A stretch of 32,000 nucleotides of DNA, taken from Microcystis aeruginosa NIES-2549. GTDB lineage: Bacteria > Cyanobacteriota > Cyanobacteriia > Cyanobacteriales > Microcystaceae. Each line of letters opens with the position of its first letter. Position 1 is the stretch's first letter. Location: assembly GCF_000981785.2 (NCBI RefSeq), contig NZ_CP011304.1, positions 4,260,001 to 4,292,000 on the forward strand. The letters are read 5' to 3'. The translations under genes and the position numbers were made by a program. Of the stretch, positions 1 through 32,000 are shown piece after piece. The notes under the pieces were generated by a model. The model had not been told where the DNA came from. It saw only the letters and a list, made by a program, of their open reading frames with translations, and made no database searches.

Positions 1-104
1 CGGGAACGTTCCACTTCTTGATCCGCTAGATAATGATAGGTTCTTTCTGTTTGCCAACTACCGACACAATAGGCAAAAAATTGCTGAAAAATTTCGGTAT
101 TCAT
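1..104 (-). CDS. 5' end of a gene that runs off the window; the N-terminus resembles a CpcS/CpeS-type phycobiliprotein lyase
   Basis: ATG is the reverse complement of 102-104, preceded by GAGGAG (reverse complement of 115-120). The translation is MNTEIFQQFFAYCVGSWQTERTYHYLADQEVERS. It fits the F-x-G-x-W-x3-RT-x-H-x-L pattern I recall for CpcS-like lyases. Only 34 codons are visible. Confidence 0.35.
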   Translation of the reverse strand, partial: MNTEIFQQFFAYCVGSWQTERTYHYLADQEVERS

Positions 105-131
105 AGACTTAATTCTCCTCTTGTCAGTATT

Positions 132-1115
132 TTAATTTTGAGTTATTTTATCAGTAACTTGTTCCCTATTTTCAAAACCATAACAATCTCGAACCAGATA
201 AAGTGGCCGGCCTTTTACTTCCTCATAAACCCTGCCAATATATTCGCCAATAATACCAAGAGTGAGTAATTGAATTCCTCCTAAAAATAAGACAGTAACC
301 ATCAGAGAAGCGTATCCGGGTACATCGATTCCTAAAATAATAGTCCTAAGAATTAAAAAACTAGCATAAACAAGACTAATAAATGCAATGATAAACCCTA
401 CATAGGTCCAGACCTTCAGAGGTAAAAAACTAAAAGAGGTAATACCATCGATGGCAAAATTCCATAATTTCCAGTAATTCCATTTAGTTTGTCCTTGATA
501 CCGGGGTTCTCGATCGAATAAAATTGATGTCTGTTTATATCCTACCCAAGCAAATATACCTTTCATAAATCTTTGACGTTCGGGCATCTTTTTAATTGAT
601 TCTACCACTCGGCGATCAATTAAGCGAAAATCTCCCGTATTAGGGGGAATAGGAACCCGACTTAATTTATTAATGACTTGATAGAAACCTTCTGCGGTGA
701 AACGTTTCAACCAACTTTCGCCAATTCTAACCCGACGGGACGCATAAACCACATCATAACCCTGCTGCCATTTTTCGATCATTTCGGCAATTAATTCTGG
801 CGGATCTTGTAAATCAGCATCAATAGGAATGACTGCCATTCCTTGACTGTAATCAATTCCTGCTGACATGGCAATATCTTTACCAAAATTACGCGATAAA
901 TTAACCACTTTAATTTGTGGGTAACGTTGATGATATTCTACGAGATTTTTGAGAGTATTGTCACGACTACCATCATTGACGCAAACGACCTCATAACTGG
1001 TATTTATTGTCTCTAAAACCGCGAAAAGTCGCCTAAAGAGAACATCGATATTTTCTTCTTCGTTATACAGAGGAACAACAACAGATATTTTCACAGGTAT
1101 TTGATTTGATAGCAT
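132..1115 (-). CDS. Family 2 glycosyltransferase, polyprenyl-phosphate sugar transferase type (GtrB/ArnC/DPM1-like)
   Basis: 327 aa ORF. N-terminal ISVVVPLYNEEENI and a VNDGSRDNT ... DADLQDPP (DXD) GT-A core, followed by two C-terminal hydrophobic helices as in GtrB/ArnC. Confidence 0.85.
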   Translation of the reverse strand: MLSNQIPVKISVVVPLYNEEENIDVLFRRLFAVLETINTSYEVVCVNDGSRDNTLKNLVEYHQRYPQIKVVNLSRNFGKDIAMSAGIDYSQGMAVIPIDADLQDPPELIAEMIEKWQQGYDVVYASRRVRIGESWLKRFTAEGFYQVINKLSRVPIPPNTGDFRLIDRRVVESIKKMPERQRFMKGIFAWVGYKQTSILFDREPRYQGQTKWNYWKLWNFAIDGITSFSFLPLKVWTYVGFIIAFISLVYASFLILRTIILGIDVPGYASLMVTVLFLGGIQLLTLGIIGEYIGRVYEEVKGRPLYLVRDCYGFENREQVTDKITQN

Positions 1116-1145
1116 ATTAATTTAACAAAAAACTAGAAAAATTTT

Positions 1146-2363
1146 CTAACAAATATCAGCAACTAAAACTTGTTCGTACTTAGTGGCTGCTTGCTGCCAA
1201 GTATAATTATCTTCGATTAACTTGCGAGCATTTCTAGATAATTTTTCTCGCAACTCTGCCGATTCAAAAAGACTACTAATCGCCGTACAATATTCCTCAA
1301 TACTATTAGCCCTTAAGGCTGCTAGAGGAACATTATTTCCTTCCACTGTTAATCCTTCTAAACCTCGATCGCTGGCTACCACTGGCACCCCCGCAGCCAT
1401 AGATTCTAGGGTTTTAAACTTCATTCCAAAACCTGTTCTTAGGGGAATAACTGCCACAGTTGCCTGATGAAGATAGGTGGTCATTGACGGTACTCGTCCC
1501 GTCACAATTACTCCTTTTAACTTAGTTAATTCTTGCACTTCTAGGGATGGATTAGCACCGACTAGAGTTAAAGTAGTATCGGGATAAGTAATTTGAATAC
1601 GAGGTAAAATTTCCCTAGCTAAAAAACAGGCCGCATCGATATTAACCCAATAATCTAACCCACCGATAAACACTAAATTGTGTCCAGAAGGATCCTCGGT
1701 ACGATAGGGAAACAAATCTAAATCTACTGCATTAGGAATTAAATAAATTTCTCCATTGGGAGCAAATTCTTCCATTTGTTTTTGATCATCATCGGTAGTG
1801 ACGACAATTTTTGAGAATTTCTGCACAGTTTTTTGTTCGTAGCGACGCAGGAGAGGAAGGTAGAGACGATCCCGTAATTCTTGACTAGAAACCCCAATTT
1901 CTAATTGACTTTTGCCGGTTTGATAGAGGGAACTATGCACATCAATTACTGTCCTAATTTGCTGTTTCCATTGAGGACGAATATAAATTTCATTAACACT
2001 ATGTTCACTGGTAATTACTGGGAATTTTTGACTCTTAACTGCCCTATCTATCCAGTTCTGCATCTCTTGAGAATAGCCAAAAAGTACATTGGGAGGTGTT
2101 CCCGTTTGCAGGAATTGAGCTAATCTGTGCAGTTTAGAAATTATTCCAGTTTTGGCATCGCGAGGACGGGGAAAAACTACCAATTCACTAACAAATTTAC
2201 CTAACTTTTCTACCTCCTCATCGCTGACATCAGCAGTACGCTGAACGATGAGAGTAATATCATGATTTTTGCTGAGATATTTGAGTAAATTAAAAGTTCT
2301 GCCCTGAGTTCCTCCTTTGCTAGGTGGATAGGGAAAGGTGGAACTAATCATTAAGATATTCAT
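1146..2363 (-). CDS. GT4 (GT-B fold) glycosyltransferase
   Basis: ORF 1146-2432. The likely start is the internal MNILMISSTFPYPPSKGG at 2363, two nt after the stop of the upstream gmd gene. C-terminal GFGMKFKTLESMAAGVPVVASD is an E-x7-E type motif. Confidence 0.85.
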   Translation of the reverse strand: MNILMISSTFPYPPSKGGTQGRTFNLLKYLSKNHDITLIVQRTADVSDEEVEKLGKFVSELVVFPRPRDAKTGIISKLHRLAQFLQTGTPPNVLFGYSQEMQNWIDRAVKSQKFPVITSEHSVNEIYIRPQWKQQIRTVIDVHSSLYQTGKSQLEIGVSSQELRDRLYLPLLRRYEQKTVQKFSKIVVTTDDDQKQMEEFAPNGEIYLIPNAVDLDLFPYRTEDPSGHNLVFIGGLDYWVNIDAACFLAREILPRIQITYPDTTLTLVGANPSLEVQELTKLKGVIVTGRVPSMTTYLHQATVAVIPLRTGFGMKFKTLESMAAGVPVVASDRGLEGLTVEGNNVPLAALRANSIEEYCTAISSLFESAELREKLSRNARKLIEDNYTWQQAATKYEQVLVADIC

Positions 2364-2365
2364 AG

Positions 2366-3325
2366 CTATTCCTCTAAACGATTTTCTACCATCATGCGGA
2401 CAATATCGGTCATTTTGTATCGTGCTTGCCAACCTAATTTTTCCTTAGCTTTGTGGGGATTGCCGCGACTAATGGCTAAATCTGTTGGTCTTAATAAACT
2501 TCGATCAGAAATTACATGATCTTGCCAATTTAAGCCAACAGTAGCAAAAGCTGTGGCGACAAAATCCTCTAGTTTTGAACTTTCTCCCGTGGCAATGACG
2601 TAATCATCGGGTTGCTCCTGTTGCAACATTAAATACATCGCTTCAACGTACTCCGGCGCCCAACCCCAATCCCTTTGAATGTCCATATTCCCTAAGTGTA
2701 AAGTATCGGGACTTCCCCGGGCAATTTTAGCCACGGCAGCGATAATTTTTTGGGTAACAAAGCGCTCGGGGCGTAGGGGAGATTCATGATTGAAAAGTAT
2801 GCCTGAACAGGCAAAAATTCCGTAGGCTTCTCGATAATTGGCTACTTCCCAAAAAGCCGCCGATTTGGCAACAGCGTAGGGACTGCGAGGACGAAAAGGG
2901 GTATTTTCGTCGGCAGAATTATCGCCGATATCCCCGAAACATTCACTCGATCCCGCATTATATAATTTAATTTTTGCTCCGGTAAATCGAATTGCTTCTA
3001 AGAGATTTAAGGTTCCCGTGGCAATACTTTCTAAGGTTTCCACTGGCTGCTCAAAAGATAAACCCACAGAACTTTGTCCAGCCAAATTATAGACCTCATC
3101 GGGCTGAATTTTAATTAACACCTGTAGGACACTGCGAAAGTCATTTAGTGCCATTGATTCTAGTTTTACCTGTTCCTTGATTCCCAAACGTTTCAGATTA
3201 CTAAAAGAGGACATTTGGGCATCCCGGGAGGTGCCACAAACTGTATAGCCAGCTTTTAACAGTAATTCGGCGAGGTAGGCTCCATCCTGCCCCGATATAC
3301 CACAAATTAACGCTTTTTTACTCAT
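2366..3325 (-). CDS. gmd: GDP-mannose 4,6-dehydratase
   Basis: 319 aa. N-terminal Rossmann motif KKALICGISGQDGAYLAELLL, SSECFG, a YAVAK catalytic Y-x3-K, and NHESPLRPERFVTQKI typical of short-form Gmd. Confidence 0.9.
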   Translation of the reverse strand: MSKKALICGISGQDGAYLAELLLKAGYTVCGTSRDAQMSSFSNLKRLGIKEQVKLESMALNDFRSVLQVLIKIQPDEVYNLAGQSSVGLSFEQPVETLESIATGTLNLLEAIRFTGAKIKLYNAGSSECFGDIGDNSADENTPFRPRSPYAVAKSAAFWEVANYREAYGIFACSGILFNHESPLRPERFVTQKIIAAVAKIARGSPDTLHLGNMDIQRDWGWAPEYVEAMYLMLQQEQPDDYVIATGESSKLEDFVATAFATVGLNWQDHVISDRSLLRPTDLAISRGNPHKAKEKLGWQARYKMTDIVRMMVENRLEE

Positions 3326-3339
3326 TTATTTACAATAAT

Positions 3340-4269
3340 TTACTTTTGAGGGTTTAACATCGCCTTGGCGGCTTCGCTTAAATAACCGATTTGTCCATAG
3401 GCATAGAGAAGATTATCAAAGCTTTTAGCGGGATCATTGATAAATTTGACAGATTTAACCAATCCTCTCACCAAACGCTCACCTCCTCGCCCAAATTGAG
3501 CCAATCCCGTCTTTCCTGCCACTTCTTCCCGGTAGTGTTCGCTGATGCCTTGCCACCAACTGCGACGCATAAACCATTGACGATTGATTCTTTCCGGGGC
3601 AACATTGTGTTCCACCAATGCTGCGGGAAAATAGCCTACTTGCCATCCCTGGGCGAGTGCTAGTTCTGTAGTGTATAATTCCTCGTTAGAAAGAAGTTTT
3701 TTACCAATTCTTCCCAAATTAGGGTCAAAACCGCCAATCTTCTCCCAGAAATCTCGCCGGATTGAGTAATTAACCCCTCGCGGAGTTAAATCCGCCTGGC
3801 TGATATATACCACATTGTCGCCCAAATCGAAGGCCCCTAAACCACCGGCTAACTGATCGGATAACCAATTGGGTTGACTGTAGCCTTGCGGCCAAATTAA
3901 GGTGACTTTTCCCCCAGCTACTGCCAGTTTTTGGTTATTTTCGTAGGCATTTAACAGAATTTGCAACCATTGAGGACTAGCGATCGCATCGTCATCCAAA
4001 TAGGCTAAAATCGGCGCTCTAGTTTCCTTCGCCCCGCGATTTCTGGCGGTAGATAGCCCTAAAATAGGTTCGTAAACGTATTTTAGCCGCCCATCTCCCA
4101 GACGCGACTCGACCACCTGACGGGTTTTATCGGTAGATGCGTTATCAACCACTAAAATCTCACAATCTGGGCAAGTTTGCGCCAAAAGACTATCGATCGC
4201 TGCTGCTAGGTAGTGATCGCGGTTGTAGGTACAGATAATCCCTGCTATTTTAGGAGCCATGGCTATCAA
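3340..4269 (-). CDS. Family 2 glycosyltransferase
   Basis: 309 aa. GIICTYNRDHYLAAAIDSLLAQT, VVDNASTDKT and a YLDDDA DXD motif. First gene of the minus-strand sugar operon. Confidence 0.85.
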   Translation of the reverse strand: MIAMAPKIAGIICTYNRDHYLAAAIDSLLAQTCPDCEILVVDNASTDKTRQVVESRLGDGRLKYVYEPILGLSTARNRGAKETRAPILAYLDDDAIASPQWLQILLNAYENNQKLAVAGGKVTLIWPQGYSQPNWLSDQLAGGLGAFDLGDNVVYISQADLTPRGVNYSIRRDFWEKIGGFDPNLGRIGKKLLSNEELYTTELALAQGWQVGYFPAALVEHNVAPERINRQWFMRRSWWQGISEHYREEVAGKTGLAQFGRGGERLVRGLVKSVKFINDPAKSFDNLLYAYGQIGYLSEAAKAMLNPQK

Positions 4270-4380
4270 GGTTACTCATTCAATACCCTAAAACTTAACA
4301 TTCCTTTGCAAAAATGTAAAAATGCTTTTTTAACCCGGAGACAGGAGACTCCGAGACAGGAGACAGGAGATTGCTTTTTA

Positions 4381-4485
4381 CTGATAGCGTTTCTCGTAAA
4401 GATGAAGTATAACCTAATTTGGTATTGACGACCGACTGCCCAAAAGGAAAACTTCCTATCTCACCATTAAGATAACTGCTATAAC
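4381..4485. repeat. Left arm of a ~105-bp imperfect inverted repeat bracketing the GT2 gene at 4526-5509
   Basis: The reverse complement of 5517-5622 aligns colinearly and without gaps to 4381-4485 at roughly 80% identity. Example: aaagatgaagtataacctaatttggtat versus aaagatgaagtgtaacctaatttggtat. Confidence 0.9.
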
Positions 4486-4492
4486 ACTCTCC

Positions 4493-4520
4493 ACTGATAA
4501 CTGATTACTGATTACTGAAA
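4493..4520. repeat. Heptamer tandem repeat (STRR-like): actgata/actgatt x4
   Basis: Direct reading gives actgata actgatt actgatt actgaaa, immediately upstream of the ATG at 4526. Confidence 0.85.
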
Positions 4521-4525
4521 ATATT

Positions 4526-5509
4526 ATGCCGAAAGTAACTGTTTGTATTCCCACCTATAACCGCGCCGATTATCTCAGCTATTCGATTAATAGTGTCTTG
4601 GGGCAGACTTATGAAGATTTTGAGTTAATTGTTTGTGATGATGGTTCTTCTGATCGTACCCCAGAAGTGGTGACAGCATTTCAGGATTCGAGAATAATTT
4701 ATCTGCGTCATCCCCAAAATCTTGGCAGAAGTTTAAATATGCGATCGGGTTTTACGGCTGCTCGGGGAGAATATTTTATTAAATTCGATGATGATGATGG
4801 ACTAACTCCCGAATTTTTAGCGAAAACTGTCCCTATTTTAGATCAAGAAAAAAACGTTGATTTTGTCTGTACCGATCACTGGATTATTGATAAATTTGGA
4901 CAAAAAGTTACGGCTGCCACCCAAGAAAATTCAGCCAAATGGGGCAAGGACAGATTACAAAAAGGGATTATTCCCGATTTAGAAAGACAAACTTTTTCCT
5001 ATCAAAGTTTACAGGTGGGTTCGACTCTTTTTCGTTATCAATCCTTAGCCGATGTGGATTATATGCGCCCTCAAGCGGATGGTTGTGAAGATTTTGATTT
5101 ATTAGTGCGTTTAGCCTTAGTGGGAAAACAAGCTTATTTTCTGCCAGAATTATTAATGGAATATCGTTTTCATGGCGGTCAAACTAGCTTAAAACAAGCG
5201 GTTCACTTTTTGCAAGCAAAATTGTTTTGTACGGAAAGTTATCAATTTAATGATCTAAAATTAGAAGAAGAAAGAGTAAAAAAGGCGGCTTTTTTACAGG
5301 AATCTTTGGGAATAAAATTAATTGAAAAGGGAGAAACCGAAGCTGGGCGATTTTTAATAGAAAAAGCCTCGAAATTGTCAGGAAAATCCCGACGAGCTAG
5401 ACTGGGTTTACTGCTTTCCTATTTACCTCTAAACTTGAGACAATTGGCTTTTCAAGGTTTCCGTCAACTACGTCCTAAAGATTACGCTGAACAGGTCAGA
5501 GCCGTATAA
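4526..5509 (+). CDS. Family 2 glycosyltransferase
   Basis: 327 aa. VTVCIPTYNRADYLSYSINSVLGQTY, VCDDGSSDRT and FDDDD motifs. Divergent from the minus-strand GT operon. Confidence 0.85.
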   Translation: MPKVTVCIPTYNRADYLSYSINSVLGQTYEDFELIVCDDGSSDRTPEVVTAFQDSRIIYLRHPQNLGRSLNMRSGFTAARGEYFIKFDDDDGLTPEFLAKTVPILDQEKNVDFVCTDHWIIDKFGQKVTAATQENSAKWGKDRLQKGIIPDLERQTFSYQSLQVGSTLFRYQSLADVDYMRPQADGCEDFDLLVRLALVGKQAYFLPELLMEYRFHGGQTSLKQAVHFLQAKLFCTESYQFNDLKLEEERVKKAAFLQESLGIKLIEKGETEAGRFLIEKASKLSGKSRRARLGLLLSYLPLNLRQLAFQGFRQLRPKDYAEQVRAV

Positions 5510-5516
5510 ACTATAA

Positions 5517-5622
5517 CTTATAGCAGTTATCTTATCTGGTTGGGTAGGAAGTTTTCGTTTTGGAGAGTGGGTTTTCCATACCAAATTAGGTTACACTTCA
5601 TCTTTGTGACCAACGCTACCAG
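5517..5622. repeat. Right arm of the ~105-bp inverted repeat bracketing the GT2 gene
   Basis: See the left arm at 4381-4485. This arm starts 8 nt after the GT2 stop codon. Confidence 0.9.
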
Positions 5623-5641
5623 TTTTTTAATTTAACTATCT

Positions 5642-5998
5642 ATGGATACTATTCACGTTACAGGAATTCGTGCCTACGGTTACACAGGATATCTGGCCGA
5701 AGAACAGGTTTTAGGTCAATGGTTTGAGGTGGATTTATCCCTAGAAGTTGATATCAGCATTGCTGGCAAAAGTGACGCAATTGAAGATACTCTAGATTAT
5801 CGACAGGCGATCGAAATTGTCAAACACCAGATTGAAACCAGCAAATTTGCCCTCGTGGAAAAATTGGCCACGGTTATCGCTGAGGATATCCTAAAACTCG
5901 AGGGAGTGCGACAGGTAAGAGTACAATTATCAAAACCCGCCGCCCCAATTCCCAACTTTACCGGTAAAATCACCATCGATATCACTAGATCTCGTTGA
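5642..5998 (+). CDS. folB: Dihydroneopterin aldolase
   Basis: 118 aa. The N-terminal IHVTGIRAYGYTGYLAEEQVLGQWFEVDL and the overall length match FolB. Confidence 0.85.
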   Translation: MDTIHVTGIRAYGYTGYLAEEQVLGQWFEVDLSLEVDISIAGKSDAIEDTLDYRQAIEIVKHQIETSKFALVEKLATVIAEDILKLEGVRQVRVQLSKPAAPIPNFTGKITIDITRSR

Positions 5999-6527
5999 GT
6001 TTACGCGTATTATCGACTAAACTTTGCGCAAAAGCGTCAAAACGTTGGGAAAGCTTCTCGTCAAGGATTTTTCCTTCTTCGTTGAAGACTTTCCACGCTT
6101 GTCCTAAGCTAATTTGTTCCGGAATTACCCAAGCATGAACCCAACGGAGAATTATTCTTAAATCATTGAGGGCGTTACTATTGGATTGGCCGCCTAAAAC
6201 ACTGATTAACCCGGCAACCTTTCCCGATAACTCCTCAAAACTCATTAAATCTAGGGCATTCTTCATCACACCACTGACACTACCATGATATTCCGGTGTC
6301 GCCAAAATTAATCCTGCTGCCGATTTAACCGTTTGCTGCATTTTGGCTACATCGGGATAGTCAGAATAGTCATCTCCCCCGTTACAGAAGGGTAAAGAGA
6401 GTTTTCTTAGGTCAATTATCTCCGTTTCTACTCCTAACGCCCCTAATCGACTGATAGCAACTTCTAACGCCATCGCACTATAGGATCCGCTGCGTAAACT
6501 GCCATTAATACCAACGATTTTGATCAT
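5985..6527 (-). CDS. NADPH-dependent FMN reductase family protein
   Basis: 180 aa. The flavodoxin-like N-terminus MIKIVGINGSLRSGSYS and TPEYHGSVSGVMKNALD are typical of the family. Its 3' end overlaps folB by 14 nt (convergent). Confidence 0.8.
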   Translation of the reverse strand: MIKIVGINGSLRSGSYSAMALEVAISRLGALGVETEIIDLRKLSLPFCNGGDDYSDYPDVAKMQQTVKSAAGLILATPEYHGSVSGVMKNALDLMSFEELSGKVAGLISVLGGQSNSNALNDLRIILRWVHAWVIPEQISLGQAWKVFNEEGKILDEKLSQRFDAFAQSLVDNTRKLNEI

Positions 6528-6688
6528 AGAACTTATACAAACTCATAACGACTACATATAAGCTAACAAAAAAAGAGACAATTGGGGCAAGCTTAGTTAA
6601 AAAAATATGTCGATGGGGCGGAGGGAGCGATCGATCTAAGTTTTAATGGGAGTAGAAAGAAAGATTTATTCCATTTCCCCTGATTGCC

Positions 6689-7015
6689 ATGCCAGAATTT
6701 CTCGATTTTCTCAAACATAAATATGCCTATGTGGCTATTGGTGAATTCAAACCGGGGTGTTTTTCCGAGGCCCAAAAACTCTACGAAAAGGCCGTTTCCA
6801 CCTATTCCACGGGATTCCAGGGGGCTTTTCTGTTGCAAAAACCCGGAACCGATGAAGGAATTGCCGTGATCATCTGGGATAAAATCGATGATATGGAGGC
6901 AAATAAAAGCGAAGCCCATGAATTATTGCTGAAATCCATGGCTCCTCTGTTTGCGAAACCGCCTGTGACCGATTTTTATGAAGTATGTAGCGAGATAGAA
7001 GGGTCCCCCATTTAG
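6689..7015 (+). CDS. Small hypothetical protein, possibly ABM/Dabb-fold
   Basis: 108 aa ORF with ordinary composition. Preferred over the overlapping antisense ORF 6593-6919, which has odd composition. No motif recognised with certainty. Confidence 0.45.
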   Translation: MPEFLDFLKHKYAYVAIGEFKPGCFSEAQKLYEKAVSTYSTGFQGAFLLQKPGTDEGIAVIIWDKIDDMEANKSEAHELLLKSMAPLFAKPPVTDFYEVCSEIEGSPI

Positions 7016-7620
7016 GGATAATGTTTCTTTTCGGTGGCGATTAATTTGGCGGCTAAAACCCCGCCTAGAAAACCGAATAAATGTCCTTGCCAAGAAATCC
7101 CCGGACGGGAAGGCAAAACGCCCCAAATTGTGCCACCGTAGAGTAAAAAGACTAGAATTGACAAGAGTATAGAAGGAATATTTCTTTGGAAATAGCCCCG
7201 CAGTAATAAAAAACCTAAATAGCCAAAAATCAAGATACTTGCCCCGATATGGATGGATCCGGGAGCAGCAAATAACCAGACTCCTAACCCCCCCACCAGC
7301 ATAGTCAACCCAGTCACAATAAAAAAGTCACTGGTTTCCTGTAACATCACCAACCAACCGAGAATCAGGAAAGGAACCGTATTAGCAATAAGATGGGGAA
7401 AGTCACCGTGTAGGAAAGGTGCGAAAAGAATACCCCGCAATCCGATGACTTGATGGGGAATAATCCCGAAAATGTCTAAACTGCCCCGAAAAACAAATTG
7501 ATCTAAAATCTCTAACAGCCAAAAAATCGCCACAAAGGTAGCGAGGATTATTGCTTGGGTTTTTATTTCTTGCCGTGATCCTTGACTCATAAGATTGATG
7601 GATGAGCTATTTTTTCCCAT
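7012..7620 (-). CDS. Rhomboid-family intramembrane serine protease
   Basis: About six hydrophobic helices. Ser motif IGASILIFGYLG and His motif GHLFGFLGGVLAA. The true start may be M11 (7590), because the IS right end abuts 7621. Confidence 0.8.
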   Translation of the reverse strand: MGKNSSSINLMSQGSRQEIKTQAIILATFVAIFWLLEILDQFVFRGSLDIFGIIPHQVIGLRGILFAPFLHGDFPHLIANTVPFLILGWLVMLQETSDFFIVTGLTMLVGGLGVWLFAAPGSIHIGASILIFGYLGFLLLRGYFQRNIPSILLSILVFLLYGGTIWGVLPSRPGISWQGHLFGFLGGVLAAKLIATEKKHYP

Positions 7621-7790
7621 TTTGACTCTCCCCCGCTAACCGCTCGCGCGGTGTAGCGGGGGATTCTCGGTTCTTAGGCTTTTAACTAGATCGACCTGGT
7701 TTAACCGGTCGATCCCCGTCAAATCGCCTCCGCGAGCGTTTTCTAACACGGTCAGTCCGACCGCGTTTTTTCCTCGGTTCTCGATTACCT
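7601..7790 (-). ncRNA. Predicted TnpB omega (right-end) RNA: scaffold overlapping the tnpB 3' end plus a flank-derived guide
   Basis: Strong nested hairpin CCCCCGCT-ACCGC-GCGA-GCGGT-T-AGCGGGGG (7630-7662) at the element terminus. By analogy to characterised TnpB systems, the guide would be the ~20 nt beyond the right end (reverse complement of 7601-7620, atgggaaaaaatagctcatc). The extent is a guess. Confidence 0.35.
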
Positions 7791-8895
7791 TCGCTGATGC
7801 CGTATCTCTTGGTTCAATGTGGCCGCAGAAATTGCATCGGTGAACTCTTTCTGATAACGCTTTTTTGCCGGTAATCGCGCCACAATTAGGACACTCTTGC
7901 GAAGTTCCGTTTTTATCAACCTTAAGATAATATTTTCCCCGTTTCCAAACGACAAACGGTAGTATCTCGTTAATAAAACTACCGATGCCTGAATCCAGAG
8001 ATTGTTTTCTAACGATCCCTCTAGACCAGGAAACAAAGTTAATATCCTCAACGAAGATGTTATCAGCGAGATCGCAAAGGTAATGACTTAGTTTAAAGTG
8101 CCAATCTCTACGAGTATTAGACACTTTTTCGTGTAATCTTGCTATCTTCTCCTGAATTTTTAACCAATTGCTAGAGCCTTTGACTTGATGTTTCAAGCGT
8201 CTTTGTAGCAATTTAAGCTTACTCTGTACTTTCAACAAAAATCGAGGGGCTTTGATTAAATATCCCTGTGAAGTAGCGACAAAACTCTCAATTCCTGCGT
8301 CGATTCCTAAACAGGTTTTCCCAGCCGTTATATCGGGGACGGATTCTTGGGACTTAAAGGAAACCGAAACGTAAAATCCCGACGCTTTGCGGATAATTTG
8401 AGCTTGTTTAGGCTCAAACCCAGACGGGTACTCCCTAGATTTCCTAATCCGAATTTTTCCCAATTGTGGAAAATTTAAGTATTCGTCACCTAGAAAGTTT
8501 TTTGACAGCGCGGGGAAAACAAAACTTCGCATCTTTTTCTTAAATCTAGGAAAGCCGAAGCCTTTCGATTTCATGCGGTCAAACGCTTTATCTAAAGTTT
8601 TTAAGACTTGCTGTAAGACTTGAGCGTTAACCGTCTTTAATATCGGGTAAACTTTTTTAGCTTCCGTTAGATTTTTAGCTTGAACGAAGTAATTAGGATA
8701 GGGTTCATCCGCAGGAATTATGTACTCAGAAACTAGCGAACAGCGATCCGCAAGACACTTTCGAGAGTTCAACCAATCCTTCCGTTCCGAGAGCGCGTAA
8801 TTGTAAACGCTCTTGCCAACATCAAGAATGTGGACGATCTCCCGTTCCTGTTGCCTGTTTACCTTTAGTTTGTACTGGTAGGTAAGCGTTATCAC
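7636..8895 (-). CDS. tnpB: TnpB (IS605 OrfB / IS1341-type RNA-guided endonuclease), apparently intact
   Basis: 419 aa. Candidate RuvC residues at CLGIDAGIESF (D), IFVEDINF (E) and EPRDTASAKVI (D). Zinc finger CPNCG...CNFCG. Confidence 0.9.
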   Translation of the reverse strand: MITLTYQYKLKVNRQQEREIVHILDVGKSVYNYALSERKDWLNSRKCLADRCSLVSEYIIPADEPYPNYFVQAKNLTEAKKVYPILKTVNAQVLQQVLKTLDKAFDRMKSKGFGFPRFKKKMRSFVFPALSKNFLGDEYLNFPQLGKIRIRKSREYPSGFEPKQAQIIRKASGFYVSVSFKSQESVPDITAGKTCLGIDAGIESFVATSQGYLIKAPRFLLKVQSKLKLLQRRLKHQVKGSSNWLKIQEKIARLHEKVSNTRRDWHFKLSHYLCDLADNIFVEDINFVSWSRGIVRKQSLDSGIGSFINEILPFVVWKRGKYYLKVDKNGTSQECPNCGAITGKKALSERVHRCNFCGHIEPRDTASAKVIENRGKNAVGLTVLENARGGDLTGIDRLNQVDLVKSLRTENPPLHRASG

Positions 8896-8945
8896 TGTCG
8901 TTTGTTTCGTGATGTAGAATTAGATTATAACACTTATCGCCTAAT

Positions 8946-9376
8946 ATGTCAACCGATTATAATCATGGATTTCGCTCCGTTTATAGACTTACCGCTCATG
9001 TCGTATTCGTCATCAAATACCGACCATTGCTATTAACAATGAAATCTTAGCCCGACTTAAAGAAATCTTGGTGTCAACGCTGACAAAATGGGAAAGCGTG
9101 TTGCTTGATTTCAACGGTGAATCGGATCACGTTCACCGGATTATCGATTACAAACCTGAGATCGCTTTATCCAAATTAATCGCTAACCTTAAAACAGTTA
9201 GTAGTCGCTTAATTAGAAAAGAATTTCCGTACTTAGCGGCAAAGTATTTCTACAACAAACCCTATTTTTGGACGGGAGGTTATTTCGTGGCCAGTTGTCG
9301 CGGCGTTACCATCGAACAACTAAAAAAATACGTCGATAACCAAAACTACCCGAAAGTGGAAACGCTACCGCGTTAG
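8946..9376 (+). pseudogene. tnpA: IS200-type Y1 (HUH) transposase TnpA, frameshifted
   Basis: The ATG at 8946 gives MSTDYNHGFRSVYRLTAHVVFVIKYRP and stops at 9050. The rest (TIAINNEILARLKEILVSTL...ESDHVH...YFVASCRGVTIEQLKKYVDNQ) continues in another frame, so there is a 1-nt frameshift near 9020-9025. The HUH (HVH) and C-terminal Tyr regions are still recognisable. Confidence 0.8.
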
Positions 9377-9423
9377 TTTCATTCTGGTCGCGATTCATCT
9401 CGCTCCATTGAGATAGCCCCCAG

Positions 9424-9511
9424 ATCAGTTATCAATGATTCAGTTCTCAGTTATCAGTGATTCAGTTACCAGTTATCAGGTGTGAGTTTACAGTTTACTG
9501 TTTACTGTTTG
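9424..9511. repeat. Degenerate heptamer (STRR-like) repeat tract
   Basis: cagttat/cagtgat/cagttac/cagttta/ctgttta units. The last units overlap the nth stop and its final codons. Confidence 0.7.
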
Positions 9512-10154
9512 CTGCGGGACAAAGAGAGGCTAATTGACAGGAAAAACAAGCGGGATTTCTTGCTTTACAAACCGCCCGGCCGTGGTAAATAATACTAATA
9601 GAAAAAGTTTCCCAATCCGGTTGAGGTAGTAAAGCCATTAAATCCCGTTCAATTTTCACCGGATCGTTATTAGTAGTTAAACCCAAACGATTACTTAAGC
9701 GCTTAACGTGGGTATCTACTGTCACCCCCTCAATAATCGCGTAAGCGTGAGCAAGTACCACATTAGCCGTTTTTCTAGCTACTCCGGGTAAAGTTAATAA
9801 TTCCTCCATTGTCTTGGGTACTTCCCCCTGAAAATCCTTAAGAATTTTTTGACAAGCACCCTGAATATTTTTGGCTTTATTGCGATAGAATCCCGTGGAA
9901 CGAATCAGAGTTTCTAACTCCTCTCGCTCGGCAAAAGCTAAGGATTTAGCATCGGGAAAACGAGCAAATAAAGCAGGAGTCACCTTATTTACCCGCTCAT
10001 CAGTGCATTGTGCCGAGAGGATCACTGCCACCAATAACTGCACGGGAGTTTGATAATTTAAGCTACAGGTTGCCTCTGGATATAATCGCTTTAAGTTGCT
10101 TAAAATCTCTAGGACGTGCAGTTGAAGCTGAGTTTTTTTTCGAGGGGCCATCAC
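9495..10154 (-). CDS. nth: Endonuclease III
   Basis: 219 aa. HhH-GPD region LLTLPGVARKTANVVL and a C-terminal 4Fe-4S cluster loop CKARNPACFSCQLASLC. Confidence 0.9.
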   Translation of the reverse strand: MMAPRKKTQLQLHVLEILSNLKRLYPEATCSLNYQTPVQLLVAVILSAQCTDERVNKVTPALFARFPDAKSLAFAEREELETLIRSTGFYRNKAKNIQGACQKILKDFQGEVPKTMEELLTLPGVARKTANVVLAHAYAIIEGVTVDTHVKRLSNRLGLTTNNDPVKIERDLMALLPQPDWETFSISIIYHGRAVCKARNPACFSCQLASLCPAANSKQ

Positions 10155-11251
10155 TGGAATAAATCCTGAAAAACTGCTAGGTTAGCCGTGTCGCGCACGA
10201 TTAAGAAAACTCCTAATCCTAAGAGTAAAACTAGACCTGTTTGCATGATGTTATCTTGCAGTTTAGTTGGGAGAGGTTTACCTACTAAAGCCTCGATTAA
10301 TAAAAATACCAACTGACCACCATCAAGAGCAGGTAAAGGCAGAATATTAATCACCGCTAAGTTAATACTAATTAGGGCGGCAAATTGAAAAAGATTACCC
10401 GCATCATTACGAGCGATTGCTGCTCCGTATTCAACAATTTTAACCGGTCCGGCTACCTGTTGAACATTTTCTTTAAAGTTACTAAATAACTGCCCAAAAC
10501 CTTGAATGGTTAATAGGATTAATCGTTGAAATTCACCCGCACCCAAGCTAAAAGCTTGACCAAAATTATCGGCTTTCAGGTGAGTTTCTTCACCGTTAGG
10601 AGCCAATCTCACCCCAATTTTACCCTGACCATCACTGCCCAATTCAGGAGTAACAATTAAATCGAGAGTTTCTGTGGGGCGTTTGATGGTTAATTTTAGG
10701 GGTTGATCGGGGGAAGATTGAATAATGTCACGGAAGTCAATAACGGCATTTTGAGAAGCACCAAGGGGCTGATCATTGATAGCGAGAACAATATCACCCG
10801 CTTTCATTCCCGCTTGTTTAGCGACGGAATTTTCAGCAGTGAAAACCTCTGGAATAATTACCCCTTCTTGATAGTTAATTTGGGGAAAACCCACCGTAGC
10901 GACTTGGGTAACAAGCAAAAAATAGGCAAAAATTAAATTAGCAATTACTCCCGCACTAATGACGATAGCTCGATCGAAAACGGGACGATTGCGTAATAAA
11001 TCAGGATCGTTATTGGGAATTTGACTATCGGGATCGTCATCGGGAAAACCAACGTAACCCCCTAAAGGAATGGCGCGGAGGGCGTATTCTGTTTCTTTAC
11101 CTTGATATTTAGCTAAAGCTGGACCAAAACCGATGGAAAAGCGATTAACATGGATAGATTGCCAACGAGCAGCGGCAAAATGACCTAATTCGTGAACGAC
11201 AATTAATAGGGCAAGGACACCGATCGCTATTAAAACTGACATGATGATCAA
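10151..11251 (-). CDS. rseP: M50 site-2 (RIP) zinc metalloprotease with a PDZ domain
   Basis: HELGHF zinc motif at the N-terminus, a central PDZ-like segment (GMKAGDIVLAINDQPL) and a C-terminal LPLPALDGG motif. There is a 4-nt overlap with the nth start. Confidence 0.85.
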   Translation of the reverse strand: MIIMSVLIAIGVLALLIVVHELGHFAAARWQSIHVNRFSIGFGPALAKYQGKETEYALRAIPLGGYVGFPDDDPDSQIPNNDPDLLRNRPVFDRAIVISAGVIANLIFAYFLLVTQVATVGFPQINYQEGVIIPEVFTAENSVAKQAGMKAGDIVLAINDQPLGASQNAVIDFRDIIQSSPDQPLKLTIKRPTETLDLIVTPELGSDGQGKIGVRLAPNGEETHLKADNFGQAFSLGAGEFQRLILLTIQGFGQLFSNFKENVQQVAGPVKIVEYGAAIARNDAGNLFQFAALISINLAVINILPLPALDGGQLVFLLIEALVGKPLPTKLQDNIMQTGLVLLLGLGVFLIVRDTANLAVFQDLFQ

Positions 11252-11391
11252 AATATAATGAATTAGCTTTTGTTAATTGTAAGCGATCCTCCCGGGCAGA
11301 TTGCAAAAAATCTCTAGTTATCGCTAATTTTTCGATCATTTATGCTAAAAGTGATCTTAACCGCCTAATTTGACCCGACGGAGAGCGATCG

Positions 11392-11955
11392 ATGCCTTTG
11401 AGTGAGCGCGCCCAGCAATTAATCCCAAAAGCGAGAATCATCAGTTTCGCCAATTGGCCCTATCAGCAAGCAGCGATCGCTGTTTGGCAACAAGCGGATG
11501 ATCTAAATCGCTATCTCAGCGACAGCGATTTAGATACTATCGTCAATTTAGAGCCTGATTTACTGGTTTCTAGTCAGCAAGCTCGAAAACTGCGGTATAA
11601 TGCTAATAGCATCGTCGATAACGCTCGTCAGGCTTTATTAAGCCAATTTCCTACCATTCTCCAACCCGGAGGCGATCTTCATCCACCCCACCGCGCCGAA
11701 GCTTGTTGGCGTGATTTCTGGAACTTTTTACGCTGTATTACCTACGGTGTCGCCGGACAGCAGATTCCCTACACCAGTGCCGAGGGATTGGAAAATATGC
11801 GTCTTCTTTACCAAGAATTACAAGTACCATTAGGGGCGATGATTTCGGGGTTAGAAGCCTTAAAACAATACAGTTTAGATTATTTTAGCGACTCAGAAAA
11901 AACCGCAATTGCTCCCTATTTCGATCACTTAATTACGGTTATGAAAAAGTTTTAA
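11392..11955 (+). CDS. Phycobilisome-protein family (phycobiliprotein-like globin fold) protein
   Basis: 187 aa. RAEACWRDFWNFLRCITYG resembles the Cys-x-RD chromophore-site region of phycobiliproteins, and YLSDSDLD resembles their N-terminal helices. Confidence 0.55.
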   Translation: MPLSERAQQLIPKARIISFANWPYQQAAIAVWQQADDLNRYLSDSDLDTIVNLEPDLLVSSQQARKLRYNANSIVDNARQALLSQFPTILQPGGDLHPPHRAEACWRDFWNFLRCITYGVAGQQIPYTSAEGLENMRLLYQELQVPLGAMISGLEALKQYSLDYFSDSEKTAIAPYFDHLITVMKKF

Positions 11956-12134
11956 AACTGCGGCATTTAATCTGTGTTAAAATAATAAGGTCAACGGTTG
12001 AAAATGCCGCTCACCGAGGTTAAAACTCCGTTGAACCCATGAAATCATCGGCGCGGGTGGGCCTCTTAGGGCCACCAAAAACCTCGATCGAGTGCCTGGC
12101 GGGTCGAGGTACTTTATAAAATGAGGGAGATTCT

Positions 12135-12725
12135 ATGGATGCCAAAGCGAAATTACTAGAATTGATCGCTGGTAGAAATCGCGGACTCCTGGCCACGGAA
12201 AGCGACCGCGTGCGGATTTTGGCGGCGATCGAACAATTGGAGGACCACAATCCCCATCCTCATCCCCTCGAAGTTAAACAACTATTAGGGGGCAATTGGC
12301 GTTTACTATTCACCAGCAGTCGCGACATTCTGGGACTAGATCGCCTACCTTTTTTTCAATTGGGGCAAATTTATCAATATCTTGACCTGAACAAGGCCAA
12401 ACTCTATAATATTGCTGAAATTACGGGCGTACCTTGGTTAGAAGGAGCAGTGATCGTCGCCGCTACCTTTGAACCCACCTCCGAGCGTCGGGTCATGGTC
12501 AAATTTGAGCGATCGATCCTCGGTCTGCAACGTTTTCTCAATTATCATTCTCCCCAAGAATTTATCGACGCGATCGAAAGTGGCAAAAAATTTCCTCCCC
12601 TCGATTTTTCCTTCAATAATCGTGAACAAAAAGGTTGGCTCGATATCACCTATCTCGATGAAGATCTCCGCATCGGCCGCGGCAGCGAGGGCAGCGTCTT
12701 TATTCTGGCTAAGGAAAAAACCTAA
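12135..12725 (+). CDS. PAP/fibrillin family (plastid lipid-associated-like) protein
   Basis: 196 aa. The KAKLLELIAGRNRGLLATESDRVRILAAIEQLE N-terminus and LLGGNWRLLFTSS are hallmarks of fibrillins. Confidence 0.8.
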   Translation: MDAKAKLLELIAGRNRGLLATESDRVRILAAIEQLEDHNPHPHPLEVKQLLGGNWRLLFTSSRDILGLDRLPFFQLGQIYQYLDLNKAKLYNIAEITGVPWLEGAVIVAATFEPTSERRVMVKFERSILGLQRFLNYHSPQEFIDAIESGKKFPPLDFSFNNREQKGWLDITYLDEDLRIGRGSEGSVFILAKEKT

Positions 12726-13153
12726 CTTAAGATATGTCGGGAGTCAGGAGACAGGGAACAGCTATCAGGAAGGCTCTCTTAGGTTTGCTGGGTAAAATGT
12801 ATTCTAAGATACATTCTTGCGGGCAAGTGAGTGGAACGAACCACAGAGACACAAAGGACACAAAGACCGATCACTACTATATAAGTTAAACTTATCACAC
12901 AAAGAATAAGAGAGCCATCAGGGATCGGATTTGATACTAAATCCGTTGAGTATAGGCCACTTATGAGGAGAGGCAAAAGGCAATAATTTGCTATAATCAG
13001 TCTAGGATATACGAAAAATTTTCAGATATTTATTCCGAGAAATCGACTAAAAACGTTGCCAGATAAGGATTTGAGAGAATGACATTTGAGAGAATGAAAC
13101 GACCCTAGTATTAAGGGGCGAGCCATCTTCGATTTAATTATAACCAGCTACTT

Positions 13154-13179
13154 AACTGATAACTGATAACTGATAACTG
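13154..13179. repeat. Heptamer tandem repeat (aactgat)x3.7, STRR-like
   Basis: Direct reading. It abuts the bolA stop codon and the 23-bp MITE-end copy at 13132-13154. Confidence 0.85.
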
Positions 13180-13431
13180 TTATTTTTCTGCTGCCCAACT
13201 GTCGGGAGTGTAGGTTTTTAATGCCAAAGCATGGATGGCTTCGGTAGCCAGTGCCGATTGTAAAGCGCCATAAACCATTTGATGCTGTTTAACGCGGGTT
13301 TTGCCAGCAAATTCGCCAGAAATAACCACCGCTTCCAAATGATCGCCACCTCCCGTCAAATCCCGAATCATCACTTGTGCATCGGGGATTTGTTCTTGAA
13401 TCATCGCTTCTACTTGGCGAAAGTCAACCAT
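13180..13431 (-). CDS. bolA: BolA-family protein
   Basis: 83 aa. [28 protein letters not shown] and [11 protein letters not shown] are typical BolA motifs. Confidence 0.85.
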
Positions 13432-13502
13432 CGTAACTCCTCAAAACAATTAAAGATACTCTGATCCCATTGTTACCGAAAGCTCGTCAATAGGGACAAA
13501 AT

Positions 13503-14099
13503 TTACTGCCGTGGGGGGGAGTTGTTAGGAGTTGCCGAGGTGGGAGTCGGTGCGGAGATGGGTGTGCTGACAAATCCCATCTCGTAGAGTTGTTGATAGC
13601 TTTTTTGTCCTAATTCACTGGTGGGGTTTTGGGATTGAATCACCTGAATTAACAAAGGAACCGCCAATTCTGGCTGATTTTGCGCCCTATGGACCAAAGC
13701 AAGCTTATAGGTGGCTTCATCCCGCATTTGTCCCGTGTTTAAAGCACTTTGACGCTGAGAATCGAATACTTTCGGGTCAATTCCTGAGAAACTATTAGCT
13801 AATTGCAGATGATAGTTAGATAGTTGGTTAAAAATCCGGCGCGCTTGATTGAGTTTGTCCACAGCGACACTGTATTTAGCGGCATTAATAGCGGCGTTCG
13901 CTTCTTCCACTAAACGTTGTCCCCCCTGAAGACTCAGGACACTATCGGCTTGATTTAAGGGTTTTAATTCGTTAGGATCGCTGGCAGGAGTGTTAGAGTC
14001 GGGGGTTTGTGCTTGTCCGTCAGGTGCGATCGCAATAACTAAACCGATCACCAGAGTGAGCAGATAAATTAAACTATAAGGCTGTTTTCGTTTAACCAT
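13503..14099 (-). CDS. Hypothetical secreted or periplasmic protein
   Basis: The ORF extends to 14246. The most plausible start is MVKRKQPYSLIYLLTLVIGLVIAIAPDGQAQ (signal-peptide-like) at 14099. Helical, Q/N-rich, with a P/T-rich tail. No family recognised. Confidence 0.5.
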   Translation of the reverse strand: MVKRKQPYSLIYLLTLVIGLVIAIAPDGQAQTPDSNTPASDPNELKPLNQADSVLSLQGGQRLVEEANAAINAAKYSVAVDKLNQARRIFNQLSNYHLQLANSFSGIDPKVFDSQRQSALNTGQMRDEATYKLALVHRAQNQPELAVPLLIQVIQSQNPTSELGQKSYQQLYEMGFVSTPISAPTPTSATPNNSPPRQ

Positions 14100-14380
14100 A
14101 AAATTTCTCGACTTAATGTTCCCCATGGGAACGGCTATTTTTTTTAACATCGACAACTGACCTATAGTAGCTTTTTTGGGGCAGTTTCGATCCGACCCCA
14201 GCTTTCTAGACGTTGGATCTAGCGGTTTTGTCGCCATGGCAAGCACTGATTTTTCCCAAAGAATCAGTACAAGTCCCCAAAAAGTTAGTTTATCCCCCCG
14301 ATTAATGGTTTAAATACCGATAATTCACCCGTTGGAAGGCTGCCCAGATAGAATAAAGAAAAAGCAGGAGTTTAGTTGAA

Positions 14381-14962
14381 ATGTCTTTATCACTGATTAC
14401 TCGTAAGTTTACGGTGGAAGAATACGAAAAAATGACAACCGAGGGAATAATCAAACCCGATGAAAAAGTGGAATTAATTCGAGGAGAAATTATCAAAATG
14501 TCACCGATGGGAACCCGTCATGCTGCCTGTATAGCTAGATTAACACAGTTATTTTATCGAAAATTCGGTGATCTTATTCTGTTAGGAGTGCAAAACCCGA
14601 TTAGATTAAATAATAATTCTCAACCAGAACCAGATTTAAGTTTACTAATACCTCGATCGGATTTTTATGTTGCTGCCTATCCTTGTCCTCAAGATATCTA
14701 TTTAATTATTGAAGTTTCCGATTCTACCCTCGATTATGATCGCTATACTAAAATCCCTCTTTATGCAGAGGCAAATATTCAAGAAGTTTGGATCGTTAAT
14801 CTCAAGGAAGAATGTTTAGAAGTTTATCGCCATCCGCTGCATGGTAGTTATCAAGCTATTCAGAAATATTATCGAGGTGAAATTATTTTTATTGAATCCT
14901 TTCCAGCAATAGAGTTAACTTTAATTGAAATACTCGGCAATAAAAGTGAGATCAAGGGGTAA
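14381..14962 (+). CDS. Uma2-family (DUF820) putative restriction-endonuclease-like protein
   Basis: 193 aa. FTVEEYEKM, ELIRGEII, and a PD-(D/E)xK-like core EPDLSL ... IIEVSDSTLDYDRYTKIPLYAEANIQEVWIVN. Confidence 0.85.
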   Translation: MSLSLITRKFTVEEYEKMTTEGIIKPDEKVELIRGEIIKMSPMGTRHAACIARLTQLFYRKFGDLILLGVQNPIRLNNNSQPEPDLSLLIPRSDFYVAAYPCPQDIYLIIEVSDSTLDYDRYTKIPLYAEANIQEVWIVNLKEECLEVYRHPLHGSYQAIQKYYRGEIIFIESFPAIELTLIEILGNKSEIKG

Positions 14963-14964
14963 AC

Positions 14965-15108
14965 TTAGATTTCGTCAGGATTAATGCCTAATTCCCGCAG
15001 TTTGTTCGCTAATCGTTCCGCTCGTTGTTTTTCCTGATTATAGCTAGTGAAAGCTTGTCCATCGGGATAAAAAAGCAACATTTCCGGTTCCCCTAACTGA
15101 AATTGAAT
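14965..15108 (-). pseudogene. C-terminal remnant of a second Uma2-family gene
   Basis: The minus-strand translation IQFQLGEPEMLLFYPDGQAFTSYNQEKQRAERLANKLRELGINPDEI* matches the typical Uma2 C-terminal tail. Stops (TAA TAA) lie immediately upstream and there is no N-terminal part. Confidence 0.55.
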
Positions 15109-15133
15109 TTATTAATTGATTTTTGAAAAATGG

Positions 15134-15277
15134 TAAGTAGCTGGTTATAATTAAATTTAAAATGGATTTTGGGTTCGATCCCCCCTTAGTCCCCCCTTGA
15201 TAAGGGGGGTGTCGATCCCCCCTTAGTCCCCCCTTGATAAGGTGGGTGTCTGATAATTTTTAACGCCTACCTACTTA
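15134..15277. mobile_element. 144-bp MITE with AGTAG.../...CTACT termini and flanking TA, carrying two 37-bp hairpin modules
   Basis: Ends read tgg-TA-AGTAGCTGG ... CCTACCTACT-TA-taag. Inside are 2 x gatccccccttagtccccccttgataagggg(g/t)gtgtc (15177-15250). The right end tctgataatttttaacgcctacctactta is homologous to 18576-18596. Confidence 0.6.
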
Positions 15278-15341
15278 TAAGCCAATAACACCACTCCAAA
15301 GGGGTCTAGTATAATTAGAAGAGGTTGATCAAAGGGGGTTT

Positions 15342-17696
15342 ATGGACGATAAAACCACAAAGCCGGAAGCATCGGAATCTGAAGAGAAAAAAGAATCAGA
15401 TTTTGACCAGGAAAAGGAACAGGCTCAAGTTTGGACGGGAAAAATCACTGCTTTTGTTGCCCATCAACTCCGAACCTCCGCTCCTTCCCTTCCAATTATC
15501 GGGGGTAGCATTACAGGTATCTTAACTTGGCTTAGTCAACATGACACGGTTAAGGCGATTATTGTCGGGGGAGTCACCTTTATCGTCACGGGCTTTTTTA
15601 CCTACGGATCAGCCTGGAGTCAAGGGTTTTTAGAAATAGCAAGAACCAAAGGTAAAAATCATGGTAAAGGTTCAGCTTTAAGCTTTTTTGTTTGGCTAGA
15701 CAAAGGACTGGAAAAAATACGTTGGCAATTAGCTAATCCTGACGGGAAATATTTAATTAAATTACGGGATTCAGATTGTCGTTATGATGATATTGAAGGG
15801 ATTGAAGATGCAATCTTTGGTTTTTCTACCCCAGAACTAGAAGAAATTTTTATTAATTTGGATCTGAGTCAATTAGAACTGCGCTCAGAAGAAGAGTCTA
15901 AAGGTACGGGGGATGATATTTGGGATTTATTGCGACGGGCTAAAAAGAGGACAAATTTACGGTTGTTAATTCTGGCTCCTGGTGGCCGAGGAAAAACGAC
16001 TTTATTGCGTCATTTAGCCTATAACTACGCTCTAAAACAACCGAAACAAAATGCACCTTTTTTAATTCCTGTCTTTTTACGTTTACGGAGATGGCAGGAA
16101 GTGATTACCACCACAGAAGGATTGGATTTACCAACCTTAATTGAGCGACATCTTAAACAAGATATTTCTCAAGAATTAGATTTACCTCAGCACTGGGCTA
16201 AAAGTCATTTAACCCGTCAGCGAATGTTAGTGATGTTTGATGGTTTTGATGAAGTTAAACCCGAATATGCCGAAAAAATCAGTCAATGGATTGGCAAACA
16301 GTGGCATGATTTTCGCCAAAACTATTTTATTTTAACCTCTCGTCCCAAAGGCTATCAAGCGTTTAGCTCTGAGCATAAACCTCGACAAAAGGTGTTTATT
16401 AATGAATTTACCGATAAAAATATTCATGATTTTGTCTATAAATGGTATTTCTGGCAAGAGCAGGAAACCAGAGTTAGCAGAAGTTTAAAAGCTAAACAAG
16501 AAGCTGCCGACAATAAAGCAAAGGATTTAATTAATCAGTTATTTGCTCTCGATGATTCCGGGGAAAGTTCTACTCTATTAGCCTTAGCGAGAAATCCCTT
16601 AAATCTGAATATGATAGTACAGTTACATCGGGCAAACTTTGGCTCGGAACAAAAATTACCTCAGCAACGAGTGGATTTATTTCGCCGAATTTTTGATCTG
16701 CAATTGATCACTCGCCCTCAAGCTAGGGGCATTGATATGATTTTAGATAATAATGAGGAAAATCATCGTCAACGGGTATTGCAACAGTTAGCCCTGAAAA
16801 TGGGAAATACAACCACGATTGAATATTCAGAATTACTGAGTTCTATACAAAATTTTATTCAGGAATTGGGTTATCCTGAAAGCACTTCGGCTAAGGATTT
16901 TGTAGAGCGGTTAATTCATGTGAGCGAGTTAATTTTGAAAAAGGATGAATACTATGAGTTTGCCCATAATCTTTTTCAGTCCTATTTAATTGCTTTGGAG
17001 ATTAAACGGTTAAAGCAAGAAAATTTACTCTGGGAAAATTGGGAACAAAATCTCTGGTACGAGACTTGCATTATGTATGCAACTTTATTGACTAATCCGA
17101 CTGATTTTATTGTCTATTTTTATAATCAATCTAATCCTAAAGCTCAGGGATTAGCGGAGCGATGTTATCGAGAATTACCTGTTAAAAAACGTCGAGGTTT
17201 GGAATTTTTAGAACAAAGACGACAGACTTCTCTCTTTACTCAACTAGAAACCTATCTGAAAAATGGCCAATGGCGCGAAGCCGATGAAGAAACGGCGCGG
17301 TTAATGTTGTTAATTGCTAAAAGGGAAGATGAAGGCTGGCTAGATGAAGAAAGTGCTGAAAACTTTCCCTGTGAGGAATTACGCACCATTGACAAGCTCT
17401 GGGTAGATAATAGCGGCAGCAAATTTGGCTTTTCTGTGCAGAAAAAAGTCTGGCTGGATTGCGGTGGTGTCCCAGGGGAATACGATTATGATGTGTATAA
17501 AAAATTCGCTGACGAGGTGGGTTGGCGCAGGAGCGGAAACTGGTTGAGCTATGATGAGCTAACTTTTTCATTAGAGGGTAGTCAACACGCATACCTACCG
17601 TCACCTTGGTGGAGGGTCGTGGGGCGCACACCAGGGGGGGGGGTTGGTCGCCGCGTGTGGTGGAGGGTATCTCTTTTCTCGCGCAGCGACTTGTAA
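15342..17696 (+). CDS. STAND NTPase: N-terminal transmembrane segment, NACHT domain and C-terminal GUN4-like domain
   Basis: 784 aa. Two hydrophobic helices at about aa 35-90. Walker A LILAPGGRGKTTLLRHL (aa 209-224) and Walker B MLVMFDGFDEV (aa 295-305). C-terminal YLKNGQWREADEETARLML ... LRTIDKLWVDNSGSKFGFSVQKKVWLDCGG ... VGWR ... LTFSL resembles cyanobacterial GUN4 domains. TATAAT at 15310 and a G-rich RBS lie before the ATG. Confidence 0.85.
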   Translation: MDDKTTKPEASESEEKKESDFDQEKEQAQVWTGKITAFVAHQLRTSAPSLPIIGGSITGILTWLSQHDTVKAIIVGGVTFIVTGFFTYGSAWSQGFLEIARTKGKNHGKGSALSFFVWLDKGLEKIRWQLANPDGKYLIKLRDSDCRYDDIEGIEDAIFGFSTPELEEIFINLDLSQLELRSEEESKGTGDDIWDLLRRAKKRTNLRLLILAPGGRGKTTLLRHLAYNYALKQPKQNAPFLIPVFLRLRRWQEVITTTEGLDLPTLIERHLKQDISQELDLPQHWAKSHLTRQRMLVMFDGFDEVKPEYAEKISQWIGKQWHDFRQNYFILTSRPKGYQAFSSEHKPRQKVFINEFTDKNIHDFVYKWYFWQEQETRVSRSLKAKQEAADNKAKDLINQLFALDDSGESSTLLALARNPLNLNMIVQLHRANFGSEQKLPQQRVDLFRRIFDLQLITRPQARGIDMILDNNEENHRQRVLQQLALKMGNTTTIEYSELLSSIQNFIQELGYPESTSAKDFVERLIHVSELILKKDEYYEFAHNLFQSYLIALEIKRLKQENLLWENWEQNLWYETCIMYATLLTNPTDFIVYFYNQSNPKAQGLAERCYRELPVKKRRGLEFLEQRRQTSLFTQLETYLKNGQWREADEETARLMLLIAKREDEGWLDEESAENFPCEELRTIDKLWVDNSGSKFGFSVQKKVWLDCGGVPGEYDYDVYKKFADEVGWRRSGNWLSYDELTFSLEGSQHAYLPSPWWRVVGRTPGGGVGRRVWWRVSLFSRSDL

Positions 17697-17720
17697 CCTG
17701 TAATATATCACAGATTTAGA

Positions 17721-18004
17721 CATCTTAAACCAGTAAAAAGCCCCCCTTATCAAGGGGGGTTGGGGGGATCAAACCTATGCAATTAACCCATCATCTTAAA
17801 CCAGTAAAAAGCCCCCCTTATCAAGGGGGGTTGGGGGGATCAAACCTATGCAATTAACCAATCATCTTAAATCAGTAAAAAGCCCCCCTTATCAAGGGGG
17901 GTTGGGGGGATCAAACCTATGCAATTAACCAATCATCTTAAACCAGTAAAAAGCCCCCCTTATCAAGGGGGGTTGGGGGGATCAAACCTATGCAATTAAC
18001 CAAT
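17721..18004. repeat. 71-bp tandem repeat x4; each unit contains the hairpin palindrome and the DUF559 start codon region
   Basis: The unit is catcttaaaccagtaaaaagCCCCCCTTATCAAGGGGGGttggggggatcaaacctATGcaattaacc(a/c)at. Anchors at 17721, 17792, 17863 and 17934 give a period of 71. Confidence 0.9.
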
Positions 18005-18424
18005 CATCATCATCTACCCTACAATCCCAAACTCGTAGAACGAGCCAAAGAACTCCGTAAAAATATGACCAAAGCTGAAAGAAAACTTTGGTATGAATAC
18101 TTAAAAAATTTTCAATATAGAGTTCATCGTCAAAGACCGATTGATCAATTTATTGTTGACTTTTATTGCCCCGAATTAAAATTAGTGATTGAAATTGATG
18201 GTGATATTCATAATAGGGAAGATGCTCAGAACTATGACTTAGAAAGAACCCAAATTTTATCAGGTTATGGATTAACAGTAATCCGCTTTACTAATCAAGA
18301 AGTTTTGAGTAATTTTGAGGGAGTTTGTGGAGTAATTGGAAGTTTGATCCCCCCAACCCCCCTTGATAAGGGGGGCTTTGATCCCTCCTTATTAAGGGGC
18401 TTTGATCCCCCCAACCCCCCTTGA
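17990..18424 (+). CDS. DUF559 (Vsr-like/PD-(D/E)xK) endonuclease-domain protein
   Basis: LPYNPKLVERAKELRKNMTKAERKLWYEYLK ... FRRQ-like HRQRPIDQFIVDFYCPELKLVIEIDGDIH ... ERTQILSGYGLTVIRFTNQEV is the DUF559 signature. The last ~30 codons (IPPTPLDKGGFDPSLLRGFDPPNPP) are encoded by the downstream repeat array. Confidence 0.8.
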   Translation: MQLTNHHHLPYNPKLVERAKELRKNMTKAERKLWYEYLKNFQYRVHRQRPIDQFIVDFYCPELKLVIEIDGDIHNREDAQNYDLERTQILSGYGLTVIRFTNQEVLSNFEGVCGVIGSLIPPTPLDKGGFDPSLLRGFDPPNPP

Positions 18425-18577
18425 TAAGGGGGGCTTTGATCCCTCCTTATTAAGGGGCTTTGATCCCCCCAACCCCCCTTGATAAGGGGGGCTTTGATCC
18501 CTCCTTATTAAGGGGCTTTGATCCCCCCAACCCCCCTTGATAAGGGGGGCTTTGATCCCTCCTTATTAAGGGGGATC
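18343..18577. repeat. 58-bp tandem repeat x4, the reverse-complement partner of the upstream array
   Basis: The unit is tttGATCCCCCCAACCCCCCTTGATAAGGGGGGctttgatccctccttattaaggggc. Anchors at 18346, 18404, 18462 and 18520. The first 30 nt are the exact reverse complement of ccccccttatcaaggggggttggggggatc in the 71-bp units. Confidence 0.9.
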
Positions 18578-18675
18578 TGACAATTTTTAACACCTAACTA
18601 ATTAGAGAGGAAAAGAATACCCAAAAAGTTCTATTGACAACTTTTACAAGAGAGATCAAGGAGAAAATCAAGGAT

Positions 18676-19944
18676 TTACAATCTCGGTTTCAGAACAGTC
18701 CACTGGGTTACGGGGGCCATGGCTTTCCAACCTAAAAACTTACCGACCGGTTCGGCTTTTTCAATGCCAATCCGCAGCAGTTCCCCTCCTAATTTACTAT
18801 GCCATTGCAAGAGGACTAATTCGCTTTCAATTGTAACAGTGTTGGCAACAAGACGACCCCCGGGGCGCAGGGCTAACCAACAGGTTTCCAATAGGTGGGG
18901 TGTGGTGATACCGCCACCAATAAAAATAGCGTCCGGTTGCGGTAAATCTTCCAAGGCACTCGGTGCGATTCCGGCGACGATTTGCAGATGGAGCGTTCCC
19001 AGGGCGGCGGCATTATCGGCAATGTATTGTAATCTGGTGGGATGATGTTCGATCGCAATCCCCTGGCAACGGCGATCGCTACGCAGCCACTCAATGGCAA
19101 TGGAACCACAACCTGCCCCCACATCCCAGAGCAATTGTCCGGGTAAGGGAGCCAATCTACTCAGCGTGATAGCACGAACTTCTCTTTTTGTCAACTGTCC
19201 GTCATGATGGTAGGCAGAATCCGGCAGTCCTGGAAGGCGCGGCGCCAGGGTGGGGGGATGGGAGGAGATGCAGCTAATGGCGATGACATTTAAATCCGCC
19301 AGATCTGTAAACTGCCAATCGTTGGCGATGCCTTGAATGTGGCGTTCTCGGGTTCCCCCTAGATGTTCTAAAACCGTGATGGAACTCTCGCCAAAACCTC
19401 CCTCCCTGAGCAGCCGAGCAGCGAGCGCCGGAGTCTGGGCATCAGCACTCAGTACCAGCAGTTTAGCGCCGGGATAAAGCACCCCATTCAAGCAGGCTGG
19501 GGGCCGACCGCACAAACTCAAAGTTTCCACTTCACTCAGGGACCAACCCAAACGACTACAGGCAAGACTGAAGGCAGAAGGAGAGGGAATAATCGTCATT
19601 TCCTCAAGGGGAATCTGACGGGTGAGGGTGACACCAATCCCGTAGCACATGGGATCACCACTGGCCAAAACACAGACGGATTGACCACGACGGCGGATAA
19701 TCTCGTTAACAGAGTCTTGGATGGGAGAAGTCCAGAGCAGTTTTTGCCGTTGATCCTCAGGGGGTAACATTGCCAGATGACGTTCACCACCGACAATAAC
19801 TGATGCTAAAGAAAGCAGACTTCGCCCCACCGAACTTAAACCTTCTAAGCCATCTTCACCAATTCCTATGATCGATAGCCATTTCGACTTACAATTGCGA
19901 TCCGCCATATTAAAAAAAATCGCTACTATTTCATTATCTGCCAT
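18676..19944 (-). CDS. cobL: Precorrin-6Y C5,15-methyltransferase (decarboxylating), fused CbiE/CbiT type
   Basis: 422 aa. N-terminal tetrapyrrole-methylase half (LSIIGIGEDG, VLASGDPMCYGIG) and C-terminal SAM-MTase half (LWDVGAGCGSIAIEW). An alternative start is M13 at 19908. Confidence 0.85.
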   Translation of the reverse strand: MADNEIVAIFFNMADRNCKSKWLSIIGIGEDGLEGLSSVGRSLLSLASVIVGGERHLAMLPPEDQRQKLLWTSPIQDSVNEIIRRRGQSVCVLASGDPMCYGIGVTLTRQIPLEEMTIIPSPSAFSLACSRLGWSLSEVETLSLCGRPPACLNGVLYPGAKLLVLSADAQTPALAARLLREGGFGESSITVLEHLGGTRERHIQGIANDWQFTDLADLNVIAISCISSHPPTLAPRLPGLPDSAYHHDGQLTKREVRAITLSRLAPLPGQLLWDVGAGCGSIAIEWLRSDRRCQGIAIEHHPTRLQYIADNAAALGTLHLQIVAGIAPSALEDLPQPDAIFIGGGITTPHLLETCWLALRPGGRLVANTVTIESELVLLQWHSKLGGELLRIGIEKAEPVGKFLGWKAMAPVTQWTVLKPRL

Positions 19945-20007
19945 CAGGCTCTATCCTTCAAACAAGATATAATTGGGTTAGTGCCAAGTTAATTGAGATG
20001 AAAAATT

Positions 20008-20655
20008 ATGACCACCACCGCCGATGATGTTTGGAAATTATTAGCCGAATTAGTAGAAGCTCAAAAAGAAACAGAAAGATGCTTTCAAGAAACCGAGCGA
20101 CGCTTTCAAGAAACCGAGCGTGTTCTCAAAGAACAATCTTTAAAAACCGAGCGACGCTTTCAAGAAACCGAGCGCATTCTCAAAGAACAATCTTTAAAAA
20201 CCGATCGCCAAATTACCAGAGTCAGTCAAGAAATTGGTAATCTTGGAGGTAAATGGGGACGTTTTGTCGAAAATATGGTAGCCCCAGCTTGTGAGACTTT
20301 ATTTTTAAATCGTGATATTCCCGTACATCAAGTTAGTCAAAGAGTCAGAAAACGTCTCGACGGTAAAACCCTAGAAATTGATGTGTTAGTAACTAATGAG
20401 AATCATGTGCTAGTAGTGGAAGTCAAAAGTAGTTTAAGTGTAGATGATGTCAAAGAATTAATCAAGAATCTAACAGAATTTAGGCAATTTTTCCCAGAAT
20501 ATAACCAGAAACAATTATATGGGGCAGTAGCAGGCATTGAAATCGAAGAGGGAGCGGATAAATATGCCTATCGTCAAGGTTTATTTGTCTTGGCACAAAG
20601 GGGAGAAAATGTAGCGATTCTTAACGATACTGAGTTTCAACCGAAAACGTGGTAG
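20008..20655 (+). CDS. Coiled-coil plus PD-(D/E)xK-like nuclease-fold protein (DUF3782-like), copy 1
   Basis: 215 aa. N-terminal heptad modules (ERCFQET, ERRFQET, ERVLKEQSLKT ...), then LEIDVLVTNENHVLVVEVKS (D...E-x-K). Near-identical to copy 2. Confidence 0.7.
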   Translation: MTTTADDVWKLLAELVEAQKETERCFQETERRFQETERVLKEQSLKTERRFQETERILKEQSLKTDRQITRVSQEIGNLGGKWGRFVENMVAPACETLFLNRDIPVHQVSQRVRKRLDGKTLEIDVLVTNENHVLVVEVKSSLSVDDVKELIKNLTEFRQFFPEYNQKQLYGAVAGIEIEEGADKYAYRQGLFVLAQRGENVAILNDTEFQPKTW

Positions 20656-20712
20656 GGGCTTTAAAAACAAGATATAATCAAGTTATTGTCAAGTTAATTC
20701 AGATGAAAAATT

Positions 20713-21348
20713 ATGACCACCACCGCCGATGACGTTTGGAAATTATTAGCCGAATTAGTAGAAGCTCAAAAAGAGACAGAAAGATGCTTTCAAGAAACCG
20801 AGCGACGCTTTCAAGAAACCGAGCGGATTCTCAAAGAACAATCGTTAGAAACCGAGCGGATTCTCAAAGAACAATCTTTAAAAACCGATCGCCAAATTAC
20901 TAGACTCAGTAAAGAAATTGGTAATCTTGGCGGTAAATGGGGACGTTTTGTCGAAAATATGGTAGCTCCAGCTTGTGAGACTTTATTTTTAAATCGTCAG
21001 ATTCCCGTACATCAAGTTAGTCAAAGAGTCAGAAAACGTCTCGACGGTAAAACCCTAGAAATTGATGTGTTAGTAACTAATGAAAATCATGTGCTGGTAG
21101 TGGAAGTCAAAAGTAGTTTAAGTGTAGATGATGTCAAAGAATTAATCAAGAATCTAACAGAATTTAGGCAATTTTTCCCAGAATATAACCAGAAACAATT
21201 ATATGGGGCAGTAGCAGGCATTGAAATCGAAGAAGGAGCAGATAAATATGCCTATCGTCAAGGTTTATTTGTCTTGGCACAAAGGGGGGAAAATGTAGCA
21301 ATTCTTAACGATACTGAGTTTCAACCGAAAACGTGGTATGATCCTTAA
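20713..21348 (+). CDS. Coiled-coil plus PD-(D/E)xK-like nuclease-fold protein (DUF3782-like), copy 2
   Basis: 211 aa. Tandem paralog of 20008-20655 including ~45 nt of upstream sequence. Lacks one ERRFQET module and has a different C-terminal end (..TWYDP). Confidence 0.7.
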   Translation: MTTTADDVWKLLAELVEAQKETERCFQETERRFQETERILKEQSLETERILKEQSLKTDRQITRLSKEIGNLGGKWGRFVENMVAPACETLFLNRQIPVHQVSQRVRKRLDGKTLEIDVLVTNENHVLVVEVKSSLSVDDVKELIKNLTEFRQFFPEYNQKQLYGAVAGIEIEEGADKYAYRQGLFVLAQRGENVAILNDTEFQPKTWYDP

Positions 21349-21349
21349 G

Positions 21350-21465
21350 CTTGTCTTTGGGAAAGTCCAGTGCGATTCTGGTACTGTGCCGCAGCTGTAA
21401 TCAAGTAAAAAGTAAAAAGAGTACATCTTCCCTTTTTCCTTGCGAGTCAGAATGCCAATTACAAG
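21350..21465 (+). promoter_or_regulatory. Cobalamin riboswitch (short form, no large peripheral extension) upstream of cobG-cobH-cobI
   Basis: GGGAAAGUCCAGUGCGAUUCUGGUACUGUGCCGCAGCUGUAA (21359-21400) closely matches the conserved core as I recall it from E. coli btuB (GGGAAUCCAGUGCGAAUCUGGAGCUGACGCGCAGCGGUAA). B12-box-like AGUCAGAAUGCC at 21445-21456. Closing helix CUUGU (21350-54) / ACAAG (21461-65). Confidence 0.7.
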
Positions 21466-21532
21466 TTTTTAATCGGTAGATAGACAAATATTTTCTAACT
21501 ACTTCTCTGCGTCGCATGGAGAACAAACAACG

Positions 21533-22948
21533 GTGAATTGGTTAGTTGAAGCAAATGCTTGTCCTGGTTTATTTTATGGAACTGCTGCCCAGGATGGGTT
21601 TTTAATTCGTCTCCGCACCCCCGGTGGATGGCTCAATTCTCCACAGGGAAAAGCGATCGCCACTTGGCTCGAACAATGGCAGACGACAATACAAGTTACC
21701 AATCGGGCAAATCTGCAAATTCGCGGACTGCAAAAATCCCCCAGTTTAGAAGAATTTCAAACCCTGCAAAAATTAGGGTTAGCCGCCCATAATCCCAGTA
21801 TCGATCATCTGCGTAATATCATGTCCAGTCCCACGGCTGGAATTGACTGTCAAGAATCGATCGATACTCGTCCATTAGTCCAAGAATTAGATAATTTTAT
21901 CCAAAATTATCCATCAATTGCCCAACTAAGTCCTAAATTTAGTATCGGCATCGATGGCGGTGGTGCAGTGGGAATTGGCACCGGTTCAACTATGGCCTGG
22001 CAACACCGCTATAATGAGATTCAGCTATCAGCAATTGTCCTCAATAATCCGAAAAATTTAACTTCTATTCTTTGCTTTCGATTAGCCCTCGGAGGAGATA
22101 AACAATTATATGACACGGACTTATTAATTGAGCCAGAAAACTGTTTAGCTGTGGTCAAAGCTTTAGTCACAGTTTATATCGATTATGTTCAACAAAACCC
22201 CAATATCAAGGGTAAAAAACCTCGGATGAAACACCTGCTCAAAGATTGGGGATTGACAAAATATCTCGAACAAGTTAACTACCAATTACATCGGACTTCT
22301 ACCGGCATAATACAAGGGCAAGAATACCAGCAGGCTGCCCATTCTACTCAACCCTATTTTCATCTGGGAATTCATCCTCAAAAGCAACCAGGATTATCTT
22401 ATATTGGTCTATCATTAAGATTAGGACAATTGACGGCTAATCAACTATGGGGATTAGCGGCACTATCAGAAACTTTTGGCAGTGGTCAGTTACGATTAAC
22501 CCCTTGGCAGACTGTTATATTACCCGATATTCCCGATGAAAAAGTCTCAGAATTGTTGCCAAAACTGGCATCCTTAGGATTATCCGCTTCTCCCGGATGG
22601 GATGCGGGGATAGTTGCCTGTAGCGGTAAACCGGGCTGTGCGGCGGCGGCCACTGCAACTCAAATTCATGCTTCTCTCTTGGCAGATTATTTGAAAGAAC
22701 ACTTAACCTGCAATTCTCCTGTTAATATTCACTTGACAGGTTGTGCTAAATCCTGCGCTCAACCGGGTCCGGCCGAAATTACCCTTTTAGGAACTACCAT
22801 CGAGGAAAATGGCCAAATACTAGAAGCTTATCAAGTCTATATGGGTGATAGTCAAAAATTCTTAGAAACACCCATATTTGAGGGAGAATTTACCAAGATT
22901 CCCCCCCTCATAGCCCAAATTTTAAGCTCCCAAAAATCGAAAATTTAG
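21533..22948 (+). CDS. cobG: Precorrin-3B synthase (CobG; sulfite/nitrite-reductase-like)
   Basis: 471 aa with a GTG start. N-terminal ACPGLFYGTAAQDGFLIRLRTPGG is the CobG signature. C-terminal Cys cluster CSGKPGCAAA ... GCAKSC. Confidence 0.8.
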   Translation: MNWLVEANACPGLFYGTAAQDGFLIRLRTPGGWLNSPQGKAIATWLEQWQTTIQVTNRANLQIRGLQKSPSLEEFQTLQKLGLAAHNPSIDHLRNIMSSPTAGIDCQESIDTRPLVQELDNFIQNYPSIAQLSPKFSIGIDGGGAVGIGTGSTMAWQHRYNEIQLSAIVLNNPKNLTSILCFRLALGGDKQLYDTDLLIEPENCLAVVKALVTVYIDYVQQNPNIKGKKPRMKHLLKDWGLTKYLEQVNYQLHRTSTGIIQGQEYQQAAHSTQPYFHLGIHPQKQPGLSYIGLSLRLGQLTANQLWGLAALSETFGSGQLRLTPWQTVILPDIPDEKVSELLPKLASLGLSASPGWDAGIVACSGKPGCAAAATATQIHASLLADYLKEHLTCNSPVNIHLTGCAKSCAQPGPAEITLLGTTIEENGQILEAYQVYMGDSQKFLETPIFEGEFTKIPPLIAQILSSQKSKI

Positions 22949-22957
22949 ATAAATAGA

Positions 22958-23584
22958 ATGGAATACATTAAGAATGGTGAGGAAATTTACCGCAAATCTT
23001 TTGCTATTATTCGGGCTGAAACTAACTGGGAAAATCTCCCCGATGATTTAGCTCATGTGGCGGTTCGTCTAATTCATTCCTGTGGGATGACAGACATAAC
23101 AGAAGATTTAGAAGCATCACCGGATGCAGTTAAAATCGGACGAAATGCCCTCGCTGGGGGTGCAGCAATTCTCTGTGATTCTCAAATGGTCGCTAATGGC
23201 ATTACCAAAGCCCGTTTACCTAAAAATAATCCGATTATTTGTACCCTCAATCATCCAGAAGTGACCGAATTAGCACGGCAAATTAATAATACTCGCTCCG
23301 CTGCCGCTTTAGAACTTTGGCGACGTCATTTAGCTGGAGCAGTGGTGGCCATTGGTAATGCACCAACCGCACTTTTTCGCCTGCTAGAATTGCTCGATCA
23401 AAATGTAGATAAACCGGCTTTGATTTTAGGCTTTCCCGTGGGATTTGTAGGAGCGGCAGAGTCGAAAATAGAATTAGCAACTAATAGTCGTGGCGTGCCA
23501 TTTATTACCCTGCACGGACGCAGGGGAGGAAGCGCAATCGCAGCAGCAGCAGTCAATGCTTTAGCAAAAGAGAACGAATTATGA
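22958..23584 (+). CDS. cobH: Precorrin-8X methylmutase
   Basis: 208 aa. IRLIHSCGM, the AIGNAPTALF motif and the GFVGAAESK motif are typical of CobH/CbiC. Confidence 0.9.
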   Translation: MEYIKNGEEIYRKSFAIIRAETNWENLPDDLAHVAVRLIHSCGMTDITEDLEASPDAVKIGRNALAGGAAILCDSQMVANGITKARLPKNNPIICTLNHPEVTELARQINNTRSAAALELWRRHLAGAVVAIGNAPTALFRLLELLDQNVDKPALILGFPVGFVGAAESKIELATNSRGVPFITLHGRRGGSAIAAAAVNALAKENEL

Positions 23585-24285
23585 ATAAATTAGGCAAACT
23601 TTATGGATTAGGAATCGGGCCCGGTGATCCCGAATTGTTGACGCTAAAAGCACACCGAATTCTCACAACTGTTCCGGTAATTGCCTATCCTACCTTAGAA
23701 AGTGGCAAAGTTTTGGCACGGGCAATTGTGTCGGATTTTATCCGTCCCGAGCAGATAGAAATTCCCATGCCTTTACCTTTTAGTGTCGAGCGCAGTTCTC
23801 AACCTCATTATGATATTGCCGCCGAAAATATCGCCGAACATTTAAACTTAGGTCGAGATGTGGCGGTTTTATGTGTGGGCGATCCGATGTTGTATGGCAC
23901 GTTTATGTATATCTTTAATCGCTTGTGCGATCGCTTTTCCATTGAAGTCGTGCCGGGTATTTCTTCAGTGATGGCAAGTGCAGCAATGCTGGGTGTACCT
24001 ATCACTTATCGAAATGACGTATTTAGTATTATGCCCGCTACTTTAAAGGCGGAAATATTGCGGGATCGCCTAGCCTTTATCGATGCAGCAGCGATTATTA
24101 AATTAGGCAGACATTTCGCTAAAGTTCGCGATATTCTCGAGGAATTAGGATTATTAGAACGCGCCCTCTACATCGAACGAGCAACCTTACCCAATCAGCA
24201 AATTATTCCGATTACAGAAGTCGATCCAGAGGCTGCTACTTACTGGTCATTAATTCTGATTCCTAGTAAAACTAAACCGCAATAA
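23581..24285 (+). CDS. cobI: Precorrin-2 C20-methyltransferase
   Basis: 234 aa. LYGLGIGPGDPELLTLKA, GDPMLYGTF and VPGISS motifs. ATGA overlap with cobH. Confidence 0.9.
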   Translation: MNKLGKLYGLGIGPGDPELLTLKAHRILTTVPVIAYPTLESGKVLARAIVSDFIRPEQIEIPMPLPFSVERSSQPHYDIAAENIAEHLNLGRDVAVLCVGDPMLYGTFMYIFNRLCDRFSIEVVPGISSVMASAAMLGVPITYRNDVFSIMPATLKAEILRDRLAFIDAAAIIKLGRHFAKVRDILEELGLLERALYIERATLPNQQIIPITEVDPEAATYWSLILIPSKTKPQ

Positions 24286-24595
24286 CTCTATAGACACTAA
24301 GTTAAATTCTCTATCCCCTACCGAGTGCATCTCACATTTGCAGAAATACCGACAATCAGCAATTATCAGTGACTCTTAAATGATGACAAATGTATCAGCA
24401 GCTGCCTGTAAGCATCCCACCGAAAAGCTAATGCGCGGGGGGGGTTGACGGCGACGCTACGCCCACGACGAGGCTCAACAATACCTCAACAACTAATGGA
24501 AGGGATTCCGGCATGATTAAAATAAATTAAGGTCATCTGGCCGCAGTTGGTTAAAACTGACTGAAAATATTACTTGGTTTGAGGAGCTTTTCAAA

Positions 24596-25744
24596 TTGAC
24601 AGACGATCGCGTTTATTGGTTAGCATGGTCAAGTATTGCTGGAGTTGGGCCAATTTCCCTGAAGCGACTCTATCAACATTTTGGCAGTGTCGCTGTGGCC
24701 TGGAATGCCTCCGATTCTGCGATCGCAGAAGGGGCGGGATTTGGCAAAAAGTTAATGGTAGCCGTACGGGAAGGGCGATCGCAAATTGACCCAGAAGCTC
24801 TTTTCGCCGAACATATCCAGAAAAATCCCCTTTTTTGGACTCCTAGCGACCCAGAATATCCCCGCTTTCTCCGGGAAATTCCCAGTCCTCCCCCCTTACT
24901 TTACTATCAAGGAAAGGTCAATTTAGAGGAAAATCAGGGAAATATCCCCACCGTCGCCATTGTGGGTACTCGTAACCCCACGGATCACGGCAGGCGCTGG
25001 GCGCGGCGCTTAAGTACCCTTTTGGCCCAACAGGGATTTACTATTGTTTCTGGCATGGCCGAAGGAATTGATGGCGAGGCACACCAAAGCTGTTTAAAAG
25101 CCGGGGGAAGGACGATTGCCGTCTTGGGAACAGGGGTCGATGTGGTTTATCCTAGTCGTCATCGGCAGCTACACGCGGACATCCAAAAGCAGGGTTTAGT
25201 CATTAGTGAACATCCCGCCGCAACTCAGCCGAATAAAGCCCATTTTCCCAGTCGTAATCGCATTATCGCTGGTTTAAGTCGCGCGACTATTGTTATCGAG
25301 GCCCCCGAAAGGTCTGGCTCCCTGATTACAGCTAGTTATGCTAACGAATTTGGCGGCGATATCTATGCTTTACCCAATTCTCCCGATATTGCTGCCGCTA
25401 GAGGTTGTTTACAACTGATTCATCAGGGGGCAGAAATTATCGTTTCTGAGGAGAAATTATTAGAAATGTTGGGGGCAATTCCCACCACGAACCAATCTGC
25501 ACCGCTTAATCTCTCCCCTTCACTCCCTCTAGAGACATCCCCGGCCGTTAATGCTGCTCCTCCAGTCAATCTAGAACCTAGACTAGCACAAGTGTATCAG
25601 TTATTTGACAGAGATGCCCTGTTGTTTGACATTATTGTTCAAAAAATGCAAATCCCCACCTCAGAAGTGGCGGGGATTTTATTGGAATTAGAATTAATAG
25701 GTTTAGTGACTCAGTTACCCGGTATGCGTTACCAGAAAACCTAG
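24596..25744 (+). CDS. dprA: DNA-processing protein DprA (Smf)
   Basis: 382 aa with a TTG start in the ORF track. [40 protein letters not shown] and NRIIAGLS are DprA Rossmann-domain motifs. Confidence 0.85.
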
Positions 25745-25756
25745 TTAACCCCCAAA

Positions 25757-25936
25757 TGCTTATTTATGGTATTAGCTAAAGTGGTTTTCGGTGCAGCCCC
25801 GACCACTAGATCAACTTTTTGACCCCTTTTGAGGATCATCAGGTTTCAGGTGTTTATCTATGGTATTAGCTAAAGTGGTTTTCGGTACAGCCCCGACCAC
25901 CATATCAACTTTTTGACCTCCTTTGAAAATCATCAG
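25757..25936. repeat. 94-bp imperfect tandem duplication covering the trxA 3' end
   Basis: tatggtattagctaaagtggttttcggt(g/a)cagccccgaccac... occurs at 25765 and again at 25859. atcatcag occurs at 25835 and 25929. The period is 94 (not a multiple of 3). Confidence 0.85.
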
Positions 25937-26167
25937 AGTAGGAATACTGCGAATCCCGTACTGACTAGCGATATTGGGGTTTTCGTCGGTGTTGAGTTTC
26001 ACCACCTTGACTTTCCCTATGAACATTTCGGCAATTTCTGCGACAACGGGAGCCACCATTCGACAAGGACCGCACCAAGGAGCCCAGAAATCCACTAGGA
26101 CAAGGTCGGTACTATCTAAAACTTCGACTTTAAAGTTGGCATCTGTAACTGCAGGAACCTCTGACAT
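25811..26167 (-). CDS. trxA: Thioredoxin, with a C-terminal tail altered by the 94-bp duplication
   Basis: [10 protein letters not shown] active site and [16 protein letters not shown]. The ORF reads out of frame into the duplicated copy (tail [11 protein letters not shown]). Confidence 0.9.
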
Positions 26168-26544
26168 ACTTAAGAAATCCTCTAGTAATCACGGTTATCT
26201 AGAATACGCAAAAATTTCATTCTAGAGATTCGTGGTGCGATGTTGACATTCCACTGGTGAAAAGGACGAGAACTAGCTCTAAATCCAATGTAAAGGCCTT
26301 AACTTGCATCAGAGGTAGCTTCTTGGATCAATTTCACAAGGGGCATTCTTCTATTTTATAACCCTAGAGGCTCTATTTTGACTTTTTTTTGATAAAGTTT
26401 TGTAATATTGCCGGAGTCAAGCATGGGTGATGGGAGCCAGATAAAATTTTCTTGAAGAAAAACCCCAAAAGTCATCGATTTTATCTAGGCTTAACCTGAG
26501 TTTGATTATGATTGGCACAAGCCACCTCCTAATTGAGCTTTTCT

Positions 26545-26596
26545 ATGAAAATTCTGGTCTTAAATGCGGGATCGAGCAGTCAAAAAAGTTGTTTAT
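26545..26596 (+). pseudogene. ackA: Acetate kinase 5' stub (first ~17 codons only)
   Basis: ATG at 26545 gives MKILVLNAGSSSQKSCL, the canonical AckA N-terminus (compare MKFLILNAGSSSQKSCLY as I recall it from Synechocystis). Similarity ends at about 26597 and the frame stops at 26611-26613. Confidence 0.6.
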
Positions 26597-26701
26597 CAAA
26601 AATGTCGGGGTGAAGACCCTCGTACTGACGGGATGAAACCGTTCCGACATCGGCGTGAGCTTTTGTCGAACGCTGATCTCACGGCCGAAGCCCCGACCAA
26701 T

Positions 26702-27847
26702 AGACCTCTCCAAAAATTTATAAGTCAGTCACAGCAAGGAAGAGAGGCAGATTAGACCAAGAGTCAAAATTAGCTCTCAAAACCGATTAATCAGGGTTTG
26801 AAGAGACAAAATCCAATTTTGACGGAAAACTATGGCTAATTATAACGTCAATTACTTCCCCTGATTGCTCCCCTTCTATTACTTCTAAAATTAGCGCACT
26901 AATTCTCAACCTTACTAAGCCACAAACGGTCAGTAAAACCGATTTATATCGACTTTTATTTAATCTAAATCTTTCTTGAACTACTTTAAATACTTTGACA
27001 ACTCGAATTAAATGCTCAACAAAAATTCGCCGAGATGATAAAACTTTATTTTCTTTAATTTGATTCTCGGTTAATTCTCCATTCTTAGGTTTTTTATCAG
27101 GAGTTCTGATTTGATTTTCTCCTAGGTAAGCTTTATCTCCAATAAAAGTTTGTTGAGAATCGAATTTGCTTAAAGTTTGCCGACAGATTTTTATGTCGCT
27201 CGTCGGACCAGGTTGACCAATAACTACATCAACAATATCTTCAGCTTTTGGCAAGACAATAAATTGACTTTTTAAAGTATGTCTTTTTTGCTTTCCCGAA
27301 TAATATATTTTTTGTTCTTGATAATCGGTCGGCCTCTCCACGGGCTGTTCTGCGCTATCGACAATCAACTCATAATCCCTTAATTGTTCAATTATTATTT
27401 CCTCTTCTTGGCACTTCTTTATTTGTTCTAACAAACTTGGCGGTAACTCTCCTTCAAAAAGTTTTTGCCAATAGGTAAAGATATTATGAGCCGTTGATTC
27501 ACTCACTTGAAATATTAGTCCTAAGATTTGAAAGCTTAGATGATGTCTTAAATAAACCAACATTAGAACAATTTGTTCCTCTTCTGATAATTTAGGAGGT
27601 GTTCCGCTTCCTGGTTGATTAATCCTAATTTTGGTTTTTTCGATTTCTGATTGGTTTTTCCGATGTATAAGTTTTCCAAGTGCCATCAGTTGTTCTAGTT
27701 GTTGGTAGTCAATTCCTAATAGTCTTTTAGTTTGTTTCGGATATTTTTGAATGTATTCCCAAGTGTAGTTTTTCATGGCTTTTTTGAGTTACTATTTGTT
27801 TTATTATATCCTATATATTGTGATTTAATTAAATTATGGAGAGGTCT
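26702..27847 (-). mobile_element. IS5-family (IS4/IS5 superfamily, DDE_Tnp_4-like) insertion sequence
   Basis: Terminal inverted repeats (T)AGACCTCTCCA at 26701-26712 and TGGAGAGGTCT(A) at 27837-27848. The flanking duplication reads as AAT (26699-701 / 27848-50) or TA, depending on where the IR ends. There is a single transposase ORF. Confidence 0.8.
26787..27776 (-). CDS. IS5-family DDE transposase
   Basis: 329 aa. N-terminal HTH region (LSEEEQIVLMLVYLRHHLSFQILGLIFQVSESTAHNIF). Candidate DDE residues at LIVDSAEQPVERP, FIGDKAYLG and RIFVEHLIRVVKVFK. Confidence 0.85.
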   Translation of the reverse strand: MKNYTWEYIQKYPKQTKRLLGIDYQQLEQLMALGKLIHRKNQSEIEKTKIRINQPGSGTPPKLSEEEQIVLMLVYLRHHLSFQILGLIFQVSESTAHNIFTYWQKLFEGELPPSLLEQIKKCQEEEIIIEQLRDYELIVDSAEQPVERPTDYQEQKIYYSGKQKRHTLKSQFIVLPKAEDIVDVVIGQPGPTSDIKICRQTLSKFDSQQTFIGDKAYLGENQIRTPDKKPKNGELTENQIKENKVLSSRRIFVEHLIRVVKVFKVVQERFRLNKSRYKSVLLTVCGLVRLRISALILEVIEGEQSGEVIDVIISHSFPSKLDFVSSNPD

Positions 27848-27877
27848 AATATAAAACAGCGAAGCACGATTAAATCC

Positions 27878-27907
27878 TTGACAGTTTAGCCTTGCATAGT
27901 TTATCAT
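27878..27907 (+). promoter_or_regulatory. Putative sigma70-type promoter for tnpB
   Basis: TTGACA (27878-83), 17-18 nt spacer, then TTATCAT (27901-07), about 25 nt upstream of the tnpB ATG. Sequence match only. Confidence 0.3.
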
Positions 27908-28507
27908 AGTAAATATGGTTTGATAAACAAAATGTTAAAAGCGTTTAAGTACAGAATCTATCGTGCGACTCGTTCCTACCAAAAGTCTAACAGACGTGGG
28001 TAGGACAAGGTTGAGAACCTTGATAACTCAATAACCGTGAAGGTGAAAGTCCTTCCCTCCAGATGATGGAGTGACAGCATAACCCCTTCCTGTGGAGAAC
28101 GGTCATCAAAATGGGAAAAGCGGGGTTAAATGGCAGTAAAGATGAATCTGACATCAAAACCTGTCTAGCATCTAACTATGTGTATGAATAAGAACTTCCG
28201 TCAGAAGTATCGTCACTGAAACCTAGCCTACACAGATTATTGGCTGGCAACAAAATGTTAACAAGCTAACGTACTGGGAAAAGATAGAGTTCAACCAGAA
28301 TCATCTACACAGCTTCGGTATAGAGGAAGACACTAAAGTTAGGAATACGGTTGTTGGGAACGAAGTAATCCTTATGAATCTCTTAGATAGGTCGAAATCT
28401 AAGTAGTAACCAGCGTAAGACTCATATAGGAAAGGATTGTGTAAGAAGCCAACGCCTATCTGTAATAGATAAGGATATGCTGACGTACACACTGTTCAAT
28501 GGAATGA

Positions 28508-30268
28508 ATGGTCTTAAGTAGTAATGAAAAAGTTATGAACACGGCAACAAAACCGATGTATGAATGGAAGGACATCAACTGGCGAAAAGCTGAAAGATGT
28601 GTTTTTAAGTTATCAAAAAGAATATTCAAAGCCAGTCAACGGGGTGATGTCAAATTAGTCCACAAATTACAAAGGCTACTCCTAAAAAGCTGGTACGCCA
28701 AACTGATAGCCGTCAGACGGGTTAGCCAAGATAATCAAGGCAAGAAAACCGCAGGGGTAGATGGGATAAAATCCTTAACACCCAAACAAAGAATGGCACT
28801 TGTCAATAATCTAAAACCTGGCAATAAATCAAAACCAACTCGTAGAGTATGGATACCAAAACCCAATACGGATGAAAAGCGACCTCTAGGGATTCCCACC
28901 ATGTACGAACGGGCATTACAAGCCTTAGTAAAACTGGCATTAGAACCCGAATGGGAAGCAAAATTTGAACCTAACAGTTATGGATTTAGACCAGCACGTT
29001 CAGCCCATGACGCAATCGGAGCAATCTACATAAGCATCAACAAAAAGCCCAAATATGTGCTAGATGCGGACATAAGTAAATGCTTTGATAAAATAAACCA
29101 CCAGAAACTACTGACAAAACTTCAAACTTACCCCAAGCTAAGACAACAAATCAAAGCATGGCTAAAGAGTGGAGTCATGGATGGAAAAAACCTATTCCCT
29201 ACCAATGAAGGCACACCACAGGGAGGTGTAATCTCCCCTTTACTAGCTAACATAGCCTTACACGGCATGGAAGAAAGAGTTAAGCAATATGCAAAAACTC
29301 TGAAAGGCAATAAATCCAAAAATGAACAAGCCTTAACCCTAATCAGATATGCAGATGATTTTGTTATCCTGCACGAAGATTTAAAGGTAATAAAGGAATG
29401 TCAAGAAATCATTAAACAATGGTTAGCAGAAATGGGGCTAGAACTGAAGCCTAGTAAAACAAGAATATCCCATACTCTTGAAACTTATGATGATTACGTT
29501 GGATTTGATTTTCTCGGATTCAACATCAGGCAATACCAAGTCGGAAAACATCACGGGGCAAAAAGTAGTAAAGGAGTCAAACTAGGTTTTAAAACCCTAA
29601 TCAAGCCTAGTGCTGAAAAAGTCAAGTCCCATCTAAAGAAATTGGGAGAAGTAGTAAATAGTCAGAAGTCATCCCCACAGGATGCCTTAATCAAACGACT
29701 CAATCCAATCATTAGAGGATGGAGCAATTACTATTCATCAGTAGTAAGCTCAAAAACATTCACAGATTGTGATTACTACTTCTTTGAAAAACTCAAGAGA
29801 TGGGCATACAGACGACACCCAATGAAAAACAAAACTTGGATAATGCGTAAATATTGGCATACTGAGGGAAAAGATAATTGGGTATTCAGCACAAGAGGAG
29901 GTAAAAACCCCTTCAAACTGGCAAGACACCTAGATACAAAAATCGTAAGATACGTCAAGGTGAAAGGGGATAAAAGTCCCTATGATGGGGATTTAATATA
30001 CTGGAGTAGTCGAATGGGTAAACACCCAGAAATGCCACCAGAAAAAGCTATTCTACTCAAAAGACAGCAAGGACGTTGTGCATATTGTGGACTATATTTC
30101 CAAGATGGAGACATACTCGAAACCGACCACATTATCCCTAAATCAAAAGGGGGTAAAAACAATCGAGATAATAAACAGTTACTCCATCGACATTGCCACG
30201 ATTCTAAAACTGCATTAGATAAAACTGGTACTCATGACAAAGAGCCATTGGAGAGAGGAGCGGTGTGA
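28508..30268 (+). CDS. Group II intron-encoded protein: reverse transcriptase, maturase (X), DNA-binding and HNH endonuclease domains
   Basis: 586 aa; the likely start is MNTATKPMYEW at 28535. RT motifs RVWIPKPNTDEKRPLGIPTMYERALQ, GTPQGGVISPLLANIAL and IRYADDFVILH. X domain RLNPIIRGWSNYY. HNH CAYCG...ETDHIIPKSKGG...LLHRHCH. Confidence 0.9.
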   Translation: MVLSSNEKVMNTATKPMYEWKDINWRKAERCVFKLSKRIFKASQRGDVKLVHKLQRLLLKSWYAKLIAVRRVSQDNQGKKTAGVDGIKSLTPKQRMALVNNLKPGNKSKPTRRVWIPKPNTDEKRPLGIPTMYERALQALVKLALEPEWEAKFEPNSYGFRPARSAHDAIGAIYISINKKPKYVLDADISKCFDKINHQKLLTKLQTYPKLRQQIKAWLKSGVMDGKNLFPTNEGTPQGGVISPLLANIALHGMEERVKQYAKTLKGNKSKNEQALTLIRYADDFVILHEDLKVIKECQEIIKQWLAEMGLELKPSKTRISHTLETYDDYVGFDFLGFNIRQYQVGKHHGAKSSKGVKLGFKTLIKPSAEKVKSHLKKLGEVVNSQKSSPQDALIKRLNPIIRGWSNYYSSVVSSKTFTDCDYYFFEKLKRWAYRRHPMKNKTWIMRKYWHTEGKDNWVFSTRGGKNPFKLARHLDTKIVRYVKVKGDKSPYDGDLIYWSSRMGKHPEMPPEKAILLKRQQGRCAYCGLYFQDGDILETDHIIPKSKGGKNNRDNKQLLHRHCHDSKTALDKTGTHDKEPLERGAV

Positions 30269-30291
30269 GGTGAAAGTCTCACGCACCGTTT
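30258..30291 (+). ncRNA. Group II intron domain V (catalytic hairpin)
   Basis: GAGCGGUGUGAGGUGAAAGUCUCACGCACCGUUU aligns almost position for position with the ai5-gamma DV as I recall it (GAGCCGUAUGCGAUGAAAGUCGCACGUACGGUUC), including the AGC triad and GAAA loop. Confidence 0.85.
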
Positions 30292-30670
30292 TGAAGCCGA
30301 GCCAGAATGGTGACATATCTGGCTTAGGGCAACCGACCAGTGAGCAATCCGTTTTGCTTGCCAAGTCGTTTGGCTGTGCTAGATGGTTTTACAATTACGC
30401 TCTAAACTTGACATCCGAAACTTACAAGCAAACTGGAAAAGGATTAAGCAGAGACGAAATAATTAAGCTGCTGCCTTCCCTAAAAAAAAGTATGAGTGGT
30501 TAAGCGAAGTACCATCGCAGGTATTACAACAAGCCGCTTTAAATCTTTCTAGTGCTTTCCTTAACTTTTTTGAAGGTAGAGCTAAATATCCTAACTTCAA
30601 GAAAAAACAGAATAGGCAGTCGATTAGATTTCCTCAGCACTGTAAGTTAAAAAATGATGTTCTGGTATTA

Positions 30671-30771
30671 AGTAGTCGTGCAAAATAAATTTCCTAGTGA
30701 AGATAGGCAAGAGGCAATAGGCAAGAGGCAAAAGCTTTATCGAAATGTGTAATTAATGTTGCTTAGGTACT
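30671..30771. mobile_element. 101-bp MITE with AGTAG/AGTAC termini and a TA target duplication, inserted in tnpB
   Basis: ctggtat-TA-AGTAGTCGTG ... GCTTAGGTACT-TA-cctaaa. Removing 30671-30773 restores ...DVLVL-PKIGEV... in frame. Contains the internal repeat ggcaagaggcaa. Same terminal motif as the MITE at 15134-15277. Confidence 0.65.
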
Positions 30772-31449
30772 TACCTAAAATTGGTGAAGTCCATTGCCAA
30801 GTTTCACGGCAACCAGAGGGAGACTTAAAGTCTGTTACGGTTTCAGTTAATCCATCAGGAGAATATTTCGCATCTTGTCTTTATGATGATGGTCAGGATT
30901 TACCCCAAAAATTAACAGAAGGAAAAACTATCGGGATAGACGTTGGACTAACCCATTTTGCTATTACATCAGATGGGACTAAACACGGGAATCCTCAATA
31001 CTACCGTAAGTACGAACAGAGATTAGCGAGGAGACAAAAGAAACTTAGTCGCAAGCAAAAAGGGTCTAACAACCGCAATAAAGCTAGAGTTAAAGTTGCT
31101 AAAGTTCACTCTAAAATTGTTCGTTGTCGTGAAGATTTTCTGCACAAACTAAGTCGTAAATTAGTTGACGAAAACCAAGTCATAGTGATAGAAAATCTGG
31201 CAGTCAGAAACATGATCAAGAATCAAAATCTAGCCAAGTCAATTAGTGATGCTGGTTGGGGTCAATTCTGTACCATGTTGAAATATAAAGCTGAATGGGA
31301 AGGGAAAATTTATCTTGAAGTAAATAGATTTTTTCCTAGTTCCAAGACTTGTAGTAACTGCTTAAATCGTGTTGATAGTTTGAGTTTAGATATTCGTAGT
31401 TGGCAATGTCCTAAGTGTGGAGAAACCCACGATAGAGACATCAATGCCG

Positions 31450-31626
31450 CTAAGAATATTCGAGATGAAGGTTTACGAATTTTGGCGGTAGGGCATACCG
31501 CTACTGCTTCTGGAGGGAGAGTAAGACCAAGTAAAGGCACTGCTTTTGCAAGGCATCTCCCCGTGAATGAAGAATCCCTCGCTTCAGTGCTTCGGGGAGT
31601 GTCAACCCATTCCCTGCCAATGGACT
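31450..31626 (+). ncRNA. Predicted omega (right-end) RNA region of the degraded tnpB element, with an ackA-derived guide
   Basis: By analogy to TnpB systems. The conserved right-end motif ends at 31606, so the guide would be ccattccctgccaatggact (31607-31626). The extent is a guess and expression is unknown. Confidence 0.3.
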
Positions 31627-32000
31627 GAACTGGGAATCCGTCGCTATGGTTTCCATGGCACCAGTCATCAGTACTGCTCGCAACGGGCCGCCGAATTGTT
31701 GGGAAAACCCCTAGAATCCTTGAAAATGGTGATCTGTCATCTGGGCAATGGTGCTTCCCTATCGGCAGTCAAGGGGGGTAAAAGTATCGATACCACTATG
31801 GGATTTACTCCCCTAGAGGGATTGATGATGGGAACCCGCAGCGGTACGATCAATCCAGTGATTCTGATTTATCTAGAGCGAGAATACCAATATAATCCCG
31901 ATATTTTAAAGATTTTACTGCATAAAGAATCTGGTTTAAAGGAAATTTCGGGTATTTCTGGGGATATGCGGGCAATTACGACGGCAATGGCCGAAGGCAA
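31606..32000 (+). pseudogene. ackA: Acetate kinase 3' portion (from about residue 190 onward), running off the window
   Basis: The translation PIPCQWTELGIRRYGFHGTSHQYCSQRAAELLGKPLESLKMVICHLGNGASLSAVKGGKSIDTTMGFTPLEGLMMGTRSG... carries AckA hallmarks (RRYGFHGTSH, HLGNGAS, GFTPLEGLMMGTRSG). No start codon is present and the roughly 170 upstream codons are absent from the window. Confidence 0.85.

Follow-up and report, generated by a model that had tools for sequence, protein, structure and literature searches.

The 32,000-nucleotide stretch of Microcystis aeruginosa NIES-2549 DNA analysed here (hereafter the window) carries on its plus strand a NACHT-GUN4 gene (15342..17696), delimited by the open reading frame list, Pfam and homologues, which starts with ATG, ends with TAA (17694-17696) and encodes a protein of 784 residues, as the initial annotation had stated. 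At least 288 homologues of approximately 780 residues were found across cyanobacteria. The NACHT NTPase domain (15981..16445, plus strand), identified by Pfam PF05729, invariant motifs and Foldseek matches, spans residues 214-368 (E = 1.9e-14, 54.3 bits, cut-off 26.7), with Walker A at 15981-16001 and Walker B at approximately 16227-16253 on the same strand. Specifically, the Walker A residues G214-G215-x-G217-K218-T219-T220, the Walker B residues D300-G-F-D303-E304 and a TSRP sensor motif are invariant in an alignment of 21 sequences, in agreement with the clear P-loop motifs claimed earlier. The AlphaFold2 model has a mean pLDDT of 75, with residues ~190-745 confident and a pLDDT above 80 over the NACHT module; Foldseek aligns this model with NLRP3, NOD2 and NLRC4 (E of about 1e-12, probability 1.0), and its NBD-HD1-WHD-HD2 fold resembles that of solved NLRs. 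A helical and winged-helix arm (16446..17222, plus strand), confidently modelled as helical and aligned by Foldseek with the HD1, WHD and HD2 of NLRs, connects the NACHT domain to the sensor. The C-terminal GUN4-fold core (17223..17600, plus strand), likewise anticipated by the initial annotation, matches Pfam PF05419 over residues 628-753 (E = 1.4e-33, 116.4 bits, cut-off 29.2) and, by sequence, the solved GUN4 structures 7e2r (E = 2.7e-13) and 1y6i (E = 4.8e-8), so that both the NACHT and the GUN4 profile pass their Pfam cut-offs. The core ends with Y751-L752-P753 (17592-17600), the equivalent of H206-L207-P208 in Gun4, in which L752 and P753 are invariant or nearly so in the family alignment, and the Pfam match stops there, at profile position 123 of 141. 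Taken together, these findings bear out an NLR-like STAND NTPase that consists of an N-terminal hydrophobic hairpin, a NACHT domain with a helical arm, and a GUN4-fold domain in the sensor position. The architecture alone is a new member of a class already predicted: cyanobacterial NACHT proteins with a C-terminal GUN4 have been proposed to keep watch on the state of photosynthesis or on changes caused by viruses (Kibby et al. 2022, bioRxiv 10.1101/2022.07.19.500537, Supplementary Discussion), and fusions of GUN4 to kinases, caspases, trypsin and TIR have been described (Kaur et al. 2020, PMC7159879).

Hydropathy and conservation delineate the hairpin (15477..15617, plus strand), which lies where NLRs carry their effector. 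Two transmembrane helices had been claimed for this region, one of which stands firmer than the other. Residues 69-92 are robustly hydrophobic, with a Kyte-Doolittle 19-residue mean of 1.72 that reaches at least 1.6 in 70 of 83 family members. Residues 46-65, on the other hand, are marginal (mean 1.16, family median 1.22, at least 1.6 in 6 of 83), their hydropathy does not exceed that of internal helices in the soluble part, and residues 43-91 are modelled by AlphaFold2 at pLDDT <50 with no helix. Because the hairpin is conserved in the family alignment, with P51 and G54 invariant within the pattern W.P.GGSG...FP.T..VWAAY, we regard it as a real N-terminal module; its insertion into the membrane, and with it a membrane-effector role read from hydropathy, is putative.

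The gene is framed by repeat DNA on both sides, as had been claimed. Tandem Repeats Finder detects a 37-nt unit repeated 2.2 times (15171-15250), a 71-nt unit repeated 4.1 times (17721-18008) and a 58-nt unit repeated 4 times (18343-18573), and the upstream array (15171..15250) belongs to the same Microcystis palindromic repeat family as the repeats that flank a downstream DUF559 gene. This DUF559 cassette (17721..18573), in which an open reading frame (17990-18424, plus strand) lies between perfect 38-nt inverted repeats in tandem arrays, comes after the NACHT-GUN4 gene at eight of the nine Microcystis loci that have sufficient flanking sequence; beyond this genus, DUF559 follows at one locus only (L068), on the opposite strand. 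The Uma2-family nuclease gene (14381..14962, plus strand; Pfam E = 2.3e-34) is a neighbour rather than a conserved partner, being absent from other Microcystis loci and nearby in three loci outside the genus. DUF559 and Uma2 are lineage-local selfish cassettes; both do flank the gene, yet the defence context that the initial annotation had drawn from them fares less well. The window holds mostly housekeeping genes (Nth, an RseP-type protease, a phycobilisome protein, fibrillin, BolA, cobalamin genes and DprA), and PADLOC returned no NACHT-system match in the window, its only matches being to PD-T4-6, confined to the GUN4 part, and weakly to mad8 through the P-loop. Within Microcystis the gene is common and its right flank conserved, as would be expected of a core gene, but its left flank varies between strains, and its copies are often split or truncated, which is compatible with dispensability and also with decay. 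The locus, as read from its sequence, does not appear to be a defence island, and an immune function of the protein is a prediction.

The most unusual feature of the gene, its 3' end, had gone unmentioned. Directly after the GUN4 core lies a hypervariable G/T-rich cassette of 69 nt (17601..17669, plus strand), in the position of the α6/α7 lid loop of Gun4 (L210, N211, R214 and R217). Alignments are identical up to GGACACCTCCC, then pass into unrelated G/T-rich DNA of differing length, and are identical again from TCTCTTCTCTCGC. Although the flanks are 91-99% identical, cassettes cannot be aligned between Microcystis strains: 42 orthologues from this genus have tails of 27 different kinds, with cassettes that fall into at least 15 unrelated types, and at least seven cassette types occur inside one 90% cluster of these orthologues. 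In close pairs, identity amounts to 75-91% over the GUN4 core, falls to approximately 50% over the last 120 nt before a terminal DNA element, and rises to 98-100% over this element and 94-98% over the block behind it. Cassette length ranges family-wide from 14 to 115 nt, with lengths modulo 3 distributed 16:20:26 and a composition of 38% G and 13% C. The left border is formed by the H-L-P codons, which are biased to CAC-CTC-CC (His CAC 83% versus 28% background; Leu CTC 55% versus 10%). In the AlphaFold2 model, the cassette region has a pLDDT <50. Additionally, DNA alignment and three-frame translation reveal a G10 homopolymer within the window cassette (17634..17643, plus strand), which is G9 in strain L006 and thereby shifts the frame of the tail, so that the window copy terminates in SRSDL and the L006 copy in AATCNL. 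Cassette turnover is seen between strains with approximately 5-10% flank divergence and not within near-identical pairs, and hypermutation at a "somatic rate" therefore lacks support. Within ±10 kb of the loci, no cassette copy that could serve as a template or silent donor was found.

The right border of the cassette is a terminal conserved DNA element, TCTCTTTTCTCGCGCAGCGACTTGTAACCTGTAATATATCACAGATTTAG (17670..17719, plus strand), which was delimited with an nhmmer profile and comprises a (CT)n tract and two GTA[AG] heads, and of which approximately 45 nt are conserved across cyanobacteria at the nucleotide level. Among 85 sequences, the profile places the element at the gene end in 72 (with E values as low as 5e-14; in the window 17670-17708, E = 6.9e-13) and nowhere else in about 1.3 Mb of flanking cyanobacterial DNA. 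The element has no 3-periodicity, its three frames are used in a ratio of 32:24:19, and in the window they read SLFSRSDL, LFSRAATCNL and FLAQRLVTCNISQI, each up to a stop codon. At 29 of 80 loci, a frame that is not in use also spells the encoded motif, compared with a background of 4.7e-6 per codon, and a conserved Cys is kept in frames B and C and is absent from frame A. In four loci (L078, L048, L103 and L007), the element is duplicated in tandem or in part precisely where variable DNA gives way to conserved DNA. 

Outside Microcystis, the element mostly continues into a conserved block of approximately 90 nt, followed by a convergent gene for a Y1 HUH endonuclease (Pfam Y1_Tnp, E = 2.8e-18); we define the Y1-HUH-associated GUN4 module as having this gene within ~0.1-0.5 kb. 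Full-length or remnant Y1 copies lie downstream of about 26 NACHT-GUN4 loci, and remnants are left at about nine loci. Neither the window nor any other Microcystis locus examined has a Y1 homologue; here both this gene and the distal block have been lost, and comparison with Snowella (L035) and other loci places the DUF559/inverted-repeat cassette where they would lie, while the first ~45 nt of the element are still conserved. A total of 788 Y1 homologues were collected, mostly on one or two contigs per cluster, and the HUH and Tyr motifs are intact in 119 of 120 members. The enzyme is of the low-copy, RAYT-like class 2 and is predicted from these motifs to be catalytically intact. Starting the search from Y1, a convergent GUN4 end is found at 5 of 5 genome loci, at 51 of 56 metagenome or genome loci within 900 nt, and at 36 of 38 loci with at least 3.3 kb of sequence, of which only 11 carry a NACHT domain. 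A census of Y1 partners recovers GUN4 in 44 of 44, combined with NACHT (12), caspase C14 (10), AAA_35 (4), TIR (4), kinase (3), trypsin (2), CHAT (2) or KAP (1); additionally, a Cylindrospermopsis plasmid encodes a GUN4 protein of a MoxR system together with a Y1 gene, and locus L088 contains a minimal pair of a GUN4-only protein and Y1. Nearly every partner of the Y1 enzyme is a GUN4 3' end, irrespective of the effector at the N-terminus.

By its motifs, the Y1 partner is closest to subclass 2.1, which has been described without REPs or a known function, within a class 2 that comprises low-copy domesticated Y1 enzymes, class 1.1 being the mobile one (PMC6006769). It shares the motifs NHVH, FWE and YIH[AG]NP and the low copy number with RAYT/TnpA_REP proteins. 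TnpA_REP acts only on single-stranded DNA and requires a GTAG tag at its site; its cleavage at C^T is of low specificity and extends over more than 400 nt, and its strand transfer "can create sequence variability" as well as amplification in tandem (PMC3333891). Here too, the Y1 gene is bordered by GTA[AG] tetranucleotides and C^T-rich DNA, and the variable cassettes and tandem duplications resemble the products of TnpA_REP in vitro. The two differ in that RAYT/TnpA_REP enzymes act on dispersed extragenic palindromes, whereas the cognate DNA here is a single site overlapping a coding 3' end. Moreover, known Y1 enzymes use hairpin substrates, and searches of the element and block produced no convincing hairpin: RNAalifold yields an energy of 0 on both strands, perfect stems are not enriched (0.33 versus 0.31 per sequence), and one small NCTG..CAGN' stem is enriched only about 3-fold. 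Rfam covariance models gave nothing near gathering scores in 14900-18700 of the window and no match at the corresponding position in seven other loci.

The cassette also alters what the GUN4 domain can be expected to bind. Canonical GUN4/Ycf53, the Mg-chelatase cofactor (1y6i, 1z3x, 4ykb, 7e2r), belongs to the same fold family, and its core (the ..FGFSVQ..W.. helices and the H-L-P motif) is retained. In Synechocystis Gun4, the segment after H-L-P, which lies within the compared residues 196-233 of 1y6i, reads L209-LNQLR214GVR217VAE, the porphyrin lies over Leu210, and Arg214 is "absolutely essential" for porphyrin binding (Verdecia 2005, PMC1084334). This α6/α7 loop, conserved and essential in canonical GUN4 with Arg214 and Arg217, is replaced here by the hypervariable cassette, in which no residue and no Arg is conserved. 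The domain is thus of a "fusion type" that, unlike canonical GUN4, has no GUN4_N domain and is fused to immune-type effectors, and its lid loop has been taken over by a cassette with razor-sharp borders. No GUN4 domain was found in the phage records searched.

We propose, giving it an even chance, that the protein is an NLR-like immune sensor with a diversified ligand loop, for which the diversifier is probably the Y1 enzyme. In such a sensor of the innate-immune type, a trigger bound by the GUN4 pocket and its lid would release the autoinhibition of NACHT, whose oligomerisation would cluster the N-terminal hairpins so that they damage the membrane, resulting in abortive infection. The lid cassette would then be a specificity-determining surface under diversifying pressure and not a fixed site for Mg-protoporphyrin. 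Where present, the Y1 enzyme would make the cassette diversity by binding the GTA[AG]-tagged site on single-stranded DNA and nicking C^T in the (CT)n tract, possibly also in CACCTCC; processing or extension of the free 3'-OH would then precede religation and leave junctions whose length is random. Such junctions would be tolerated by the CT-repeat terminal element because every frame yields an ending of the form Ser/Leu-x-Arg. The window copy may be a Y1-less descendant, one allele in frame A that varies only by recombination and G-tract slippage. Against Y1 as the diversifier, the examined Microcystis loci contain no Y1 and yet many cassette alleles, so diversity can be maintained without a Y1 gene in cis; their cassettes are also less G/T-rich than those of Y1-bearing loci. 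More tentatively, and with the balance tilted against it, the association may represent a diversity-generating system independent of reverse transcriptase, in which a convergent class-2 Y1 enzyme nicks C^T bordering the GUN4 lid codons, G/T-rich cassettes of random length arise, and the all-frame element makes every junction translatable, so that NACHT, caspase, TIR, kinase and MoxR-vWA effectors would gain a diversifiable surface and the window gene would be a Y1-less copy with one frozen allele.

Two other readings, each of which we consider unlikely, deserve weighing. According to the first, which extends the tetrapyrrole-type readout suggested in the initial annotation, the conserved "greasy palm" of GUN4 takes up a bilin or a precursor of chlorophyll or haem, NACHT reports photosynthesis status or a phage-induced pigment change, and the tail is a neutral linker. 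The well-conserved core, homologous to porphyrin- and bilin-binding GUN4 structures, speaks for such a sensor, which is exactly what Kibby 2022 and Kaur 2020 predicted, and GUN4 paralogues without Arg214 have been suggested to bind other metabolites (Verdecia 2005, PMC1084334). The replacement of the Leu210/Arg214/Arg217 segment by unrelated cassettes weakens it: a single conserved small-molecule ligand gives no reason to expect 15 or more alleles within a genus, and the nucleotide constraint on both cassette borders and the dedicated HUH partner are left unexplained. Tetrapyrrole methylase genes do adjoin the gene in two Microcystis arrangements, CobL (window and L004) and TP_methylase with HEM4 (L001), but outside Microcystis this adjacency is limited to a CobL gene 4 kb away in L057.

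The second, a doubtful account to our mind, holds that an ancestral fusion-type GUN4 gene once received an IS200-like insertion at its 3' end and has passed it on ever since, leaving the terminal element and block as a transposase end, terminator or 3' UTR and the cassette as an unconstrained, slippage-prone G-rich linker, with Y1 uninvolved in the variation. In line with such a relic, Y1 has been lost many times (from remnants at about nine loci to nothing in Microcystis) while the GUN4 genes, and in Microcystis the diversity, persist; neither a hairpin nor covariation supports an active site; and G-runs do slip, as the G10/G9 pair demonstrates. However, the enzyme is of the domesticated rather than the mobile class, its motifs are nearly always intact, and it is more conserved than its neighbour, with a mean pairwise identity of 72% versus 44% for the adjacent NACHT-GUN4 protein. 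A Y1-GUN4 association of 91-95% across at least eight protein architectures, codon-level constraint on the left border, and conservation of the first ~45 nt of the element in Microcystis despite Y1 loss are likewise at odds with a relic, and relaxed constraint predicts gradual divergence, whereas whole-cassette replacement with sharp borders is seen.

It is improbable that the GUN4 domain, element and Y1 instead move jointly and fuse to various effector 3' ends, a Y1-transposon form of domain shuffling in which the cassette is junction debris: the same module does end proteins with many unrelated N-termini, stands as the GUN4-only pair in L088, and combines a Y1 identity far above that of NACHT-GUN4 with only a weak rank correlation between the two (Spearman 0.15), but nucleotide conservation begins at the terminal element, downstream of the GUN4 core, the cassette lies inside the supposed unit and not at its outer junction, an unsystematic look noticed no conserved end upstream of the GUN4 domain, and most Y1 clusters are on only one or two contigs. 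Least probable is a phase-variable tail, in which G-tract slippage would toggle a Cys-containing ending (..TC.L or ..RLVTC.I) and a short Cys-less one (..SRSDL, the window state) to switch the sensor on and off, as the single-G difference from L006 and the frame-dependent Cys would allow, since most family cassettes have no long homopolymer, frame differences mostly accompany wholly different cassettes, and single cases may reflect homopolymer sequencing error.

The diversified-sensor reading can be set beside known systems. Anti-phage bNACHT proteins of the "other C-terminal sensor" class (Kibby et al. 2022/2023) share the effector-NACHT-sensor layout and the NLR-like fold; the N-terminus here is a short hydrophobic hairpin and not an enzymatic or Death-like effector, and for members with GUN4 an anti-phage role is a prediction. 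Sensors diversified by diversity-generating retroelements (DGRs) occur on NACHT and MoxR conflict systems (PMC10907252) and likewise place a hypervariable patch at the extreme 3' end of the sensor beside a conserved DNA element, share the same effector partners (NACHT, caspase, kinase, TIR, MoxR-vWA), and have a dedicated nucleic-acid enzyme gene adjacent (Dore et al. 2024; Vallota-Eastman et al. 2020; Kaur et al. 2020). A DGR target was considered and rejected, as a reverse transcriptase is lacking and no template copy of a cassette occurs within ±10 kb. Additionally, DGRs introduce A-specific substitutions at fixed length into C-type lectin/FGE folds, whereas here a GUN4 fold, partnered by a Y1 HUH endonuclease, undergoes whole-cassette and length change in all three modulo-3 classes.

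No mention of the hypervariable cassette, the terminal element or the Y1 partner was found in the literature searched, and the Y1-GUN4 association hints that bacterial immune sensors are diversified by a route not described before. If the association reflects the mechanism, it would provide a second route to diversified bacterial immune receptors, by an HUH nickase and not the reverse transcriptase of DGRs, with a junctional, random-length logic nearer to V(D)J junctions than to DGR substitution, and would assign a first cellular role to the "REP-less" class-2 Y1/RAYT-like endonucleases. GUN4 fusions would then be receptors of variable specificity and not sensors of chlorophyll precursors, which would bear on the bloom-phage ecology of Microcystis. 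Even without the mechanism, the phylum-wide DNA element translated in all three frames and the pairing of Y1 and GUN4 genes at 91-95% of loci appear to be undescribed. In Neisseria pilE, where antigenic variation depends on a G4 structure, and in immunoglobulin switch regions, a G-rich non-template strand marks the site of programmed or accelerated change. Silent donor cassettes serve pilE and none were detected here within ±10 kb; the G-rich composition of the non-template strand is common to these sites and the cassette, a likeness that we offer as an analogy.

The NACHT-GUN4 gene of the window (15342-17696, + strand), which encodes an NLR-like STAND NTPase, is a Y1-less copy of a GUN4-element-Y1 module. 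The content of interest lies in the hypervariable lid cassette, the element that can be read in three frames and the domesticated HUH endonuclease with which they are paired across the phylum. The open reading frame, 784 aa with an ATG start, is present as the initial annotation described, and its NACHT domain (residues 214-368, E=1.9e-14) and GUN4 domain (residues 628-753, E=1.4e-33) both match Pfam far over the curated cut-offs. The proposed Walker A and B motifs, GGxGKTT (214-220) and DGFDE (300-304), are invariant family-wide, as is a TSRP motif. The AlphaFold2 model, built with 83 homologues as input, has a mean pLDDT of 75, with its confident part spanning residues ~190-745; Foldseek matched it to the animal NLRs NLRP3, NOD2 and NLRC4 (E~1e-12, probability 1.0), and solved GUN4 proteins match the GUN4 part by sequence. 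Of the two TM helices claimed, residues 69-92 hold up (TM-grade in 70 of 83 relatives) and residues 46-65 are marginal, neither being predicted helical by AlphaFold2. Apart from this TM count, the observation on the gene was essentially right. Its architecture and hypothesis are a correct description, yet not new, since Kibby et al. 2022 had already put forward, as a prediction, a role for the NACHT-GUN4 proteins of cyanobacteria in monitoring the status of photosynthesis or changes that viruses induce, a prediction for which Kaur et al. 2020 and 2021 are also cited. The interpretation was thus a reasonable guess already in print, and the results described below weaken what it says on the ligand and on an "island".

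Microcystis strains that share 91-99% identity over the 160 nt before it become unalignable past the Y/H-L-P codons (17592-17600) for ~40-90 nt and are near-identical again from 17670. The variable DNA is the cassette, 17601-17669 in the window. Among the 42 full-length Microcystis orthologues there are 27 distinct tails; their cassettes, read in all three frames, number at least 15 that are unrelated to one another, and at least seven types occur inside a single 90% cluster. The stretch from H-L-P to the element ranges from 14 to 115 nt, with lengths modulo 3 distributed 16:20:26; rich in G and T, it has 38% G and 13% C, vs 24.5% and 20% in the remainder of the gene. In close pairs of loci that retain the Y1 gene, identity is 75-91% in the GUN4 core and ~50% over the last 120 nt before the element; it is 98-100% in the element and 94-98% in the block, the ~90 nt conserved beyond it outside Microcystis. 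Specifically, these alignments are identical up to GGACACCTCCC (G-H-L-P) and again from TCTCTTCTCTCGC, with unrelated G/T-rich DNA of locus-specific length in between. At the left border, which is under codon-level constraint, the His codon is CAC in 83% of loci (28% background) and the Leu codon is CTC in 55% (10% background). At the right border, the 5' part of the element is duplicated, in tandem or partially, exactly at the junction in the compared loci L078, L048, L103 and L007. The coding cassette includes a run of ten G (G10, window 17634-17643); in the sister strain L006 it is G9, which shifts the tail from ...SLFSRSDL* to ...LFSRAATCNL*. The frame-A ending of the window lacks the conserved Cys, which frames B and C supply (..TC.L and ..VTC.I). 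The variable stretch is open in all three frames in 26% of cases vs 15%, an enrichment so mild that we do not claim selection for three-frame openness. A DGR would be expected to come with a template copy, whereas none was found for the GUN4 cassettes in their own loci, which rules out the DGR reading of their variation.

Whichever of its three frames is read, the element, ~45 nt from 17670, encodes a similar ending, and homologues use all three (32:24:19), its conservation showing no 3-base periodicity. Of 80 loci, 29 have the motif L..R..[TS]C.[LIV] in the frame that is used and 29 in one that is not; its background rate is 4.7e-6 per codon (13 in 2.76 million codons elsewhere vs 63 at the element). 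Although the proteins are only 33-42% identical, a ~40-nt nucleotide profile picks out the end of the gene in 72 of the 85 sequences (E down to 5e-14). Outside Microcystis, conservation runs ~125 nt beyond the element start and then meets the convergent ORF. The reading of the tail as a purely protein-level motif is ruled out by the conserved wobble positions, the motif in unused frames and the conservation beyond stop codons. As to structure in the nucleic acid, a search for known RNA families at the gene 3' end returned none, RNAalifold on element plus block gave no conserved RNA or ssDNA fold, and hairpin counts there equal those of shuffled sequence, one small stem being weakly enriched. 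A small antisense ORF through the element is excluded, as such ORFs are short and not conserved. Read-through into a MITE is dismissed by the family-wide HLP...L.SR..TC.L pattern.

The convergent ORF beyond the block encodes a Y1_Tnp/IS200-like HUH tyrosine enzyme of ~255 aa (Pfam E=2.8e-18). Among the NACHT-GUN4 loci collected, the gene is full-length in ~17 and a remnant in ~9, and it is absent from the window and from every Microcystis locus examined. The Microcystis paralogue P0049, considered as a candidate carrier of a Y1 gene, has the element, and its contig stops 300 nt past the gene, too early to be informative. Strains that bear the Y1 gene include Leptothoe kymatousa TAU-MAC 1615, Oscillatoria sp. 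FACHB-1407 and Cylindrospermopsis curvispora GIHE-G1. In the classification of Quentin et al. 2018 (PMC6006769), class 2 comprises RAYT-like domesticated enzymes, of which subclass 2.1 has neither REPs nor a known function. By its motifs (NHVH, FWE and YIH[AG]NP), size and low copy number, the GUN4-associated enzyme falls in class 2, nearest to subclass 2.1. The family has 788 database members, mostly with 1-2 contigs per cluster, and 119 of 120 members keep their HUH and Tyr motifs intact. Mean identity is 72% for Y1 vs 44% for the adjacent NACHT-GUN4 protein, and the co-divergence of the two gives a Pearson coefficient of 0.63 and a Spearman coefficient of 0.15, the latter not significant.

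Seeding from the Y1 protein leads back to GUN4. All five genome loci found in this way carry a convergent GUN4-ending gene with cassette, element and block, namely NACHT-GUN4 in L085 and in L086 (missed by annotation), caspase-GUN4 in L087, GUN4-only in L088 and kinase-GUN4 in L089. A convergent GUN4 domain lies no more than 900 nt away in 51 (91%) of the 56 loci seeded with Y1 that extend 700 nt or more past the Y1 stop; where 3.3 kb or more is available the count is 36 of 38 (95%), NACHT being present in only 11 of those. Of the five exceptions, three look rearranged, still having the GATACCTGGCAC motif on the Y1-proximal side. GUN4 is present in every one of the 44 complete partner ORFs, behind N-termini of NACHT (12), caspase C14 (10), AAA_35 (4), TIR (4), kinase (3), trypsin (2), CHAT (2) or KAP (1) type. 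Additionally, a Cylindrospermopsis plasmid carries a MoxR-system GUN4 protein with a Y1 gene annotated just as "transposase". The literature searched holds no link of GUN4 with IS200, RAYT or Y1 enzymes or with hypervariability.

In GUN4, the porphyrin lies over Leu210, and binding depends absolutely on Arg214 (Verdecia et al. 2005, PMC1084334). Synechocystis Gun4 has the α6/α7 loop L209-E220, whereas the fusion-type GUN4 has the cassette there instead, a replacement drawn from the sequence of Synechocystis Gun4 residues 196-233. The suggestion of a porphyrin-type ligand loses ground with the loop that holds Leu210 and Arg214, and because of this replacement a fixed Mg-protoporphyrin or protoporphyrin IX site in its canonical form is unlikely; the cassette loop looks like a specificity surface. 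By standard NLR logic, a ligand at the GUN4 pocket and its lid would free NACHT from autoinhibition, the released protein would oligomerise, and the clustered N-terminal hydrophobic hairpins would act on a membrane.

For the origin of the cassettes, the Y1 enzyme is a candidate. The studied class-2 Y1 enzyme TnpA_REP acts on ssDNA only, needs a GTAG-tagged site and cleaves C^T with low specificity over hundreds of nt, and its strand transfer can give rise to variable sequence and to tandem amplification (Ton-Hoang et al. 2012, PMC3333891). The (CT)n tract with which the element opens falls exactly where variable DNA gives way to conserved DNA, two GTA[AG] heads lie in the element, and the left border reads CACCTCC. 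By analogy, the Y1 enzyme may nick C^T sites in the (CT)n tract TCTCTTCTCTC and/or in CACCTCC; the free 3'-OH would be processed or extended, religation would yield junctions of random length, and the CT-repeat element would render every frame productive (Ser/Leu-x-Arg...). Against this mechanism, no convincing hairpin was found in element plus block, cassette turnover is seen on evolutionary rather than somatic scales, and the Microcystis diversity persists without a Y1 gene in cis.

The initial annotation had set the gene in an accessory or defence island. Judged by its neighbour genes, the window does not look like a defence island: they comprise a lone TnpB, endonuclease III, an RseP-type protease, a phycobilisome protein, fibrillin, BolA, Uma2, DUF559, CobL and a second tetrapyrrole methylase, two NERD/PD-(D/E)XK paralogues, a sulfite/nitrite-reductase-like protein, CbiC and DprA. 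The left flank varies among Microcystis (BolA/Uma2 in the window, an ABC transporter in PCC 9432, PPDK in NIES-2522). Of the nine Microcystis loci whose flank is long enough, eight have DUF559 after the orthologue; outside Microcystis it lies near NACHT-GUN4 only in L068, on the opposite strand. The nuclease neighbours DUF559 and Uma2, offered as context, are not conserved outside Microcystis, and for want of such conservation they and CobL are ruled out as functional partners. DUF559 (unit 17721-18573), a Vsr-like nuclease, has both its ends within tandem arrays, of 71 nt x4.1 and 58 nt x4, which are perfect 38-nt inverted repeats of one another; it is therefore a self-contained cassette and looks like a mobile or homing one. 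In several Microcystis copies of NACHT-GUN4, a stop or frameshift breaks the gene or part of it is missing: L005 (3764-6142), L011 (9974-12438), MAE_02650 (P0260) of the reference strain NIES-843, and P0244+P0274 on one contig.

CobL follows NACHT-GUN4/DUF559 in the window (18676-19944, - strand) and in NIES-2522, and PCC 9432 has a TP_methylase+HEM4 fusion there (L001 13652-15169, -); a tetrapyrrole methylase after the GUN4-fold gene thus occurs in two Microcystis arrangements and was not seen outside Microcystis. Tandem paralogous ORFs with weak NERD / PD-(D/E)XK nuclease matches (20008-20655 and 20713-21348, +) sit between CobL and the remaining cobalamin genes, their NIES-2522 (L004) equivalents being labelled DUF8196. 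The lone TnpB (7636-8895, -; OrfB_IS605, Cas12f1-like TNB and HTH_OrfB_IS605) has no adjoining Y1 TnpA and is unrelated to the GUN4-associated Y1 family. In L004, genes at 1-1176 and 19598-22243, less than 10 kb from NACHT-GUN4, encode a second NACHT protein and one with the architecture KAP_NTPase-FGE-sulfatase, of a kind that DGR targets typically have.

The NACHT-GUN4 architecture is widespread, with 288 matches of ~780 aa in the first homologue search, from hosts including Microcystis, Snowella, Xenococcus, Crocosphaera, Calothrix, Spirulina and Leptolyngbya, and 166 more loci in species-representative genomes. A search of phage records for GUN4 or the GUN4-Y1 module gave no match. The PADLOC model PDLC04062 (PD-T4-6) matches the GUN4 domain (window residues 623-758) through its positions 303-428 (E=2.7e-34), which suggests a GUN4-like region at the C-terminus of the model. 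It fits only that region of the window protein, and PD-T4-6 was dropped as a GUN4 defence precedent; the model also labels ordinary PASTA kinases in S. thermophilus and is therefore a source of false PD-T4-6 calls. In the plasmid collection, GUN4-like domains occur in 16 Streptomyces records besides cyanobacterial ones, so GUN4-fold sensors are not confined to cyanobacteria, and a Microcystis aeruginosa FD4 plasmid has such a domain fused to a "SAV_2336 N-terminal domain-related protein". On plasmid pCC7120epsilon of the model strain Nostoc sp. PCC 7120 (L171, 1044-3974), a NACHT-GUN4 protein of 976 aa ends in ...FLSRIENCGL*, the tail motif being preserved at the protein level with the DNA element diverged, and a tyrosine recombinase lies downstream instead of the Y1 gene.

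What the first reader, a model, noticed from the sequence alone, without database searches (positions are those of the whole stretch)
17721..18577. DUF559 endonuclease gene bracketed by inverted 4+4 tandem arrays of a G6/C6 hairpin palindrome
Upstream are four 71-bp units, each with CCCCCCTTATCAAGGGGGG-TTGGGGGGATC. Downstream are four 58-bp units beginning with the exact reverse complement GATCCCCCCAA-CCCCCCTTGATAAGGGGGG. Each palindrome can form an 8-bp stem with a 3-nt loop. The gene's start codon and first ~7 codons are part of the upstream unit (so they are repeated 4 times), and its last ~30 codons are encoded by the downstream array. A nuclease gene flanked by inverted copies of structured palindromes recalls the RAYT/REP (REPIN) arrangement. 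The same hairpin module occurs twice inside a nearby 144-bp MITE (15177-15250). This suggests a DUF559-linked family of mobile or amplifiable palindromic elements that I do not know to be characterised.
Basis: partly seen in the sequence, partly recalled or inferred. Interest (0 to 1): 0.7.

Follow-up and report, generated by a model that had tools for sequence, protein, structure and literature searches.

The report
Nuclease gene bracketed by hairpin repeats
A small DUF559 nuclease gene in Microcystis lies between mirror-image arrays of a G/C hairpin repeat; the same bracket surrounds its relatives in many bacterial phyla, which suggests an undescribed nuclease-plus-repeat partnership resembling REP/RAYT systems.

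Summary
A 4.1 x 71-bp array and a 4.0 x 58-bp array flank a 144-aa DUF559 gene, and the two sides share a perfect 38-bp inverted repeat.

The bracket is not a local oddity. Among 78 relatives with complete flanks (many cyanobacterial orders plus seven other phyla, GC 28-62%), 73% carry C5-7-TTnnnAA-G5-7-nn-G5-7-AT(C) upstream. 69% carry its reverse complement over the last codons, which produces the protein tail IPPNPP/IPPTPLxKGG. Enrichment over distal DNA of the same loci is about 70-fold.

More distant DUF559 genes, including Photobacterium and E. coli ycjD, have looser versions. Some copies sit in frame inside Type ISP restriction-modification genes.

The same module is also a dispersed, amplifiable repeat. 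In Microcystis it forms the internal array (1 to more than 10 units) of a roughly 150-bp MITE. It also occurs as solo insertions inside genes.

Array sizes differ between strains (1, 2, 3 or 4 upstream units). One strain lacks the whole NACHT-GUN4 + DUF559 block, with the junction inside the hairpin.

Best reading: a REPIN/RAYT-like partnership that uses a Vsr-fold nuclease. Action of the nuclease on the module is inferred, not shown. I found no description of this arrangement in the literature I could search.

The parts
17721..18008 (+). Upstream tandem array, 4.1 x 71 bp. Each unit holds a 5'-type module CCCCCCTTATCAAGGGGGG-TT-GGGGGGATC (17741-17770, 17812-17841, 17883-17912, 17954-17983), followed by AAACCT, the ATG and 7 codons.
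   Evidence: Other strains have 1 (L003), 2 (L006) or 3 x 50-bp (L005) units.
17990..18424 (+). DUF559 (Vsr-fold PD-(D/E)XK) nuclease gene, 144 aa. The core is residues 9-119. The tail IPPTPLDKGGFDPSLLRGFDPPNPP is the translation of the downstream array.
   Evidence: Pfam E 3.9e-30. PDB 3HRL E 6e-14. D57, E68 and D70 are invariant in 20 relatives. dN/dS is 0.04-0.27 in informative pairs.
18343..18573 (+). Downstream tandem array, 4.0 x 58 bp. Each unit holds a 3'-type module GATCCCCCC-AA-CCCCCCTTGATAAGGGGGG (18346-18375, 18404-18433, 18462-18491, 18520-18549) plus a degenerate second hairpin CTTTGATCCCTCCTTATTAAGGGGC.
   Evidence: A 17-bp alternative hairpin can form within the unit. Other strains have irregular 25/33-bp subunits, 6-12 copies.
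18575..18604 (+). Right terminus of a second MITE copy (ATCTGACAATTTTTAACACCTAACTAATTA), directly abutting the downstream array.
   Evidence: 82% identical to 15244-15277 (family D4). Matches the MITE consensus seen in metagenome copies. Retained in the strain that lacks the block.
15134..15277 (+). Complete MITE. Its termini are TAAGTAGCTGG... and ...CCTACCTACTTA, and its core holds two 37-bp units of the same module (GATCCCCCC-TTAGT-CCCCCCTTGATAAGGGGGG).
   Evidence: The same family, with 1 to more than 10 internal units, accounts for 75 of 132 module clusters in metagenome contigs.
15342..17696 (+). NACHT-GUN4 STAND NTPase gene. In Microcystis it travels together with the DUF559 gene as a two-gene block.
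   Evidence: Pfam NACHT and GUN4. The GUN4 part hits PADLOC PD-T4-6 at E 2.7e-34. The same pair sits in a different genomic context in L003, L005 and L006. The whole block is absent in L001.

Best explanation
The DUF559 gene and the G/C hairpin module form one co-inherited unit: a small Vsr-fold nuclease gene sitting between inverted (half-)copies of a REPIN-like palindromic repeat. The full repeat reads [GATC-Cn-nn-Cn-loop-Gn]-spacer-[Cn-loop-Gn-nn-Gn-GATC]. The gene keeps [hairpin + G-arm] on its 5' side and [C-arm + hairpin] on its 3' side, where the repeat overlaps the last codons.

The same repeat populates the rest of the genome as solo modules, doublets, MITE cores and in-frame inserts.

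I propose that it works like a REP/RAYT partnership but with a different enzyme. The nuclease recognises or nicks the folded or slipped module. Break repair and template switching at modules then copy, expand and contract them, giving the 71-bp and 58-bp arrays and duplicated gene ends. The same process makes modules recombination junctions, giving loss or gain of the adjacent NACHT-GUN4 block and relocation of the gene unit.

Shown: the conserved bracket, the dispersal of the module, copy-number polymorphism between strains, and junctions that fall inside the hairpin.

Inferred: that the DUF559 protein is the enzyme acting on the module.
For: Conservation of the bracket.
- Upstream module in 57 of 78 gene copies, downstream in 54 of 78, both in 40, neither in 7. 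Background in the same loci is 0.083 per kb, and shuffled sequence gives none.
- In 29 of 58 copies the 3' module starts at the same codon, with ATC encoding Ile120. It was therefore inherited with the gene rather than inserted repeatedly.
- The bracket is retained after transfer into Patescibacteria (GC 0.28), Calditrichaceae, Bacteroidota, Chloroflexia and Trueperaceae (GC 0.62), at only about 56-69% protein identity.
- DUF559 genes at 39-52% identity have analogous G/C-run hairpins with other loops. Module-type peptides flank 20-22% of 133 diverse cluster representatives, against 2.5% of control windows.

Exchange within a genome.
- The 5' and 3' loops are identical in 15 of 36 loci, against 3.0 expected (maximum 10 in 5000 shuffles). 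Distal modules mostly share the loop of the gene-adjacent ones.

Dispersal and mobility of the module.
- 195 modules fall in 132 clusters in 975 kb of metagenome contigs.
- A solo 52-nt GATC-bounded module replaces 21 nt of a RAYT gene.
- A gene-less doublet and a DUF559-bearing unit are both inserted in frame in Type ISP restriction-modification genes. A related restriction-modification gene lacks the insert.

Plasticity at modules.
- Arrays differ between four Microcystis strains.
- At least two tandem modules occur at gene ends in 17 (upstream) and 11 (downstream) gene copies.
- Gene-end plus module duplications also occur in L023, P0005 and E. coli ycjD.
- L001 lacks the 3.3-kb block, with the junction inside the 19-nt hairpin.
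- Similarity between Nostoc genomes is confined to the hairpin-to-hairpin unit: 96.7% over 452 bp.

The gene itself.
- It is stand-alone, with no conserved neighbour: 168 Pfam families among 70 upstream neighbours.
- It is under purifying selection.
Against: - There is no biochemical evidence for any DUF559 protein acting on hairpins. A PD-(D/E)XK nuclease alone cannot perform strand transfer.
- About 98% of module clusters are not next to a DUF559 gene.
- The Microcystis MITE has its own terminal repeats, so another transposase may move it.
- The gene is often static for long periods: chpY-DUF559 synteny is shared by Nostocales and Chroococcidiopsis.
- Replication slippage at hairpins could by itself explain the arrays.
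- I could not test genome-wide co-occurrence of modules with presence or absence of the gene, because whole genomes were not available.
- The window allele carries Ile at the nearly invariant Ser73, next to His74.
Confidence: 0.5

Rival explanations
1. The modules are cis-acting transcript or transcription elements of the gene itself. They would act as outward-facing terminators or insulators, and as a 5'-3' RNA panhandle that hides the start codon and silences a potentially toxic nuclease. Dispersed copies would be unrelated by-products.
For: - Read on the minus strand, the upstream hairpins fit the intrinsic-terminator pattern (GGGGGG followed by CTTTTTAC); 9 sites were found against 2.6 expected.
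- A transcript covering both modules folds into a 38-bp panhandle enclosing the ORF (-154 kcal/mol, z = -9.9).
- In several genera the G-run lies 5-10 nt before the ATG, like a ribosome-binding site.
Against: - The distance from the 5' module to the start codon varies from about 10 to 190 nt, and in some loci the module is inverted (L005, L022, L037).
- The downstream hairpins lack a U-tract.
- This reading does not explain the mirrored third run plus GATC, the dispersed copies with genome-specific loops, or the in-frame inserts in other genes.
- No Rfam family matches.
- No transcription start site data were available.
Confidence: 0.2
2. There is no functional link. The modules are the genome's generic REP/MITE-type repeats, spread by other enzymes (a RAYT, an IS transposase acting on the MITE termini, or slippage). 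They merely persist or accumulate at the ends of this gene. DUF559 itself is a solitary Vsr-like mismatch-repair nuclease.
For: - Most modules lie in a MITE with its own termini.
- A RAYT-like Y1 gene abuts the 5' hairpin in L004 (NCBIfam REP_Tyr_transpos, E 1.7e-18, below the cutoff).
- A DUF559 protein in Caulobacter (VsrA) is functionally tied to a cytosine methyltransferase (PMC12907096).
Against: - The 3' module occupies a fixed codon position across orders and phyla.
- The bracket is retained in AT-rich non-cyanobacterial hosts.
- A RAYT was found in only 2 of about 200 loci, and one of those is itself disrupted by a module.
- No cytosine methyltransferase is a conserved neighbour.
Confidence: 0.2
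3. The inverted repeats are the arms of a programmed inversion switch that flips the gene or its promoter.
For: - A perfect 38-bp inverted repeat flanks the gene.
- 'DUF559 domain-containing protein' is enriched (odds ratio 14) among predicted programmed-inversion targets in Milman et al. 2023 (PMC9881135).
Against: - No invertase or recombinase is a conserved neighbour.
- In all four Microcystis strains with the NACHT-GUN4 gene, the DUF559 gene has the same orientation relative to it.
- Flipping the segment would move the whole gene, not a promoter.
Confidence: 0.05

Closest known systems
REP / REPIN elements with their RAYT (Y1 HUH) transposase
   Same: - A low-copy, mostly vertically inherited nuclease gene flanked by inverted copies of a short G/C-rich palindrome.
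- The same palindrome is dispersed in the genome, often as hairpin-forming doublets.
- Repeat sequence is homogenised within a genome.
   Different: - The enzyme is a Vsr-fold PD-(D/E)XK protein (DUF559), not an HUH tyrosine transposase.
- There is no conserved GTAG/CGTC tag.
- The module has a third G/C run plus GATC.
- The 3' copy overlaps the coding sequence.
- Modules also insert in frame into genes.
MITEs and their parent IS elements (for example Nezha; the Microcystis MITE families, recalled from the NIES-843 genome paper, which I could not read here)
   Same: - The 144-bp element at 15134-15277 is a typical MITE with terminal inverted repeats and many dispersed copies.
- Gene-less pairs of 5' and 3' modules look like deletion derivatives of the gene unit.
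   Different: - The DUF559 unit has no identified target-site duplication.
- It is not multi-copy.
- The MITE termini (TAAGTAG...) are not the ends of the DUF559 unit.
- The hairpin module is the expandable core of the MITE, not its terminus.
Rickettsia palindromic elements (in-frame selfish insertions; from my own knowledge)
   Same: Palindromic repeats inserted in frame into protein-coding genes and translated as short peptide segments, as seen here in Type ISP restriction-modification genes and in DUF559 tails.
   Different: No nuclease gene is known to be associated with those elements, and the sequence family and hosts are different.
Vsr-fold homing endonuclease I-Bth0305I and Vsr / VsrA repair nucleases
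   Same: - The same fold group (VSR, DUF559 and DUF2726 form one clade in Steczkiewicz et al. 2012, PMC3424549).
- I-Bth0305I shows that this fold can drive gene mobility through DNA breaks.
   Different: - No intron or intein context, and no defined uninterrupted target allele.
- No linked cytosine methyltransferase.
- No Pfam Vsr (PF03852) family was among the matches at E <= 0.01.
- The only significant solved relative by sequence is the uncharacterised 3HRL.
Small dispersed repeats (SDR) of Nostoc (Elhai et al. 2008; paper not held, recalled from memory)
   Same: Very short hairpin-forming dispersed repeats in cyanobacteria that nest into one another. A 70-nt element is inserted into the 3' hairpin loop in L020, L011, L013 and L050.
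   Different: As far as I recall, no associated protein was identified for the SDRs. I could not check whether any SDR family equals this module.

Membership tests
REP/RAYT (REPIN) system | The associated gene encodes a Y1 HUH transposase (Pfam Y1_Tnp / NCBIfam REP_Tyr_transpos). | tested here: not met
   The bracketed gene is DUF559. A Y1_Tnp gene occurs only in L004 and, disrupted, in L187.
REP/RAYT (REPIN) system | The nuclease gene is flanked by inverted copies of the repeat, and the repeat is dispersed and often forms doublets. | tested here: met
REP/RAYT (REPIN) system | A conserved GTAG or CGTC tag lies at one end of the palindrome (Di Nocera 2013, PMC3733652). | tested here: not met
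   Modules begin and end with G/C runs plus GATC, and the spacers vary (TT, TTA, CA, CTA). GTAG occurs only in the MITE termini.
Insertion sequence / autonomous transposon | Terminal inverted repeats, a recognised transposase, target-site duplication, and several near-identical copies per genome. | tested here: not met
   Inverted repeats are present. However, DUF559 is not a known transposase family, I saw no target-site duplication at the junctions inspected by eye (L217, L218, L187 and the Nostoc alignment), and the gene is low-copy with long-term synteny.
MITE (the 15134-15277 element only) | Short, non-coding, with terminal inverted repeats and many dispersed copies. | tested here: met
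   Terminal repeats TAAGTAG.T.G match at about 9 of the first 11 positions. 75 of 132 sampled clusters carry the same flanks. The target-site duplication was not resolved.
Vsr very-short-patch repair endonuclease | Match to the Vsr family and linkage to a C5-cytosine methyltransferase. | tested here: not met
   The Pfam hits are DUF559, MTES_1575 and DUF2726 only. Neighbours include N6_Mtase in 4 of 70 loci, and no C5 methyltransferase family is among the 25 most frequent neighbour families.
Homing endonuclease gene | The gene interrupts its own recognition site in a conserved host gene, and uninterrupted alleles exist. | tested here: inconclusive
   In-frame insertions occur at three or more recurrent points in Type ISP restriction-modification genes, and a related gene lacks the insert. 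Cleavage specificity is unknown, and most copies are intergenic.
Intrinsic terminator | A G/C hairpin followed by a U-tract. | tested here: inconclusive
   Met by the upstream hairpins on the minus strand only. The downstream hairpins are followed by CTTTGATC.
CRISPR array | Direct repeats separated by unique spacers. | tested here: not met
   Whole units are repeated at 98-100% identity with no unique spacers.

The most novel reading that the evidence does not exclude
DUF559 nucleases (22,559 clusters at 50% identity) are the dedicated enzymes of a second, HUH-independent REPIN-like symbiosis. On this reading they create and maintain G/C-run hairpin repeat families across bacteria: cyanobacterial MITE cores and SDR-like elements, in-frame Pro/Gly linker insertions in restriction-modification genes, and possibly the enterobacterial G/C palindromes next to ycjD. 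The proposed mechanism is nicking of folded modules followed by templated break repair. The gene itself would move as cargo between two repeat copies.
Probability: 0.3. Interest if true: 0.85.

Novelty: new variant of a known kind. Interest (0 to 1): 0.72.

Why it matters
DUF559 is one of the largest uncharacterised nuclease families, and it includes E. coli YcjD. Short G/C palindromic repeats in cyanobacteria and many other bacteria have no known mobilising enzyme.

A conserved physical coupling of the two gives a concrete, testable candidate for both open questions: what DUF559 does, and how non-RAYT palindromic repeats spread.

It would also explain several practical observations:
- the odd Pro/Gly-rich tails and N-terminal extensions annotated on these proteins;
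- the in-frame linker insertions in restriction-modification enzymes;
- strain-level hypervariability and assembly breaks at these loci in Microcystis;
- module-mediated gain or loss of neighbouring genes, here a NACHT-GUN4 protein that may be a defence gene.

Tried and rejected
- Rfam, at gathering and E-value thresholds: no family covers the modules; only chance microRNA-like hits appeared.
- Viral contigs: only 4 weak relatives, so this clade is not phage-borne.
- Conserved operon partner: none. There are 168 Pfam families among upstream neighbours and 97 among downstream neighbours. NACHT-GUN4 adjacency is confined to Microcystis-like loci.
- RAYT as the general partner: found in 2 of about 200 loci only.
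- PADLOC: only weak hits for the nuclease.
- Literature: 25 papers in the library mention DUF559, and none of those I read describes flanking repeats. Elhai 2008 and the Microcystis NIES-843 genome paper could not be read.
- Insertion versus deletion at the L001 site: I first read L001 as an empty insertion site. The hybrid MITE, which keeps a DUF559-array-type unit, makes deletion by recombination between direct modules the simpler reading.
- Clean transposition of the Nostoc unit: rejected as proof. The left and right flanks reassort among L020, L032 and L040, so the unit is a synteny breakpoint rather than a demonstrated hop.
- Stem covariation tests were not run, because the C/G stems hardly vary and would be uninformative.

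Full report
**1. The observation**

- Tandem Repeats Finder reports a 71-bp unit repeated 4.1 times at 17721-18008 (98% matches) and a 58-bp unit repeated 4.0 times at 18343-18573 (100%).
- The 19-nt palindrome CCCCCCTTATCAAGGGGGG has nine exact copies and one near copy in the window. None was found in 100 shuffles.
- The two arrays share a perfect 38-nt inverted repeat.
- Between them lies ORF 17990-18424, 144 aa, Pfam DUF559 at E 3.9e-30.
- The start codon and first seven codons are part of the 71-bp unit. The last 27 codons are translated from the downstream array.
- Best protein hits identify the organism as Microcystis aeruginosa.
- Neighbours are a NACHT-GUN4 STAND NTPase gene upstream and a CobL-like methylase gene downstream.

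**2. The bracket belongs to the gene lineage, not to this locus**

Homologous proteins from Nostoc, Anabaena, Crocosphaera, Allocoleopsis and others end in IPPNPP or IPPTPLxKGG. That tail is the translation of GATCCCCCCAACCCCCCTT..AAGGGGGG. Some of these proteins have N-terminal extensions such as PPFEGGAGGI, which is the upstream module read in frame.

I fetched 80 loci of this clade from one-genome-per-species contigs. They are mostly cyanobacteria of many orders, but also include Ignavibacteriales, Calditrichaceae, Patescibacteria, Stahlbacteria, Bacteroidota, Trueperaceae and Chloroflexia. I then read both flanks of each.
- With a relaxed pattern, 57 of 78 gene copies with full flanks have Cn-T..A-Gn-nn-Gn upstream in the 5' orientation.
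- 54 of 78 have the reverse complement at the 3' end, 40 have both, and only 7 have neither.
- DNA more than 500 nt away in the same loci has 0.083 modules per kb, and shuffled sequence has none. The strict pattern gives similar results.
- In 29 of 58 copies the 3' module starts at the same codon, with ATC encoding Ile120.
- Hosts with GC content from 0.28 to 0.62 keep the modules on both sides.

A 52%-identical homolog in another organism (L127) is flanked by composite modules. DUF559 genes at 39-48% identity also have G/C-run hairpins at their ends, with different loops. These include genes on Picosynechococcus, Pseudanabaena and Synechocystis plasmids and in Photobacterium and Sinorhizobium.

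Among the best 150 of 22,559 cluster representatives, module-type peptides flank the domain in 20-22%, against 2.5% of control windows.

**3. The module is also a dispersed, amplifiable and insertable repeat**

These hold 195 modules in 132 clusters. Only 2 clusters lie within 500 nt of a DUF559 gene.

57% of the clusters lie inside one MITE family. Its structure is TAAGTAGGTAGGCGTTAAAAATTATCAGA-[module]n-GAACCTAAAATCCATTTTTAATTTAATTATAACCAGCTACTTA, with n from 1 to more than 10. The window element at 15134-15277 is a canonical copy.

In other genera, modules occur as arrays, as doublets, and as gene-less 5'+3' pairs about 80 nt apart.

Loops differ between genomes but agree within a genome. 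The 5' and 3' loops are identical in 15 of 36 loci, against 3.0 expected, and distal copies mostly share the loop of the gene-adjacent copies.

Discrete insertions are visible:
- A 52-nt GATC-bounded module replaces 21 nt of a RAYT gene in L187, compared with the intact gene in L004.
- A gene-less doublet sits in frame in a Type ISP restriction-modification gene (L218, site 1).
- DUF559 bracketed by modules sits in frame at a second site of the same gene, and in L217 between two direct copies of an 85-nt doublet.
- At least three insertion points recur in such restriction-modification proteins. A related restriction-modification gene next to the DUF559 unit in L020 and L032 lacks the insert.

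From these cases the basic repeat appears to be a REPIN-like doublet bounded by GATC, with the gene sitting between two (half-)doublets.

**4. Plasticity in Microcystis**

Four strains differ in array structure:
- upstream: 4 x 71 bp (window), 2 x 71 bp (L006), 1 unit (L003), or 3 x 50 bp plus a 330-bp insert (L005);
- downstream: 4 x 58 bp in the window, against 6-12 irregular 25/33-bp subunits in the others.

The 71-bp duplication junction has only about 4 nt of microhomology (CATC). It is independent of the 50-bp event in L005, so duplications that include the module have arisen repeatedly.

The NACHT-GUN4 + DUF559 pair lies in a different chromosomal context in L003, L005 and L006.

A strain with identical CobL and Uma2 genes (L001) lacks the 3.3-kb block altogether. 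What remains is the left part of MITE 1, one module, a DUF559-array-type unit, and the right end of MITE 2. The crossover therefore falls inside the 19-nt hairpin. The simplest reading is deletion by recombination between direct modules.

In L004 a RAYT-like gene abuts the 5' hairpin, and the RAYT-module-DUF559 segment is partly duplicated in tandem.

**5. The gene**

- It is stand-alone. Its neighbours are unrelated across loci, although chpY-DUF559 synteny is shared by Nostocales and Chroococcidiopsis, which shows long residence.
- D57, E68 and D70 are invariant.
- dN/dS is 0.04-0.27 in informative pairs. One copy (L054) is a pseudogene.
- The only solved relative by sequence is the uncharacterised 3HRL, with a weak similarity to the PvuRts1I/AbaSI nuclease domain.

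**6. Interpretation**

The fixed codon position, the retention across phyla and GC contents, and the within-genome agreement of loops argue that gene and module are a co-inherited, interacting unit rather than a chance accumulation.

The anatomy matches REP/RAYT: a low-copy nuclease gene between inverted copies of a dispersed hairpin repeat. However, the enzyme is a Vsr-fold PD-(D/E)XK protein, so membership in REP/RAYT fails and the HUH mechanism cannot apply.

I propose structure-specific nicking of folded modules, followed by templated repair or template switching. This would account for module spread, for the arrays, for duplicated gene ends (also seen in L023, P0005 and E. coli ycjD), and for replacement-type insertions.

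This step is inference. Rival readings remain open (see the Rival explanations section): RNA panhandle or terminator, no functional link, and an inversion switch (PMC9881135).

**7. Novelty**

No paper in the searchable library describes repeats flanking DUF559 genes. Two relevant papers could not be read. I rate the finding as a new variant of a known kind, with high interest, because it links a very large orphan nuclease family to orphan palindromic repeats and is directly testable.

Noticed in passing
window 15342-18424; L003, L005, L006, L004: NACHT-GUN4 and DUF559 form a two-gene block. It occupies different chromosomal sites in different Microcystis strains and is absent in L001. The GUN4 part matches the PADLOC defence candidate PD-T4-6 (E 2.7e-34). 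In L004 the NACHT-GUN4 partner is only 40% identical but still adjacent. This may be a defence cassette with the nuclease as effector.
   Followed up: partly
L217 1-700; L218 3290-3380 and 4330-4900: DUF559 domains bracketed by modules are inserted in frame into Type ISP / N6_Mtase restriction-modification genes at three or more recurrent points. Gene-less doublets are inserted in frame as Pro/Gly-rich peptides (TPPTPLHKGG...).
   Followed up: partly
L187 4340-4400 compared with L004 4183-4947: A RAYT (Y1 transposase) homolog is disrupted by a solo 52-nt GATC-bounded module that replaces 21 nt of coding sequence. In L004 an intact RAYT sits 18 nt from the DUF559 5' hairpin.
   Followed up: yes
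L216 (E. coli K-12 NC_000913.3) 16200-16470: E. coli ycjD (DUF559) ends in a G/C-rich palindrome. Its last 39 nt are duplicated 106 nt downstream (90% identity), next to a further CCCCTC../GGGAGAGGGTTAGGGTGAGGGG palindrome. According to PMC12817139, ycjD occupies the fabI-sapF site exactly in those phylogroups that lack the eefRABCD operon.
   Followed up: partly
window 18206-18208 (codon 73 of the DUF559 ORF): The window allele has Ile where 19 of 20 aligned sequences have Ser (GDSH becomes GDIH), next to the conserved His74. The same change is present in the 226-member cluster P0001.
   Followed up: no
window 13132-13154: An exact 23-nt copy of the MITE left terminus (minus strand) lies directly next to a TAACTGA heptamer repeat (13153-13179). 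It is probably a MITE remnant.
   Followed up: no
window 21319-21477: A cobalamin riboswitch (Rfam RF00174, 32.4 bits, just above the gathering score) lies upstream of ORF 21533-22948, within a cobalamin-biosynthesis gene cluster.
   Followed up: no
window 30255-30327: A group II intron domain V match (RF00029 and RF04357) lies at the end of ORF 28508-30268. This is likely a group II intron with its maturase/reverse transcriptase.
   Followed up: no
window 20008-21348: Two tandem paralogous genes (215 and 211 aa, DUF8196) contain internal 21-, 33- and 54-bp repeats (AAGAAACCGAGCGACGCTTTC...).
   Followed up: no
L020, L011, L013, L016, L050 (about 3360-3440): In several Nostoc genomes a roughly 70-nt element (GGCTACGGTGTACACACAAGTC...GCTTTTGATCCCCCCAACCCCCCTTAAAAA) is inserted into the loop of the DUF559 3' hairpin and regenerates the module. 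This nesting resembles what has been described for small dispersed repeats.
   Followed up: no

Follow-up and report, generated by a model that had tools for sequence, protein, structure and literature searches.

A group II intron interrupts a tnpB gene 31 nt into its open reading frame (ORF) in the window, the 32,000-nt stretch of Microcystis aeruginosa NIES-2549 DNA that was analysed. It is very probably a mobile IIB intron of the chloroplast-like type, which carries a reverse transcriptase (RT)-maturase-HNH protein and uses as its homing site the DNA of an N-terminal TnpB motif, (Y/F)-R-(I/F/L)-Y-P|(T/N)-x-E-Q. The copy in the window is complete and apparently active.

Intron anatomy and host gene

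The intron and its parts are as follows.

27963-30333, + strand: group II intron of 2371 nt, probably IIB and chloroplast-like, with 5' GUGCG and 3' AAC
27963-28507, + strand: domains I-III of the intron plus the beginning of domain IV (RNAalifold, 11 relatives)
28508-30268, + strand: intron-encoded protein (IEP), 586 aa, with RVT_N, RT (YADD), X/maturase (GIIM), and HNH endonuclease; ORF intact
30257-30292, + strand: domain V, AGC triad and GAAA loop (RF04357 and RF00029 matches, fold)
30296-30330, + strand: domain VI, bulged branch-point A at 30326 (Rfam matches, fold)

The intron DNA starts with GTGCGAC and ends with GGGCAAC. The boundary consensus of group II introns (5' GUGYG, 3' AY) is found as GUGCG at 27963 and as ...CAAC up to 30333. 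The boundaries are fixed because the ligated exons are identical to empty sites. When 27962 is joined to 30334, MLKAFKYRIY|PTSEQ is restored, and the rejoined DNA, AAGTACAGAATCTATC|CGACCAGTGAGCA, is the same as that of the uninterrupted Microcystis tnpB genes L087 and L088. The junction of the ligated exons is predicted to read AGAATCTATC|CGACCAGTG, or in its longer form ...ACAGAATCTATC|CGACCAGTGAGC. A sequence-only reading of this DNA had claimed both a complete group II intron at this position in tnpB and the peptide that its removal rejoins; the intron is correct to the base, and the empty sites bear out the peptide. That reading had also named the 5' GUGCG, domain V, the bulged A of domain VI, and an RT-X-D-HNH ORF, and Rfam, folding, and Pfam agree with all of these.

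Domains V and VI match two Rfam models at 30255-30327, RF00029 with 46.4 bits (gathering score 40, E = 2.9e-6) and RF04357 with 55.5 bits (gathering score 53, E = 3.2e-10). This region, which includes the AGC triad, has a fold z-score of -5.0, and compensatory changes in domain V are seen in relatives L007 and L089. [quoted passage not shown] The Rfam search proposed in the earlier reading thus succeeded above the gathering score for D5/D6; no D1-D4 model matched in a permissive E-value scan of 27800-31800. The latter result is regarded as uninformative because these models cover other classes, and a comparative fold was used in their place. In the fold of the 5' 545 nt, 75 of the 137 pairs show compensatory changes, supporting domains I-III as provisionally assigned from this fold.

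In the ORF at 28508-30268, Pfam identifies RVT_N, RVT_1 (E = 5.5e-46), GIIM (3.2e-24), and HNH (2.9e-13), and the YADD and HNH residues are readable in the translation. Copies of the IEP with 99-100% identity are present in other Microcystis strains. The closest solved structure is the T.el4h IEP (6ME0, E = 3e-112), and T.el4h is described as CL/IIB1 (PMC2882425). The A directly 5' of EBS1 and the C at exon position +1 form no delta-delta' pair, which is consistent with a probable IIB class.

The host gene belongs to an insertion sequence (IS) next to an acetate kinase gene.

27848-31605, + strand: tnpB-only IS200/IS605-family IS, extent from homology among Microcystis copies
27878-27907, + strand: putative sigma-70-like promoter of tnpB, within the left end of the IS, TTGACA-18-TATCAT, 11/12 matches
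27932-27962, + strand: tnpB exon 1, 31 nt from the ATG at 27932, MLKAFKYRIY and the first Pro-codon nucleotide
30334-31628, + strand: tnpB exon 2, pseudogene with a frameshift and a MITE; IBS3 is the C at 30334
30669-30772, no strand assigned: MITE-like insertion of ~100 bp with AGGCAAG-type heptamer repeats, splitting tnpB between ...VLV and LPKIGEV
31606-32000, + strand: acetate kinase gene, 5'-truncated, abutting the IS right end

The IS consists of ~1.29 kb of IS DNA, the 2371-nt intron, and the ~100-bp MITE. Its left end at ~27848-27850 (TATAAAAC...) and right end at ~31605 (...GGGGAGTGTCAA) are set only by where homology between copies stops (start 27848 in L003, stop ~31605-31609). No tnpA is found near the IS. 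The acetate kinase fragment covers positions 162-291 of 392 in the Pfam Acetate_kinase profile (E = 4.7e-57). Pfam finds HTH_OrfB_IS605, OrfB_IS605, and Cas12f1-like_TNB in the exon fragments, the domain set of TnpB, and annotated Microcystis TnpB shares 92-97% identity with the gene. The promoter motif, CTTGACA...TA(C/T)CAT, is kept in L001, L003, L087, and L088, and would drive transcription of the intron as well.

The tnpB gene is broken twice downstream of the intron. One G has been lost from the A-run at 30482-30489, and the MITE follows, which is lacking at the same point in L001 and L003 and has a second copy, 88.7% identical, in another strain (L002:344-449). Neither the 1-nt deletion nor the ~100-bp insertion appears in the sequence-only reading. 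Since tnpB is a pseudogene, splicing cannot rescue the window copy. The IS is dead, the intron is its selfish passenger, and splicing restores nothing.

Occupied and empty tnpB sites

The same intron is present in two further tnpB paralogues of other Microcystis strains, with 0-4 differences per 2371 nt. Among these three non-orthologous loci, introns differ by at most 0.17% (identity 99.8-100%). Outside the intron the identity is lower: 84% for the IS left end, 94-97% for exon 1, ~95% for the proximal part of exon 2, and 89-94% for its distal part. A single entry into one tnpB, followed by movement of the intron-bearing IS as a unit with TnpA acting in trans, is a highly improbable account of these copies. 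Each of them does sit in an IS that looks complete and has both of its ends, and such movement could act in addition to homing. Joint divergence of intron and IS would be expected, however, whereas the exons and IS ends are 4-16% apart and the introns are nearly the same. The contrast is also found in other genera, where host TnpBs are 31-66% identical and the introns are 82-90% identical at the nucleotide level. As a sole mechanism, transport with the IS is essentially refuted by this difference between intron and exon identities.

Beyond the window, occupied copies were found at the two Microcystis loci, in four genomes of other genera, and in five metagenome contigs. In all nine more distant relatives (L006, L007, L008, L019, and L089-L093), the intron follows the first nucleotide of the same Pro codon (...YRIY-P|T...). 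The IEPs of L006, L007, L008, and L019 are 83-86% identical to that of the window, and the introns of L089-L093 have 82-94% nucleotide identity, while the identity of the host TnpBs sharing this site goes down to 31%. The earlier proposal that a conserved N-terminal motif of tnpB is the target is upheld, as every copy found is at this codon position; copies at unrelated targets, which would have spoken against it, were absent among the copies found. The comparison of tnpB paralogues that it suggested yielded both further occupied copies and intron-less homing sites. Its idea that the intron could spread through every tnpB copy in a genome holds in part. The intron has homed into diverged paralogues, but susceptible intron-less sites persist, so the tnpB copies are not saturated.

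Some relatives have decayed. The D5 AGC triad has become CCC in L008, the IEPs of L019 and L007 are broken, and L090 is an ORF-less derivative with an ORF deletion in the intron. L007 had been considered as a tnpB with two introns, which was rejected; its second copy begins at about intron position 485 and is a 5'-truncated fragment. These decayed relatives, that truncated copy included, and the pseudogene state of the host would fit a window copy that is an immobile relic inherited only vertically. This is unlikely, given that the window intron has an intact 586-aa ORF with its catalytic motifs, that the left-end promoter is intact, and that 99.8-100% identity to copies at other loci in other strains implies very recent movement. 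No intron match was found in plasmid and phage collections, and no vector for transfer between genera was identified there.

Exon recognition and the proposed homing pathway

The exon-recognition elements of the window copy are as follows.

27950-27954, + strand: IBS2, TACAG, exon 1 positions -13 to -9
27957-27962, + strand: IBS1, TCTATC, exon 1 positions -6 to -1
28216-28220, + strand: EBS2, CUGAA, pairing 4/5 with IBS2 in the window copy
28283-28288, + strand: EBS1, GAUAGA, in the loop of hairpin CUGG[...]CCAG, pairing 6/6 with IBS1 UCUAUC

EBS1 and EBS2 both covary with the exon across nine independent sites. EBS1/IBS1 covary at two positions (GGUAGA/UCUACC and GGUAAA/UUUACC), and EBS2/IBS2 occur in relatives as CGGUA/UACCG, CUGAG/CUCAG, CGAUA/UAUCG, CUGAA/UUCAG, and CUAAG/UUUAG. 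The EBS2 segment stays unpaired in the consensus fold. The sequence-only reading had left two EBS1 candidates, and covariation settles the choice in favor of 28283-28288. The other, GATAGG at 28386-28391, lies in a conserved hairpin stem, shows no covariation with exons, and was rejected. Note that the Microcystis copies have one EBS2/IBS2 mismatch (CUGAA versus UACAG). Their EBS2 is a better fit to KFR-type tnpB (UUCAG, as in L090), and Microcystis tnpB may be a slightly sub-optimal target. EBS3 could not be placed because IBS3 is invariant among the relatives compared.

These data also bear on whether the intron was spread at the DNA level, by homologous recombination, gene conversion, or double-strand-break repair, instead of by reverse splicing and reverse transcription. 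The tnpB paralogues are homologous enough for recombination, and breaks could come from the HNH domain. Yet the first exon substitutions appear only 5-6 nt past the 3' splice site and ~15 nt before the 5' splice site, and therefore there is no co-conversion tract, as predicted by complete reverse splicing and target-primed reverse transcription. Exon homology is also unusable for transfer between TnpBs that are only 31-51% identical, and the EBS/IBS covariation indicates that the site is defined by RNA-DNA pairing. We consider a DNA-level route very unlikely. The multiple Microcystis copies point to independent retrohoming rather than to hitchhiking or gene conversion.

The retrohoming pathway may be pictured as follows. 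The tnpB promoter, located in the left end of the IS, would drive transcription of the intron, which would be spliced with the aid of its own protein. The lariat RNP would find other tnpB copies by EBS2/IBS2 (5 bp, -13 to -9) and EBS1/IBS1 (6 bp, -6 to -1), with EBS3/IBS3 (+1 C) and protein contacts probably adding to target recognition. It would then reverse splice into the sense strand, the HNH domain would nick the other strand, and the RT would copy the intron by target-primed reverse transcription. Since tnpB occurs in multiple copies and protein-level constraint acts on the motif, each related IS would be a fresh and harmless target. By retuning EBS1 and EBS2, the lineage would have tracked tnpB across cyanobacterial genera.

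A functional partnership with the host has also been weighed, in which splicing is a valve on TnpB expression or the intron profits when the IS homes under TnpB guidance. All insertions lie 31 nt into the ORF in sense orientation. The orientation is non-specific, though, since any splicing intron must lie in it. In silico splicing gives a fully open ORF in three of nine occupied genes with a full-length exon 2 (L092, L093, and the L003 type); the other six, including the window copy, are broken. The earlier suggestion that splicing could leave the host element functional is thus tenable for these three genes and not for the frameshifted, MITE-bearing window copy. IStrons would be an analogue of such a partnership, as would the limitation of ISRm2011-2 by RmInt1, for which a precedent has been argued (PMC4238363). 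It is improbable here. A broader reading, in which tnpB is a principal long-term habitat of cyanobacterial chloroplast-like introns and the lineage has co-diversified with TnpB, gaining more than abundant targets, is unlikely. The intron could be recopied when TnpB-guided cleavage of empty sites restores the IS by recombination, for example, or splicing could throttle TnpB expression. Either gain, if true, would make a partnership of a retroelement and an RNA-guided nuclease parallel to IStrons.

Related intron systems

IS-resident group II introns are a textbook pattern. None of the present results overturns current understanding, and introns living in insertion sequences as a general phenomenon are not new (PMC2882425, PMC4810608, PMC1802570). 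One close example is that of TeI3/TeI4 (CL/IIB1) in Thermosynechococcus elongatus, whose family F4 occupies a conserved ISEL1 site; ISEL1 belongs to the IS200 family (Mohr, Ghanem & Lambowitz 2010, PMC2882425). Like the present intron, which is probably of the same class, these are cyanobacterial chloroplast-like IIB introns with an RT-X-D-En protein, they home to a conserved site in a multi-copy IS, EBS retuning creates families, and ORF-less derivatives exist (L090 in the present lineage). The genus and IS are different, and the present site is defined within a tnpB coding motif and kept across many genera and highly diverged TnpBs. It is a clean natural case of a lineage that holds one protein-motif-encoded site while both EBS1 and EBS2 are retuned.

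Another example is RmInt1 of Sinorhizobium meliloti, whose natural homing site is inside the transposase gene of the multi-copy ISRm2011-2 (PMC1802570, PMC4238363). It too spreads to empty IS copies, and its host copies are often inactivated. RmInt1 is of a different class, without D and En domains and thus with replication-fork priming, and its host gene encodes a DDE transposase of the IS630 family, whereas the present host encodes the RNA-guided nuclease TnpB. A cyanobacterial case was noted in PCC 7107, where an IS605-family element contains a group II intron of the RT-HNH kind (Kapitonov, Makarova & Koonin 2016, PMC4810608). The general observation is alike; the passage concerned is one sentence, which presents the intron as a possible source of the IscB HNH domain and contains no homing-site, EBS/IBS, or lineage analysis.

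In IStrons, a group I intron is joined to a tnpB-carrying element of the IS605 type (PMC4227781, PMC10690162). There, as predicted for the present intron, a self-splicing intron is tied to tnpB, so that insertion can be phenotypically silent. An IStron has its group I ribozyme at the 5' end of a composite transposon, which moves as an IS, while the present intron is a group II retroelement that invades the coding sequence of tnpB independently. No group I intron family was matched in the Rfam scans, and the element is not an IStron because this defining ribozyme is absent. The parallel with IStrons drawn in the sequence-only reading is a loose one, as the intron has a group II ribozyme and parasitises the IS without being fused to it.

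Of 80 related cyanobacterial introns, no fewer than 16 lie within tnpB. They use about 10 different sites, and several of these are recognisable conserved motifs. The count of 16 is a lower bound, as the TnpB-HMM survey missed the divergent tnpB hosts of L040 and L035, which were recognised by their ligated-exon peptides (L040 confirmed by Pfam, L035 by peptide only). Regex-based boundary calling was unsuccessful for 15 of the 80 loci. tnpB motifs are thus recurrent intron targets, which bears on the proposed derivation of the HNH domain of IscB/Cas9 from such introns (PMC4810608). In practical terms, the intron amounts to a natural 'targetron' that recognises a TnpB motif by a defined code.

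The insertion also affects annotation. Gene callers give a chimeric 'TnpB' of 416 aa with its start inside the intron (L003-L005), and the true N-terminus is split or missed. Surveys of cyanobacterial TnpB diversity can therefore be expected to miscount or mis-model such genes.

Boundaries and exon recognition of the intron

The sequence-only reading had placed a group II intron 31 nt inside a tnpB gene, and this is now confirmed to the base by the boundaries, domains V and VI, the ORF, and the DNA of the empty site. Its main features are:

27932: ATG of tnpB; exon 1 holds 31 nt of the ORF (MLKAFKYRIY + C)
27963-30333: intron, GTGCGAC to ...GGGCAAC
28216-28220: EBS2, pairing with exon positions -13 to -9
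28283-28288: EBS1, pairing with exon positions -6 to -1, in the loop of the hairpin CUGG...CCAG
28508-30268: ORF of the intron-encoded protein (IEP), 586 aa, with RVT_N, RVT_1, GIIM, and HNH domains

Joining 27962 to 30334 in silico yields MLKAFKYRIY followed by PTSEQ, as had been claimed. The joined DNA, AAGTACAGAATCTATC followed by CGACCAGTGAGCA, exactly matches that of two uninterrupted Microcystis tnpB genes (L087 and L088). The segment 30255-30327, containing domains V and VI, matches the Rfam models RF00029 (46.4 bits, threshold 40) and RF04357 (55.5 bits, threshold 53, E 3.2e-10). It folds with z = -5.0 and has the AGC triad and a GAAA loop. The expected bulged A of domain VI is found at 30326, with 7 nt 3' of it, and YADD is seen in the IEP translation. 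The proposed Rfam search thus succeeded for domains V and VI; the D1-D4 models gave no match, even at a permissive threshold, and therefore the 5' 545 nt were tested comparatively. RNAalifold on 11 relatives gave 137 consensus pairs, 75 of them (75/137) with compensatory double changes. IStrons are built on a group I ribozyme, whereas that of this intron is group II; it is therefore not an IStron.

In the domain I alignment across the clade, two exon-binding sites change in step with the 5' exon. The EBS1/exon pairs are GAUAGA/UCUAUC, GGUAGA/UCUACC, GGUAGG/UCUACC, and GGUAAA/UUUACC; those of EBS2 are CGGUA/UACCG, CUGAG/CUCAG, CGAUA/UAUCG, CUGAA/UUCAG, and CUAAG/UUUAG. This decides between the two EBS1 candidates left by the earlier reading: 28283-28288 covaries with the exon, whereas 28386-28391 lies in a conserved stem without such covariation and is rejected. 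The Microcystis EBS2 pairing has one mismatch (CUGAA vs UACAG). A 'KFR' tnpB would give this EBS2 a perfect match, a hint that the host was switched recently. Position +1 of the exon is C throughout and EBS1 is preceded by an A, which would fit IIB-type EBS3/IBS3 pairing and not IIA delta-delta', although EBS3 could not be located in the intron. The nearest solved IEP is T.el4h (6ME0, E 3e-112), whose source introns are described as CL/IIB1 (PMC2882425).

Insertion sites in close and distant relatives

A scan for the IEP in one genome per species gave 80 loci. The four closest relatives, with IEPs 83-86% identical, are from Lyngbya sp. PCC 8106, Microseira sp., a Microcoleaceae MAG, and a short contig assigned to Planctomycetia by binning. 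Five more (82-94% nt identity) came from a metagenome scan with the intron 3' end. In 9/9 of these relatives the intron interrupts the same Pro codon, behind its first nucleotide, ...(Y/F)R(I/F/L)Y-P↓(T/N)x(E/D/A)Q, and the host TnpBs share only 31-66% identity with that of Microcystis. No clade member outside this codon position, or at an unrelated target, was found in the 80-locus genome scan or the metagenome scan. These results support the main proposal of the earlier reading, namely homing into a conserved N-terminal tnpB motif. The intron is best read as a mobile group II intron for which an IS present in many copies is a safe habitat.

The closest relative outside Microcystis, L006 (JBJTSM010000046.1, a 2.6-kb contig of the Planctomycetia MAG), has an IEP 86% identical. 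Since all other relatives are cyanobacterial, a binning error is most likely, rather than cross-phylum transfer.

More distant group II introns (IEP 61-67% identical) occupy many other tnpB positions, as read from the ligated exons.

TnpB insertion sites of distant relatives
L024: after GIDLGLN
L025: after GVDLGRRDI
L011: after KHLRV
L013, L028: before DVVAYE(D/E)L
L018: after ENLNVSG
L049: PPHYTSQN↓C
L027: GDADLNGAK↓N
L026, L040, L035, L074: near the C-terminus

Hosts of L025, L026, and L040 are TnpB by Pfam; L035 is counted on peptide reading alone. At least 16 of the 80 loci are tnpB-resident. L023 and L024 are both from Tolypothrix tenuis PCC 7101, and the site of L024 is in the RuvC-I motif. 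The same intron type is also found in a NiFe-hydrogenase large-subunit gene after the look-alike GLDIGLD (L023), an apparent off-target event in which sequence mimicry led the intron into a housekeeping gene.

Homing of group II introns into insertion sequences has ample precedent. ISRm2011-2 is the homing target of RmInt1 (PMC1802570, PMC4238363). In T. elongatus, three introns share a conserved site in the IS200-family ISEL1, which was explicitly put forward as a way to proliferate (PMC2882425). RT-HNH group II introns within IS605 transposons of two Nostocales were reported by Kapitonov, Makarova, and Koonin (PMC4810608). No description of a tnpB-motif-specific lineage or its EBS code was found in the literature. 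Two observations are modestly new: the site is strictly kept from genus to genus while the EBS pairings are retuned, and tnpB motifs recur as intron targets in cyanobacteria.

Spread among Microcystis strains

The IEP is 99-100% identical to proteins from several Microcystis aeruginosa strains. Their introns exist in two further contexts, between DUF4258 and DUF2283 genes (L001, L002) and adjoining alanine racemase (L003-L005, L086), each followed by tnpB.

Window compared with other Microcystis loci
Intron: 0-4 differences in 2371 nt
IS left end: 84% identity
Exon 1: 97% identity (L001 vs L003, 94%)
Proximal exon 2: about 95-96% identity
Distal exon 2: 89-94% identity

Near-identical introns in diverged IS and exons exclude a scenario of one insertion that IS transposition then spread. 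Exon substitutions come as close as 5-6 nt past the 3' splice site and about 15 nt before the 5' splice site, which argues against gene conversion with co-conversion tracts. The identity pattern is what complete reverse splicing and reverse transcription into diverged paralogues would predict.

State of the occupied tnpB genes

Nine occupied tnpB genes with full-length exon 2 were spliced in silico. Three (L092, L093, and the L003 type, which has ATA in place of ATG and an in-frame TTG four codons upstream) are open. The other six (window, L001, L008, L019, L007, and L091) are broken, and stops also occur in the short contigs L089 and L090. Since the occupied genes are mostly broken, the intron does not need a functional TnpB.

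Some introns have decayed too. In L008 (Microseira sp., 2544-2677) the domain V AGC is CCC, the 5' end is GUGGGAUUUG, and the 586-aa IEP ORF is open; by appearance its ribozyme is dead and its protein gene still alive. L019 and L007 have broken IEPs. The metagenome contig L090 carries, at 2598-4134, an ORF-less derivative of 1537 nt (positions 1-877 joined to 1700-2371), comparable to the TeI3 introns of T. elongatus that lack the ORF; it occupies the same site in a tnpB with a stop, and its IBS1 has drifted (TTAAGC). The tnpB of L007 (Lyngbya sp. PCC 8106; region 5300-7720) carries a second group II intron copy, about 390 nt downstream of the first, after ...PLPIRWSRQ. It begins at about intron position 485 and is therefore 5'-truncated, the outcome expected of abortive reverse transcription.

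The suggestion that splicing could leave the host element functional fails for the window copy, where two breaks that the earlier reading overlooked persist after in-silico splicing; splicing thus cannot restore a functional TnpB. First, a G is absent from the run CTAAAAAAAGAG, leaving eight A's at 30482-30489. Second, an element of ~100 bp lies at about 30669-30772, between ...NDVLV and LPKIGEV, with tandem AGGCAAG/AGGCAAT heptamers and short AAGTA(G/C) terminal inverted repeats. A second copy (L002:344-449, 88.7% identical) lies between genes at an unrelated place in another Microcystis strain and is missing at the orthologous locus L001, marking the element as MITE-like. The surroundings are:

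26787-27776, minus strand: transposase gene adjoining the IS left side, intact, 329 aa, HTH_Tnp_4 + DDE_Tnp_4
about 27848 to about 31605: extent of the IS
27878-27907: predicted strong sigma-70-like promoter at the IS left end, TTGACA-18-TATCAT, kept between copies
31606-32000: acetate kinase gene (ackA) fragment at the IS right end, 5'-truncated, beginning at Pfam profile position 162/392

With the intact transposase gene directly upstream of the tnpB element, mobile elements cluster in this region, nested or side by side. The missing 5' 160 ackA codons were not found beside the IS left end, which is flanked by another IS, and the arrangement suggests IS-mediated disruption or rearrangement of ackA.

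An ATG in the intron 3' end (window 30234-30503; L003:5727-6977) reads in frame through domains V and VI into exon 2. Because of it, gene callers annotate a 416-aa 'TnpB' chimera, led by 33 aa encoded in the intron, in strains with an open exon 2; it is probably an annotation artefact. Elsewhere in the window, a cobalamin riboswitch (RF00174, 32.4 bits vs gathering 31.5) is found at 21319-21477 on the plus strand, upstream of an ORF at 21533-22948.
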